The notes under the pieces: generated by a model
What the model was told of the DNA's origin: nothing
Database searches by the model: none
Seen by the model: only the letters and a program-made list of their open reading frames with translations
Shown: positions 1-64,000 of the stretch, piece after piece
How the letters are laid out: each line of letters opens with the position of its first letter
Numbering within the stretch: the stretch's first letter is position 1
Position numbers and translations under genes: made by a program
Assembly (NCBI GenBank): GCA_003971905.1
Contig: RSEE01000013.1
Location: 806,001 to 870,000, forward strand
Direction of reading: 5' to 3'
From: Moniliella sp. 'wahieum'
Taxonomy: Eukaryota
Length of the DNA: 64,000 nt

Positions 1-3000
1 TGCCGGTGCTGCCAAATTTGTGGGCGAGATCGACGACAGACTTATGTCGCAATACCCAATGAATGGGTGTACCCTCGCCGATGGCCCCAAGCTCGATCAT
101 GATGTTCTTGACATAGTTGGCGTCCCAGTCATCATATCCTGCCGTATAGCGGCGGCGGTACTGGTAACGCTCTTCGGCTGAAATGGATCGCACGACACCG
201 GCACACCGTACACCATCAGTAGGCATCCGATGTGGAGCGTGCCTGGATGGGATCTCCCGCCAAGTCGGAATCTGTATACAGCGCAAATGGCCGGTGCATC
301 TGATGTTGGGGTCAACCTCAGGCCCTTTCCTCGAGTATGGACAGGTAGCGAAGGAAGTCATCGACTGCTTGATGATGCTGCTGCTGCATGGGTCGGCAGC
401 GGCTCTGCTGAGGGGCCGTGATAGCGAAGAGTCAGGCCGGCCCATTCGTTGCAGCCCACAGTCCCGATCCGATCTTCCCCTGATATGCCTTGCGCAAGGC
501 TGGGAGGGATGGGGGTTCAGGGTCGGCACGGGGCGGTATCATCCGTACGGGATGTGGGAGAGTCCGGATCCACGGGGCTTTGATGTGGTGCTTTGCCACC
601 ACTTCCTCGATGAACTTTGGTTGGCTCAGGTACAGCTCCCCACCGATCCGATCGTATTGGCATCCCAGGTGGTAGTGAAGGGGACCGTTACCACGAACAT
701 CAATGTGTGTGTTTATCTCGGCCATAAACTCCTCGTACTTTTGGTGTGACTTGCATGCGAGGAGCAGATCGTCGGTGTGGACCGCCAGGAGGATCTGCTC
801 ACCCGGTGGTGCAGCGCGCACGAACAAGCAGGGCTCGGTCAAGCTTTGCGTGAAGCCGAGCTTGTCACGCAGCAGGTTCCGGATGTATCGTGCCCAGTTT
901 GCTCCGCTCTGATGTAGCCCGTATAGACTCTTCTTGAGACGCCACACGCGACCACCCGCTTCGGGGAAGTAGGGGGGTGGGCGGATGTAGACTGCTTCTT
1001 CGAGGGGGGCGTTCAGGTACGCTGCATTGACGTCCGCCGAGAAGAGGCCAAACTTATACTTCTCGGCCAGCACGACGAGGGTCAGGATGGCAGGTGTGCG
1101 CACCGATGGTGCGAACGTCTGGCCCCAAGTCTCGGCCGATTGTTGGTGTCCGCCCGCGACAAAGCGCGCGCGGTGGCGCAGGAACCGGCCCTCGGCGTCC
1201 GTCTTTGTGGTGATGCGCCATAGTCCTATGAGGATTTGTGCACCCGGTGGTGGGTACGTAGCCTCGTAGGTGCCGTATCGCGCGAGTGTGGCCACCTCGT
1301 CGGCCATAGCCTGCTTGACCATGGCAAAGGAGGGGTGAGTCTCGAGACCCTTGAGCGTCTTGGGAGCGAGGGGTACGCCATCCTTGGTGAGCTGAACCGT
1401 GTCCGGGTGGATGGGTGCGCTGAGAGCAGTCATGGCGGCGTATTCGGGAGGTTGAACTGTGTCGGCAAACGGGGGGGCGGATGTGTCAGGTAGGGGGCGG
1501 GCGATGCCGATCTCTGGTGCGGCGCAGTGGGGCGTGGCGGCTGCAGCACGAGCATGGTAGGTCGTGTCGGTGGGGTCGTCAGCGATTGGGAGTGTGTGCA
1601 GGTCGAGGGAGGTGCGGGTGGTGCGCTGGCGGAGGGGGTAGCGGCGCGGAGGGGGGGTGGTGGTGGGAGCGGGTGTCTGGGGTGTGGCGGCGGTTCGGGG
1701 CATGGGTGCTGCCGCGGCTGGCGGAGTAGGGTTAGCGTCTTTTTCACTGTCGATTTTAATTTGAGGTGATTTGGAGATGTCGGGTGGGAAGTGGTCGGGG
1801 TGGAGATGGGGGTAGATGGCGTTGCCCCATTTGTACGGTTTCGACCAGCGGTAGGTGAAGGTACCCAGGGATGGTTGGTATGTGGCGAAGAGCCATCCCT
1901 TTGATCCGCGCTGATGGTGGTATCCTACCAGCATACCTTCCTCTGCCCGCGCGCTGAGCTTGTGCTCGCGGCGTGACTCGGGCAGATGGAGGTATGCAAC
2001 GCGGCCAAAGGGTTGCATCGGTAACGAGTATGCGTGGCCTTTGTATCGCTCAAATCGCGATTTGTTGTCTTCCCCGGATGTTTTGAGTGGCATTTGGTTT
2101 TGGGTGAAGCACGCAGCGTGGAGGCTGTGTTCCCACCAGTCCGACGTCGGAAGACCTGTACCCAAGAGCAACTGCCTTGCACGAGTCGTTATGGTTCGGA
2201 TGGCACGCTCAGCCACACCGTTGCTAGCACTCTGCCCCGGGATTGTCCGTTCTGACGTGATGCCTTGCTCGTCCAGAAAAGGTTGCAGTGCGCTTGTCAA
2301 TTCGGGGGCGTTGTCCGTGCGCAAAGTCCGCAGCAGTCTGTCCGGGCCGTAGCGTTGCTCCCGCAATATGAGGTTCCGCAGTTCCTTCGTTGCAGCGCCC
2401 TTTGTCGGGATCGCTGTGGTGAAGACGTACCGCGTGAAGTCATCAACGGCGACGAGGGCGTATCCGTGCCCCATGCCGGTTACCCGGGGGAGGTCTACTA
2501 CGTCGACGTGGAGGACCTCGAAAGGTCTTTTGGATCGGAGGCGGTCCCGGCTCGGATGGGGCGATGCTGTCGCTAGTGCCACCGCGCATGTTGGGCAATC
2601 CCACTCTGAACGACAGAGGGAGATATGCTTGGCTGTGACGCGGAGGCCTGCGGTTTCCGATCGTGTAAGCCAGGGGAGGAGGTCGATGGCTGCGTGGTTC
2701 CAGCGTTTGTGGGCTTTAGAGACGTGGTCCAGGGCCAGGGATGCTGCGAGGGAGTTTGGGGTTGAGGGTGGGTCGGCCGGTTTGATCGGTTTGGTCGCCA
2801 TGGCCCGCAGGGGTGTGGGTGGCGTTCGCGGGTTGTGTAAGATCGTGAATTGATAGTCACTGCCGGTTACTTTTCGTAGGGTGGATCCTGGGTTACCAAG
2901 CCAGATACCCTTCTGGTGTGGGGCGAAGTATGATGCGATTCCGGTGTTCGACAGGTGTGCTACACTGACGAGATTTCGGCTGAAACGGGGCATGTATAGG

Positions 3001-3218
3001 CTGTTGGGGAGTTTTATCTCCATTTGGTGTCCTCCTAAGCATCGGATACGGATTGTGGCCGTGCCTCGTCCTTCCGCCTTTACATGTGTCCCGTTAGCAA
3101 CCTCTATCTCGTCGTCGCAAGGGGTCATGGATGTGAAGACGGATTTGTCTTTCCAAATGGATGGGAATGCCCCACTGTCATATAATGCCCGGATGATTCG
3201 CATTTCGCCCCCGAGTTC
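1..3218 (-). CDS. pol: copia Pol: aspartic protease, integrase, reverse transcriptase, RNase H (partial; indels below 432)
   Basis: Protease LYDSGA and VANG; integrase HKRWNH..CPTC, LHVDV, RTDNAPE, NGVAER; RT RHRARFVAGG, DVNAAYLNA, LKKSLYGLHQSG, VHTDDLL; RNase H YTDSDLAGD..RSTS in a shifted frame near 230-280. Confidence 0.95.
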
Positions 3219-4466
3219 CTAGTAGTCAGCTGTGCCCGCATCAACGTCAATCACTTCAGACTCGGGAGAGCTCGCTCTCTGAGCGACGTGAGCGTTGGCT
3301 CGGCCTGGGTTGCGCGGAGGGACAACAGGTTTATTAGACGTCGCGCTGCGCCAGGGTTGGTTGGTGCGGTCTTGCCCCTTGGTCTTTGTGTCCGCGAGGT
3401 TGTCGTCGCCGGCTTTGCCCCCGCTGGAGTTTTTTCCCCCGCTGGTGGGTCGTCCCCCGCTGTCGGGTCGAGTCCAAGGCGTTCCTCCGTTGACCGGCTT
3501 GCCTCCGTTTCTCTTCCTTTCTCCACCGGGATACGTGGCGGCTGGTATGTCCATCACGGCCTGCCGTAACTTGTCTAGACTCGAGCGCTCTTCACGCTGG
3601 CGAATGCTCATGTCGCGTAAGCCGAGTAGGATCCCAGTGCGTTCCTGCTCTTCCGTAAGTGGGATGCCCGCTCGCGTCAGGCTTGCACTGATCTCTTCCA
3701 TGTAGTCGAGGTAGTCTCGACCCGATCGGTTTCCTTGGTCGGCCGAAAAGTAGCGAATGAGTAGAGGCCCTCTGTTTGCGGTAGGCGTATATCCATACCG
3801 CTGACGCAGCATGTTCAGCGTGTCCTGGGTGCATGATATTTCGTGGTGGGTGCGGATCGTCCGGAAGAGGGTTGACGGCATGGCTTCCCTAAGAAGGTTG
3901 TGCAAGCGTCTGTCGAGGTCCTCGGTGAAGTAGCGGGAGCTGCGACCATTCTGGACGACGTCGCTTGCGTGGGGGTGGGCATCTGTTATCGCGAAGAGAA
4001 ATTCGTCTTCCCAAGCGCTGTAGGCGGACGGGTCTTTGTTCAGATCAGGCCACTTGATATTCTTGGTGGGAGACTCGCGTAGTGATCTGTAAAGGTCGTA
4101 CTCGGGTCGCGAGGCTGCGCCTGTAGGTGCCCCCAAAGTTGCGTTGGGTTGAGTTTCCATTTGGTGGATGTTTTGCACCACAAAATTCGTAGCCCGTCGA
4201 ACCCAGTTTGTCGTGATAGACGTAGGTTCGTCCTTCCATCCAAGCCACTCGGCTCTGTCGTGTATAGCTCTGTTGATCTTCTCTTTAACGACATCGATGT
4301 CGTTCGTCTTCTTGAACCACAGGTGCGCTTCGGCGCAAAGCATCATGAGTTCCTCGTTGTCGGTGCCAATCGGTGGCGGATCGCGACCGGTTGGTGTCCA
4401 GTAATCGCGCTTGTTCACCATTGTGGTGTCGCTGACCGAGAGATCGGTGTTAGCGTTGGCGCCCAT
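3219..4466 (-). CDS. gag: copia Gag (~415 aa, starts MGANANT; no CCHC knuckle seen)
   Basis: ORF between PBS and pol; capsid-like segment YSAWEDEF...MLRQRYG...DYLDYM...ILLGL; basic Gly/Lys-rich C-terminus. Confidence 0.88.
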   Translation of the reverse strand: MGANANTDLSVSDTTMVNKRDYWTPTGRDPPPIGTDNEELMMLCAEAHLWFKKTNDIDVVKEKINRAIHDRAEWLGWKDEPTSITTNWVRRATNFVVQNIHQMETQPNATLGAPTGAASRPEYDLYRSLRESPTKNIKWPDLNKDPSAYSAWEDEFLFAITDAHPHASDVVQNGRSSRYFTEDLDRRLHNLLREAMPSTLFRTIRTHHEISCTQDTLNMLRQRYGYTPTANRGPLLIRYFSADQGNRSGRDYLDYMEEISASLTRAGIPLTEEQERTGILLGLRDMSIRQREERSSLDKLRQAVMDIPAATYPGGERKRNGGKPVNGGTPWTRPDSGGRPTSGGKNSSGGKAGDDNLADTKTKGQDRTNQPWRSATSNKPVVPPRNPGRANAHVAQRASSPESEVIDVDAGTADY

Positions 4467-4526
4467 GGTTGTGGGTGTAGTTTTGGCCAGCTCAGGGATG
4501 AGCAGATAAGGATGTAACTCTGTCGG

Positions 4527-4540
4527 CCTCGCTACTACCA
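4527..4540 (-). promoter_or_regulatory. primer-binding site TGGTAGTAGCGAGG (initiator-tRNA-like)
   Basis: Starts 5 nt after the LTR-terminal CA; TGGTAG is complementary to the ...CUACCA 3' end typical of eukaryotic tRNA-iMet. Confidence 0.65.
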
Positions 4541-4545
4541 CAGAA

Positions 4546-4682
4546 TGTGAGCACTGAACGTCGTATTGGACTAAGAAGCTTCTGCGACTGACTCGTCCAG
4601 AAGACTGGTGCGAGCTCGGAAGGAATGAAAGCTGACTCACGTGACTCAGGGTCCGCGCGGTCCTAGGACGGATGTCACCACA
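4546..4682 (-). repeat. 5' LTR (~137 bp, TGTG...CACA)
   Basis: TGTGGTGAC...TGCTCACA termini followed by the PBS; partner LTR is outside the window, so the boundary is +/-2 bp and unconfirmed. Confidence 0.65.
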
Positions 4683-4689
4683 CACCCCC

Positions 4690-5522
4690 TCTGTCTGCCC
4701 TGTTCATCATGAGCGGCAGATGGGCTGGTCGCGGGTGCGTGGGCGACTATTCCCGTTTTGATGTTGAACGTGCCCTTGCACCACCTTGAAATGAGCAGAA
4801 ACACAACATCACCGCCTCTTCGTCACTAACCCTGACCCTGCGCTCCTGCACGTAAACCAACAGGATAGCACCGTTACTCATGGGCAGCATTCGCCAACTG
4901 GGCAGTCAGGGGGCGATCAGGTAGCCCAGCTGAGCCGTCATACAACAGTTTTTGACACCACCGTTTGTGTCCAGCAGGGCTATCCCGCCACAACCTGTCG
5001 TGAATGGCCAGCGTCTGGTCGGCAAACACAGGACTACAAAAGACGACACGTCCCGGTAACGATGCCCACGGCTTGGCGTAAAATTTGGATTCTGCCAATG
5101 GATCAGAGTGTCATCTTGCAACGTCACTGCTTTGGAGTGCAAACAAGGCTTGGCTCCGGTTCCAAAGTCATGCTTGAATGGTAATTAGACAGAGGTGCGT
5201 GCGTGTCATTTTGCCCCAAACCGGTTCTTGGCATTCTCCTTGGGCACCATCAACTGTACACGCGGCGTCTCGTTGCTCTCCCAATCGTCCTAGTCCATCG
5301 GCCGCTGCACATTGGGCTCATAGGCCTCACGCTGTCCGTGTGTTTTCTTTGGAGTAACTTGGGTGTCTCCCCTCCGGGGTTACAGGGTCGAAGGAACAAA
5401 TTGAGACTCCATAGGTACGGAACGCGACAGGGATGCAGAAACAATCAACGATAGGATAGTCCCACGCGGAGTCGCACGTTTCGATGGGAAAGAACTGCCT
5501 TCACAGCCCACCGGGAAGCCAT
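4690..5522 (-). pseudogene. degenerate or error-ridden region with chromodomain-like start and Dam/DIRS-type N6-adenine methyltransferase-like motifs
   Basis: MASRWAVKAVLSHR..SY; LFALQSS..FYAKPW..GRVVFCSPVF..RWCQKLLYDG / GYLIAP*LPSW across frames, with stops. Confidence 0.3.
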
Positions 5523-6481
5523 GATAGTTGCGTTTTGTTCATGGGGGACAAACTGGGAACACCCGGGCAGGAGAATGGGAGGACACCGGGTTGAGTAGCT
5601 CGGACTCGGGTGGTGGAGCTGCCGAGTGCCAGGGTGAGCGATCCGGTGTGGGAAAGGTGAGCGACGAAATTCAATCACCATCCGTTGATAGAAAGAGAGG
5701 GGGGGGAGAGTTGGTGGAGGCGGTATAGAGAAGGCCGTAGCCCATGACATTGGGACGATCGATGTAACTAACCGATCTCTTGGGCTGAGAGGCGGCGACT
5801 CTCCAATGTCGAATGGGCATCTACGCTTCGTGGGTGTGCATGAGCGCACGAGTTACGCAGCAGTCCTACGCTCCACTTGGTTCATCCCTTTTTTCGTGCG
5901 CAAGCTGCTCCACTGCCCTAGCTCGGTGTCTTCCGGTATGGTCCCTGTGTCCAAGAGGACACCACCAACCAACCAAGCTGAGTTGATGAGGAGGGAGCTG
6001 TGGTAAAACGGCCTGGTTCCTGCAGGTACCGAGGGGGGGGGGGGCATAGGCGGTATGCCGCCTCTGTCAGTCAGGTATTGTCATTTCTGCTTGGAACATT
6101 TTCTGCCTTGCTTGAGACACGGATAAGGAGCACTTTCGAGCGCAGCGTCAACGTAACGACGAGGAGATATACATGTGCATGAGCGGAAAAAACAAACACG
6201 ATAGCGTACGCCGCCACAGCACTTCGGGTTGAAGCCATTGACGAGATGGCGTGGAAATAACGGGATGATTGGTGCTATTTACCCTACTGTGGCTATCCGG
6301 GCTTACACCGTGTGGAGGGAATCAAGGTGAATATATAACATAACAAGTCAAGACAGTAACATGATCGTGTGTGTGAAAGTACAAACAGAGATGCAGCAAG
6401 TAGGAAGCACCGAACGGAAAGTGTTGAGGAGCGAGGCATGCGGACATGGGGAATAGGGCAGAATGGGCAGAAGATTGGAGC

Positions 6482-7424
6482 TCAGAGGAAATAGGTGTTC
6501 AACTGAATCTGGGTCAAGACAGCCACCAAAAACTGCATCACCCAGGCTCCCATCTGAGAGAAGTGGGCACCAACGCGTTGGGACAGCGGTGGATCGCCGG
6601 TACGCACCCTGGTTACTGTGATCACCGCCGTCCTGCCGTCCTGGGCAATGTTGTGATTGATGCCATGCACCCCTGGTTCCAACAACCCCGTCACATACTC
6701 CACCTTGGCAGACCATTCCCAGTTCCGGTAGGAGCCGCCGGCAAGCGAAGCATTGGCCAACAAGTCACGGCCATGGTTGTACCCGTCCTTAATAATCTTG
6801 TGTTGGTACGCCAAGTTCTTCTCTGCAGATACAGCGAGGAACCAAGCGCCCGTTTGACTTAGGGGGCCGTACTGTTTCCATGCTGCAGGCATCGTATCAG
6901 TCAGTAACACTTCCTCTGCGCGAACAATGACGGCGGTGGGACGTACCTCGGAAATGATTGCCACCCGAGACGGATTCGCGACAGGAGCCAATGGTGCGCC
7001 CAGCGTCCCAGGCATTGACTTCACGGTACTCAAACCGCTCCTCCACCATGCCGTTTCCATCACCCAGGTCGGCGCGCATGGGCGTACCCAGGTGCATGTC
7101 GAGGCACTCGAAGCTAAAGCCAATCGAGCGGACGTAATCCCGAAAGCCGGCATCGGACAACACATATGGGTCCGAGTGGCCCGATACAATCGCATTGATA
7201 GGTTCGCGCATACCGTTCTCGACGAGCAGTAGCATGCTGCCGCCTACCAGGGAGGGATCGGTGTACCCGCGCCCGGCATGCAGTCCGTTGAGGTAGGACA
7301 GCTCCGGTTCCTCGGGCACAGGGCCGTGGGGGTCGAGAGCGGCGGGCAGGGCGAGGGCACTGGGGAAAAGAAGGGCGGACCAGGCGGTTAGCCGGAGGAG
7401 GCGGGAGAGGCGGAGGGAAATCAT
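6482..7424 (-). CDS. secreted protein of unknown function, one intron 6883-6946
   Basis: Signal peptide MISLRLSRLLRLTAWSALLFPSALA; GTACGT..CTGAC..CAG intron joins GGNHFR to AWKQ in frame. Confidence 0.8.
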
Positions 7425-8027
7425 GGTGGATGCGGGTATGCTGTGCCGTGCCCCCCGGGGGAGATGGTGGTAGGTGGGGAGATAGCCGGGTGCGGCGGCG
7501 TGCTGAGTACCACTGCGGACACAGGCTGGTTGCGGGGTTGCCGGGTTGGCCGACACAGTCGCCCCGTGCGGCTGCGGCTGAGCGCAGACGGGGAAAAGGG
7601 AGCAGCTGCTGGCAGCAGCCCAGTGTAGCCCAGACGGCCGGAACCAGGCATGGGGCCAGCCTCTGTGAGCGGCCAAGCACAGCGCTGCCGACACAGGTGG
7701 CATGCGGCCCAAGGACTGTCCCGCAGCGAGCTGCGAACAGCCAAAGTCCCGCATGGGGGCTGTCTAGCCGGCGTTTGGAGCCCACCCAGGCACTGTCGCC
7801 TCATCGCCGCGTCTCCTGTCGGGAGCGTGCCGAGACGCGGAGGACGGCGGGCTGCGGGGCACTAGGCGGCACTAACCTGCTCTAGCCTGAGCTCGCCTGC
7901 TTGACTACACCAGGCACTCGACACCAATCCCCACCCCCAGCGGCGGCTGCTGCTGCGGATCCACCCTCTGCCGCACCCTTCTTAGCACACAGGGACGGCA
8001 CAGAGGCAGACCAGAGAATACGGCATC

Positions 8028-10317
8028 TCATCCATCGCTCCCTCGGCCCTCTCGCCATGCCACCTCAAAGTCATCCTCGTCATCTTCCAGGTCCAGGTCG
8101 TCCATAGCCTCGGCGGCGCGGTGCAGCTCATCCAGCCCCGTCAGCCGCTCGAGGTACTCCCCATCCGCACACACGTTCCACACAGTGTGTGGCCATCGTT
8201 GCGGTAAGCGTCGACCACGTGCTGGCTGCACGCCGTGCAGTGCGGATAAGCTTCCCCCGCCACCAGCATGTTGTTGAACTGGGCTAGGAACCCGCGCACC
8301 TGGTGCGGCACAAGTCCAAGGCAGCTGCCGGACTGCGTGCCGCCCCGTTGGGTGGGCGAGGCAGCGGCGCGCACGCCATCCGGATGCTGCAGCACTGACA
8401 CCACCAGTTCCACCGCACTTGCCCCGGCCACCCCGGCCAGACCGGGACGAGAAACGGTGCACATCTCGTCCAGCGTGCGGTCCGACAGCGAGTCAGGGGC
8501 GCCACCACGTCGTTACAAAAGTAGCACCCCAGTCGTTTCGGTGGCGGCGCAGAGGGTTCTGCATCCACCAGCGGGTGGGCGGTGCCTCTTCCGGCCCAGC
8601 CCCGTGACGCATCACGACAAACGTGTCGAACCCCAAAGCGGCATTGATAACAATCTTGTTCTTAGCTGCTCCCAACAGGGTGGGCAACCAGCGAGACTCG
8701 CGTGTGTCCATCAGGAGGAGGAAGAGCACGTCGTGCTCGTCAACCAACTTCTCGATCAGCGTTAGTTCCTCTGTCACGCGCTTCTTCGATCCTCGGGCAC
8801 CGGATGCGAAGGCATGGGGATCGAAACGTTGTACCCAGTTGCCGTGACGCCAGGGTAAATCTTGCGCAGCTTCGGGCCGCTGTCGGTGCCTTCCACTTGC
8901 CCCCATCGAGACAGTCTTCAAACTCGTACAGTGGCTGCCGCACGGGATTGGAGTAGGATACCCGTCCGTTATCAATCAAGGTGATGTGCTTCGCTCCCCA
9001 GCCAAGCAGCGTGCGTGCCACATAGCACCCCAATGTGCCGGCACCAAACAGGAGGAACTTGGCTTCCTCCATTTTGGTCAGGTCGATCGACGGCATCAGA
9101 CGCCAACGCATGAGTTTCAGATTCAATCCCACCGCTTGGTCTGCCAGACTGGTGGGGTTCATCAGCGGACCTAAGTCGGTCACCTTAGCCCCCAACTTGC
9201 CCGCCGCATTCCGTTCCCACCCAAACGCCTGGGGCGCCGTCGGAACGAGCGAGCTGCGTGGGATCGGTAACGGGAGGCTCCCCTCTTTTGGCAACCAGGG
9301 CGTGGGTGCCTCGCCAGAAGGAAGGAAGGCGGTCCCGATGAGACTACGGACGTCCCCCTCTGTGGTTTCAGAAGCGAGCAGGGAGTTGTCATCGAGCCAG
9401 CGAAGAACGCGGATCTGGGTCACTCCAAAGCGCACTCGCAGCAGCAACAACAGGTTGCGCAAAGGCCAACCAGGATCCGATGACGAGGGGTCATGAACCC
9501 GACGATACGCTACGCAACCAGTCAGAGTACAATCCATGCGATAAGGCGAAGAACGCAGTAGGAGAAAGGGGGGGGGGGGTGATATGCGTACCTCATCGGC
9601 AGGAATGGTGGCAAAAACTCATTGTATTCGGATACTCGAGCCAACTGGGCCGTCCCTTCCTCCTTGCGGAGGAGAAAAAGCACCCCAGCCCGGTCACTGG
9701 CTGCACCGAGGAGAAGAAGGAAGAACGGTACCCACGCCTTGAAGAAAGTCAACGCCCAGAGTGCTGGCGCTTTCCATGGGGAAGCAGTCCATTTGGGTTC
9801 AGTTGCGATCGCCGGTACAGCAAAGAGGTAGAAAAACTTGTACTTCTTGAGATCAGCGAACGCCCAGAACGAAAAACCGAGTCAAAAAGTGCTCAGGTTC
9901 GTCGCTTTCCAGCAGTCCCAATGCCATCTACATAAGGTCAGCATTACCGCAAGAGCCAATACAGGTAAGGGGGATGTCGACGTACCTCAGTGGCAAGAGC
10001 GTGGAAACGAGCGACCTTATCAGCATGGCTAAAGGCCTCAATGGTATTAAAGTTCTTGAGAGTACCCCTGACCGGAATACGCAGAGGTTCAAACGACGCG
10101 TTGGGGTCAAACGCATCGCCCTCGACAGATAGTGAAGAAGCGATGGTGACTCCAGCATCTTTGCTCTGCCGTCCACTGGTATATGACGCCGACAAGGGCA
10201 CCTCAGCATCCGATAGTTGCAGCTCGTTCACTTTCAGGGAAGCAAACTCGTGCCAAACTCAGGGGACACCTTGGAAGTAAAGGGTGCGAAGTGAATGAGC
10301 TTGGCGGAAGCGCTCAT
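8028..10317 (-). CDS. ATG7: autophagy E1-like enzyme Atg7 (intron ~9510-9590; several indels)
   Basis: [78 protein letters not shown], catalytic [19 protein letters not shown]. Confidence 0.97.
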
Positions 10318-11185
10318 CGTGAATGAAGATATTGCGCCGAGAGACTGAGGATTGAGGTCTGGCGGGGCGGCCGGGGCTGAGGTGGTGGTTGTAGAGGTGA
10401 TTGGATCGAATTGAACTAGTGGATGGATATAAAGGGGGCTGCCGCGGCGCCACGGGTATTATGTCAGCACGCATCCCGCCAGTGCCAGTTTACCCCGCAT
10501 GCATCACCCAGCTCGCCTTGTGGGCTGGCTTCTGCGAGAGTACGATAGTATTACGCCGTCGGTAATAGTTGGGAGGATGGGACGCAGAAGGGCATGGCCC
10601 CACAAGGCGGGATGAGCACCACTCAATTTTCCCTTTCCAGTGTGCCATTAGAACTGTGGGTCATCAGCATCATCGACATCATCACTCATCCATCTTCATC
10701 GCATTCCGCAGCTGCGCATATATTGTGTGTGTGCATGTGTGATGGTCCTTTGTTCGTATGCTATAAGTATATACCTTTTTTTCTTTCCCCTTTCTTGTTT
10801 TTGGTGCGTCTCTGTCAGTAGGGAACGTTAAACCCTTAAGAAGCTGCACCCTATCTGCATCTTTCCTGAACTGCAGCTAAAATAGAATGATGCGGAGAGC
10901 GAGGAGAACGAGAAAAGGCAGAAATGGTCACTGCCGTCCGACAGCTCTGCAATTTCTATGCATAAGCTCCACTTCTTTCTCGGACACCCCACCCACACAT
11001 TGCTCAACATCCGCGATCGTGTGGCAATCACATGTCACAGGAGAGATATACTATCCGCATCATGCTTTTCCGTAATACCCCTTCACCACAGGCAGGTGTT
11101 TCCACACCATCATCACCTTCGTTGGCCTCACCGCCACCACACACATTGTTCCCTGTCACGCCACTCCTTCAAACGGTTCCATTCA

Positions 11186-12569
11186 ATGAACGCGACGGAC
11201 CTCTTCGCTCCTGCACCAGAGGGTGTCGTAGTTCATCTACCACCTTTCCTAACCAAGGAAGAGTTTCATTCCCTTATGTACCGCGGCATGTATTTCGCCC
11301 GCAACGTTGACCCTTGGGTATGGGAGTACGTCATATCCCATCATGCCCACATGTGCTCTTCCATCTCTCTAACGGAGCTTCGCTGGGAATGCTAACCCCT
11401 CACACCTCACTTTTTTGTACCTCAAAGCATGATTTTAACCCTTGGGGCGGAGTTGGAGATGTATCGCAAGCGAGGCTGGAATTGGCAGGTCACACCTCCG
11501 TTCCTCATGGTGCGTTACCTCCCCCCCGTGTCGATCGCATTGTACATCATTGTAGTACGACAAGAAAGTTGGACGTCGCGCAGTTGCTTCCTCACTGGCC
11601 GATTTGGGCTCTACTTGAGCACGGTTGTCACATCTGCCGCCACTGCTCTGTTTGGGCTGCGTACCTGCATCATGTGGCACCGTCGACACGTTGTTCTCCT
11701 TCTCGTTCTCTCCTCTGGGTCACCCAGATTGTTTGTGAACTTTGTTGTGGCCAACTGGTCGCCCATTTGCAAACTCTCAATGGTTTTTGCGTTTTCCACA
11801 TGTCGCACCATGCGTTTATTGGTACGTTCTCCTCTATAATTTGCATCTGCTCACGCGATATGCTAACCATCGCATGTGCCAGGGTCTTTTTTCTGGTCAA
11901 CATGGGCGTTGATGCCATCCTGATTGTGCTTGCTACCTGTGCTCTCGTATTCGACCTGAATGCTCGCAAGGTTGTCTTCATTGGCCCCAAGCTCCACCGG
12001 GCACAAATGCGATTGATGCAAGAAGGGATTATTACTACGTCTGCGCCTTGCTCGTCAATCTACTCAACCTGATCGTTTACCTACTCCCTTCTCTCAGTTG
12101 TGGCCGACATCAAACACTACCCTCGCCACCGCCTTGACCTCCATCTGTGCCACCCGCCTGGTTCTGCACAAAATCACAGTCGACAGCGACTGGCGCCACT
12201 TGTTCGGTAGCAGCCGCCGCTTTGACCTCCCCCATCGCACCACCCCCTCGCCCCTCTTCCTCCTACGCTCTCAGAGAAAAGGGGGATGATACTTCCTTCC
12301 TCTGCCTGTCCTCTCGCCCCCACCTGCCACAGCGGCCGGTCTCTACTGCTCCAGTGCCCGCTCCGCCCCCATCGCTTACACGCTCGAGACCCGTGTCCTC
12401 CATACCGCCGCGGCGAATCACCGCCACCCTCGACAACAGAGGACGCAACCTGGTTGTCAAAAGGTTACGTCCCGGCCTTGGACACGCTCGACCCTTCCTT
12501 CCCTCCCAGCCCACTCTTTCCCGGCTGAGCCGGTGTTCGCTTCCGCTCTGCCCCTCTAGGATGGTATAG
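11186..12569 (+). CDS. multi-pass membrane protein, DUF6533-like, spliced
   Basis: WEY/ILTLGAELEMY.KRGW....FLMVRYLP resembles the basidiomycete YDxxLTLxxE..W..FxxxRY motif; several hydrophobic helices; introns near 11330-11430 and 11822-11882. Confidence 0.65.
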
Positions 12570-13204
12570 GACATCAATTTTATGAATCCCCCCCCTCCCC
12601 TTTTATTTGTTGGGGAGACTTTTTGTTCCACATCTCTTACCTTGTCACTGGCCGTTGTCTTGTCTGTCCTTTCCTGTCACCAATGTTTGGCAGCACCCAA
12701 CACCACGGGTTGTATGTACTTTTCCCCCACTTTTGTCTTCCATGAATCCGAATTAAGCCTTCTACTAGCTGCCAACATCCACAGCTCGGCGAGCTTTCTC
12801 GCTTTCACCTTCACATGCATCACTTCTTTCAGCAGAGCAGTCGGTCGAAGATTGCACCACAAGAAGCAATGTTTGGCCTACAGGAGAGGACAAAACTGCA
12901 AACGATCATTATGAGCAGAAAACATAATAGAAATAGTGGAGAATGGGCGGCAACAACTAAGCAAGCAGGCCACAAAAGCAGATGCATGAGATAAAGGCGG
13001 TTAGGCCGGGCAACGCAAGAGGGTCAGAGAGAGGGGGGAAGGGGAAGGGAGGGGGATAGTGCAGCAAAAGCAAGGAAGAGAGGTAAGTGGGGAATACAAA
13101 TACAAATGCAAAGAAAAAGCTGCAGATGAGGGTAAATGGGATGGGAGGGAGGGAGAAGACATGATAGAAGAGTGATAGATACGAGGCCAGAGCGACGGGT
13201 ACCC

Positions 13205-16158
13205 TTACCCTCCCCAATCAAAGCTTTCCACATGGATTTGCACCACGCCACGCGAATCGCCTCTCCAGACGGGTGGGATCGGCGGCGCGAGCAGCAGCGA
13301 TGCGGACGGCGCGAGCAAACACAGGGGGTCCACAGGCCGTGACCAAGGTGGGTCCGGTACTGGCGCGCGCAGCGTCAGCCACGACTTGGTCCAAGTTTGG
13401 GCGACGGGGTGGACGAGCTCAGCCAAGACCTGAGCATCGGTTTCCTCTTCTTTGCTCAGGGGTAACTCAGAGATAAAGGGGCGCAAGGATGCGTTTCCAC
13501 CACCTTCGTACACTGCCCTCTGGCCCTCCCTGGCGGGAGAAAAACGCGGGGGAAGCATGGCAGGTGTATCGGTTCCAGCTTCATCGTGCTTGTATTTGTC
13601 TTTGTCCTTATCCTTGTCCTTGTCTGGGTCCTGGACCTCCCTGACGTTTCGCTTGGCCCGCTTGATGGTCGCTTTGCGGGTGCGCGCTCTCCGTAACTTG
13701 CCCTCTGAGTACAAGGCTTGGTTCAGACCTACATCTACTTGGTCCGGTCTTGCATCTTCCCCATCAAAGTCGGTCAGGTCAATCTCGGCGTTGTGGCGCG
13801 GGCGGCAGAATCGAGCGGCGGGGGGAGAGGGAGCGAAACGTTGAGTGACCAGGTCGATCTCGAGTTCGACGTCAGGTGGAGCGACGAGGAGGTAGGAGTG
13901 CCATCGGTGTACCCGGCCCAGGGGCAACATCCTCTCTTTGCTCATCCCCGTCACGTACAGATCAACTTTGAGCAGGTTGGGCGGGAGCGCCTCGATGCAC
14001 CGCAGCGGGGTCGCAGCCCAGAGGAGGTGGGCCAGGTCACGCATGATCCAGACAAAGTGTACCTGGTTCGTCTTCCATTCGTGCTTGCGTGCCGCACCAA
14101 CGGGAAGGGCAGGCACACCGAGCAATGCCGCCGCTGCCCTGGCGGCGGGAAGCGTACTTCCTCCAGTTTGGGCCGCTAGTGGGGTCTGAACCGTCTTGAG
14201 CATGCCAGCACAGAGGTACTGCAGGGCCGCCACGCCGTATGCCACACCGCTCCCGGCACAGACGACGACGGTGGTATGGTGGGCACCCCAATCGACACGC
14301 GGGAGGAGCCAAAGGCCCATCGACCAGAGCGCGGAGGTGGGTTCCAACGATTGTCTTGGGGACGAGGTTGTACAACGAGCGGGTAAAGCCTTGGCGGGCA
14401 CGAATAAGGAGGACGAGGGTCAAGCCGTCTTGGTAAGCAACCGATACTGGCTCCACTGGCTTCGCGCGCGGCGCGAACGATGCACTCTCCACGGCCGAGG
14501 CGATGGTAAATGGATGGAATTGCAGCCGGCTCACCTCGGGGATGCAGAGGGACAGCCACTGTCCTGGGTACCAAGGAAACGGGCGGAGCAGACGCAGCGT
14601 CACCCGAACGGTTTGTCCTGGCAAGGCCTGCACATAGGCCCATCCCGGTTGCAGCTCCGCCGCGATTGACGGGGGGATAGGAGGATGCGTGCCGCAGCAT
14701 TGGCACCAAAGACGGCGGGGGGTATCGCATCTGTCGAACCTGGATCCTGCAGCCGGAGGCCCTCGGGAACCGGCTGTTGGGAACTCGTCTGCCCGTACGA
14801 TGAGATCAGGGCATCAATCTCCTCATACTCCTTATCTTTGCGCAAGGTTGTGAGGGAGCGGCCGGGCGGTGCGTGCGGATCGGGAGTGGGAATAGGAAGC
14901 AGGGTTCGGACACTGGCGGGCCCGACTGATGGCAGCGATGGAGAGGAAACGTTTTCCCTCAGCTACACAGGGTTTGGGGCGGCTCCAGAGACGAGGTCGG
15001 TCTGGGTGATGTGAGCCGAGGAACGGGGTTCATAGGATAGGCTTCAGTTGGTATGGGGAGTTTCGTTTCTTCTTCTTGCACGGGAGTGTAGGCGGAAACA
15101 TGGAAGAGTGCGTTGACCCAGATGCTCTTGACGGCGCGAAGGACGCGTTCGGCCACCCACCAGAGCAATGCGGCCCAGAGCCAGGGCGCCAGGGGCGGGT
15201 GGTGCAAGGCGCCCGCCACCAGAAACCCCAATGCATACCACATGAGAGATGTAGAAGAACTCATACGCCCTTCTCCTGACAATCGGGAGGGAGAGCAAGA
15301 CCAAAAGAGTGAGAAAGATGTAGGAAACGATAGCCCAGCGGAAGCGAGTCCAGACCAGCGCAAAACTGATCACCTTCTTGTCCCCATAACTGTCTTTGCC
15401 TGTCTGGACAAGCCAAGGGATGGTGTGCCCCGTGGCGACGACCCAGAGAAGGTAACCAGCATAGGCGTGTAGACCCGCCAGGCGGTCAAACGCGTTCGCT
15501 CCAAATATGCGAAATGACAGGAGAGCAAAGGGCACCTGTCGCAACGCGAGCAGAACAACAAGAGGGGTGAGGGCATTGGTCAACAGCCCCAACCGCCCAC
15601 CAACAGTCCACCAGGTGCGGTATCCCAACGCTTGCGTCGGCGCAGTAGTGGTGACGGAAGGATAGCCTCCCTGGGTCCAAGAAATTGCACGAGGGCAGGG
15701 CCTGTGCCCGGGGGCGGCGGGCTGGACGCCAAGGCAGAGGGAAGGCTGCGCTCGCATTCCATGCAGATGCATGTGGGTCGGGGTAGTCTGCCCCAATGAG
15801 CGTAAGGAGGAGTATAAGCAGGCCGAGGGCGGCGGGGAGGAAGAGCGAGGCGATGGATGGACGGCGCCAACTGGATGAGCGGGGCGAGGGACAAGAGAGT
15901 GTTTGCGCCACCACATGGCGAGTGTGGTGAAGGAAAGACGGGGGCCGAGGGCGAGGCGGACGCCCTCACATAGCACACAGGCGCGATGACGAGCCAAAAG
16001 ATGTAGGCATATCGCCATGCGGACGGCGGCAGCTTGTGTGCGTCAAGATAGAGGGCATGTAGTGGTGGTAGTCGTAGGCTGTGGTGGTGGTGGCGGCGGC
16101 GCTTCCGCTGCTGCTGGTAGCGCCCCCCGTCCCGGCCAGCCGGGCGGGGGGCAGACAT
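13205..16158 (-). CDS. ferric/cupric reductase (FRE/NOX superfamily)
   Basis: Heme histidines LH...GHT and YEFFYISH; PGQW..FHPFTIAS (FAD); VDGPFG, CAGSGV, HFVWIMRD, HVESFDW (NADPH). Confidence 0.92.
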
Positions 16159-17790
16159 GAGAGGAAGAGAGGAGTGGCGGAGAGAAAGAGAAAAGAGGGT
16201 GGGGGCGCTGGGGTGTGGTGGGACGGGGAAGACAAGAAATGGCTGGTACTTTACCGCTAGGACTGGCAAACGCAAACTGCAGTCTTGGCGTTGTTCCAAG
16301 TGGAAGCGCCAGCGGGGGGCAGTGGACCAGCTGCAATCAAGTCAATAGCAAGCGAGCGTTTATCCGATCCCAGGTCACCGATCATCTCGCTTCCAACTCC
16401 ACTCCCGCCCCCCTCCGCTCCGCCCCGCCCCGCTCCACTCCTCTCCATTCCACTCTACACTCCACTATACTCCACTCCACTCCCACTCCCCTCGGTTCCA
16501 CACTGCCCCCCCCTCCTCAGGCAGCCAGCGCCGATGCGCGCTGATGCACTGACTTGAGGAGCGTATTATTGACCGGCCTGTCCTTCCCGCCTGATCATCA
16601 GATTCAGATGGCTCCGTGTCGGCAGGGCATGTCCAGCTTTGGCGGTGGTATATGGTAGACCTTTGCCTGTACTGCCCGACAACACCGGTACCAGGCCCTG
16701 CATCCCTCCCACGTCAGCCATCCATCCACTTCCGGTATCCACCGGCAGCGTCAGGCGCCGCCACGTCCTATTTGCTCGGCAGCACCCTGAGCCTCAGCGC
16801 CTCAGCAAGCCCAGCGCCTCAGCACTACTAGCACAACACCCTTCTTGGCCCTTCTCGGCCTTCTCCCTCTCGCATCCCACGCGTCACGATCGATGATCTC
16901 CTATCTCTTACTCCATCGATCATCATAAATCATCGGTCATCGCACACCTCGCTCCGATCGCAGATCCCCTTGGCACGCGGTCCCATCTGGTACGACAGGC
17001 ATCACACCACATCCCTGAATATTGAATCTTGCCAGTCTCACTATCACCTACCTCCCACCTCCACCCATATCTCCGAGAACCGGCGAAACCTTCTCCTGTT
17101 CTCCTGCTCGAGCGTGGCCAACTGGCGTCCAACTCAGAAGGTCCCGGCAGGCTGCGTATGCAAGAGATGTACAAAGGAACGCCGTGTTGGTCGCGGAGAG
17201 ACAGAAGGGAGGAGAGCGAAAATGGAGCACAAAGGAAAGCGAAGCCACGTGGCCAAGGCAGTGGCCTAGTGCCACACAGGGAGTCTGTCTGGGAAACTAT
17301 CTGACTAGGTCACAAGAATATCACCCCAGGCGCGCCACACGCGCTGCAACAGCAAAAGGCAGCAAGTTCGTAGCCGGTTATGAAAACCAGCTATTAATCA
17401 GTAACTAGTTACTAGTCCCCGTAACGCCTGAGTAACTAGTAACAAATAGCCGCAACCGCGTAACCGATAACCCTCATTTACCGGGTACAACACTTTCGGT
17501 GCCCCGGGGGTTACCGGTTAGCGGCTACCATGTAATCCATGCATCCGGGGGGGGGGGTGGGGGTCTCACGGTCACATGAAGGTTACCGGTTGCACGCTAC
17601 ATGCTACAGAGACTCCGCGCTCGCGCGCATTGCGTTCCATTAATAATTGACTCTGAGAGTACTGAGGTACCAAGGATATGTATACAAGGGAACCAAGTAC
17701 ATTGAGGACTCAGACCCACCCGGCGTCGGCCATATCCTGTTACTTCTCTGCCCTCTTCGGTAAATCGGGAGATTTGGTGATGGGGGGGAG

Positions 17791-17883
17791 ACCGGGAGGT
17801 GGCCTTGTGGGGTGGGGGACGGGCAACCGGGAGGTGGCCTTGTGGGGTGGGGAGGGCAACCGGGAGGTGGCCTTGGGGTGGGA
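17791..17883. repeat. G-rich tandem repeat, 3 x ~33-35 bp
   Basis: ACCGGGAGGTGGCCTTG(T)GGGGTGGG units start at 17791, 17826, 17859. Confidence 0.9.
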
Positions 17884-17970
17884 AGGGTGGGATAACTGTG
17901 GTGCTCAGGACTGGGGGTTGGGGAGATCAGAGAGTCGTAGGCTCAGGGGTGAGCTTCGGATTGTAACTCT

Positions 17971-18201
17971 AATGATCCTGGTGACCCCGACGTCCTAAGT
18001 GCAGTTATGCAATGGCAGAGAGAAGACAGGAGCTGGGTTGAACGTTGAACCCAGACTGAGGATCAGAACAAGAAGGAGAAGAAGGAGAAGGAAGGAGAGC
18101 GGCACTAGGCCAGGGGATAGGGATACTGGTGTGGTGCCCGGATGAGTAAGATGGTCAGGAGTGCCGCGGAGGTGGCTGGCCCATAGGACCTTGGTCAACC
18201 A
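17971..18201 (+). repeat. dispersed repeat, copy A (~230 bp)
   Basis: Aligns by eye with 41307-41542: AATGATCCTGG..GAGAGAAGACAGGAGCTG..GGGATACTGG..GTGCCCGGATG..CGGAGGTGGCTGGCCC.TAGGACC..AACCA. Confidence 0.88.
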
Positions 18202-18780
18202 AAACCGTCCGAATCTGAGTGTGATGCGGCACTTAGACCAGAATCCACACCCAAACCATTTCTCAGAGAGCAACTCACCTGCCGCCTCGTCCCTATCACC
18301 CATTACGTCACTCGTCCGCACCACTCACACCGGACTAATAGAGGCCTAAGGCCTAAGGCCCAACAAGGTTAGGCCTATAAGGCCTAGGCCGAAAACTCCT
18401 AATAACACCCATCCATTCTCGGCTCGCAACCGTCCGACGCCCGTGGGGATCGCCCACTGGCAGCAGAGGCTTCCCACACGCGCGCCGTCCTACTCGTGAT
18501 GTGCAACCTCCTCCTTCGCCCAGATCACATAGACACCCCAGTCGAAAACTCTCTTTTGTTAGTTCTCGGCCCTTTTGGCGGTCCGAAGCCCGCGGGAAAC
18601 CCCCGAGAGTATATTAGGCTGCACATGCTCCCCACCGTCATGCAACTTCCTCCTCCGCTCATCTCATTAATAGACGCCAGTCGGCCGGCTGGCTTATCCC
18701 TCCCTTCCACCATTACCTTCTGCGCCTTTCTCCCCTCGTTTTCGTGCCCACATCAGTAGTTGTGCGGTGTCCCAACAGCA

Positions 18781-20669
18781 ATGGAGTTTGACAGGCACAC
18801 CCAAGAGAGGCAGAGATCCTCGATGAACGTCTCTGATCAGGATGAAGACTCCAAAGACTTGTCGGGATCCGAGCCCACTCACATTCCTGCCTCCCTCACC
18901 GTCGATGCTGAAAAGAGTCTCGTGCGATCCGAGCCCGACCTACCCTCCAGCGGCAACAATAATGATGAGGACGCGAATACCTTTATGTTGGATGGGAAGG
19001 CGAAGACGACCCTGCCAATCCCAAGAACTGGACCCGTACTTACCGGTGGTACATTACCATTTTGTCTGGCTTCCTGGTTCTCAACTCTACCTTCACCTCT
19101 TCGCGCCTAGTGGTACGGTGCCATTCGCGATGAAGCGGTTTGGATTTGGTCGTGAGGTTGCCACCTTGACCATCTCCATATTATCTGGTACGCCCGTGAT
19201 GCATTCCTCCCTCCTTCCATACACCAGCTGCCTGACCAGAGTGTAGTGGCTACGTCCTTGGGCCTCTTCTGTGGGGTCCCATGAGTGAGCGGGTAGGGCG
19301 GTACCCTACCTTTATGATCGCTTTGACCGGATATGTCGCTTTCAATCTCGGCTGTGCTCTGGCACCCAACACGGGAGCCCTTCTCGCTTTCCGTTCCTAG
19401 CAGGCACATTTGCTTCCTCTCCCTTGACCAACGCAGGCGGTCTCATCGCCGACATTTGGGATGCTAAAACCTTGGGAACAGCGGTATCGCTTTTTCCCTC
19501 GCTCCATTTGCTGGTATGTTGTGTTTGCCGTGGTTCTTCTCGTCCAGTTTTTCCGCGGACTGTGTTCCTAACCTAGTGTGATAGGGCCTGCTCTGGGTCC
19601 GATGGTGTCTGGGGCCATTGCGGTGAGCAACGTGGATTTCCGGTGGACGTACTGGGTGTGCTTTATCTTTTCCTGCGTCTGCTGGATCGCCACCGCCTTG
19701 ACCATCAAGGAGACTTATGCCCCCATCATCCTTGCCCGCAAGGCCAAGCGCATTCGCAAAGAAACCGGCGACGAGCGGTACCAAGCGCCGATCGAGATGG
19801 TCAAACTCAATTTTGGTGAGCTAATGAAGGCCACCTTGCTGAAGCCCTTCATTATGCTGTTTAAGGAACCTATGCTGATGGCGGTGACGATCTACCTTAG
19901 GTACGTCCCACCCTTGTTGTCCTCCCCTCCCCTTTTCTCTCCTTTTTTGTTCCTGCTCCTCCTTACGCAATGCTGACCTGAGATGGGTACAGCTTTGTGT
20001 ATGGCGTTCTCTATCTCCTCTTCGAGGCAGTCCCGATTGAGTTTGAGACGCCCAAACCGAAGGGTCATGGCTTCAACAGTCTCATTGGTGGGCTCATGTT
20101 TCTCCCTCTCTTTCTGGGTTGTGTGTTGGGAGTGGTCCTGTATGTATTGATTGAGAACCCACGGTACGTGCGTCGGGTCAAGGCCTCGCCCAATGGCAGG
20201 GTGCCTCCCGAAGAACGGCTCGTGGTTGGTATGATCGGCGGTGCCACCTTTTCATATCTTTCTTCTGGTACGCCTTTGGTCTCCATCTGCTACTCTTCTA
20301 GGCACTCACAGTCAGGACTCTCCATCTAGGTTTGGGTTCACTTCCTACCCTTCCATCTCATTCTGGAGCCCGATGCTCTCGCTGTTCCTCTTGGGACTGA
20401 GCATTCTCTTACTCTTCCTCAGTATGCTGAGTTACCTGGTAGAATCCTACCTTTTTGCTGCTGCGTCCGCTTTGGCAGCCAACACAGTGGTCCGCTCCGC
20501 CGCTGGCGCCGGGATGCCTCTCTTTGCCACCCAGATGTTCGAAGCGATGAACGTCCGATATGCTAGCCTGTTGCTCGGCTGCATTTCCGTCGCCCTGGCA
20601 CCCATCCCGGTTGTCTTGTGGAAATATGGCGCGGTCCTTCGCGCACGATCCTCCTATGCCCATGGGTAA
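18781..20669 (+). CDS. MFS multidrug transporter, DHA1 family, spliced
   Basis: GPALGPMVSG..FRWTYWV..KETYAPIILARKAKRIRKETG; KEP; PPEERL; ASALAANTVVRS..GAGMPLFATQMF. Confidence 0.93.
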
Positions 20670-21686
20670 CTTCTCACTCATCTTCCCCTTCACTTTCCGC
20701 CGTGCGTGCGACTGCGCGTGTGCTCTTCCATGCTCTCATCCGATTGGAGTACGCTGTTGGGGCCGGGGGCAGACGGAGCCTCTCCGCTCGCACCATCCTA
20801 TTTCCTGCAAGCACGCGCTCGCTTTCATTTTCAAAGCCATTGATGATGGTTTCACTCCTTCCCTCTATGTCCCCTTTCGGAGTCTCATACGTTCTTACCG
20901 CGTTTCCTTCCCCATCGCCTCATCGCCTCAGGGTCCCACATGGTGGGGCGAGGGGGGGGGGGCTTCGGTGGTACCATGATGGGTTTCTTTAATTTCGGTT
21001 GTTACTTCGCCCCTCTCTCTTCGCCTTTCACAACTCTCGAGATAAGTTATTATGGTATCTTCCTACAAGGCGAAAATGTTTATATATAGCACAGTTTCAT
21101 TTGTCACTCAACCCTTGGAGGAGGAAAGAGATGGAGGGCCGATCGCACCCACGAGCTTCTCCGCTCTGGAGAATGAGAAATGTCACAGTGATGAGACAAA
21201 TTTGTAGCTGAGGGACTACTGGTAGAAATTCTCTCGTCGTTTCTTTTACAGCCGTAACTGTGGTGTCAATCGCCTCCTCTCGGCGGGCCCTGCTATTATA
21301 TTATAGACTGTAAGAGATGAACTGAGTAAAAAGAGCTATAACCGCTTTCTTGCTTTCTCTCCCCCTCCTCATCGCTTCCTCATGTACATCATGCACATGC
21401 GAGATGCGTACCAAAACCGTGATGAATGGTAAAAAAAATTGCCATCGCCCTGATGCTTCAAAGGGTAGTGACGTCCAACAGAGATGGGGTGGTATAATGT
21501 GGGACGTGTGAGCACAGGCGCTGGGTATGAGGCGGAAGAGCGGTATTGACAAAAATGAGGAAAGGGAAAAGTGACGAGGAATCCAATGGGTGTGGGTGCG
21601 AAGACGGATATACGGATACGGATGCACGGACACAGATATATGGGTGGGGTGAGGAGCAAAAGAGGATGGGTCACACAGGCCGCTTG

Positions 21687-21909
21687 TTACGGTTCGTTAC
21701 ACCGTACCCCCACGAGGGAGTGGTGGCAAGACGTGCACTCGCTCAGTTTGACAATAATGTTGTTGCAAAAGGGGCAACGGACGTATGGCCCGAGAGCCAG
21801 GTCGACTTCACGGCAGGCGTGGGTACACGTTAGCCTTCCGTCTGGGGAGGGAAGAGGCGGGTGGAGTGGGAGGGAAGGGCGTACAGAGTGGTCCGGGAAG
21901 GATGGGCAT
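21687..21909 (-). CDS. candidate 47-aa zinc-ribbon microprotein (exons 21909-21885, 21805-21687)
   Basis: TATATAT ~95 nt upstream, ATG, GTACGC..GCTAAC..AAG intron, in-frame CPFC-x9-CTSCHH. Confidence 0.45.
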
Positions 21910-24340
21910 GAAGGGTAAGGTCTGAAGTCGGTGGCGGTGGTGGAAGTGGGGACAGTGGCCGCTCGTCTTTTAACCTCCCCCCACTCTAACCCTTTTGCGC
22001 CTGATATATAGGGGCGTACCCTAACACCGAGAGCGCACAACGTATACATGCGTTACAATTCAAAAGGTTATACTTGTTCAAGCTCCCCGGGGGGTAACAC
22101 TAAGGTACCACCACGGTACCTCCTTGCTGTGCTGCGCCAGCCTTGGCGGCAGATGACTCAATGACGGGGGGTATTGTGGGGAGCTATTGTGGCCATACCA
22201 CAGGCGGACAGAGTGGGCGGAGTCCTTGTGAGGCTGCCTCGCTGCCAGCAGGCTGGGGGGGGTTGGGGTCCAATGGCTGTCACACGTCATGAGGGTGGGC
22301 GCAGGGGGAGACGATGCCGTAGAACTTAAGTATGGCATCAAGTGCGTCAAACCCCGATAAAAACGCCTCCACCTCGCCAAGCTCACATAGCTTTTGCGCA
22401 CGGGTGGTTTTAGCGTTGCATATTGCCCACGAGGACGAGCGTCAAGCTTCAAGAGCACTTCCTGTACATATAATGTGTGAGGTCCGAGATCCCTATGGCA
22501 TCCATCTCAGATCCAAATGGGCGAGACACAGAGCGGAATCGAGTTGCGCGCCTGCAATCTGGGGTTACCGGTTAGCGGTTATCTATCTCTGATCGCTCTC
22601 TGCCCTTTGATATATACATCCTCTTTTTTTTCTACCCCGCCGTCACCGCCACCGACGTCATCAATATCACAGGTGAGTTAGATTTGTCGCGCACGGTAGA
22701 TGCCTTGGGAGTGGCATATAAAGAACCAGTTCATGAACGGTGGTCACCCTACTCCAGGGTAGTGTGGGGACCTGCCTGTCTGTCCCTGATCGGCCCATCG
22801 TGCAATTGTCTCTCGGCCAGGGGTCTTTCGCCGCATTATTCAAAACGCGCGTCATATATGTTCTTTCCTGTTGGTGGATATATATGCTCTCGTGTTGTAC
22901 GCATCTCCCCACACAGAATCCATCTCTCGCCGAATGGCCTCCGTGAGACAACAGAGCGGCCGATATATGTGGATGGCGTTGAGTACTGAGTTGAGTACTG
23001 AACTCAACTGAGTGCCGTGGACATGGGCAAGAGCATGCACCTCTCTCGCCTGCCTTGCCGCGACGCTCGCGTTGACCGCGCAGCATAATATGCCCACAGG
23101 TGTGGTTCATAATATCAGCGCAGCCATCACACATGCGCCTGGTCACACATCCTCCTCGCTGGTCTATTCTATTCGGCTTTCTCCTTGATGTTTTCCGTAC
23201 TGTTCTGTTGCCCCTTTCAGTTGGGGCGTTACGCGTCACGGGCTTCTCTGTTAAACTTAAAATGGTACTACCGTCACGCGTCATCGCTCTCCTCTCCTTC
23301 CTCTGCTCGATGCGATACCATAATCCATTTGCTTTACCGGTTAATACGGATTACCGATATCCGATTGCTATGCTCATTGGAGTTATCCCGGTAAGGTTAT
23401 ACCCCTGTCCGCAGGGTATAGAAATAGGGATTGATCTTGTTGATACGCAATAGAGATGTGTCCAGCGAGGACAACAGTACATATGACCTGAACTCTGACG
23501 TAAAAGCTGAGACGTCTTAGAGACCCCTGAGGCCTGACTGTTAAAGTACAGTTCCCTCTCTCTCCTTTGGCCCGTACGTCTGTGTGGTTATAATAGGCCC
23601 AAATACTAGTAGGTCTTATCAATATACCAATCCCGATTTAACCCCTGCCTGCAGCCATCTATGATCGATCGCCTGATCGATCGGATCGATCATGGACATC
23701 ACGATGCCTGGCTCCCTCGGGCTCCCCCGTAATTGGATCTTTGAGACAGTATACGACGCGCATACGATGGCGCACGTTTTGACCAAGTTTTGTGACATGT
23801 GACCCCCAAAAATATATAGCACACAGTCCCTAGTCCCGCAAAATATAAGAACCGAGACAGTAGGAAGGGGCGGGGCTATCTCTTATCGTATGCGCATATA
23901 GTCTCTTCAATCGGGTCACTATCGACTATCCACCCCCCTCTGTTTCTTTCTTTGGTACCTGCACTCCTCCCCCACCCTCCCTCACGCCTCTGTTGCACGG
24001 CTGTTGTGAGTGGCACTGCCTTTGTTTAGGCTTAGCCTGCGCCGCGCGTCTCCTAGCCGTGGTGCCTCCACCTTGTTCCAGTTGTAAGCAGCTCGTGTAG
24101 TAGACACCGCTGGTGCATTCCTCTGTTCTTCCCTACCACCGCCACCTCTTCGCTCAACTCGTTACCTCGTTCTCGCTCATCTGCCTCTGGTAGCTCAGAC
24201 CGCGCCGTCCGCCTGCCGCAGTGCATCGCTACACTTCTGCCGTCCGATGACTATATGGCTCCAGAATTAGTTGCATGGAAAATGGGGGGAATGAGCAAAA
24301 AGATGGACACATTCCAGCAAAAGCTAGCAGCGAAGTGAAT

Positions 24341-26204
24341 CTAGGTAAACTCTTCGTTTGCCACCTCCTCGGCCTCGGCAAGTTGAAGACGGTATTGCTC
24401 CAACTCATTTTGAAGGAGATGGTACTTGTACTCCCTAGATTGCTGATACGCTCGCAGCGCCACGTTCTCCTCCTGCAACGCAGTCAAGAGCGCTGCATCG
24501 GTCGCCGCCTTGTCAAATAGGATTGCCGATCCATTCGCGATTGGATTGTCGGCCTCGACGGGATCTGCGGTAATCAAACCGGCATCTTGCATTGCCTTGA
24601 GCGACATGACTCTTCCTTCCAACTCCTCCCCATGGGGCGAGGGGGGGTCCAAGTGCGGCTCGAGCAGTGTGTCTCCCAGATCATCACTTGGCTCCGGCCC
24701 GAGGTCTACTTGCTCCAGAACATCCACTTCCACCCGTCCTGCTTTCAGAGCATGTAGGACAAGACGAAGCTGTGCCGACGCTGCCTTCTCCTGAGCCAGG
24801 AGTCGTTGCATCTGGGCTAGAGTAACGGCCTCTCGATCATTTTCTTCTTGCACCGACTCGGTCCAGGTTTGCTTGTCCTTCTGGTGAGCGGCCACAGTGG
24901 ACTGTTGTAACGTTTCCAACTGCTCTTCCCGATTCGTCACCCGCTCTACCAACAGCGCCAACTGTTCCCGGAGGTACTTGTTTTCCTCTTCCAACTCGCC
25001 CAGCACGTCCTGTGTCTCTTCCACTTGAGATCGCAACGTCTGGCTCTCGGACAACTTCACACGGGTCAGTTTTACGATTCATCCGCATCCCCATCATCGC
25101 GGCAGCTCCCAAGGCACAGTGTGTTCGGAGGGGAAAAACGTACTTTTTCTCGCCACGCTTCTTCCAACTGCACCGCCAGCGCGCGCAATGTCTCCCGCCT
25201 CGACTCTGACAGGAGCAGGTGCCGTGCCTCGGCAAACCGAAACACATCGGTTGCCACTTGCTCCTCATCCACGTCCCGCCGGGGAGACGGACCGGCTCCA
25301 CTTCTTCCTGTGCCGGACGGCGCACCGCTGCAATCCCCGCTGCCAGGCTACGTCCCAGCCCTGAAGTCAGCGTCGATGCGCTGGCAGAAACGTGGGCAAG
25401 GTTGACTCCTGGCCAGAGGGGTCGGCGTTGGCCCAGAGAGGATACAGCGGGAATCGGGGGGGAGCAGAAGCAGTGAAAGGGGGGTAGAAGCAAGAACAGG
25501 AGCGGGCGGGAAGTAGGGACGATCGGAGGCAGTGGGGACTTCCCGCCAGCTCACCGGCCGACCTGCGTCCAGATCCAGGATCCTGATCGGGGCGGGGACG
25601 AAGGCGAAGAGAGCGGAAGGGGGTCGGGATCCGTCTCGCGATCGGCAGGCTGTTCGTCCCCCGGTTCAACTGTAGCCGCGACTGTGGCTACATGGGACGG
25701 CGACGCAATGGCAGCTCCAGCCTGGGGCGAGACAGGCTCGTCACGCTCGGTGGATCCGGCTAGGTCGACGACAGACAACTTGCTCTCCTCCGGAAAGAGG
25801 CTCCTCCAGTTACCCACCGAGGTGCGGACCGTGTGTCTCGAGGCGCGCTTGTTGCTCACGGGCGGGGTGAGCGCGCTGGGGTAGGAGGCTGGTGAGTTCT
25901 GCACCGACAAGGACGTGGGAGCCGGCCATGGGTCACGGGATTGTGGGGCTGCACCGGCCGCGTCCTCAGTGGCTTGGTCTGTGGGGGGCAGGGCTCGTCG
26001 GAGGGCGGGGGCGAGTGCAGGGGGAGGGCGGGGCATCTTGGAAGGAGTCGAACTCAGCCGAGTGGGAGGAGGCGAAGGAAGGGGATGCAGGTCGCTCGGG
26101 GGATTTGCTGCGGTCGCGTCGGTGCTGGAGGGCCTCAGGCCCCTCAGGGGTTTGGGACATGTGGTGGATGTGGGGCAGAGGGACGAGGGTGACCCCATGA
26201 GCAT
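24341..26204 (-). CDS. hypothetical protein: disordered N-terminus, coiled-coil C-terminus (start uncertain, indels)
   Basis: Heptad E/Q/L-rich ORF 24341-25060 continuous with fragments 25072-25272 and 25551-26204. Confidence 0.65.
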
Positions 26205-27820
26205 GGCTGGACAGAATTGAAAGTGGTAGGGGAGATGGAAATGCCGTCTTGGTCGGTCTGATGCATCTGAGGTGTTTTCTGAAAACTCCGTATGCGGGGT
26301 GGACAATAGATCACCGATCACACACGACATGTTGCCAGCTTTTCTCCCAAGCAGACACTCCCTGATCGGCAAAGCCAACTCACAGGGAAGTGCCTCCCTC
26401 AGGCCCCTCCCCGCCCCCCAAGGCAGCACAGACAGTGGGCTCAAAAGCGCAAGTAACCAGGAGGACACTCAGCTGGACCAAAGACATATAGTAATGATGA
26501 CGAGAAAATGATGAGACCTCTGGAGTCATCGTGATGGTCGTCGAGGGTGATGCAATGGCACCCTTGTGGTGGCGGTGGTCTAAGCCAACCAGCAACGCCC
26601 ACAGGAACATCACGCAGCGAGTTGCCACCAGGGGCTAAGCTGCGGAACAGGAAAACAGTAGGGGAGATATAAAACAACGGAACTCCTAGGCCTGAGGAGG
26701 AACTGAAGGGACGTTGGCCAAAGCACGAGCCACCCGGTGGCTCAGCAGAGAATGAGATTCCACGCCAGAGGCGCGTACTCTGATAAAACTACTTTGATAG
26801 AAAGTCTCTTTATCCCCCCCTGTATGGAAGCGGCCTTAGCATGCAAACTCCTGTTGTGCTTTGCGTTATTCTTTTTAGCATCGTAGCGTCAATATCAGGG
26901 GCCTTAGGCCTTATGCATGCACTGCCAGCCACAGCGCAGGGTTTGGCGGGGATAGCGATCGCTTGCTAAGGGCTGCCGATGATCGAGATGAACTCCACGT
27001 GTGGGGGTTGCGAGGTAACCCTTGAGAGAGGTATGTATAACGAGCTATGGACAGATGTTGCTTGTCGCAGTTTGTCTCCCTTTCCTCTCCCGCCTTTTGC
27101 ATTCAATTGCCCCCGAGGCCGGACCGAGGGGCCTGAGAGAGGCTGGCATCTCCTTGACTTCGTGCTCTCTCGTCTGATCAGTCGCTCTGTCCAAGTCGCG
27201 GCCTTCCATTTGTTCCTACTGTTGTTGTGTGGGGAGATGTGCGATTGCATCATAGTATAGCAGTAGCCAAGCCACTCGCATACGCGCGCGCCCATTTGCA
27301 GCCCCTTTCTCGACTTTGGCATGTCCTGTCCAGGCCTCCTTCTCTTTCCCTCTCTTTCGCGGATATAATTGAATCAATACCAGCTGCTTGGGTGACTCGC
27401 CAAAGACGAGGCGTTTCTATACGGCTCTGTCCGTCGGCGTCGCGTCTTCCCCGTCGTCGCCTTGGTTCGCGGCGTCTCTCTCATGCATGATGCATGATGC
27501 AGATGCAGGGCATATGGCATCATGGATCCATCACCGGGTGACAGTGATGCTTGCCGTTCCGCTCAGAGGCGGAAGTTTGGTCCTACGTACCACTTTTTTT
27601 TTTTTGGCGTAGCCATGCTAAAGTGGGTGGTTCTGTACTTGGCCCCCCGAGCGCGGAGTCCATCCAAGTGGGGTTTGTTTTGCCTGGCTTGGCAGTTCGG
27701 CCGGCCGCTAAATCTGGAACGCCGATGGGCAGATCTGATTTTCTGCATCCATCAAACCGCTTGCCCCTTTCTTAATACCCCCTTCCCTCCTCCCCCTTTC
27801 TTTCGCAGACCAGCACCACC

Positions 27821-29058
27821 ATGTCTAGCGAATCGACATACACCGGCAGCGCTGCACACCTCGACAAGCTCTCGAGCGCTCTGCTTTCTTCGAGCGAGCC
27901 ACTCGATGCTCGCTTCCGTGCTCTCTTTACGCTCAAAGGCCTGGCAGCCAAGCGTGACGATTTGGTCAAGCCCGTAATTGACATTATCAGCAAAGGCTTT
28001 TCGGACGACAGTGCACTTCTCAAGCACGAACTCGCTTACGTCCTTGGCCAGCTAGCAGACGAGCGCGCTGTGCCCATCCTGGAGGACTTGGTGGAGCGGA
28101 TGGAAGCGCAGCCCCCCATTGTGCGTCACGAGGCCGCAGAGGGTCTGGGTGCCATTTCCTCCGCCAACGCCTTGCCTCTCCTCCGCCGCCACGCGGAAGA
28201 CCCCAAGGAGGACATTCACGTTCGCCAAACATGCGAGCTTGCGATCGCCAAGATTGAGTGGGACCATACCGAGGAGGGTGCGCGCCTGGTTAAGGAGAAG
28301 GCAGACAAGACCAAGCTGGCCGCTCGCGGACAAGGGAGGAACACGAGGCATTTGCGCCCATCGACCCAGCCCCTGCTTTTGTGAAGGAGGGCAGCTCGTC
28401 CATGCGGCCCCTCGCCCCGGAGGCATACGACGTACCGGCCCTCCGGGCGACGTTGATCGACGAGGAAGCAGACTTGTTCGCTCGGTACCGTGCCATGTTT
28501 TCGCTTCGCAACGCGGTACATTCGTGTCTGCGTGCGAGCGAAGCATTGGCAGGGCGAGACGCTGCGCAGGCGGAGGCGCTGGAGAAAAAGGCGGACGACG
28601 CCGTCTTGGCCCTTGCCGCCGGATTGGCTCGGCCAGCGCCAGGCAAGGAAAGGCCTGGTGGGGCACTGTTCCGCCACGAGATCTGCTTCGTCTTTGGCGA
28701 GCTGTGCCACAAAGCCTCGATCCCGGCCATGGTGGACGTGTTGAACGACGGGGAGGAGAACGAGATGGTACGGCATGAGGCGGCCGAAGCGCTCGGTGGG
28801 ATTGCCGAGGAAGCTGTGGACGAAAACCCGTCCGAGTTGGATGCCGAGAACAGCGAGAGGGAGTGGGACATGTGCTTGCCACCCTCCGGCGCTGGGCTCA
28901 GGACATGGGTGCCCCCCGTGTGGTGCGTGAAAGCTGTGGTGGCGCTGGACGAAATCAAGTGTGAGTGTGGTGGGGATGCGTGTGTGTGGGGCGGCGTGCT
29001 GACGTCCTTTTGTGTGGCAGACAACAACGACCCATCGCAGTTTCAGCCGATGGAGTAA
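27821..29058 (+). CDS. LIA1: deoxyhypusine hydroxylase
   Basis: RFRALFTLK, SALLKHELAYVLGQ, VRHEAAEGLGAI, RYRAMFSLRN, LFRHEICFVFGE, MVRHEAAEALGGI (four HE iron motifs in HEAT-like repeats); probable intron ~28960-29020. Confidence 0.96.
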
Positions 29059-29562
29059 CCTATCTGGGAAGCTGTATGAGGCTGGTTCTTTTCCAAAACG
29101 ATGCTATGCTCGATCCATCAAAGATAGGCTCTGTTTGCTCACGCTTGGGGCTGAGGGCGAGAACGAGGAGAAGCGAGTGGGGGTGTGGGGAGGGCGGTAT
29201 ATAGCACTCTGTTCACCGGAGCTTTCGCCAGGCCAACTGTGCAAAACGTTCGCGATGGAGTAAAGGTTGAGCAACTAGTGAACATTGAACGTTGAACATT
29301 GAATCGATTTGCTTTGAAAGTTGCAGGCTGCGACAGGATCTGGCCGATACACGCTAAGCGCTAAACCTTCATTTCATTTCATGCACTGATCGATGCATAT
29401 ATGCCTCCGCTCGCCTTTCACGTGGCGTGGGGTAGCAAAGCCACCAGAGCTGCCTCCTGCCCTCGTCGGATCATCCACCGTCGCCCTCAGCGCCCCCGCC
29501 ACCACCCCGGCCGCTCCCTTGCCTAGCACCCCCACCCCGCCCATGGCGTAGCATCCCTGGCC

Positions 29563-32500
29563 ATGGCGACCCCCTACTCGGCCGGACAGCTAGCCCGGCG
29601 TGACTCCCTTCGCCGCCCCCTTGCCCCTGCCCCCTCCGACCTCACCATCAGCACCAACACCAGCACTAGCACAGCACCAGCACCAGTCTCAACACCAGCA
29701 CCAGCCCCAGTCCCAGCGCCGCCCCCGGCCCCACCCGTCGCGTCGCCGCCGCCTCTCCCCGCGTGCCGCCACCCCTCCTCCTATTGCTGGCGGAGTGGCA
29801 GTGACCGACATTTTCATCCTTGCTCTCTCGGGCATCCTTGCCCTCCTTCGCAGCCTTCCTCTTGCCGAGCTCTTCGACTTTGTCATGGCGCGGCCTGCAA
29901 GCATGTACGTGATGATTTCTGCCCGGCTTGTTTCACTGGACGCGTCTAGTTTCTCGGACCTAACCTAGCCTCCCCTTCTCTCTCCCGTTTCAGCTACCGC
30001 GGTCCTACCACCGTATGTCCCATGTTCCATCTCAGCCGTTTGGGCGGGACCGATCAGCTCTGGGCCCACCAGGTCTCAGTCTGCGTCCGCCAAAGGGGAT
30101 GCTCCCCGCCGTCGAATCTCCTCCCGTCGTATGACGCCGCACCAGTCCCTACCAGCACTCCCAAATCTGGAATCCGCCGCTCCCACTCTTCCGTCTGCAT
30201 CGGACCCCCCCAGCCTTACTCGCACCCCTTCCCCATGTCAAGCAGCAGTACTCCGCCCATTTGGCTCGGCGGAAGCAGTCCACCCACTGCCCTTGGCCCT
30301 CTTCCGGGCCCACTTGACCGCACCAATCCCCATGCGCTCCCCTTGGATTTATGGAGTCCGTCGGACGACGCTGGATCCGAGTCGGAGCCTGAATCGGAGG
30401 CGAGCATTCTGACTACTGCGGGCGAGGCACGCATGACCCTCTTCCATCATGTTGTCCTTGTCTTGGCTCGGTTTGCCTGTGAGAATTTCCCGTTTCTTGT
30501 TCCTCGCGTCCTGCTGTCGGAGGAACAATGACGCCCTTTGTGCGCTGGCGCACCGGCGGGGGGGCTGGAGCATTGATCCGTGAGTATGGCCCAGATGGGT
30601 CCACGGACGGATGTTCGTCGGGGTCAGCCCCGAACAAATCGTTCCGCGCCTATTGGATCGGAGGGGATAGCCACCTGTCTTCGGAAGTGCGAAGGAGCGA
30701 CCCGGCAGGGCGCCAAGCCACGACCATCGTTTGGATCCACGGCGGGGGCTTCGTGCTAGGCAGTGTCGCCTTTTATGCTGAATCGCTCTTACGCATCTTG
30801 GCCAAAGTCTGTGCGATAGAGCACGATGCGGCAGTGAACGAGGGTGCCCCGCCCCCCTGGCCTGAAGCACGGTGCATCGCCATCGAGTATAGCCTCGGTC
30901 CCAACGCCCGCTTCCCTGACGCTTTGCTTGAGTGTCTGCGGGCCTACGCCCATTTGATTGAGGTAGAGCGGATCGACCCTGAATCCATTGTCTTCGCGGG
31001 CGACAGCGCAGGAGGCAACTTGGCCCTTGCCATGATCCTCGCCCTGAGTGGACAAGGTCAAGACCCGTCTGTATGGGACGAACGGGATTGGTCCGCCCTC
31101 CCGCTGCCGGGCAAAGCCGTGCTTCTGTCTCCCTGGGTGGACCTTCGACCCAACGAAGCTATGGCCTTTCAATCCCTCCGCCCAGAATCTGCCCCCGGTC
31201 CTTCTGCTGGTGAAGCGGAGCCCACCGAGTCAGAATCTTCCTCCGACGAGACCGAAACGGGTCGGTCGGAAGAGCGTGGGTTCGACAGTGACAAGCAAAA
31301 GTGAGAACCCAGGGACCGACTATTTGGCGCCTGAGGGGCTGCTGCACTTTTCCCAAGTCTATTCAGGTGTTCTGGACACTCCTCGGCGGGTCAGCGGTCC
31401 AGCCGGATGGATTGCAGGGCTATTGCGGAAACTCGACACGGCACCGGCGGTCGAAGCGTTGGATGCATTTCTTCCTGAGGCCAGCCGGGGAATGGCTTCC
31501 TTCGGGCGATCAGTGAGTAGTGCGGTGTTGAGCGTGCTTGATGCGCCTCTGTTTGAGCGCTCTCTTCCACAAGAGGGCAAGAACAGCTCAGCAGTGATCA
31601 TCCCATCCAAGGCTTACTTTGGCATGACCCCTCTCTTGGGTCCATCAGAGCGGGCTTCAAAGCCAGTACCCAGTTCAGGCGAGCTGTACGAGGCAAGCCT
31701 GGCGTTCGGGTCAGGACGCGGCCAAGAAGCCGATCGAGAAGCCGATCGAGAGCTGGATGCACATGAGCTAGCAGCAGAAGTCCAAGCGGATGAGCCATTA
31801 ATGTCTCCCGTAGCTGGGGATTGGTCTCAGATTCAACTGGCCCGCGGGATGGTGGCTGTGTACGGCTCGAACGAATTGCTCGCCCCTGACATTCAACGGT
31901 GGTGTGAGGCTTCAGGTGCGCGGTCAATTGTCCAGCATGGGCCAACGGGCGTACATGCCTGGCCGCTGGTCAACATGTACATTGCTGGTACCCCCTATGA
32001 ACGCGAACGAGGATTGGACTTGGTGGCTCGTGCCATGGCTCGGGTCCGACGAAGCTACCGTCGTCTACCGGAGCAGGACTTTTATTCCCATCCTGGCTCG
32101 TCCCCCAGCGTCGAGTTGTCGCCGGGATCCATGCCTTTGGACGCGTGGACCATCGACAGTCCCAACCTTCCCCAGGAGGCGCCGCACATTGCGTATCCGC
32201 CCGACTATCCTTTCCCCCTCTTTGGCGACACGCCCAGCGAGCCCACCCCCTCCGATAGCCCTGCAGGGTCTAACTCGGACGGGGAAGAGGATGGCAACAA
32301 GCTGAGCGGTACGCCGCTGGACACGTACCCCCTTCGCGTCCCCTTGCTTCCTCAAGCGGCACCAGCGCATGGTGGACCAGCGTGGCGCTTACTCCTCCTC
32401 CCAGTCACAACCCGTCGCACCCCCTTGAACCCATATCGGAACATGCCTTCACACCCCCCTCCAGTTGTACGAGACCCGCTCCTACGAGACGTACGTCTCG

Positions 32501-32906
32501 ATGGGTTGTCAGACATCACGGAAAGACGGAAATTGGGAGTGTCAGTTCTCCCCCCGAACTGCTCGCCCGCGCAAGCGGGAGTGCATTCGGCCTCCCTAGT
32601 TTGGCCGCAGCGGCTACCGCCACCACCTCGACTGCGGGCACGCCGGACATGGGACCGGCTTTGCATGTCCAAGGCTTGGGCAGAGCTGGGGACAAGCTTC
32701 GTAGTTACCTCGAGAAGGGACCGACCCCAACGCTGACGCGCCGTCTGTCGGAACCTCGCGCCGCGCTGGCTCAAGTTCCGGAGACGTATGGTGGTAGTGG
32801 TGAGTACGGGGTTGCCACCATGTTGCAAGCACGCATGCAAGCACGCATGCACTTGTACAAATGGACTTTGGATGTGGCGCACGTATCTAGTGCGTTGCGA
32901 TTATGA
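29563..32906 (+). CDS. alpha/beta hydrolase, HSL-like esterase/lipase with long low-complexity extensions
   Basis: IHGGGF, ARFPDAL, AGDSAGGNL, LSPWVDL, GSNELL, GVHAWP; ends approximate. Confidence 0.85.
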
Positions 32907-34055
32907 CTACGATCATCGGCTCTTTTTCTTTGGTTTGGGTGTTGGCCCTGGGCCCTTTGATGATGTTCGGCTTACCTGTGTCGCATTCGTCTGGCTTCTT
33001 CATGAATCTGGGGAGTATTCCGATGTCAATAGTTTATCCCTACGACAGCGAAATCACTTGCAGGGCGCCTGCTAGCCTGGGAGTTCACTGTTCAGTGTGT
33101 AGTTTGCTTTATAAACGTGGATATCCGCGCAGTGCGTAACACGAATGTCCTGTTCTCATGCTCGCTCCCCCGACGTGGCCGGCGGGCCTCGCCCCAGCCG
33201 CCAGCAGAGATGTGCGGCAGCTTGCGACACCCGCCATGGCGCCTGAGCGATTCGTGAGAGTATCGTCGAAACCTGTTGATGAGTGTCATGTGCTGTGGCA
33301 CATCAATCTGGCGGTAGCCAACTGGCAGTCGTATAGCGGCGGACTTTTAAGGGGCACAGCATTCTCCAGCGCTAATGGTGGAAAACTCATTGACGTAGAG
33401 CTACGATAGGCCCGAAGAAGGACTTTGACTCTTTACCTCTTCGTTCATCAGCAATCCTCGAATCTAGTACATCTTCCGGTATTTGCGTGGTGGGGCGCGG
33501 GTTTACCGTCATCAGGTTGTGAGAGCACATATAACAAGCGTGAATTGCATGCATATACTGTTGCCTCCGTCCTACACCCCGCCTTGATTTACGTCCATCC
33601 TCACCGCAGCCGTCAACTAAATCAAGGCCCCTGTGGTCCGGCCATCAACAGAGTCCGTCGGTTCGCTATAAGGGGGTGTGCATCAGGGGAAAATAACCAA
33701 ACACTTGCACTGTTTGCGACGGTGGATCATCCCCTAGGTGCTACTGGCCATTCTGGGGAAGAGGGATAGGTCGATCACGTGCCAGAACCCTAACGTGTCA
33801 CCATCCCCAGCGGGTGTGTTGCTGCGGCGCAATCTCCAAATCCCTACTGCAGTAGTGCTGCCACTCGATTATTTTACAGCCGAACCCTATTTCTGTCTCC
33901 GCCACCGAGGCCATCTCCGCTGTTGGCGCTGTGCCCCCCACCCACTCAACCACAAGACCATCAAGGCTCGACTGGTGAGTAAGAGCTCCGCCAAGCACGC
34001 CCTGCCACCGCTCCGGACGCTAACGTTGCCCGTTATTCCCCTGACACAGATCAAA

Positions 34056-34652
34056 ATGGCTGCCGTCAACGCTGCTGCTCCCAAGACCAAGCCTTTCGGC
34101 AAGGGCACCCGCACGCTGCCAGCCCAGCGGGCACACAAGTACTACCCTGCCGTTGACGCTCCCCAGCCCAAGGTGTCGCGCAAGGTCAACAAGCCTTCCA
34201 AGCTGCGCGCTAGCATCACGCCCGGTACCGTGCTCATTCTCCTTGCCGGTCGCTTTGCCGGCAAGCGCGTCGTCTTCCTGAAGCAGCTCGCTTCGGGCCT
34301 GCTCCTCGTTACGGGCCCTTTCAAGGTGAACGGTGTTCCCCTTCGTCGCGTCAACCAGGCCTACGTGATTGCCACCTCGACTAAGATCGATGTGAGCAGC
34401 GTTTCGGTGCCTGAGAATGTGACGGATGCCTACTTTGCTCAGGAGAAGACCCGTGGCCCCAAGCCCGAGCAGGCCTTCTTCCTCGACCCGGCCAACAAGG
34501 CAGCCCACCCGGCTGCCAAGGTCGCCGACCAGAAGGCGATTGACCAGGCTGTGATTGCGGCCGTCAAGAAGGCTGGCCCCACCCACCTCAAGTACCTGGC
34601 CACCACCTTCTCGCTGAGCAACTCGGACAAGCCCCACGCGATGAAGTTTTAA
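34056..34652 (+). CDS. RPL6: 60S ribosomal protein eL6; 5'-UTR intron 33975-34049
   Basis: LRASITPGTVLILLAGRFAGKRVVFLKQL..GPFKVNGVPLRRVNQAYVIATSTK..PHAMKF; start context ATCAAAATGG. Confidence 0.98.
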   Translation: MAAVNAAAPKTKPFGKGTRTLPAQRAHKYYPAVDAPQPKVSRKVNKPSKLRASITPGTVLILLAGRFAGKRVVFLKQLASGLLLVTGPFKVNGVPLRRVNQAYVIATSTKIDVSSVSVPENVTDAYFAQEKTRGPKPEQAFFLDPANKAAHPAAKVADQKAIDQAVIAAVKKAGPTHLKYLATTFSLSNSDKPHAMKF

Positions 34653-35536
34653 GTGGGGATTCCCCTCACCACGGTCTTACAAGTGTCTTTTCCCCTTCCA
34701 TGTCCCTAGCGCGCATGGCAGGGGAAGAGAACTTCGGTCTGTCTGCCGATGGGCTTGTCACTCCGCTGGTTTCCACAGCGACCAGGGGGGATAGCTTATG
34801 GGACATGGTGTTCCCCCCGTTCGCACCTCATACTTAGCCGCTCTCTCCTATGCCTTGCCATGTACCCCTCCCCCGGCGCTACGCGCCCAAATGCTCATAC
34901 GCCAGTATGATCGGAACAAGTGTTGATTGTTGGCTCGACTCGATAGATACGTACCCGCATCAGCAGTGTGGCCTGGTGAAGATAGATACCTGAGCGTTGG
35001 ATGGCACCCAACTTGACGGTACGGATCACAACGCTCTTCATATTGGGGGCCCTGGGCTCCTCGACAGCCGATACGCTTGCACTGTGGTTCCTTCGGCCGG
35101 CATTTCTTTCACCTGCGTAGATGTATATTTGTAGACGATGCCTCACTTTCAAAGGGGACCAGTGTCCTGCTTACTTAGCGTAGAACGGCTGATTGGTGCG
35201 GGTGGCGGGAGCTTCCTTTGTGACATGGCGACGACCCCTCGCAAATCAGGTACTACGGCAGAACAACCCCTCCCCATGGCCAGCATCACGGGCTCGGGGT
35301 TGCTTCCTTCCTCCCGTCCGGACCTATCAACGAAACCCTTCCCATCCACACAGTCGATCGCATGCGGGATCGGCTAGGCGCCAAATCCAGGAGGGGATGC
35401 ATATAAGCATGGGTAGCGCCAATTACCGCCAGGGAATAACAGCATGCTACAAAGTAGCAGGGCCCAGGGGCAATTGGCAGTTTTGTGGGTGCGTGCCGAG
35501 CCAGTGGTGTAAGCGAACAAGTTGTACAATCCATGT

Positions 35537-35908
35537 TTAGACTGCCAAGCAAAATAGGTTAGCAAGGTTCGGGTAGGGGTGGGGCGAGGTAAACGAACTG
35601 TTCGAGGGGTAGAGCATGATGCGCACGCTCTTGCCAAAGGCAGCAGGGGGAATGTTGGTGGCAAACTTGGCGCGGACCACACCAGAGTTACCGTGGGAAC
35701 GAGTGACGCGGCCCCAGATGACGCGGACCTTGGTGCCACGGATCTCCTTGGTGCCCTTGTACACGTAGGCCACGCGCTTGCCAAGGTAGAACTTGGACTC
35801 GGCCTGGCTGCTCACACCATCGATCTGGATGAGCGAGGTGTGGGGATGGCTGACGTGCTTCGAGCGCTGGTGGCCCTGGATGCGACCCTTGGCGTAAAGG
35901 CGCGACAT
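35537..35908 (-). CDS. RPL33: 60S ribosomal protein eL33 (L35a); intron 35542-35598
   Basis: [46 protein letters not shown]. Confidence 0.98.
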
Positions 35909-36320
35909 TGTTCTTGCTGGTAACGTCGGTGCGGTGGGAGTAACGTCCTGCTGCGTAGGCCACCGCGGTGTTGCTGGGGGCGAAGCGAGGCGGCAGGAGG
36001 TATAATAGGGTTGCATGCGGCACAGGCCGACTGTTAAAGTCATTTATTGCGCCTGCCGCAGGGTGCTGACCCCAGCCGTCCTGGTCATACTGCTGGTGGC
36101 GGAGTGGATCGAGGTCACGTGCATCCAGATCGTCTGATCTCCTTGCCATTTTGAAACCGAGAGGGGCGGAGGCATCACCCATCACACATCAAGCCCGTGC
36201 ACCACGGATTGTGAGTCGGGATCGCACTGCTACCACTACCAGCAACTACAACAGCGAAACGACGACGGCTGCCACCCCTAACATCACCGCCACCATCGCC
36301 ATCACCACCTGCCGCCCTAC

Positions 36321-38080
36321 ATGGTAAAACCGGTGAAGTATCAGATGCTGGCGGTCATGTGGGTGGCTGCCCTGGCCGTGCGTCTGCTCAATGCCGCAAC
36401 CGTCACCACCTACTTCGTCCCGGACGAACACTGGCAGGCCCAGGAGGTCGCCTACTCGCTCGTCTTTGGTGTAGGGTACCGCACATGGGAATGGATTCCA
36501 GCCTCCCACTGCCACCCCCTTCCTTGCCATTTGTCTTGGGCCGAGGCGGTACGCACTGGGCCTCTACGCAGCCTGCTCCCAGCCCTGCTCTATGTGCCTG
36601 CCTACTGGTTCATCCGTCTCGGCATCACTTCCCCTTGGCTCGTAGGCGTCGCGCCTAGAGCCACGCAAGCTCTGATTGCTCTGTAGGAGACGTGTTTTCA
36701 GCGGCTATTGCAGCGGCTGCCGTTCCAGGATCTGGAATGGCGGCTTTCGTTCTGTGCCTTTTGTCTCCCTGGCTTGGTTCACCTCGACGCGCACGCTGGC
36801 AAACTCGACCGAGGCAGTGCTCCTATTGGTATCCCTTTATTTTTGGCCCCTGGACCTATCCAGACGTAGGAAGAGGGAGAAGGCAATGGTTGCCCTGCTG
36901 ATCGCAAGTTTTGCCCTCCTCGTTCGACCTTCCACCGGGGTGATCTTTGCTTATTTGGGTGTGCGTACTCTCTTCTCTCTGCTGGCGGGATCCACAGCAC
37001 GTTGAGGTTCCTCCTGATTAGTGCTACTATGGTTAGCACAGTGGTTGGTTTCAGTGTGCTAGTGGATTCCTATTTCCACTCGGAACCAGCCGTGCCCATG
37101 TTGGCCTTTGGGCACGCAATTTGCTCCAAGGGCTGGCGACCTTCTACGGCACCGCTCCGTGGCACTTTTACCTAACTCAGGCTCTTCCACTTTTAGGTGG
37201 AGCCAGCTTGTTGCCTGCCTTACAAGGAGGAGTCAAGGCGCTGCGGGCGAAAATGTACGCACCCCCCCACGCCGGAGGTCAGGATCCTCTTCTCCTCCGG
37301 GTGGTGCAGAGGTGGGGTTACTCTATCTTCTGCTCCACTCCATTTTGGGACATAAGGAGCACCGCTTTGTGCAACCAATTGCCTACTTCTCTCCCATCCT
37401 GGCCTCCTACCACATCGCCTTTAGTGGAAGGTGGCCAGCGCGTACAACACTTAGCATGACCTGGCGTCGCTTCTCCCCCATTCTGCGAGCAGCGCTCCCA
37501 CTTGCTTTTGTGGCCGGTATTTACCTGACCTCGGTTCACCAGCGCGGGCAAGCCCTGGTGGTACACGATATTGCTTATCTAGCGCGGCAGGGAGGTGTGC
37601 ATTCGGTTGGCTGGCTGATGCCCTGCCATAGCACACCCTGGCATGCTTCACTTCATACCCCCTCTGTACGATACGCATGTTGACGGGGAGCAAATGCGCA
37701 AAACCTGGTTCCTCACATGCTCCCCGCCCTCCTGCACATCCGAAGGTACCAACCTGGCCTCTTCCTCTGAGGAGTACTTGGACCAAGCCGACCAGTTTTA
37801 CCTCGACCCTGCCGCGTGGTTACACAGCGCCATGGCTGACCACGTCGACCCCACCTTCCCTCCTGCCCCAGCTCATCTCTTCCGCTCTCAGCGGCAAAAG
37901 CAAGAACGCATTCCTTGGCCCAGTCACATTGTCTTATTCAACGGCTTGCTTGCCTCGCCCCATGTCGAGCAAATTCTGCAGCAACAGGGGTACCACCCCA
38001 TCTTATCCCGCTGGAACGCCCCCGTGACGGATGATTGGCGACGCTCTGGACGCCTCGAGATCTGGGCTTGGCGACCATGA
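36321..38080 (+). CDS. GPI10: GPI mannosyltransferase 3 (PIG-B)
   Basis: TYFVPDEHWQAQEVA..GYRTWEW, RTLANS.E, HKEHRF..P, HQRG, LMPCHSTPW, LTCSPP..YLDQADQFY. Confidence 0.93.
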
Positions 38081-39185
38081 CGCGCAGAGTTTCTGTCTAT
38101 ACTGCCTACTGCTGTATAGATTGGATTATGTTTATTCCCCCTATTGTCCCCAGCATGGACGATGTGATTGCAGCTATAAACAAAGCTTTTTGGGTTCTTT
38201 TTGCTCTTCTTCGATCGTCATGTGAACCGATCTCTTAGGATATCCGTGGAGGAGTACGAGAATGATCGACAATGTTATTGTTACGCGTTAACCGTCAATG
38301 ATGCAAAGTGTAACATGTACAACAGCAGATAACACTTTCTAACTGAGAAAGTGGTAGTCCTCTCTATCCACAATGATTATAATGACGAAGAATTAAGGTG
38401 ATTAACCGGCCTGAGGCTGAAACCTGTGAGAGGCGCGCTGTCGCGGGACTGCTTGAATCTTGAAGCTTGAAGTTTGAAGCTTGACCACAGAGTGTGAGTA
38501 CTGATTATAGGCATATACTATGTGGCTGCGCATTTCTTTCCTATATCCCGTACCTGAAGAACTGTAAAAAGAGACGAGGCCATACATTACTCAGTCAATG
38601 TATCAAGCGACCGAAAGCCGATCAAGAAAAATCAAGCGCTGCCCTGAACGCCACGTTTTTGCTTACCACTGTTGGTAGTGTCTGACAATCAGGGGTCGAA
38701 GATCATGATCTCCATGTTATCAATCAGCGGTGAATCACCGTTTCCTGCCCTGCACTGTACGGCCGGCGGTATTCACTTCAGCGACTGCATTGATTGTATG
38801 GCGTTCTTTGTTGGGCTGTGGCATGCAATGACCAGTATGTATCGCCATCACCACCATTAACTTCGTCCTCGGGATCGCGTGACGAGTATACCTAGTATAA
38901 TGGGCACAGTGTGGCATGAAACATGGCATGCCCCCTCCCCCGCGCGCAGAGAAGGAATTACATATGCGGCTATACTCAGTACTCACAGTACTCTCATCAG
39001 TACTCAGTGAGTAATACTCAGTACTCACTTTATATATACGTCACTTCTATATATAGGTGAGTCCCTGACGCAGACGGGGGAGGAAGATTCATGCGCTCAA
39101 TATGTGCATCACATGCACATATTTCTCTTGGCCGGCATATGTTATCACGAGGAGACCACCGGGCCTACGGCCCGGTCTGCTGCGT

Positions 39186-39436
39186 CGCCACCGTAGCCAC
39201 CGTTCCCCCTTCGCCACCTTAGCCACCGTTCCACCGCCGTTCCGCGGTCCACCATTGCCACCTTAGCCACCGTTCCCCCCTTCCCCCTTGCCACCTTAGC
39301 CACCGTTCCACCGTTCCCCCGGTCCACCATTGCCACCTTAGCCACCGTTCCCCCCTTCGCCACCTTAGCCACCGTTCCACCGTTCCCCCGGTCCACCATT
39401 GCCACCTTAGCCACCGTTCCCCCTTCGCCACCGTAG
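39186..39436. repeat. compound minisatellite built from GCCACCTTAGCCACCGTTCC subunits
   Basis: Repeated CCACC(T/G)TAGCCACCGTTCC blocks alternating with GGTCCACCATTG and CCCTTCG linkers. Confidence 0.92.
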
Positions 39437-39555
39437 TTATAATATCACCGATACGCGCTGGCTGGGGTGGCTGGGGTGGCTGGCTGCGCCCCCGGTGGCT
39501 TACGCAATGCTGATGTAAAAGAGTGGTGCACACCCCGTTTGGGATTCTAATATAT

Positions 39556-39631
39556 CCCCTGCAAGATGAACGATTAGGTTTAGACGTAGCGTTCCCCCTG
39601 TCCCAGCCTTAAGCTCTGTCAATGAAATGGA
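39556..39631 (+). repeat. ~75-bp direct repeat, copy 1
   Basis: GCAAGATGAACG..GGTTTAGACGTAGCGTTCCCCCTGTCCCAGC..AAGCT.TGTCAATGA.ATGGA also at 42856-42930. Confidence 0.92.
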
Positions 39632-41306
39632 CGTGGTCTAGAGATGTCATGATCATGTCATCGATGTCATCGATGTCATCCCGACATGATGCACATGATG
39701 TGATCGACCTGATCACAATGTAATTATGCGCGCCCGTAACGCGTAACGAGGACTCTCCTCTTGATCTCGTGCGCCGCCGACAATAGTACTATATGAGCCA
39801 TGATGCCTGTGAGGCCTGAGGCGAAACAAGGGCATGTATGGCACAGTAGAGATTCGTTTTCTTTTTCTTTATGTGGGGGTTAGTATGTTTAGTACTTATA
39901 CTGTGGGAACTGACTATGCTATTAGCCAACACAAAGGGGAAAATATATGGAAAGGAACTAACGAACATTGAATTCGGAGAAACACGCCACTGTAGCTGGT
40001 CAGGCAAACCGACGGAGAGGGTCCGGCCTGGGATTTCCCGGACCCTCAGCTCAGCGATCAGGACTCAGTGTACTCAGTGGTCATTTCGGGAGAAAGGATC
40101 AATTGACCCTTGCATGGCTTAACCTCTGTGGGCGCTGAAGCTTGAAGCTTGACGCTCGAGCGCCAGAGTACCTGGATACATCCTGAAGGGAATCTCACTT
40201 GAAAATCTCACCATCAACCCATTATGATGAACATTGAACACGGTCATCTCATTCCCCAAAGTCCCTCTCGAATTTGGATGGCCGCCACTTTGTAGTATAT
40301 ACATAAACTATCTCGAATAATTAAGTAACCCTCAAGACAAGCCACAACTTATTCCCTTAGACCTCGCAGGCCTGACAGGAGGAGAAGGAGCCAGACGCTG
40401 CGGAAGAGCGCTAGAGGTTTAATAGGGGACGTGAAAAGATTAGTGGGGGTGTACCATGTAAGCCTTTGGATGGGCAATCAGAGCTACACAACGCGGTATA
40501 TATGTGCTGCTTTTGCATATAGATGGTTGTAGTGAGCAGAAACTTTAGAGGCGTGTAAAAAAGGCATGAATAAGGGAGAAAAGGGTACGATTATATCACT
40601 CCTATGATAGTCTACAGAGAGATAGAGCGCCGGTGTATTTGGTCTTCAAGAGGCCACATATAGAAAAGGCGCGCTGTCTCTGTCGTGACGTTAGTACAGC
40701 TTTCGCAGGAACAGTAGTGCAGTGTATAGACTCTCGATGTGTTGGGGAAAAAAAAAGAGATGGTGAATAGGCCTATAATATCAATGGAAAGCACCAGGTA
40801 ATAGTTAGAAACGAATCTAAGTGTCACAGTCGGGGCTAAGGCGAGGGAGACCAGAGAATCGGGACTATAGGCCAAGGGGTAGCAATTGTTCGTGGGGAAG
40901 GAGCAGAGCAGAGGACATGGTGCAAAGTGGAAGAAACAGGGGAGGAGCGAGACGCTTGAGACGAAGAAAGAAATAGGAGCGAGATCAGCTAAACTATGAC
41001 AATAAGCGTTGCCGAGACTGAGCACTGATACTGGAGTATATAGATGAGCGGTGCATCAGCCAAGGCTCTGGATGCAAACCAAGGGAATCAACACGATTAT
41101 TATGCTATATACGCACCACAGTCATGATGAGCACAGCTGCCACAAGTCTGGTCTTAGGATATAGCAGAGAGTGCGGGTTTTCGATGGTGGACAGTGGACA
41201 GTGGACGGAAGGGAGAGGGATTGTTGATGTCCGGATATGTTCGGCTGACGCGGCAATAATGACGAAGATTCATCAGGCCTCGAGCACGATCGTAACGGAC
41301 ACCTTT

Positions 41307-41542
41307 AATGATCCTGGCTACCCAGGGATGTCCGAAGTGCAGTCATGCATGGTAGAGAGAGAAGACAGGAGCTGATGGGTTGAACCCAGAATGGGGATCA
41401 GAAGGAGAAGGAAAAAGGAGGAGAAGGAGAAGAAGGAGAGTGGCACAAGACTACAGGTTGGGGATACTGGCGTAGTGCCCGGATGTGTAAGAGGGTTACG
41501 GTGACCTCGGAGGTGGCTGGCCCTTAGGACCCTAGTTAACCA
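41307..41542 (+). repeat. dispersed repeat, copy B
   Basis: Homologous to 17971-18201, same orientation. Confidence 0.88.
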
Positions 41543-41544
41543 CC

Positions 41545-42930
41545 TCTCGTCTCCACTCGGGCACGTCTACACACTTTTGTAAATGGAGAGACTTTATGAA
41601 GGGAAACATGTCTAAGTTTGATGGCATCACCCGCCAGGGACGCCTCTTACTATGGCGGCTCAGTACTCAGACCAAGCTGCGCCACCTGCTCCGCACCATG
41701 CAGATGGAAGGAGAGCTAGATGACGTGCTGGCCGAGATTGATGCCTTCATCTGTACGGATTCAGACGGATCCGGGGTGACGAGGATCCCCAAGGTGCCAA
41801 GGACGACCACTTCGACATGCTCATGAGCCTGCCTCTCCGAATGGGAGGATGTGGCAGCCCGCTTACTCGTATATCGCGCCCCACGCCCGTGCCGCGGCCA
41901 ACGAAGTCAACGACTATCTTATTACCACTTATGTTGACCGTTCGGGACCGCAGACGGCAACGGCCAACACATTTACGAAGCAACGCCAGCGCTGCCGCGA
42001 GATGTGGGAGCAAAGTCGACAGGAGCTGCTCCAGGCTGGACGCTGCCGCTGGTCGCCATGTGGTTGAGCATAGCAACCCGCTGAGCCACAACTGGCTCTC
42101 CGCCATTCGTCCGTCCGTACCTCAAGCTCTCTGACCAGCAGGTCCAGGTTGGTCTCCAGCTCCGCACACTGTGCCGCACCACGGGCAGCATGTGCAAGTG
42201 CGGTGTCATGTCCTCGCTGGAGCACATCATGTCTGGCACCCCCACCCAGGCCAAGTTTAGTGCGTTGCATGAGGCATGTGGGGCCCATTCTCCAGCTAAT
42301 ACGCTCCATCCCCGACACTCACGTCCGCAACGAACCTATGGTGTGGAGGACGAGGATGGGACGAGACGTGGACCGAGGGCACAGCGCCCGACTACCGCGT
42401 GAAGGGGCCTGGAGCACTGGGAGGGATCAGGAATGGAGGTGGACCACACGCTGCGCGACACGGGAACGCAAGACGCGCAGAGCGCGTACCGGCGGTGGTG
42501 CACGAGAGCACTGCGTCGCCTTTGGAACGCCGGGAGAAGGAACTGCTTCGGCTGCTTCACAAGCAGAATGCGACAAGAACGCCAAGTACCAGGGACGCAC
42601 TTAAAGCCGTTTTTTCCCCCTGGTTTTGACGCCGCCGAGGATACTACGGCACCAAGGCAGCGGGCAAGTTGTTTTGCGCATTGGAAGGAGTTGGCTACTA
42701 AGTCTCAGTGGAAAGGTTTTCTCTCTCGGATGTCAACCACGTTCATCCGTGTCCACACGCGCTTCCTAGGGTACGGGACCGGATGGCGAGAGCCGGAGGG
42801 TCCTGATATCCTGGCGATCCCCCTGGTTCCTTGACCTTAGTGCGCTTCCAAGTAACCCCCGCAAGATGAACGGTTCGGTTTAGACGTAGCGTTCCCCCTG
42901 TCCCAGCTTAAGCTGTGTCAATGATATGGA
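41545..42930 (+). mobile_element. 5'-truncated, degraded non-LTR retrotransposon with restriction-like endonuclease (CRE/Cnl1-like)
   Basis: Across frames: Q..LLLWR..KLRHLLRT, SLPLRMGGCG, WLSAI..LSDQQVQVGLQLRTL, CKCG..LEH, HVRNEP, EVDHT, ECDKNAKY. Confidence 0.75.
42856..42930 (+). repeat. ~75-bp direct repeat, copy 2 (directly 3' of the non-LTR ORF)
   Basis: Matches 39556-39631 with few differences. Confidence 0.92.
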
Positions 42931-44198
42931 TTCAAAGAGGAGTGTGTTCAAAAGACATCCAGACCCAACTTCAGCTTCATGACGCTGAAGCATTAAGGGC
43001 CATATTAGTTTGGTCGATCTCGCTCCCATTTCGAATTCTTCGTCCCGAGCGTCTCACTCTTTAGTTCTTTACCTTCACACCGTGCCCTATGCTCTTGCTT
43101 CTTACCCGCCAACGATTGCTACATTCCTTACCGATTGATACATTCCTTAACTTAGTCTCGATTCTGGCCTCCCTCACCGGTCACCTTCATGCCCTGCGAC
43201 TTGTGGTGGACCCGTAGCCATCACTAGCGAAAACGTACACCGCCTCTCTCTTGGTTCCCACTGCATCCCCACATCCACCACCGGAATCTCAATGCGAGAC
43301 GTTGGTTCGGCCAGTCGGGAACAAAGGTGGGGGGCAGCGAACATGCGAGCATTGAAGTGGGCCAAGAGTTGACTCTCTGTATTAGAAATTTGATCTTCTC
43401 GTTGCTACGCTTCTCTCTCCTTGGTACGTGTGGGACGGATGGGCAGAGGGCCGTGGTGTTCCGTATTCCCTCACTCTACCACCAGTTGTGCTCCACAGCC
43501 CACCGTTCCCTTCTTACCACTGTGCACAGCGTGCTATACGCGTATTTTCTGTCACATACATCGGATTCCTCCCTGCGTCCCGTCGTTACTTTCCGTCGTT
43601 ATTGGTAAGTATTGCACATCCCGTTGCTTCCCTGGAAGCCGACGTGAGGCAAGACCCAAAAAGTGGAGCAGAAGCGAGCAACAGGTGATGTGTGGGGGGA
43701 AAACCAACCTGAGAGCCAACTTTCCCCCCGACTCCCCACCCACCCTCGCTGGGAAGAAGAGTGTCAAAAAAGTAACGGATGGGTATGAGTGAAGAACGGG
43801 CGGGCAACAATCTATGTTACAGGTGTTGAACGTTTTGATGTGGCAGTTGATGAGAGCGATGAAATGATCGTTCCCAAGGTTGACGCTAAGCCGATATGGA
43901 TTGGATGAGACATGCCCCTCTGCGGCAAAGGTCTTCGTTACAATCCTGGCCTCGTGGTTGTTCTTTTTGTTAAGTCAACGGCCAACGTTCAAAATGGTTT
44001 TCATGAAACGCTGCGGCTATACATGAAGGGAACCGCGTCACGGATCGTTTCCATTTGACATGGCACCTCTGTCGGGTTGAACACTAACATCTTACAGAAG
44101 ATTTCACTCGATCTCACAAGCGTCGAAAGCTAAGTTTTTTATAGCTTCTGCTAAGCTTTCAGCTTCTATACTACTTTGAATACTAACACTGCTTGTTT

Positions 44199-44226
44199 AA
44201 CGTTGAACGTTGAACGTTGAACGTTG
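44199..44226. repeat. heptamer array (AACGTTG)4
   Basis: Four perfect copies. Confidence 0.95.
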
Positions 44227-45212
44227 ATCGGCCTTTCTTGGTAACACACCTATGTCTTTACCCTCTGTTGGTTCGCTACAATCACGCATCGTATACATCA
44301 CCTGCTATTATCTCTTCTTCGTGCATCTCGCGCCATCAACATCATAGATTATCGATTGAATCAGGAAAGGTTTACTTGAACGGATTGCCGGATGTGGTAT
44401 TTAAGCTTCTAGTTACCGGTAACCGGTAATCGGTAACCGGCAACCCCGTAATCAGATAGTTACTCGTTTTAGTAGTTACTAGTTACATGTTACAGGCCAC
44501 AGTCTTCGTTGTAAGAGTCTCTTGTGTCTTCTATGCACGATTCGCACAGTTACTGGTTAATATACAGTAGACCTAGTGGGCTGCATATATAGTTGAGGAG
44601 CGTATTAGTGGATGGCCAGTTCAGCGTGTCTGACGTCCAGGCCTGAGCCTTCGGCCTCAGGCCTTCTTGCCTTTCAGTTTAGGGAGTTGAGTGGTTACGG
44701 TAGTTGTAGGAACACGTACGATGGGGGAAGGGGGCATGTATAATGATATCTGAGAGAGGATTGCATTATGGGGGAGAGCGACAACAGAAGAATGTTGTAA
44801 CAAAAAAGCTATATACACCTCTCCCCCGTATAAGCGACTATTAGTAATAAGATTGGAAACTACAAGCACTTGTAGAGGAGAGAGAGAAGACGCTCACGAG
44901 GGAGAGCATGCCTCCCTATTGCTATCATGATAAATGGGGTCGTCTCTTCCCCGATCGATGCTGAAGATATCGAGAAGGGGATGGCCTGGACAGGCAGGTG
45001 CCATAATGGGGTACAGTGTCATATACATGCCTCTCGTCATGCGTGACGCATAACTCCATGGCCGCCTTTTTGTCTGTGGCGTACAGACGTTAGAAGTATT
45101 AATCGCGGTTCCGACGGGCATATAGTTCGACCTTTGCGGGGGCCTTGTGTTTCCACGGGCCATATATCCCTCTGCGGTGTTGAACGTGTTGAACGCTGAA
45201 TGTACGTTGAAC

Positions 45213-45260
45213 ACGTTGAACGTTGAACGTTGAACGTTGAACGTCGAAGCTTGAAGCTTG
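45213..45260. repeat. heptamer array AACGTTG switching to AAGCTTG
   Basis: Read directly from the sequence. Confidence 0.9.
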
Positions 45261-46590
45261 GAGGTAGAGTAAGTACGTACATGGTAAGGATACGAGTTGC
45301 CACGGATGTAGGCTCAGCCTGAGCGGCTCAGCGCTCATCCTAGCATGTATTACTTGATCAGTGAACAAGGGATGGTCATCGGTCATCTCTGCGTAGCGTA
45401 TTTGTAGTGTGTAGTGGCACGTCACGCGTCAATATTCAATGGCAATTGATGATGTATGATGCATGATAATCTACTCGTGCTGGAAGCTCTCTGGGGGTGG
45501 CGTTTGATTGCGGTGGCGGAGAGTGCTGGGGAGGTGCAGGCCAAGCGCAGAACTGAGATGGGATGGTCGACGGCCGATAGGACGGGAGGCATGTGCGTGT
45601 GCCAGTTAGGAATGTGTGTGGCCTGGCATAACGGAAAAGGGCGGTGCGTTTTCTTGTATAAAAGAGGTGGGCGGCCGGAAGAGAAGAGAGCACAGAGGAC
45701 TCGCGGTGCGTTATGCATTAAGCCGTCTCCTGCCGACCTGAGGCTTGAAGGCTTGAAGCTTGAAGCTTGAGCGGCCGCTGGATCGAGGTGCTGTGGAGGG
45801 GGCTGCGCCTGGCCCCGGTGGCGAGGCAAAAGCTACATACCGTGATGTGTGACATAACCTCTGACATGTGACATCTGAGATCTGACATGGGACATGGGAC
45901 ATGGGAAGCTGTGAGCGGCATTTGAATTCCATGCATGAGCATGATCATGAGCGCCATGAGCGCTGAGCCCTTCGGCCGGAAGAAGCTTAAGCAGCGGAAG
46001 CAGGAAGCTTGGACATCTTGAACCTTCAAAGCGCCAGGCACTCCGCCTGAGGCTCGTACTTGGCAGTGCTTTGGCACTGAGCCTGAGCGCACACGCCGAG
46101 TGCGCAACTGAACTGAACGTTCAGTACGTTCACGACGCGGCATGCCATCGCCCATCCAGGAAGCTTTGGCGCCTCCCAAGTAGGGCATCTGCCGCTGTAC
46201 GTACGGTGTGTCGCACGTGCCGGCTGACGTTTGTTTGTTTAGTGGCTGAGCACCACCCATCGACCCCATCGTCCATCCATCCCACACCACACCTGAGCCT
46301 CAGGCTGAGCGCAGCTTCAAGCAGAAGCACAGGTACTGAGTACTCCGTCCAGCGGCCGAGCACGATGTGCTGGACGCAAGGGCAGGACATGGCCCTGCAG
46401 GGCCTTGGCAGGGCAGCCCAACTGATATTGGATTTGACGCTGCACCAGCGCTATCGATTATCGGCCACCGGCCACCACATATGACAAAATGGGACGGCGG
46501 GTGCCCTGGTGCCCAGTACGCACGGTACTACACCAGCGTGCGCCAGTGGCGGCGGGCTGGTGGCCACCCGGTGGCGGTGTTCCAGCAGTG

Positions 46591-46667
46591 ACGCGTGACG
46601 CGTGACGCGTGACGAGTGACTAGTGATGCATGATGAATGATGAATGATGAATGATGCATGATGCATG
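46591..46667. repeat. 11 in-phase heptamers ANNNNTG
   Basis: ACGCGTG x3, ACGAGTG, ACTAGTG, ATGCATG, ATGAATG x3, ATGCATG x2. Confidence 0.95.
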
Positions 46668-48826
46668 ATGGTGCTCAGGTGGCCGGTGGGGCCGCACCAG
46701 CAGGCACTGGGTGGCGAGGCGGGGAAGCGCAGTAGGCGCCGTGGGCGGTGGGCGAAATGTGAGATCTGAGAAGATGTAAACAGGTCCGAGACAGATCAGG
46801 GCCCGTCGCCGGCAGGCGATCGGCACAGAAAACCGTCGGATGATCGATGAAGGGCACGTTGGGGCTGCTGTGGGGCTGATGCACTGATGGGGCTGATGCG
46901 CTGATGGGGCTGATGGGTCAGGCGCTTCGTACATACTCATCAACACACCCTCTCGCACTGTAGTCTCCCCCACCCAGCCAGTCTGCACCACGCAGTCCAG
47001 ACCTGTTGCGCACGCACGTTGCACCATCTGCACCCTGCTTCTCGACCAGAGCACTACATCTCACACATTTGGTGTGCAGCATTCGCCATGCGAGACAGCT
47101 CAGCGGTGAGCCCACCCATTTGCTCACCCTTCACCCTCTCAACCCAACGGCCAACGTTCGAAGCATCAACGTATACGGTTCAAAGAACTCTTCTCTCTCC
47201 ATCAAGCTCAAGCTTCGTCAACGCAACACCACCCCCCGAAACCTTCTCTATTTCCTTGCCCCCCCCCCTCCCCCCCCACCCACCCACATGCACCAAAAGA
47301 TGTGTTGACCCTGCGGCCCTGAAGAGTCTGCCTCAAGCTCCAAACCCTTCAAGCTTTGAACTGCTGGAGCTGCCGGCAGGCCTCTGGTACACAAGGTGGA
47401 TTAATTGGATTGGGGAAGCAACGGGCAAGTGTATAGTGTGCGTACTGTGTCTGTGGCCAAGTGGCCGAAAGCTCGGCGTGAGCGTGTGGCGTGAAGCGCG
47501 AAGCTTCAAGCCTAAGATCTAACTATCTTAGGGCAAAAGCTTAAAACAGGAGGTATAACCGGATAACCGGTAATCGCAGTAACTGGCGGATGGTGACGCG
47601 TGACGACGCGACGACGCACACCGCAATGCAGTCGGTGTGTGGCGGGCTGGGACTGCGAGATCTGAGACTGAGTACTAAAAGCCAATGATTAATGATTCAG
47701 ATTCATTATGCCGAAAGCAGTAGCCGGTGGAGTGGGAGGCAGAACAGGGCAGGGCACGCGAACAAGGCATTAGGCCTAAGGCCTTAGGTGAGAAGAGGTG
47801 TTAGGCAACTGGTCCTGGCTAGATGAAACGCTCCAGGCCTAGGAGCAGCGCTCAGCGCTCAGTATCTGGGCGCTCAGCCTACTAAGCACGTCAAAAGAAG
47901 GAAGGTGCGCAAGAGTGTTTTGGGGAGGGGGCTGGGCGCAGACATAAAGGTGGCGAAGCGTGCTCAGCTGGGCCTCAGCACTGAGACTCAGTAACTCGGT
48001 GCTGAGTTTACATGCTGTGACATGGGAGTTCACTGAGTGCGGACCGTGACGGTGAGGGGAGGTGGTACCGAGGGTACTGGCCCAGCCACTAATAAGCTGC
48101 CATAATGCATAATCCATAGGCCTTGGGCCTGCTAGGCCTTTTACGCCTTAGGCCTGAGCCTCAGGGAGGCACAGGTGTTGCTAAGCTGATGCGCGGATGG
48201 CTGATGCACCGGTGGGCGACAGACTGCTCCAGAATTTATGGGGCGCAACGCGGCTGGCACTGGGCGCACACAATGCATCACACACATGGGATACTGTGGC
48301 TACGTAGAGCCTCGTGCTACGTATGTGTCCACTGTGTTGACGGTACGTTGCCGGGCAACCACAGGTCTGCTGCGGACAGGGCAGAAAGCAGGCACCAGGG
48401 CAGCGGCCACGCATGGCCGCCCGCGGCGTCCCAAGTTCTCCGATTCCAGCACCCACAACCCACAACCCCAGGAGAAGACGGACGGCGGCGGAGGCTAACC
48501 TGGCGCCGCGCAATGGCACCTCGCACCTGGCAACTGCTCCCAGCAGCCAGCAAGCGCAGGCGGCTATATAGGTGCGGCTGCCAGTACCTCGGCCTTCTCT
48601 CTACCCCACCCCCCTCCGTCTCTCAGTTTCTTCTCTGCGGTTGCCCGGCACTTCTTCTTCTGCTCCACGCGGTGGCGCTCGGCCTGATATCCATCCATAC
48701 CCTCCCCCTCCCTCCCTGCCCAGGCCGTCCCACCCACACCCCCATACCTGCAGCACGACCCCCTCCCTTCCCCTTTTCTTTGTTTCCTTGATTCTCTCTT
48801 CCTTCCCTCCCCTTCTTTCTTTCGCC

Positions 48827-50832
48827 ATGACGACCGCCGCCATTTTTCCGGCCCCCACCGCCTTTACGCCTGCTGGGTATGGTACCATCTCCATCTCCAT
48901 CCCCCTCCCTCTCCGTTGCGCCTTTTGTGCACACTCTCACCCCGGCTTGTTTTGCCAGCTGTCTTCCCCTGGCACCCACGCCCCCCGACGCTGTGACGAC
49001 GCTTCGTCAGGCGCGGCAAGCCCCTCGTCGGACGGTCTGCAAAGCGAACTCGCTCAGCCCTCTGCGCCCCCATCACCCCCCGATACGACTCATAAGCCCT
49101 CGCGCTCTTCTCGCGGCGAGGGTGACGAATGGGCCCCGCGCCCTCCCAATGCTTGGATCCTCTACCGCAGCGATAAGAGCCAGGAGCTCAAGCGCCGCAA
49201 CCTCTCCAACCCCCAAGTCGACTCCATGAGCAGCCGGCAGCGCCAGGCTGAAATGTCGCGCGAGATCTCGGTTCTGTGGAAGAACGAGTCCAAGACCGTC
49301 AAGGACCTGTATGCGCGCCGCGCCGAAAAGAACGGGCAGATCATCGCCAGCGTTACCCCGTATGTTAACCCTCCCCTCCCCTCGCCCGAGCCTCCTACTT
49401 TAGTTTTTTGCCCCTTTTCCTCACTGTGTATGCTGACCGTCTTCTCTCCCCTGCCGCGCAGAACAAGTATCGCCCCAAGCGCCGGGCAGCCGAAGCGAGT
49501 AGGAGTATGTATGCACTGCGGCGTCACAGCTCCTTTGATCCTCTCCAGCTCTCAATTGCGAGAGAGACGGGGTCGATGAGCTCAGGCATGTTTGACCCGC
49601 GCGCTTCCTTGGCTGGCTACACCTCTACCACCCCTACGCCTCCGGCTCCGTCTCTGCACTTGGCAGCGCACGCGAGCCAACAGACCGGGCCGTACTATGT
49701 TCCTTCCTCCTCGGTCGGTTCCTCCTACACTGTCGCGAGTGTACCGGCTGGCCCACACATCGCTTCCACGGTCCAACTGCACCGTTCCACCGCATCTCCA
49801 CTTTCTTCGGCGCACTTGTTCCCCTCCGTGCCCCTTGCATATGCACCCGACTTGGCGCTTTCGGCCCCACCTACGACGGGCCCAGGCTCCAGCGTCGTTC
49901 CTACTTTTCCACGGCCGGTTTCCCAACCCGGTCTATCCTCTCGCCCCTTTTCCTTGGCTACGCCACACTCGCATGAATTTTACGTGACCTCCACCCCGCT
50001 GCCCCTCCTGGGCAAGCCCCGCTTGTCCTCCACCGACTCGTCCATATCGGACCTGGCGCCGTACACGTCAAGCAAGCTGGATCCCCCTTTTCTTCTACCG
50101 GGCTCCTCTCAGCCCCTGACGGCGGCGGCACCGTGCACGTTGCCTCTCAACACACCGCACCTGGATGCGCCTCTGTCCTTGCTGGATCCCTGGGGTAGCC
50201 TGGACCCCGTTGACCCAAACCCACTTTCCGCCCTAGCTTTCCGTCGCACGCCGATCCTCATCCTAATCCTAATCCTCATCCTTATTCCCATTCTCATTCC
50301 CATTCTTATTCTCACCACCCCCGCACCCGATCCAACCGAATGGGAAGGCCACTCGCCCCTCTCGGCTCCGCACACGCTACCCTCTACTACCTCACTGCCT
50401 CTCTTCCCGGCCGGGCTCGTCTTGTCGGATCCTGCGGACCAAGACGGGCCCCCGGTCTTTTCTTCTCCTTCTTCGCCTCTCACTACGTCTACTTCCTCCT
50501 GTTCGCCCCGCCGTCCGCGTGAGCTGTGCTTCTGCGTGGCTTGGTTTTCTCCTGCTTTTTTGCTTTTTTGCTCTCCACACTTGTCTCGCTTTTTGTCTTT
50601 TTTTTGCTCGTTCACGACCCCCCTCTTCTATGCTCGCATCTTGTTGGCCCAGGTTAATTTGTCTCCGTTCCACGGTCGTGCCGATCGATACACAGTTCAC
50701 CGTTCACCGTTCACCGTCCACCCTCCCCCTATGCCACATGCGCCCCTAATAATGCTGCTGTCAAGTCGCCGGAATCAAATGTATTCGCTCTGCCCTTCCT
50801 CGGGCTTTCCATACATGATGCGTCTTCTCTGA
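48827..50832 (+). CDS. HMG-box transcription factor (MATA_HMG/SOX type); intron ~49360-49461; true stop uncertain
   Basis: APRPPNAWILYRSD..QAEMSREISVLWKNES..KDLYARRAE..YP|NKYRPKR, then an S/P/T-rich tail. Confidence 0.88.
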
Positions 50833-51503
50833 CCATCTCTTAATATCTCGCACTATAGCCCCTCTCTCCTTCCCTGCCTTCCTCTCTCTCGTAAGTGCCT
50901 AGCCCAGATCGCCGCACCGGCGCACGAGGTGGGAGAAGAATCGTTTCCCACTCGTCTTCTCAATTGCTGACGCTGGGTCCCTGTCGCCCTCCACATGGGC
51001 TGCCAGGTTCGGGGTGCACGGTGCGCCACGGTAGTATGGGGCCACGTCGCTCTGGCGCGGCCTGTTGGAACGGCCTGGGGGGGGTGGACCCGCGCCAGCC
51101 TACTGCTGCGCTCCTCGACGCCAACCGTATCGCACAAGGATCACCTTAGGCCTCAACTGATACCACTTGCAGCACATCAGACCAGCGGCACGTCCGTTCG
51201 CCCAGCCAGCTACCCCGGTGCGCAGAAAATGATCCGTTGAATTGCGCCCCCCCCTCCCGGGCGCCGATTCACCGCATTCCCCGACCGAAACGCGACCTGC
51301 TTCCCCTCTGACTAATGCCTGCTATATACGAATCAGCATAACCACGGCCGGTACCTATTCCCCTCCGCCCTCACCTCTTCCCTCCTGCATACGATGCCTA
51401 CATGACCTTTTCCCCTGTTCTATCTATCCGCCGCTTCTCTCGACTCGCCCCCCCACGCTCACAACGTTCACGCGATCCGTCATTACAACACTATTGCCTT
51501 GCT

Positions 51504-53838
51504 CTAGCTCCAGAGCAGAACAAGCACGCCGTCGCAGCCGTCGCCGTCTAAATGCCACAGCATGGGCACGGGACCGGCAACGGCCCGAGGCTCTAGGCAC
51601 AGGGAAGGGACATGGCGCCTCGGTTCCGGCCCAGCCTCACCGTCGACGCGTACCCGTCGTGGGCGTTGCCTGGCCCTGGCCGGACAGGCTGGAAGCGAGG
51701 CGCGTGGGCCCAAGGGGTGGTGGAGCAGTGCCGAGGCCGGTGCCGGGGCTGGGGTAGCCGTGGTCCTGCGTGGCTGCACCGACGCGCGCAGGGCGAGCGA
51801 GGGAGAATGGCGAAGGGTACGCGATGGGTAAAGAACAGTCTCAGTTCCCGCGCACCCACATTCTCAATCGAATACGCATTGCCGCGCGGGACGAGGAACA
51901 TGCCGCCCGGCGCAATGGTAAATGCGCTGCGGCCGACTTTGATCAAGGCGACGCCTTGGATTACCACAAACACCTGTTGGATCCCATGTTAGTCAGTTGA
52001 TTGGCCTGCCCCACCTGCCCAACTCAAGGGGGAACCCGAAGGGGCACGTACATAGTTGTTGTCCTTGCTAGACTTGGTCGGTTTGCTCCCGCCGACCGGA
52101 ACAGACAGCACGCCAGCGGCCAACGCATCGTCGGCACTCAACAGCTTTTCAAACCCATACGTCTGGCCTTCGAACGTACGTGGGTTCATCTGCATCGACG
52201 TGCACGCAATCGTTCGTTCCACTTCTTGGTTCAGATCGGGATCCCACACCACCTGAACCCGCTCCGTCGCTTCGTCCATCCCATCCTCCACTGCCACATT
52301 GTCCGCCGTCGGGTCCAGCTCAACAAACCCATCGTCTTCGTCGGCAGAAAGAACCTCCTGGTCCTCCCCGTTCTGCTTCGCCTTTCCATTCGCCCGCGCT
52401 GCCGATCCCCCAGTCCGTCGGACCGCAGCTCTGGCTTTCTTGCCCTTGTGGAAACGCAGCCCGGAAAAGGTCCCTTCGCCTCCGCCCGATTGACACGGTA
52501 CACTCGCCGCAACGTTGGACCCGGCACGCCTGCCATCTCCCCCTTGCCCACACTCGGACGACCGTACTCGGCCCTCTCGCCACGCCACCATTCCAGCGGC
52601 TTGATCCGATGGCGCGTTCCGCGTCGTAGCCCGCCATCGGCTTCGGCCTCTTGCCCTTCCCTAGCCAGTTGCACCCTCTCCTCTTCCAACCGGGCGCTCG
52701 GGTCGACGGGACGAGCACGGGGGGCCTTGCCGGTCTTACCGCCCTTGGCTGCTCCACGGCGGCGCGGAACAGGAGCAGGCGCAGGCACAGCGTCTTCCGC
52801 CTCACTGCCCTCACCAGCATCGGCATCAGTGTAGGCATCAGCTTGCGGTAGCTCGTCCGGGAGCTCGGGGGAGGGCTCAGGGAAGGCACGGGTTGCTTGC
52901 GCGGTCGGCCACGCGGCTTGGCCTTGGGCTTCGGAGGCACCGCCGTCGGGGACGGAGCATGGCTTGGTTGGGTTACTTTTGCACGCCCACGCGCAGGCGC
53001 CGTCTTGGTTGTCGGTTTGGTCTTGGACCGCTTGGCCGGCGCAGCATTCACTGCTTGTCCTCGGCGTTTCCGCGGAGGGGGGGACGCATCCTCCTCATCT
53101 TGCCCTCTGCTCTTCCTCATATTGTTCGTGTTCGTGTTCTTGCTCTTGCTGTTCCTTCTTTCCACGTTGCACGGCGAAGAGATGCAGGTTGGACCGGACT
53201 GCGCGTAGCCGCCGGAGCGCGTTGGCCGCCCGAGGCTGTGGACGCGGGCGAGTCCGGGACGAGGAGGCCGGCTGTTGTGAAGCTGGGGCCAAGGCCGAAG
53301 CCAGCTCATCATCATCATCATCATCATCGTCGTCGTCCCCTGGCTCAGCCTCGGCCATCCAACTGTAATTGCCGGGCTGGGGCTGACGGCGCGTACGCGT
53401 ACGCGTCGACGCGGCGGGACGCACGGAGGTGAAGAGGGAGACTGGCTGATCGATCGCGGGTTTGCGGCGGCGCGGTCCGAGCGGCGGGCCGAACGGGGGG
53501 GGATCGCTTCCTCTTCCTCCTCAGAGACAAGGGGGACAGCGCGTCGTTGGCAGCGAACAGGCGCGTCTCTCTTCTCCTCCTCCTCTCCCTCCTCCTCCAC
53601 AGCAGGGGGGAGGCACGGTGTTGGTGGCGGCGGCGGTGCTCGATGCTGCGCTCGACGGCGGCGCTGGGGGTGTCGCTGGGGGGCGGTGTCCATGTGGTGG
53701 TGCTGCTGGGGTTGGCGGCGCGGGTGCGGAAGAGGGACTCCATCTGGGCGCGCATGGCGGAGGGGTCGGCGGGATGGCGTCGGGGCGCATGCCCGTGCGG
53801 CTGCCGACGCCGCGCTCGTAGAAGCGGTGGGTGGCCAT
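51504..53838 (-). CDS. MIF2: inner kinetochore protein CENP-C/Mif2; intron 51974-52051; 3' end approximate
   Basis: N-terminal GSRTG; AT-hook-like PRGRPRK; CENP-C motif RRGTRHRIKPLEWWRGE; C-terminal cupin KPTKSSKDN..FVVIQG..GGMFLVPRGNAYSIEN..LFF. Confidence 0.9.
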
Positions 53839-54192
53839 GGGCGGCGAGGGGGGCGGCGGGAGGCGGGGGCAGACGCGGGCGAAGAGACGACGGAGGCGGG
53901 AGCGATGCTGGGACGCGCCGGACGGCTTCCTTGGTGCGCCCGACGCGCCGCCCAGATGCGCCGTCGGCTCGGCGTGGCACCAGCCACTTAGCTCAGCCGC
54001 CCCGGCCCACACTGCCCCGCCGCCGCGCGGACCAACCCTAGCAGCCCGCCCCGATCGGCCACGTCACGTGCACGCGTCCCCCGCGCCCGCTGCCGGCCAG
54101 CGCTATCGAACCCACGCGCTATGTCCTCGGCACCCGCCTGCCCCTCCCAGTCGCAATTGAACCAATCCATTCAGGCACCCCCCACCCCATCC

Positions 54193-56065
<1,873 letters not shown>

Positions 56066-56322
56066 GGCGGGCAGAGCGGAGGGAGGGAAGGAGACGGAGA
56101 GTGGTGGTGGTGGTGATGGTGGTTCGAGCGCCCACCTGCGCCGGCGCTCTGCCTCGCCCCCCCGGGCGGGCGGCGGCCCTGTTTTCGAACTCCTGCCCAG
56201 TACGTAATCCGCCGCCGAATTTCGCCCGCGAAACATTTCAACTAGGCTGCTTGTGATGCATGATGGCCATCCGCCCGACCCGCTTTTTTTTTTGTGGCAG
56301 TCGCTCTCTTCCACCAGCCAGC
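56066..56322. promoter_or_regulatory. probable bidirectional promoter VMA1/ELP3
   Basis: Only 257 bp between divergent start codons. Confidence 0.6.
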
Positions 56323-58126
56323 ATGTCGGCCACCGCCACCGCCACCGCCACCGTCCCCGTCACCCCGGCCGCCCCGGCCCCCGCCAGCACCGCCAGCACC
56401 GCCGAGCAGCTGCTCCGTGTCTGCGCCGATGTGGCTGCGCGCCTTGTCCAGGCCTACGAGGCTGGCGAGACGGTCAACCTCAATGCGCTGCGCCAGGACA
56501 GTGCGCGCAAGTTCCGCATGAAGGGCGTTCCCAAGCTCACCGACGTGATTTCCGCCGTACCGGACCAGTACCGCAAAGAACTGATGCCGCTGCTCAAAGC
56601 CAAACCCATTCGTTCTGCCAGCGGCATTGCTGTTGTCGCCGTCATGTGCAAGCCGCATCGGTGCCCTCACATTGCGTTGACAGGCAATGTGTGCGTCTAC
56701 TGTCCTGGCGGGCCCGATTCGGACTTTGAGTACTCGACCCAGTCCTACACTGGCTACGAGCCGACTCCATGCGTGCCATTCGGGCACGGTATGACCCGTT
56801 TGAGCAGTCGACCGGGCGAGTGCGGCAACTGCGTGAGTTGGGACACGATGTGGACAAGGTCGAGTACATCATCATGGGCGGGACGTTTATGAGCTTGTCG
56901 CAGGAGTACCGTGACACCTTTATTGCACAGCTGCACAATGCTCTGTCGGGATACACAGGACTGGACGTGGATGAGGCGGTACGCTATTCGGAGCGGGCGC
57001 AAACCAAGTGCATTGGTATCACCATCGAAACACGGCCAGACTACTGTTTGCGACCGCACTTGTCCCAGATGCTCCGCTATGGCTGCACACGTCTCGAAAT
57101 CGGCGTGCAGAGCGTGTATGAAGATGTGGCGCGCGACACGAACCGTGGACACACAGTCAAGGCTGTCTGCGAGACGTTCCACCTTGCCAAGGATGCTGGC
57201 TACAAGGTCGTGGCTCATATGATGCCCGATCTTCCTAATGTTGGGGTGGAGAGGGATATGGAACAGTTTAAGGTACGTTTTCTTTTTCTTTGTCTTTTTC
57301 CCTCTTCCTTTTTCTGCTACGCGATAGTAACTCTCTTCCCCCCTGCAGGAATACTTTGAAAACCCAGCGTTCCGATCGGACGGCCTTAAAATCTACCCCA
57401 CGCTCGTGATTCGAGGGACGGGGTTGTACGAGTTGTGGCGGACGGGGAGGTACAAGAACTACACACCTTCCTTCTTGGTCGACCTTGTGGCCCGCATCCT
57501 CGCCCTGGTCCCGCCATGGACCCGAGTTTACCGCGTGCAGCGGGACATCCCCATGCCCCTCGTTTACAAGCGGGGTGGAGAATGGCAACCTACGTGAACT
57601 GGCATTGGCGCGGATGAGGGACTTTGGCGTGTCATGTCGTGATGTCCGGTACCGCGAGGTGGGCATCCACGAGCTGCACCACAAGATCCGTCCCACCGAG
57701 GCCGAGCTGATCCGGCGAGACTATACGGCGAACGGGGGCTGGGAGACATTTTTGTCCTATGAGGATCCAGAGAAGGACATTCTGATTGCGCTCTGCGACT
57801 GCGCAAGTGCTCCAAAGAAGGCACTTACCGCCCCGAGTTGACAGCTCAACCTTCGAGTATTGTGCGCGAACTGCATACGTACGGCTCGGCTGTTCCCATC
57901 CACAGCCGGGACCCGACCAAGTTCCAGCACCAGGGCTTTGGCACGCTGCTCATGGAGGCGGCGGAAAAAATCGCGCGCGAAGAGCATGGAAGCCACAAGC
58001 TTGCCGTCATCTCGGGTGTGGAACCCGGGATTACTACCGCCGCCTGGGGTACGAGCTGGACGACCGTACATGAGCAAGATGCTCCGCCCCGAGGAAGGGG
58101 AGACGCTAGAGGATGACATGTGGTAG
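56323..58126 (+). CDS. ELP3: Elongator subunit 3 (radical SAM + GNAT); intron 57273-57348
   Basis: [73 protein letters not shown]. Confidence 0.98.
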
Positions 58127-59380
58127 AATGTGATTATGCTTCCACACCCTGCGATGTAATACCCACCCGTGGGATTCCTGGCCTGCGATGCATGGTAAAC
58201 GTGGTGGGCAGGTGGGAGCGACACGCCATCTGGCTAAAATAAGAACAAGGCAGCCTACATGTAGTGTCTCTTCGCACGTTCGCACACCCGACTCGGAATT
58301 AATCAGGGCCACTGCGCCGGGTCACGTGGCCTTCCCCAAAGCTGGCCCGCCTGCTCTGCCCGGCTTTCGTTTAGGCGGAAGAGTAGCGCCGGGCGGGGCG
58401 ATCGACCACCCAGGATGTGCCTCATTAAGCTTGACCAACATCGCCTCAGGCCCATGAAGACAACCGCAACCGCAAAGCCAGCGCCTTGGTGCGTACCCGG
58501 CCATATACCTATGCCCGCTGGTTGGCATGTACGCTCTGGCCCAGTCTGCCCGCCCGCCGCGCCCCTTGGACGAGGAAGAGGCCGAACAAGATGTGCTCAA
58601 TGACCACCACCGTCATTCTTACCCCCCTCGTCCCCTTTCCGCCTTTGACCCGCCCTTACCACTTCCCAGCCCCTATCCCAGCCCCTACCCCAGTCCCACT
58701 CCCACCCCAACCCCAATCCCAATCCCAATCCCACTGCTCTCCGCCCTTCCACTACCTTGGCCCCATCCTCTGTCCCTGGCATCGCTACCCCCGTCGGGCC
58801 AAGTCTCGACCACCTGACCAAAAATGACCATTGGCGTTCGGCGTTCCAGCAAGCCGGTTCTGGCTTCGGTGTCCTTCCAGGGCAAGGTGAGGAGCGGTGG
58901 GCACTTTCTGCGCCTACAATCCAGCGCCATTCCTGGCCACCACGCATCAGGCGTCATGAAAAGAGAAGTGAGGGAGAATGAAGCACGTTCAATGGTAAGG
59001 CAGTGCCAGGCATAGGACACCATATGGTTCGATACGATGCGATGCGATCCGATACGATACGAGTCAGCTGTGCCCTGCCCGACTGGAAAGAGATGATCAA
59101 GGGAGGCAGACACTGAAAGCGATGCGAGGGGGAGAATAACTGAGCATAGCGCGGATGGGGGTGGACGCAAGACAAGAGGACAAACAAACAAAATGGGAGA
59201 GAGGGGGTGGAGGGGGAGATAGAGCCAGAGTCGGGTGGCAGCATTACGGGCCCGGGCGGGGAGTGGGAGGAAAAGCGGCTTGGCCAGAAGGTGGGGCTCG
59301 TAAACAAGAGACCTGAGGCTGCAGTGCAATGGGCAAAAGGGGGAGGTATCGATAAATAGCGTCAAGGGTCCGACGGGTGG

Positions 59381-61415
59381 TTACGTGCAAATCGTCAAGG
59401 ACGAGTCTTGGGTTTTACGGCGGGAGAAGGAGGCGGTGCGCGACGTGTCGGGTAGGTTGGGGGTGGACGTGCGGCTGGTCCGGGACCCAGCGGGCGAGCT
59501 ACGGCCCGGGGGTGGGGTCGACCCCTCTGCCGTGAACAGTGAGGGGGCGGAGCCCACCCGAGCACGACGAAGACTCGGCAAGTTCTTCCCCACTGCCCGA
59601 GACGGCCGCACCGAGCCCAGCGGAGCGGAGGAGGCCACCGAGGCCGCGGCTGCATTCGCCTGCACCATGATGCGCGACAGGGCTTTGCGGGACGAATCGG
59701 GGGCAGGAGGATCAAAGAGCAGTTGAGCCACCTCGTCCAGTACCGGCTGAGCCTCGTCATCCATTGCCAGTGGCTCCTCTGGCCGCGAGACTGGATTTTC
59801 TCGAGACCACACTTTGGGGGCAGAACGGTAGGCTGCACCAGCACGCCGTGCAGCCTCCTGGGCGGCCCGTCGCTCATGCAGCATTCGTTGTGGCGTAGGC
59901 CGGCGCCAGTCCCATTCGGGCCCAGCCGCAGCACGGCCGGGGAAGAAGCGTTCAAACCAGAGATCGGGTTCTTCACTCGATGAGAGAAGGGGGGACGTCG
60001 TTCCATCCGGCGAGGGGGAGAGGGGAGCAGAGGAAGCGCCATCATCGGGACTCAGAGTAGAGGGGAAGGAGCGGGGCTCGTCGAACCCCTGGCCTGAGCT
60101 AGAGCGCAGGGGAGCGGCATGCCGAGCATGGGAGCGGGCGTGGACTTGCGCATGGGCAGCCGCATGCATCGCATGCGCCGAGATGGCGTGCCAGCGCAAA
60201 TCTCGGCGGGAGCTGGCCGTCAATCCCATACCACCCAACGATTCCTCGAGCGAAGAGCGTAGGGACGCATGCTGTGTCCGGTCGCGGGACGAATGCAGGT
60301 CGCGTGCACTTGATAAGAGCGCATTGAGTTGAACGCGAGTGCGGGCACGTGCGTGGGACTCGACATAGGGCTGCCAATCGGGTTCGGTGAGCCGGATTCG
60401 GCGGCCGGCACTCGACCCTTGCGATGACCCCGATGCCCGTCGAAACATCCGAAACGAGTCGGAAATGGGAGCGCGTACACTCGATGAAGAATCCAACACT
60501 CGTTGGGGGGAGAGAAGGATGGGGTCGGGGGCCGAGGCTCGCCTTTTTCCCACGGTAGACGACGGTCGGAAGTCATCACTGCCGACTCCTAGTGGCGAAA
60601 CGGATAGGGGGAAAGCGCTGGGTGGAGGGGATGAGGCCTTTCTTGCCTCCTCCTGGGCCCAGTGGACGGTGATGGGGTTGGACTGCAAGGGGGTGGTGGG
60701 GTCGTTGGAGGTAATGGCAGCCAGGAGAGAGCAATCTTCGCTCGAGTCGAACGTATGATCTTGGTCCTCTTCCCTGATGGCATCGGGGTCCGACATGGAC
60801 ATCAGGCGATCTGACGCCTGTCCGCGGACCACACGCGATCCAGCTCCGCCTGGGCCTGCATGGCCATGTGGTGCAACTGGAGCGCCAGACCTTGAAGCGG
60901 ACCTTCGGATCCAGCAGGGCCGGGATCAGATTCGGAGTCGGTATCGAGCGCATACTCGCTGAAACTGGACGGTTCGAGGCGGACGCCTCCCCGTTTCCGT
61001 CCATGCGATGGAAAAGAGTTGTGCAGGCTGCGGACCTTGGCGTGGGGCGATGGTGGATGTGGTGGTGGTGCACCTGGATCGGAGCGTGACGAGGGGCACC
61101 CAGGCGGGAGGAGCGGGTGGGTTGGCGGGCCATGAGGTCATCGTCGTCAGCACTGACGTAGTTTTCTCCGTCGCTTGGCACGCCGCCGTGGCCAAAGGGG
61201 CCGAGGCGCAGGAGAGCGTGCTGGAGCAGGTGCAGGAGCGGAGCCAGGACGGCGCCTAGACCGCGCAGCGCGAGGGTCAACACCACGGTCACCATGCGGA
61301 GGAGCATGGGGAGGAACGGGGGCAGGGGCAAGTTGCGGGTGGGCGAGGGGGCGGGTGGTTTGGCGTCTGGGTGGAGCCAGCGGGGGTACGCGGGCGGGGG
61401 CGAGGCGGGCGGCAT
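59381..61415 (-). CDS. hypothetical low-complexity protein with an N-proximal hydrophobic segment
   Basis: Overlapping 279-aa and 483-aa ORFs on the same strand, probably one gene split by an indel; S/P/R-rich. Confidence 0.55.
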
Positions 61416-61837
61416 GGGACGTGGGGTGGATGGATGCGGAAATGACGACGGTGGCGGTGGCAGTGGCGGTAGCAGTGGCGGTGGCTAGAGGACGGCGCGG
61501 CTGGTGGACATGGAGAGGGGGCTGGAGGGGGTGGGGGGGGGGAACGGAGGCGATACGGGGCGGGGGTGTTGGCTGAGATGGATGGGATGGGATCGAGAGG
61601 CGGCGGATGGGAGCTCAGGCCGAGATCAGAGAGGCTCAGCGCAGAGCACATGTGCTGAATGCGCTGGATGCGCTGAATGCGCTCCGCACCCAGCCGCAGC
61701 CATGCTGAAAGCCAACCCCGCCAGCGATTGCGGGGCGGCGTCCCGCAGCGTGCTGCACGGGGGCAGTCGCCTGCGTGTGTGTCCGGCCGCATCCACGCGG
61801 CAGGGCGTGAGTGTCCATCCACCCGCCGCCCACTGTG

Positions 61838-61872
61838 ACGCGTGATGCGTGACGCGTGACGCATGACGCGTG
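61838..61872. repeat. heptamer array of ACGCGTG and variants (5 units)
   Basis: ACGCGTG ATGCGTG ACGCGTG ACGCATG ACGCGTG. Confidence 0.9.
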
Positions 61873-64000
61873 AAACGCCAGCGCCAGTGCTCGGCTGGTG
61901 CCAGGGACCAGGGTCCGGGGACAGGGCACACGGCCGCACTCTCAGGACTGGCCGCTCGGCAATACAGCGTGCGTGCGGGTGGTGTTTGCGTGCAGGTGCG
62001 TGCATCTGCGTGCGCCGGCCGAACATGCACAGCTGCCCCCCAAATGCATCAGCCATCATCGACATCATCGATCATTGGCCAATCGACAACCACCCAAGAT
62101 CTAATCCCACACCCTCCCCGCCGCCCACGCCCACGTTGCCAACGCCCTACCACCGCCTCTCCACTCCTCGCGATAGCATGCCGAGCATCTTCGACGCCCC
62201 CCCCACACTGTCACTCACGCTTATCCACTCAGTACTCACATGCACTCACACTTCTCCACACTCACATTCTCACAGGTGCCAGTGATCTCGATCATGATCA
62301 ACAGTAGTGACTATAGTGTTAGTGACTAATGGCTGCCCTCGTCTCTATCTCTCTCATGTCCTTAATTTGTCCTTCCTCCACGCTCCACCGGCCACCCTTC
62401 AAGCTTCTCTCCTTGCCCTCCTGCCCGCACAGCCGCAACGGCGTCCATCTACATCCACACTGCCTACAGCCATAGTGGTCACCGTCACCAGCCACCTTTT
62501 CGAACAGACTGTGTATCGAGTATCCTTCATTTTGCATCATTTTCCGATTCCTCCCTCCCCCCACTGCCCAGCCTCACCGGTGAGACTCACCAACTCCGCC
62601 TCGCTGTTGCTCGGTGCGATTGACCCATGCTAATCGATTACACTCAAGCTCGCGCCCTCCCGCGCAGCGATATCGTCTTCCCGCCCCGTCACGCGTCACG
62701 CATCCTCGTATGCCGACCACAGCGACCACCGTCAGCTACCGCTTCAACCGCCGATGATCGATGATCGATGATAGATGAGGACACCCCTGCTCCACCTTCT
62801 TTTCACAATGAGTAATGACGTCAATGGCGGCACCGTCTTCGAGAATGTCGACGACGGGCACATGAGCACAGTCATCACGATGATAACACGTAACATGCAA
62901 CACCTGTGGGCAGGGGCGTGATCGATGATCAATCATGGATAATCTCGATCAATGTCAGATCGAAGTAAAAAGGTAGTGGACTTGGGTCGACGGCGTGGTC
63001 ATATAACTGCTCGAACGCAGTCTCGGCAAGAGCCGCAGAAGAGACGTGGCACAGAACAGCCAGTCTACCACACCATCATGGCCACTCCATACCTGTCATA
63101 CCTGTTGCGCTCCATCACTTCTGTGTCCTGCATCCATCTTCCATTGCATATTGTTACGGGCCGCGTCGGATCCAAGATGGTCTGATCCTAGCTAAGGCCG
63201 CCTGCTCTGCACCAACCCAGTGGAGCGCGCCCCCAAGCCCAACCAAGTTTGACGATGGTTGGTTGTACCCTGTACGGTGGTCCGAGTTGCCATGCGTACG
63301 CGCGACAGTAGTCGCCTCCCGCCCAAGTCCAAGTCGGTGGTCAAAACGAGACCACCAAGTATTCAGTATCTTTGCGACGTCCGTCGCCCGTCACCACTTA
63401 TTTTCCTTTCTCGATCGCGCCTGCGGCGATCAACCCCTCTTTTGACGTGCCTTTCTTTCTACACCCCTTTTGTGTCTGTTTCCCCTTTTTCGATTAAGCC
63501 TGTACCCCGGTGGGTGGGGGATCTTTTCCTCCACCCTCCATTTCGTCCCTTTCCCGCCTATCCTGTCCGACTCCTGCCCGTTTCCAGCCAATTGATCCAG
63601 TACAGGCAGCTCTTCTTGTTAGCGTCCGACTTCTCCTCCGACCTCGTCCTCCAGCCCCTCGTCAACCCCATCGCGCGAGCCCTCCTTTGGCCGCGGCGAT
63701 TCCCAGTCTCAGTTAAGGCAGTGTTTGTCCGCCGCTGCCTCCTCCCGTCCCTAAGTCCCGGAGGCTTCAGACACGTTACTACGGCCCAAGCCGGTGCAGA
63801 CGCAGCCTTGCCACACGTGCAGCCGCCCCACCAAAGGCCTCTCCTCGTCCCTAGCTCCGCTCGGATACACCAACCAGCCCAAGCCCGAAACTACCGTGAG
63901 TCGTCCTTCCGTCTCCTAAGGGATTGTACCCCAAGAACCTGGGTGAGCCCCTGGCGGGGCCCGCCCGTGACACATATACTTCGTATACTCTGCTGCTAAT

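Follow-up and report, generated by a model that had tools for sequence, protein, structure and literature searches.

Ten diverged families of copia retrotransposons in the genome of Moniliella sp. 'wahieum' share an arrangement in which gag and pol lie in one reading frame, separated by a single UAG. The stop codon is fixed and common to all ten, and the sequence that follows it shows conservation at the nucleotide level. Judging from the sequences, the best reading of this arrangement, and a likely one, is programmed readthrough of the type III (UAG-G) kind. One genomic RNA would be translated from the gag AUG; most ribosomes would terminate at the UAG, releasing Gag; a minority would insert an amino acid via a near-cognate tRNA and continue into PR-IN-RT-RH, with the outcome being the Gag excess that the particle needs. 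The signal would consist of the UAG and the motif GRN-NNC-GSG, joined in most families by a G/C-rich helix with a 5' arm that starts at about +5 to +9. In this scheme, what we infer is readthrough as such, how often it occurs, which residue is inserted, and on which structure the window family relies.

How Pol is produced in stop-separated copia elements has been an open question since Tca2, a single element whose 300-nt junction gave no answer. Ten diverged families within one genome make it possible to pinpoint the constrained bases, and they provide strong and weak structures as well as natural stop-less derivatives for comparison. They would also extend UAG-G readthrough, known mostly from plant viruses and gammaretroviruses, to a fungal case that is not viral.

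The window element

The window, that is, the whole stretch of 64,000 nucleotides that was analysed, carries on its minus strand a young copia element (a member of family A, the window family) in which a 415-aa gag is followed by a single TAG and an in-frame pol (Table 1). The features of a Ty1/copia LTR retrotransposon are all present, namely, domain order, TG...CA LTRs, a primer-binding site (PBS), and a 5-bp target duplication, which is exact in copy L081 and one indel off at the window copy. The minus strand reads as the earlier note had quoted it, with TAG at 3221-3219, and the rest of that description agrees with the sequence as well: a 415-aa gag and more than 920 pol codons share one frame with one stop between them (the frame is open for 494 codons 5' of the TAG, where the ATG at 4466 gives 415 aa, and for 928 codons 3' of it), the TAG lies 13 codons before the catalytic protease Asp, which is codon 14 after the stop, and an AUG is found 15 nt after the TAG.

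The order of the Pfam matches after the TAG, PF22936, PF00665, PF25597, and PF07727, corresponds to PR-IN-RT with a copia-type RT, and the best named matches to Pol are Ustilago proteins, at 22-32% identity. A Pfam search gave no Gag domain match in the 415-aa gag. In the ESM Atlas, gag was matched to a TYA Gag cluster (0.90) and to copia-Gag clusters (0.87-0.88), which are leads only, and it shows 24-32% identity to parts of gag in families B, C, and F. The candidate Gag/protease cleavage site presumably resembles that of Ty1; in A, B, and C alike, its His (an Asn in family C) is found 22 residues upstream of the TAG. The TGA at 434-432 that closes the pol frame in the window copy sits within an indel run, and another copy reads 1146 codons. 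Elsewhere in the window, a tandem array of 9-33-nt units occupies positions 39208-39420.

Table 1. Features of the family A element in the window (positions are those of the window)
Feature	Position	Strand	Evidence or remark
5' LTR, 160 bp, TG...CA	4521..4680	(-)	LTR pair 99.4% identical in L089
PBS, complementary to the anticodon arm of spliced host tRNA-Tyr(GUA) from tRNA position 40	4507..4520	(-)	8 contiguous, 11/14 matches
gag, 415 aa plus TAG	3219..4466	(-)	open reading frame, gag comparisons
R-A-N-A-H-V-A, candidate Gag/protease cleavage site	3282..3302	(-)	translations
In-frame UAG, gag/pol border	3219..3221	(-)	57/57 copies and nine other families
3' context +1 to +9, GAA CTC GGG	3210..3218	(-)	fits GRN NNC GSG
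Weak local hairpin	3185..3215	(-)	not above shuffles
AUG at +16	3201..3203	(-)	reinitiation candidate; absent from most families
Aspartic protease domain, DSG at 3179-3171	2940..3182	(-)	PF22936, E 1e-11
Integrase core	2232..2531	(-)	PF00665
9-nt stretch within integrase, perfectly complementary to the +5 to +13 arm	2302..2310	(-)	candidate long-range partner, lead only
Reverse transcriptase	579..1253	(-)	PF07727, E 6e-37
pol frame as assembled, 928 codons	432..3218	(-)	remaining RT/RNase H broken by indels in the window copy
3' LTR	~200-360 nt left of the window start	(-)	paired with the 5' LTR

The same stop in ten copia families

When the genomic copies of the window family were compared, a check that the earlier note had proposed, TAG was found in 57 of 57 pattern matches, with the stop codon left free in the pattern. 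Because these near-identical copies all carry TAG, an assembly or sequencing error is excluded as its origin; the accompanying premise that errors in this assembly are mostly indels was also borne out, with 2 substitutions and 32 gap bases in the 5070 nt over which the window element was compared with another copy. The one DNA sequencing run listed does not cover the junction. The copies belong to one recent burst, and 27 of the 40 that were scored reach the top score over 1101 nt. The 57 identical stops are, therefore, not independent evidence of selection and amount to a single evolutionary sample.

Independent samples come from the rest of the genome, which was searched with Pol, PF22936, and PF07727; 80 stretches, a subset of the matches, were read. 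We identified nine more copia families (B, C, D, E, F, H, J, J2, and K) in which TAG closes gag just before the protease. Pol identity among the TAG families is 22-69%, and synonymous sites are saturated except in one pair. The TAG is present in every copy of B (20/20), C (2/2), F (4/4), and J (4/4), in 9 of 13 copies of H and 6 of 9 junction matches of D, and in the one copy each of E, J2, and K; the J2 copy has a further change of frame ahead of the catalytic Asp. Two further families with one copy each, G and I, contain a nearby TAG-G that, in the assembly, does not share the frame of pol, and they were set aside before the motif was counted; G fits the motif save for a one-base offset, and I does not fit. 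The junction was not readable in 12 stretches (L105, L118, L126, L130, L132-L135, L138-L140, and L142), and no native single-ORF family was found among the stretches read.

In the RT tree, families A-F, H, I, and K are grouped (96/92) and J/J2 fall outside; a single RT clade of all stop families is not rejected (p-AU 0.41). Two proteins, P0001 and P0002, are near families B and D. P0060, a Pol from another sample, clusters with family I (100/99); its sequence begins six residues upstream of the protease Asp, and it may be another stop-separated member.

Conservation of the 3' context at the nucleotide level

All ten families fit the pattern UAG-GRN-NNC-GSG, in which G at +1, C at +6, G at +7, and G at +9 are invariant and +2 is a purine. 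The nine nucleotides are GAA CTC GGG in A, C, and K; GAA CTC GCG in B and H; GAC AGC GCG in D; GAC GGC GCG in F; GGA TAC GCG in E; GGG TGC GCG in J; and GGA CAC GCG in J2. The invariant C at +6 and G at +9 are each the third base of a codon, and the second codon stands for six residues across the families (L, S, Y, G, C, or H). Identity at fourfold sites in Pol is 12-38% when families are compared, with the exception of E and F, at 82%, which leaves about nine independent lineages. As a control, among 237 Pol columns common to the ten families, one has the same third base throughout, and this one is forced by Met/Trp; the third base is shared in none of the 216 columns with variable amino acids, and in 2 of 424 columns in a control with six families, figures that come from pairwise alignments of error-prone copies and so overstate variability and inflate the contrast somewhat. 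The constraint at +6 and +9 looks to be one that acts on the RNA.

The earlier note held that the element sets its Gag:Pol ratio either by UAG readthrough or by reinitiation at the downstream AUG. The comparison favors the first part of that proposal, given the UAG-G and the nucleotide-level 3' motif in ten families, with readthrough itself being what we infer from them; the second part does not hold as a general mechanism. Families B, C, D, E, F, H, and J, that is, seven of the nine that could be assessed, have no Met between the stop and the catalytic Asp, so that reinitiation is unsupported as a general rule. The broader possibility that Pol is made apart from Gag, through such reinitiation or from an internal promoter, does draw on the AUG at +16 in A, eight residues before the catalytic Asp, on a Met three residues before it in K, and on a weak promoter in the Tca2 junction (PMC2194720). 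We nevertheless consider it very unlikely, since it leaves the shared frame and the motif unexplained, the candidate cleavage site 22 residues upstream of the stop in A, B, and C is expected if the protease N-terminus derives from gag, and in Tca2, Pol followed the LTR promoter (PMC2194720).

RNA structure near the stop

The structural component of the putative readthrough signal differs among the families. Long hairpins occur right after the stop in J (z -5.1) and J2 (z -4.5), with none of 200 shuffles as stable, and the 7-bp inner helix that J and J2 share, as read from the folds, contains three double-sided changes and one single-sided change. In J (the J families, J and J2, are represented by L109, L110, L123, and L125), the protease Asp lies 55 codons after the stop, and an 84-nt hairpin fills the first 28 of these codons. 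A 10-bp stem that begins at +5 is present in family D (z -2.8). Stems beginning at +5 to +9 also form in E, F, H, and K, most of them without significance (z -0.4 to -2.2); none of the nine pairs in the D/E/F helix shows a compensatory change.

No significant local hairpin was found in A, B, and C (z -0.1 to +1.6); that of the window family, at z +0.5 to +1.1, is not above shuffles, and a pairing seen in the fold, between the 3' arm and sequence 40-50 nt before the stop, is not significant either (z +1.2). The earlier note had drawn a parallel with the pseudoknot of murine leukaemia virus (MuLV). In a simple helix-pair search, as distinct from a full pseudoknot program, no pseudoknot above shuffles was detected in the window family, B, or C, and the best H-type arrangement of the window family was equalled by 25 of 100 shuffles. 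A partner farther away is a candidate. In all three families, the longest stretch of perfect complementarity to the +4 to +18 arm is located in the same 90 nt of integrase; it measures 9 bp in A (at +909), 8 bp in B (at +821, tied with one at +1775), and 9 bp in C (at +868). Among 629 control offsets, 13 place all three best partners within 100 nt, and one does so with at least 8 bp. The partners lie at non-homologous codons, and therefore, a long-range helix into integrase in A, B, and C is a lead only.

Natural stop-less derivatives

Two of the families have given rise to copies without the stop. In D, an 81-nt in-frame deletion removes the stop together with the motif in 17 of 25 copies, and five aligned copies with this deletion also share a deletion of about 240 nt that removes the gag start. 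This derivative (L069, L070, L072, L077, and L079) is a stop-less, N-terminally shortened gag-pol fusion with LTRs that are 99-100% identical; its 5' deletion carries a 3-nt filler, and the 17 copies compare with 8 without the deletion. The other D junction matches, out of 9, have TCG (2) or AGG (1) in place of the stop; D-like copies with TCG or AGG are L137:3446-3501, G000:C4:887439, L107, and L108, and those with AGG are truncated, with DSS at the protease site. In H, 4 of 13 copies lack the stop: three (L117, L128, and L144) form a 94.5%-identical subfamily in which a net 30 nt are missing and the hairpin is also lost, and the fourth, L131, lacks 24 nt. All three independent natural deletions across the stop are in frame, which fits a picture in which Pol works as a Gag fusion and the stop-less copies would borrow Gag in trans. 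Because the stop-less D and H lineages have multiplied, the stop is not required in cis.

The derivatives also bear on the view that no dedicated signal exists, either because the host has reassigned UAG or has an amber suppressor tRNA, or because the stop is a lesion that stop-less elements have helped to spread. The stop-less D and H lineages could indeed supply Pol in trans, within their own families; however, no stop-less copy was found among the 57 copies of A or the 20 of B, and one lesion cannot account for a context conserved across ten diverged families. In this host, UAG does not serve as a general sense codon: sets of 1100 Pol codons from each of A, B, and H contain 11-32 TAC and 16-23 CAG but no TAG, and the anticodon is GTA in 31 of 31 tRNA-Tyr genes, a count that covers tRNA-Tyr backbones. 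Taken as a whole, this explanation is extremely unlikely.

A different alternative is that the TAG serves as a 3' splice acceptor (YAG/G), with inefficient splicing removing the stop and generating a gag-pol or pol mRNA. TAG/G, which we take to fit the acceptor consensus in all ten families, is a good acceptor, and on that account splicing keeps some probability, albeit a low one. When generic motifs were scored (as opposed to a host-trained model), CTRAY was found 8-11 nt upstream in A, B, and H, and the sequence upstream of the TAG exceeds 70% pyrimidine in D, F, and H; yet CTRAY is missing within 45 nt in 7 of the 10 families, a consensus donor is missing within 1.5 kb in H and K, B has no phase-0 donor, the only phase-0 donor of A sits in the LTR, donors are not shared across families, and in H a CAG that immediately precedes the TAG competes with it. 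Plant copia elements are often spliced near the protease, but there splicing yields the Gag RNA (PMC5580714). An acceptor, moreover, leaves the conserved +6, +7, and +9 and the hairpins unexplained, and the upstream junction is kept in 55 of 55 downstream-anchored copies of A. The natural deletions tell against splicing too: none of the three has GT..AG ends or a TAG/G join. The idea that the D deletions are retro-copied introns was rejected on the same ground, as their ends are not GT..AG.

Primer-binding site and host tRNAs

The PBS of families A-F pairs with spliced host tRNA-Tyr(GUA) from nucleotide 40, as checked against the host tRNA genes, at 14 of 14 positions in C, 13 of 14 in B, and 8 of 14 in E. 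Priming in A-F is thus of the Hemivirus type, from the anticodon arm, and not by initiator tRNA-Met. The PBS is different in H, I, J, and K, where it is presumably of the iMet type. tRNA-Tyr is a classic UAG-decoding tRNA; as the stop motif is also present in H, J, and K, whose PBS is another one, a link between tRNA-Tyr priming and readthrough is not needed. The primer is not new: the same type, the tRNA-Tyr anticodon arm, has been described for Copia-50_PHord, a rust-fungus copia (PMC10886601). The host has 31 intron-bearing tRNA-Tyr genes with varied introns, and about 41 equal-scoring tRNA matches, of which the one sampled is tRNA-Ala(AGC), also point to high copy numbers.

Relationship to known stop-separated elements and readthrough signals

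The closest known counterpart is Tca2 (pCal) of Candida albicans, likewise a copia element with gag and pol in the same frame split by one stop, there a UGA (PMC2194720, PMC7175516). Pol of Tca2 appears to come from full-length RNA, with the bypass mechanism unresolved in these reports (PMC2194720, PMC7175516), and its 300-nt junction gave no readthrough in Saccharomyces cerevisiae (PMC2194720). Unlike Tca2, with its UGA, 8-nt purine-rich spacer, and predicted pseudoknot, the present elements combine UAG and GRN-NNC-GSG with simple hairpins or none, in ten families. Tca2 is the only stop-separated copia confirmed in the largely open-access literature searched, in which we found neither a UAG-separated copia clade nor the UAG-GRN-NNC-GSG motif.

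Type III readthrough is defined by UAG-G and a 3' structure (PMC3159437, PMC3542737, PMC13517186), with GGV, GUA, and GAU as the listed triplets, and in tombusviruses, readthrough is driven by long-range pairing (PMC3234231). As in Tombusviridae, luteoviruses, and gammaretroviruses, the UAG is followed by G in all ten families, and UAG GGA GGC of CIRV fits the pattern of +1 G, +2 purine, and +6 C. Unlike the type III signals, the triplet is GAA in A, B, C, H, and K and GAC in D and F, with a listed triplet only in E, J, and J2; the constraint on +7 G and +9 G is not among the type III features described in the texts consulted; and the host of the signal is a retrotransposon rather than a virus. 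The 3' structure is strong in J, J2, and D, whereas the window family has no local one, and A, B, and C have the long-range candidate. Moloney MuLV has UAG-G at the gag/protease border, with the stop within the protease N-terminus; the same placement may hold here, but in the window family the search detected no compact H-type pseudoknot behind a purine-rich spacer of 8 nt.

The mechanism would, then, work like type III readthrough, although the window family departs from it in two listed features, the triplet and the local structure. What argues for readthrough, and makes it quite probable in our estimate, is the combination of the shared TAG and motif, the hairpins of J, J2, and D, the lack of a Met before the protease, and the in-frame deletions. 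Counting against it are the window family without a local hairpin or pseudoknot, the stop-less lineages, a UAG-GAA outside the listed triplets, the out-of-frame TAGs of the single-copy G and I, and the precedent of the Tca2 junction. More tentatively, and with the odds rather against the proposal in its entirety, the host copia elements could share an undescribed UAG readthrough signal, UAG-GRN-NNC-GSG, that acts at the sequence level, together with a helix formed locally in some families and, in A and its two closest relatives, with integrase sequence about 0.9 kb away; the signal would span two deep RT lineages and may have arisen twice, and stop-less derivatives that make Gag-Pol only would emerge again and again and, borrowing Gag in trans, become more numerous than the parent (17 copies versus 8 in D).

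Conserved nucleotide context around an in-frame stop is also on record for a clade of fission-yeast Ty3/gypsy elements, Tj1, Tcry1, and Tosmo1-3 (bioRxiv 2022.12.06.519325); unlike the present families, those are gypsy elements with a type II-like GAA-UGA-CT context. Outside the Moniliella genome, the search for relatives found none in viral contigs and two metagenome loci that are distant (25% identity) and not close kin. At these loci (L101:1086-1088 and L102:3869-3871), a copia element has a CCHC gag followed by an in-frame TGA CTA G, which is a type II readthrough context, about 50 codons before the protease motif.
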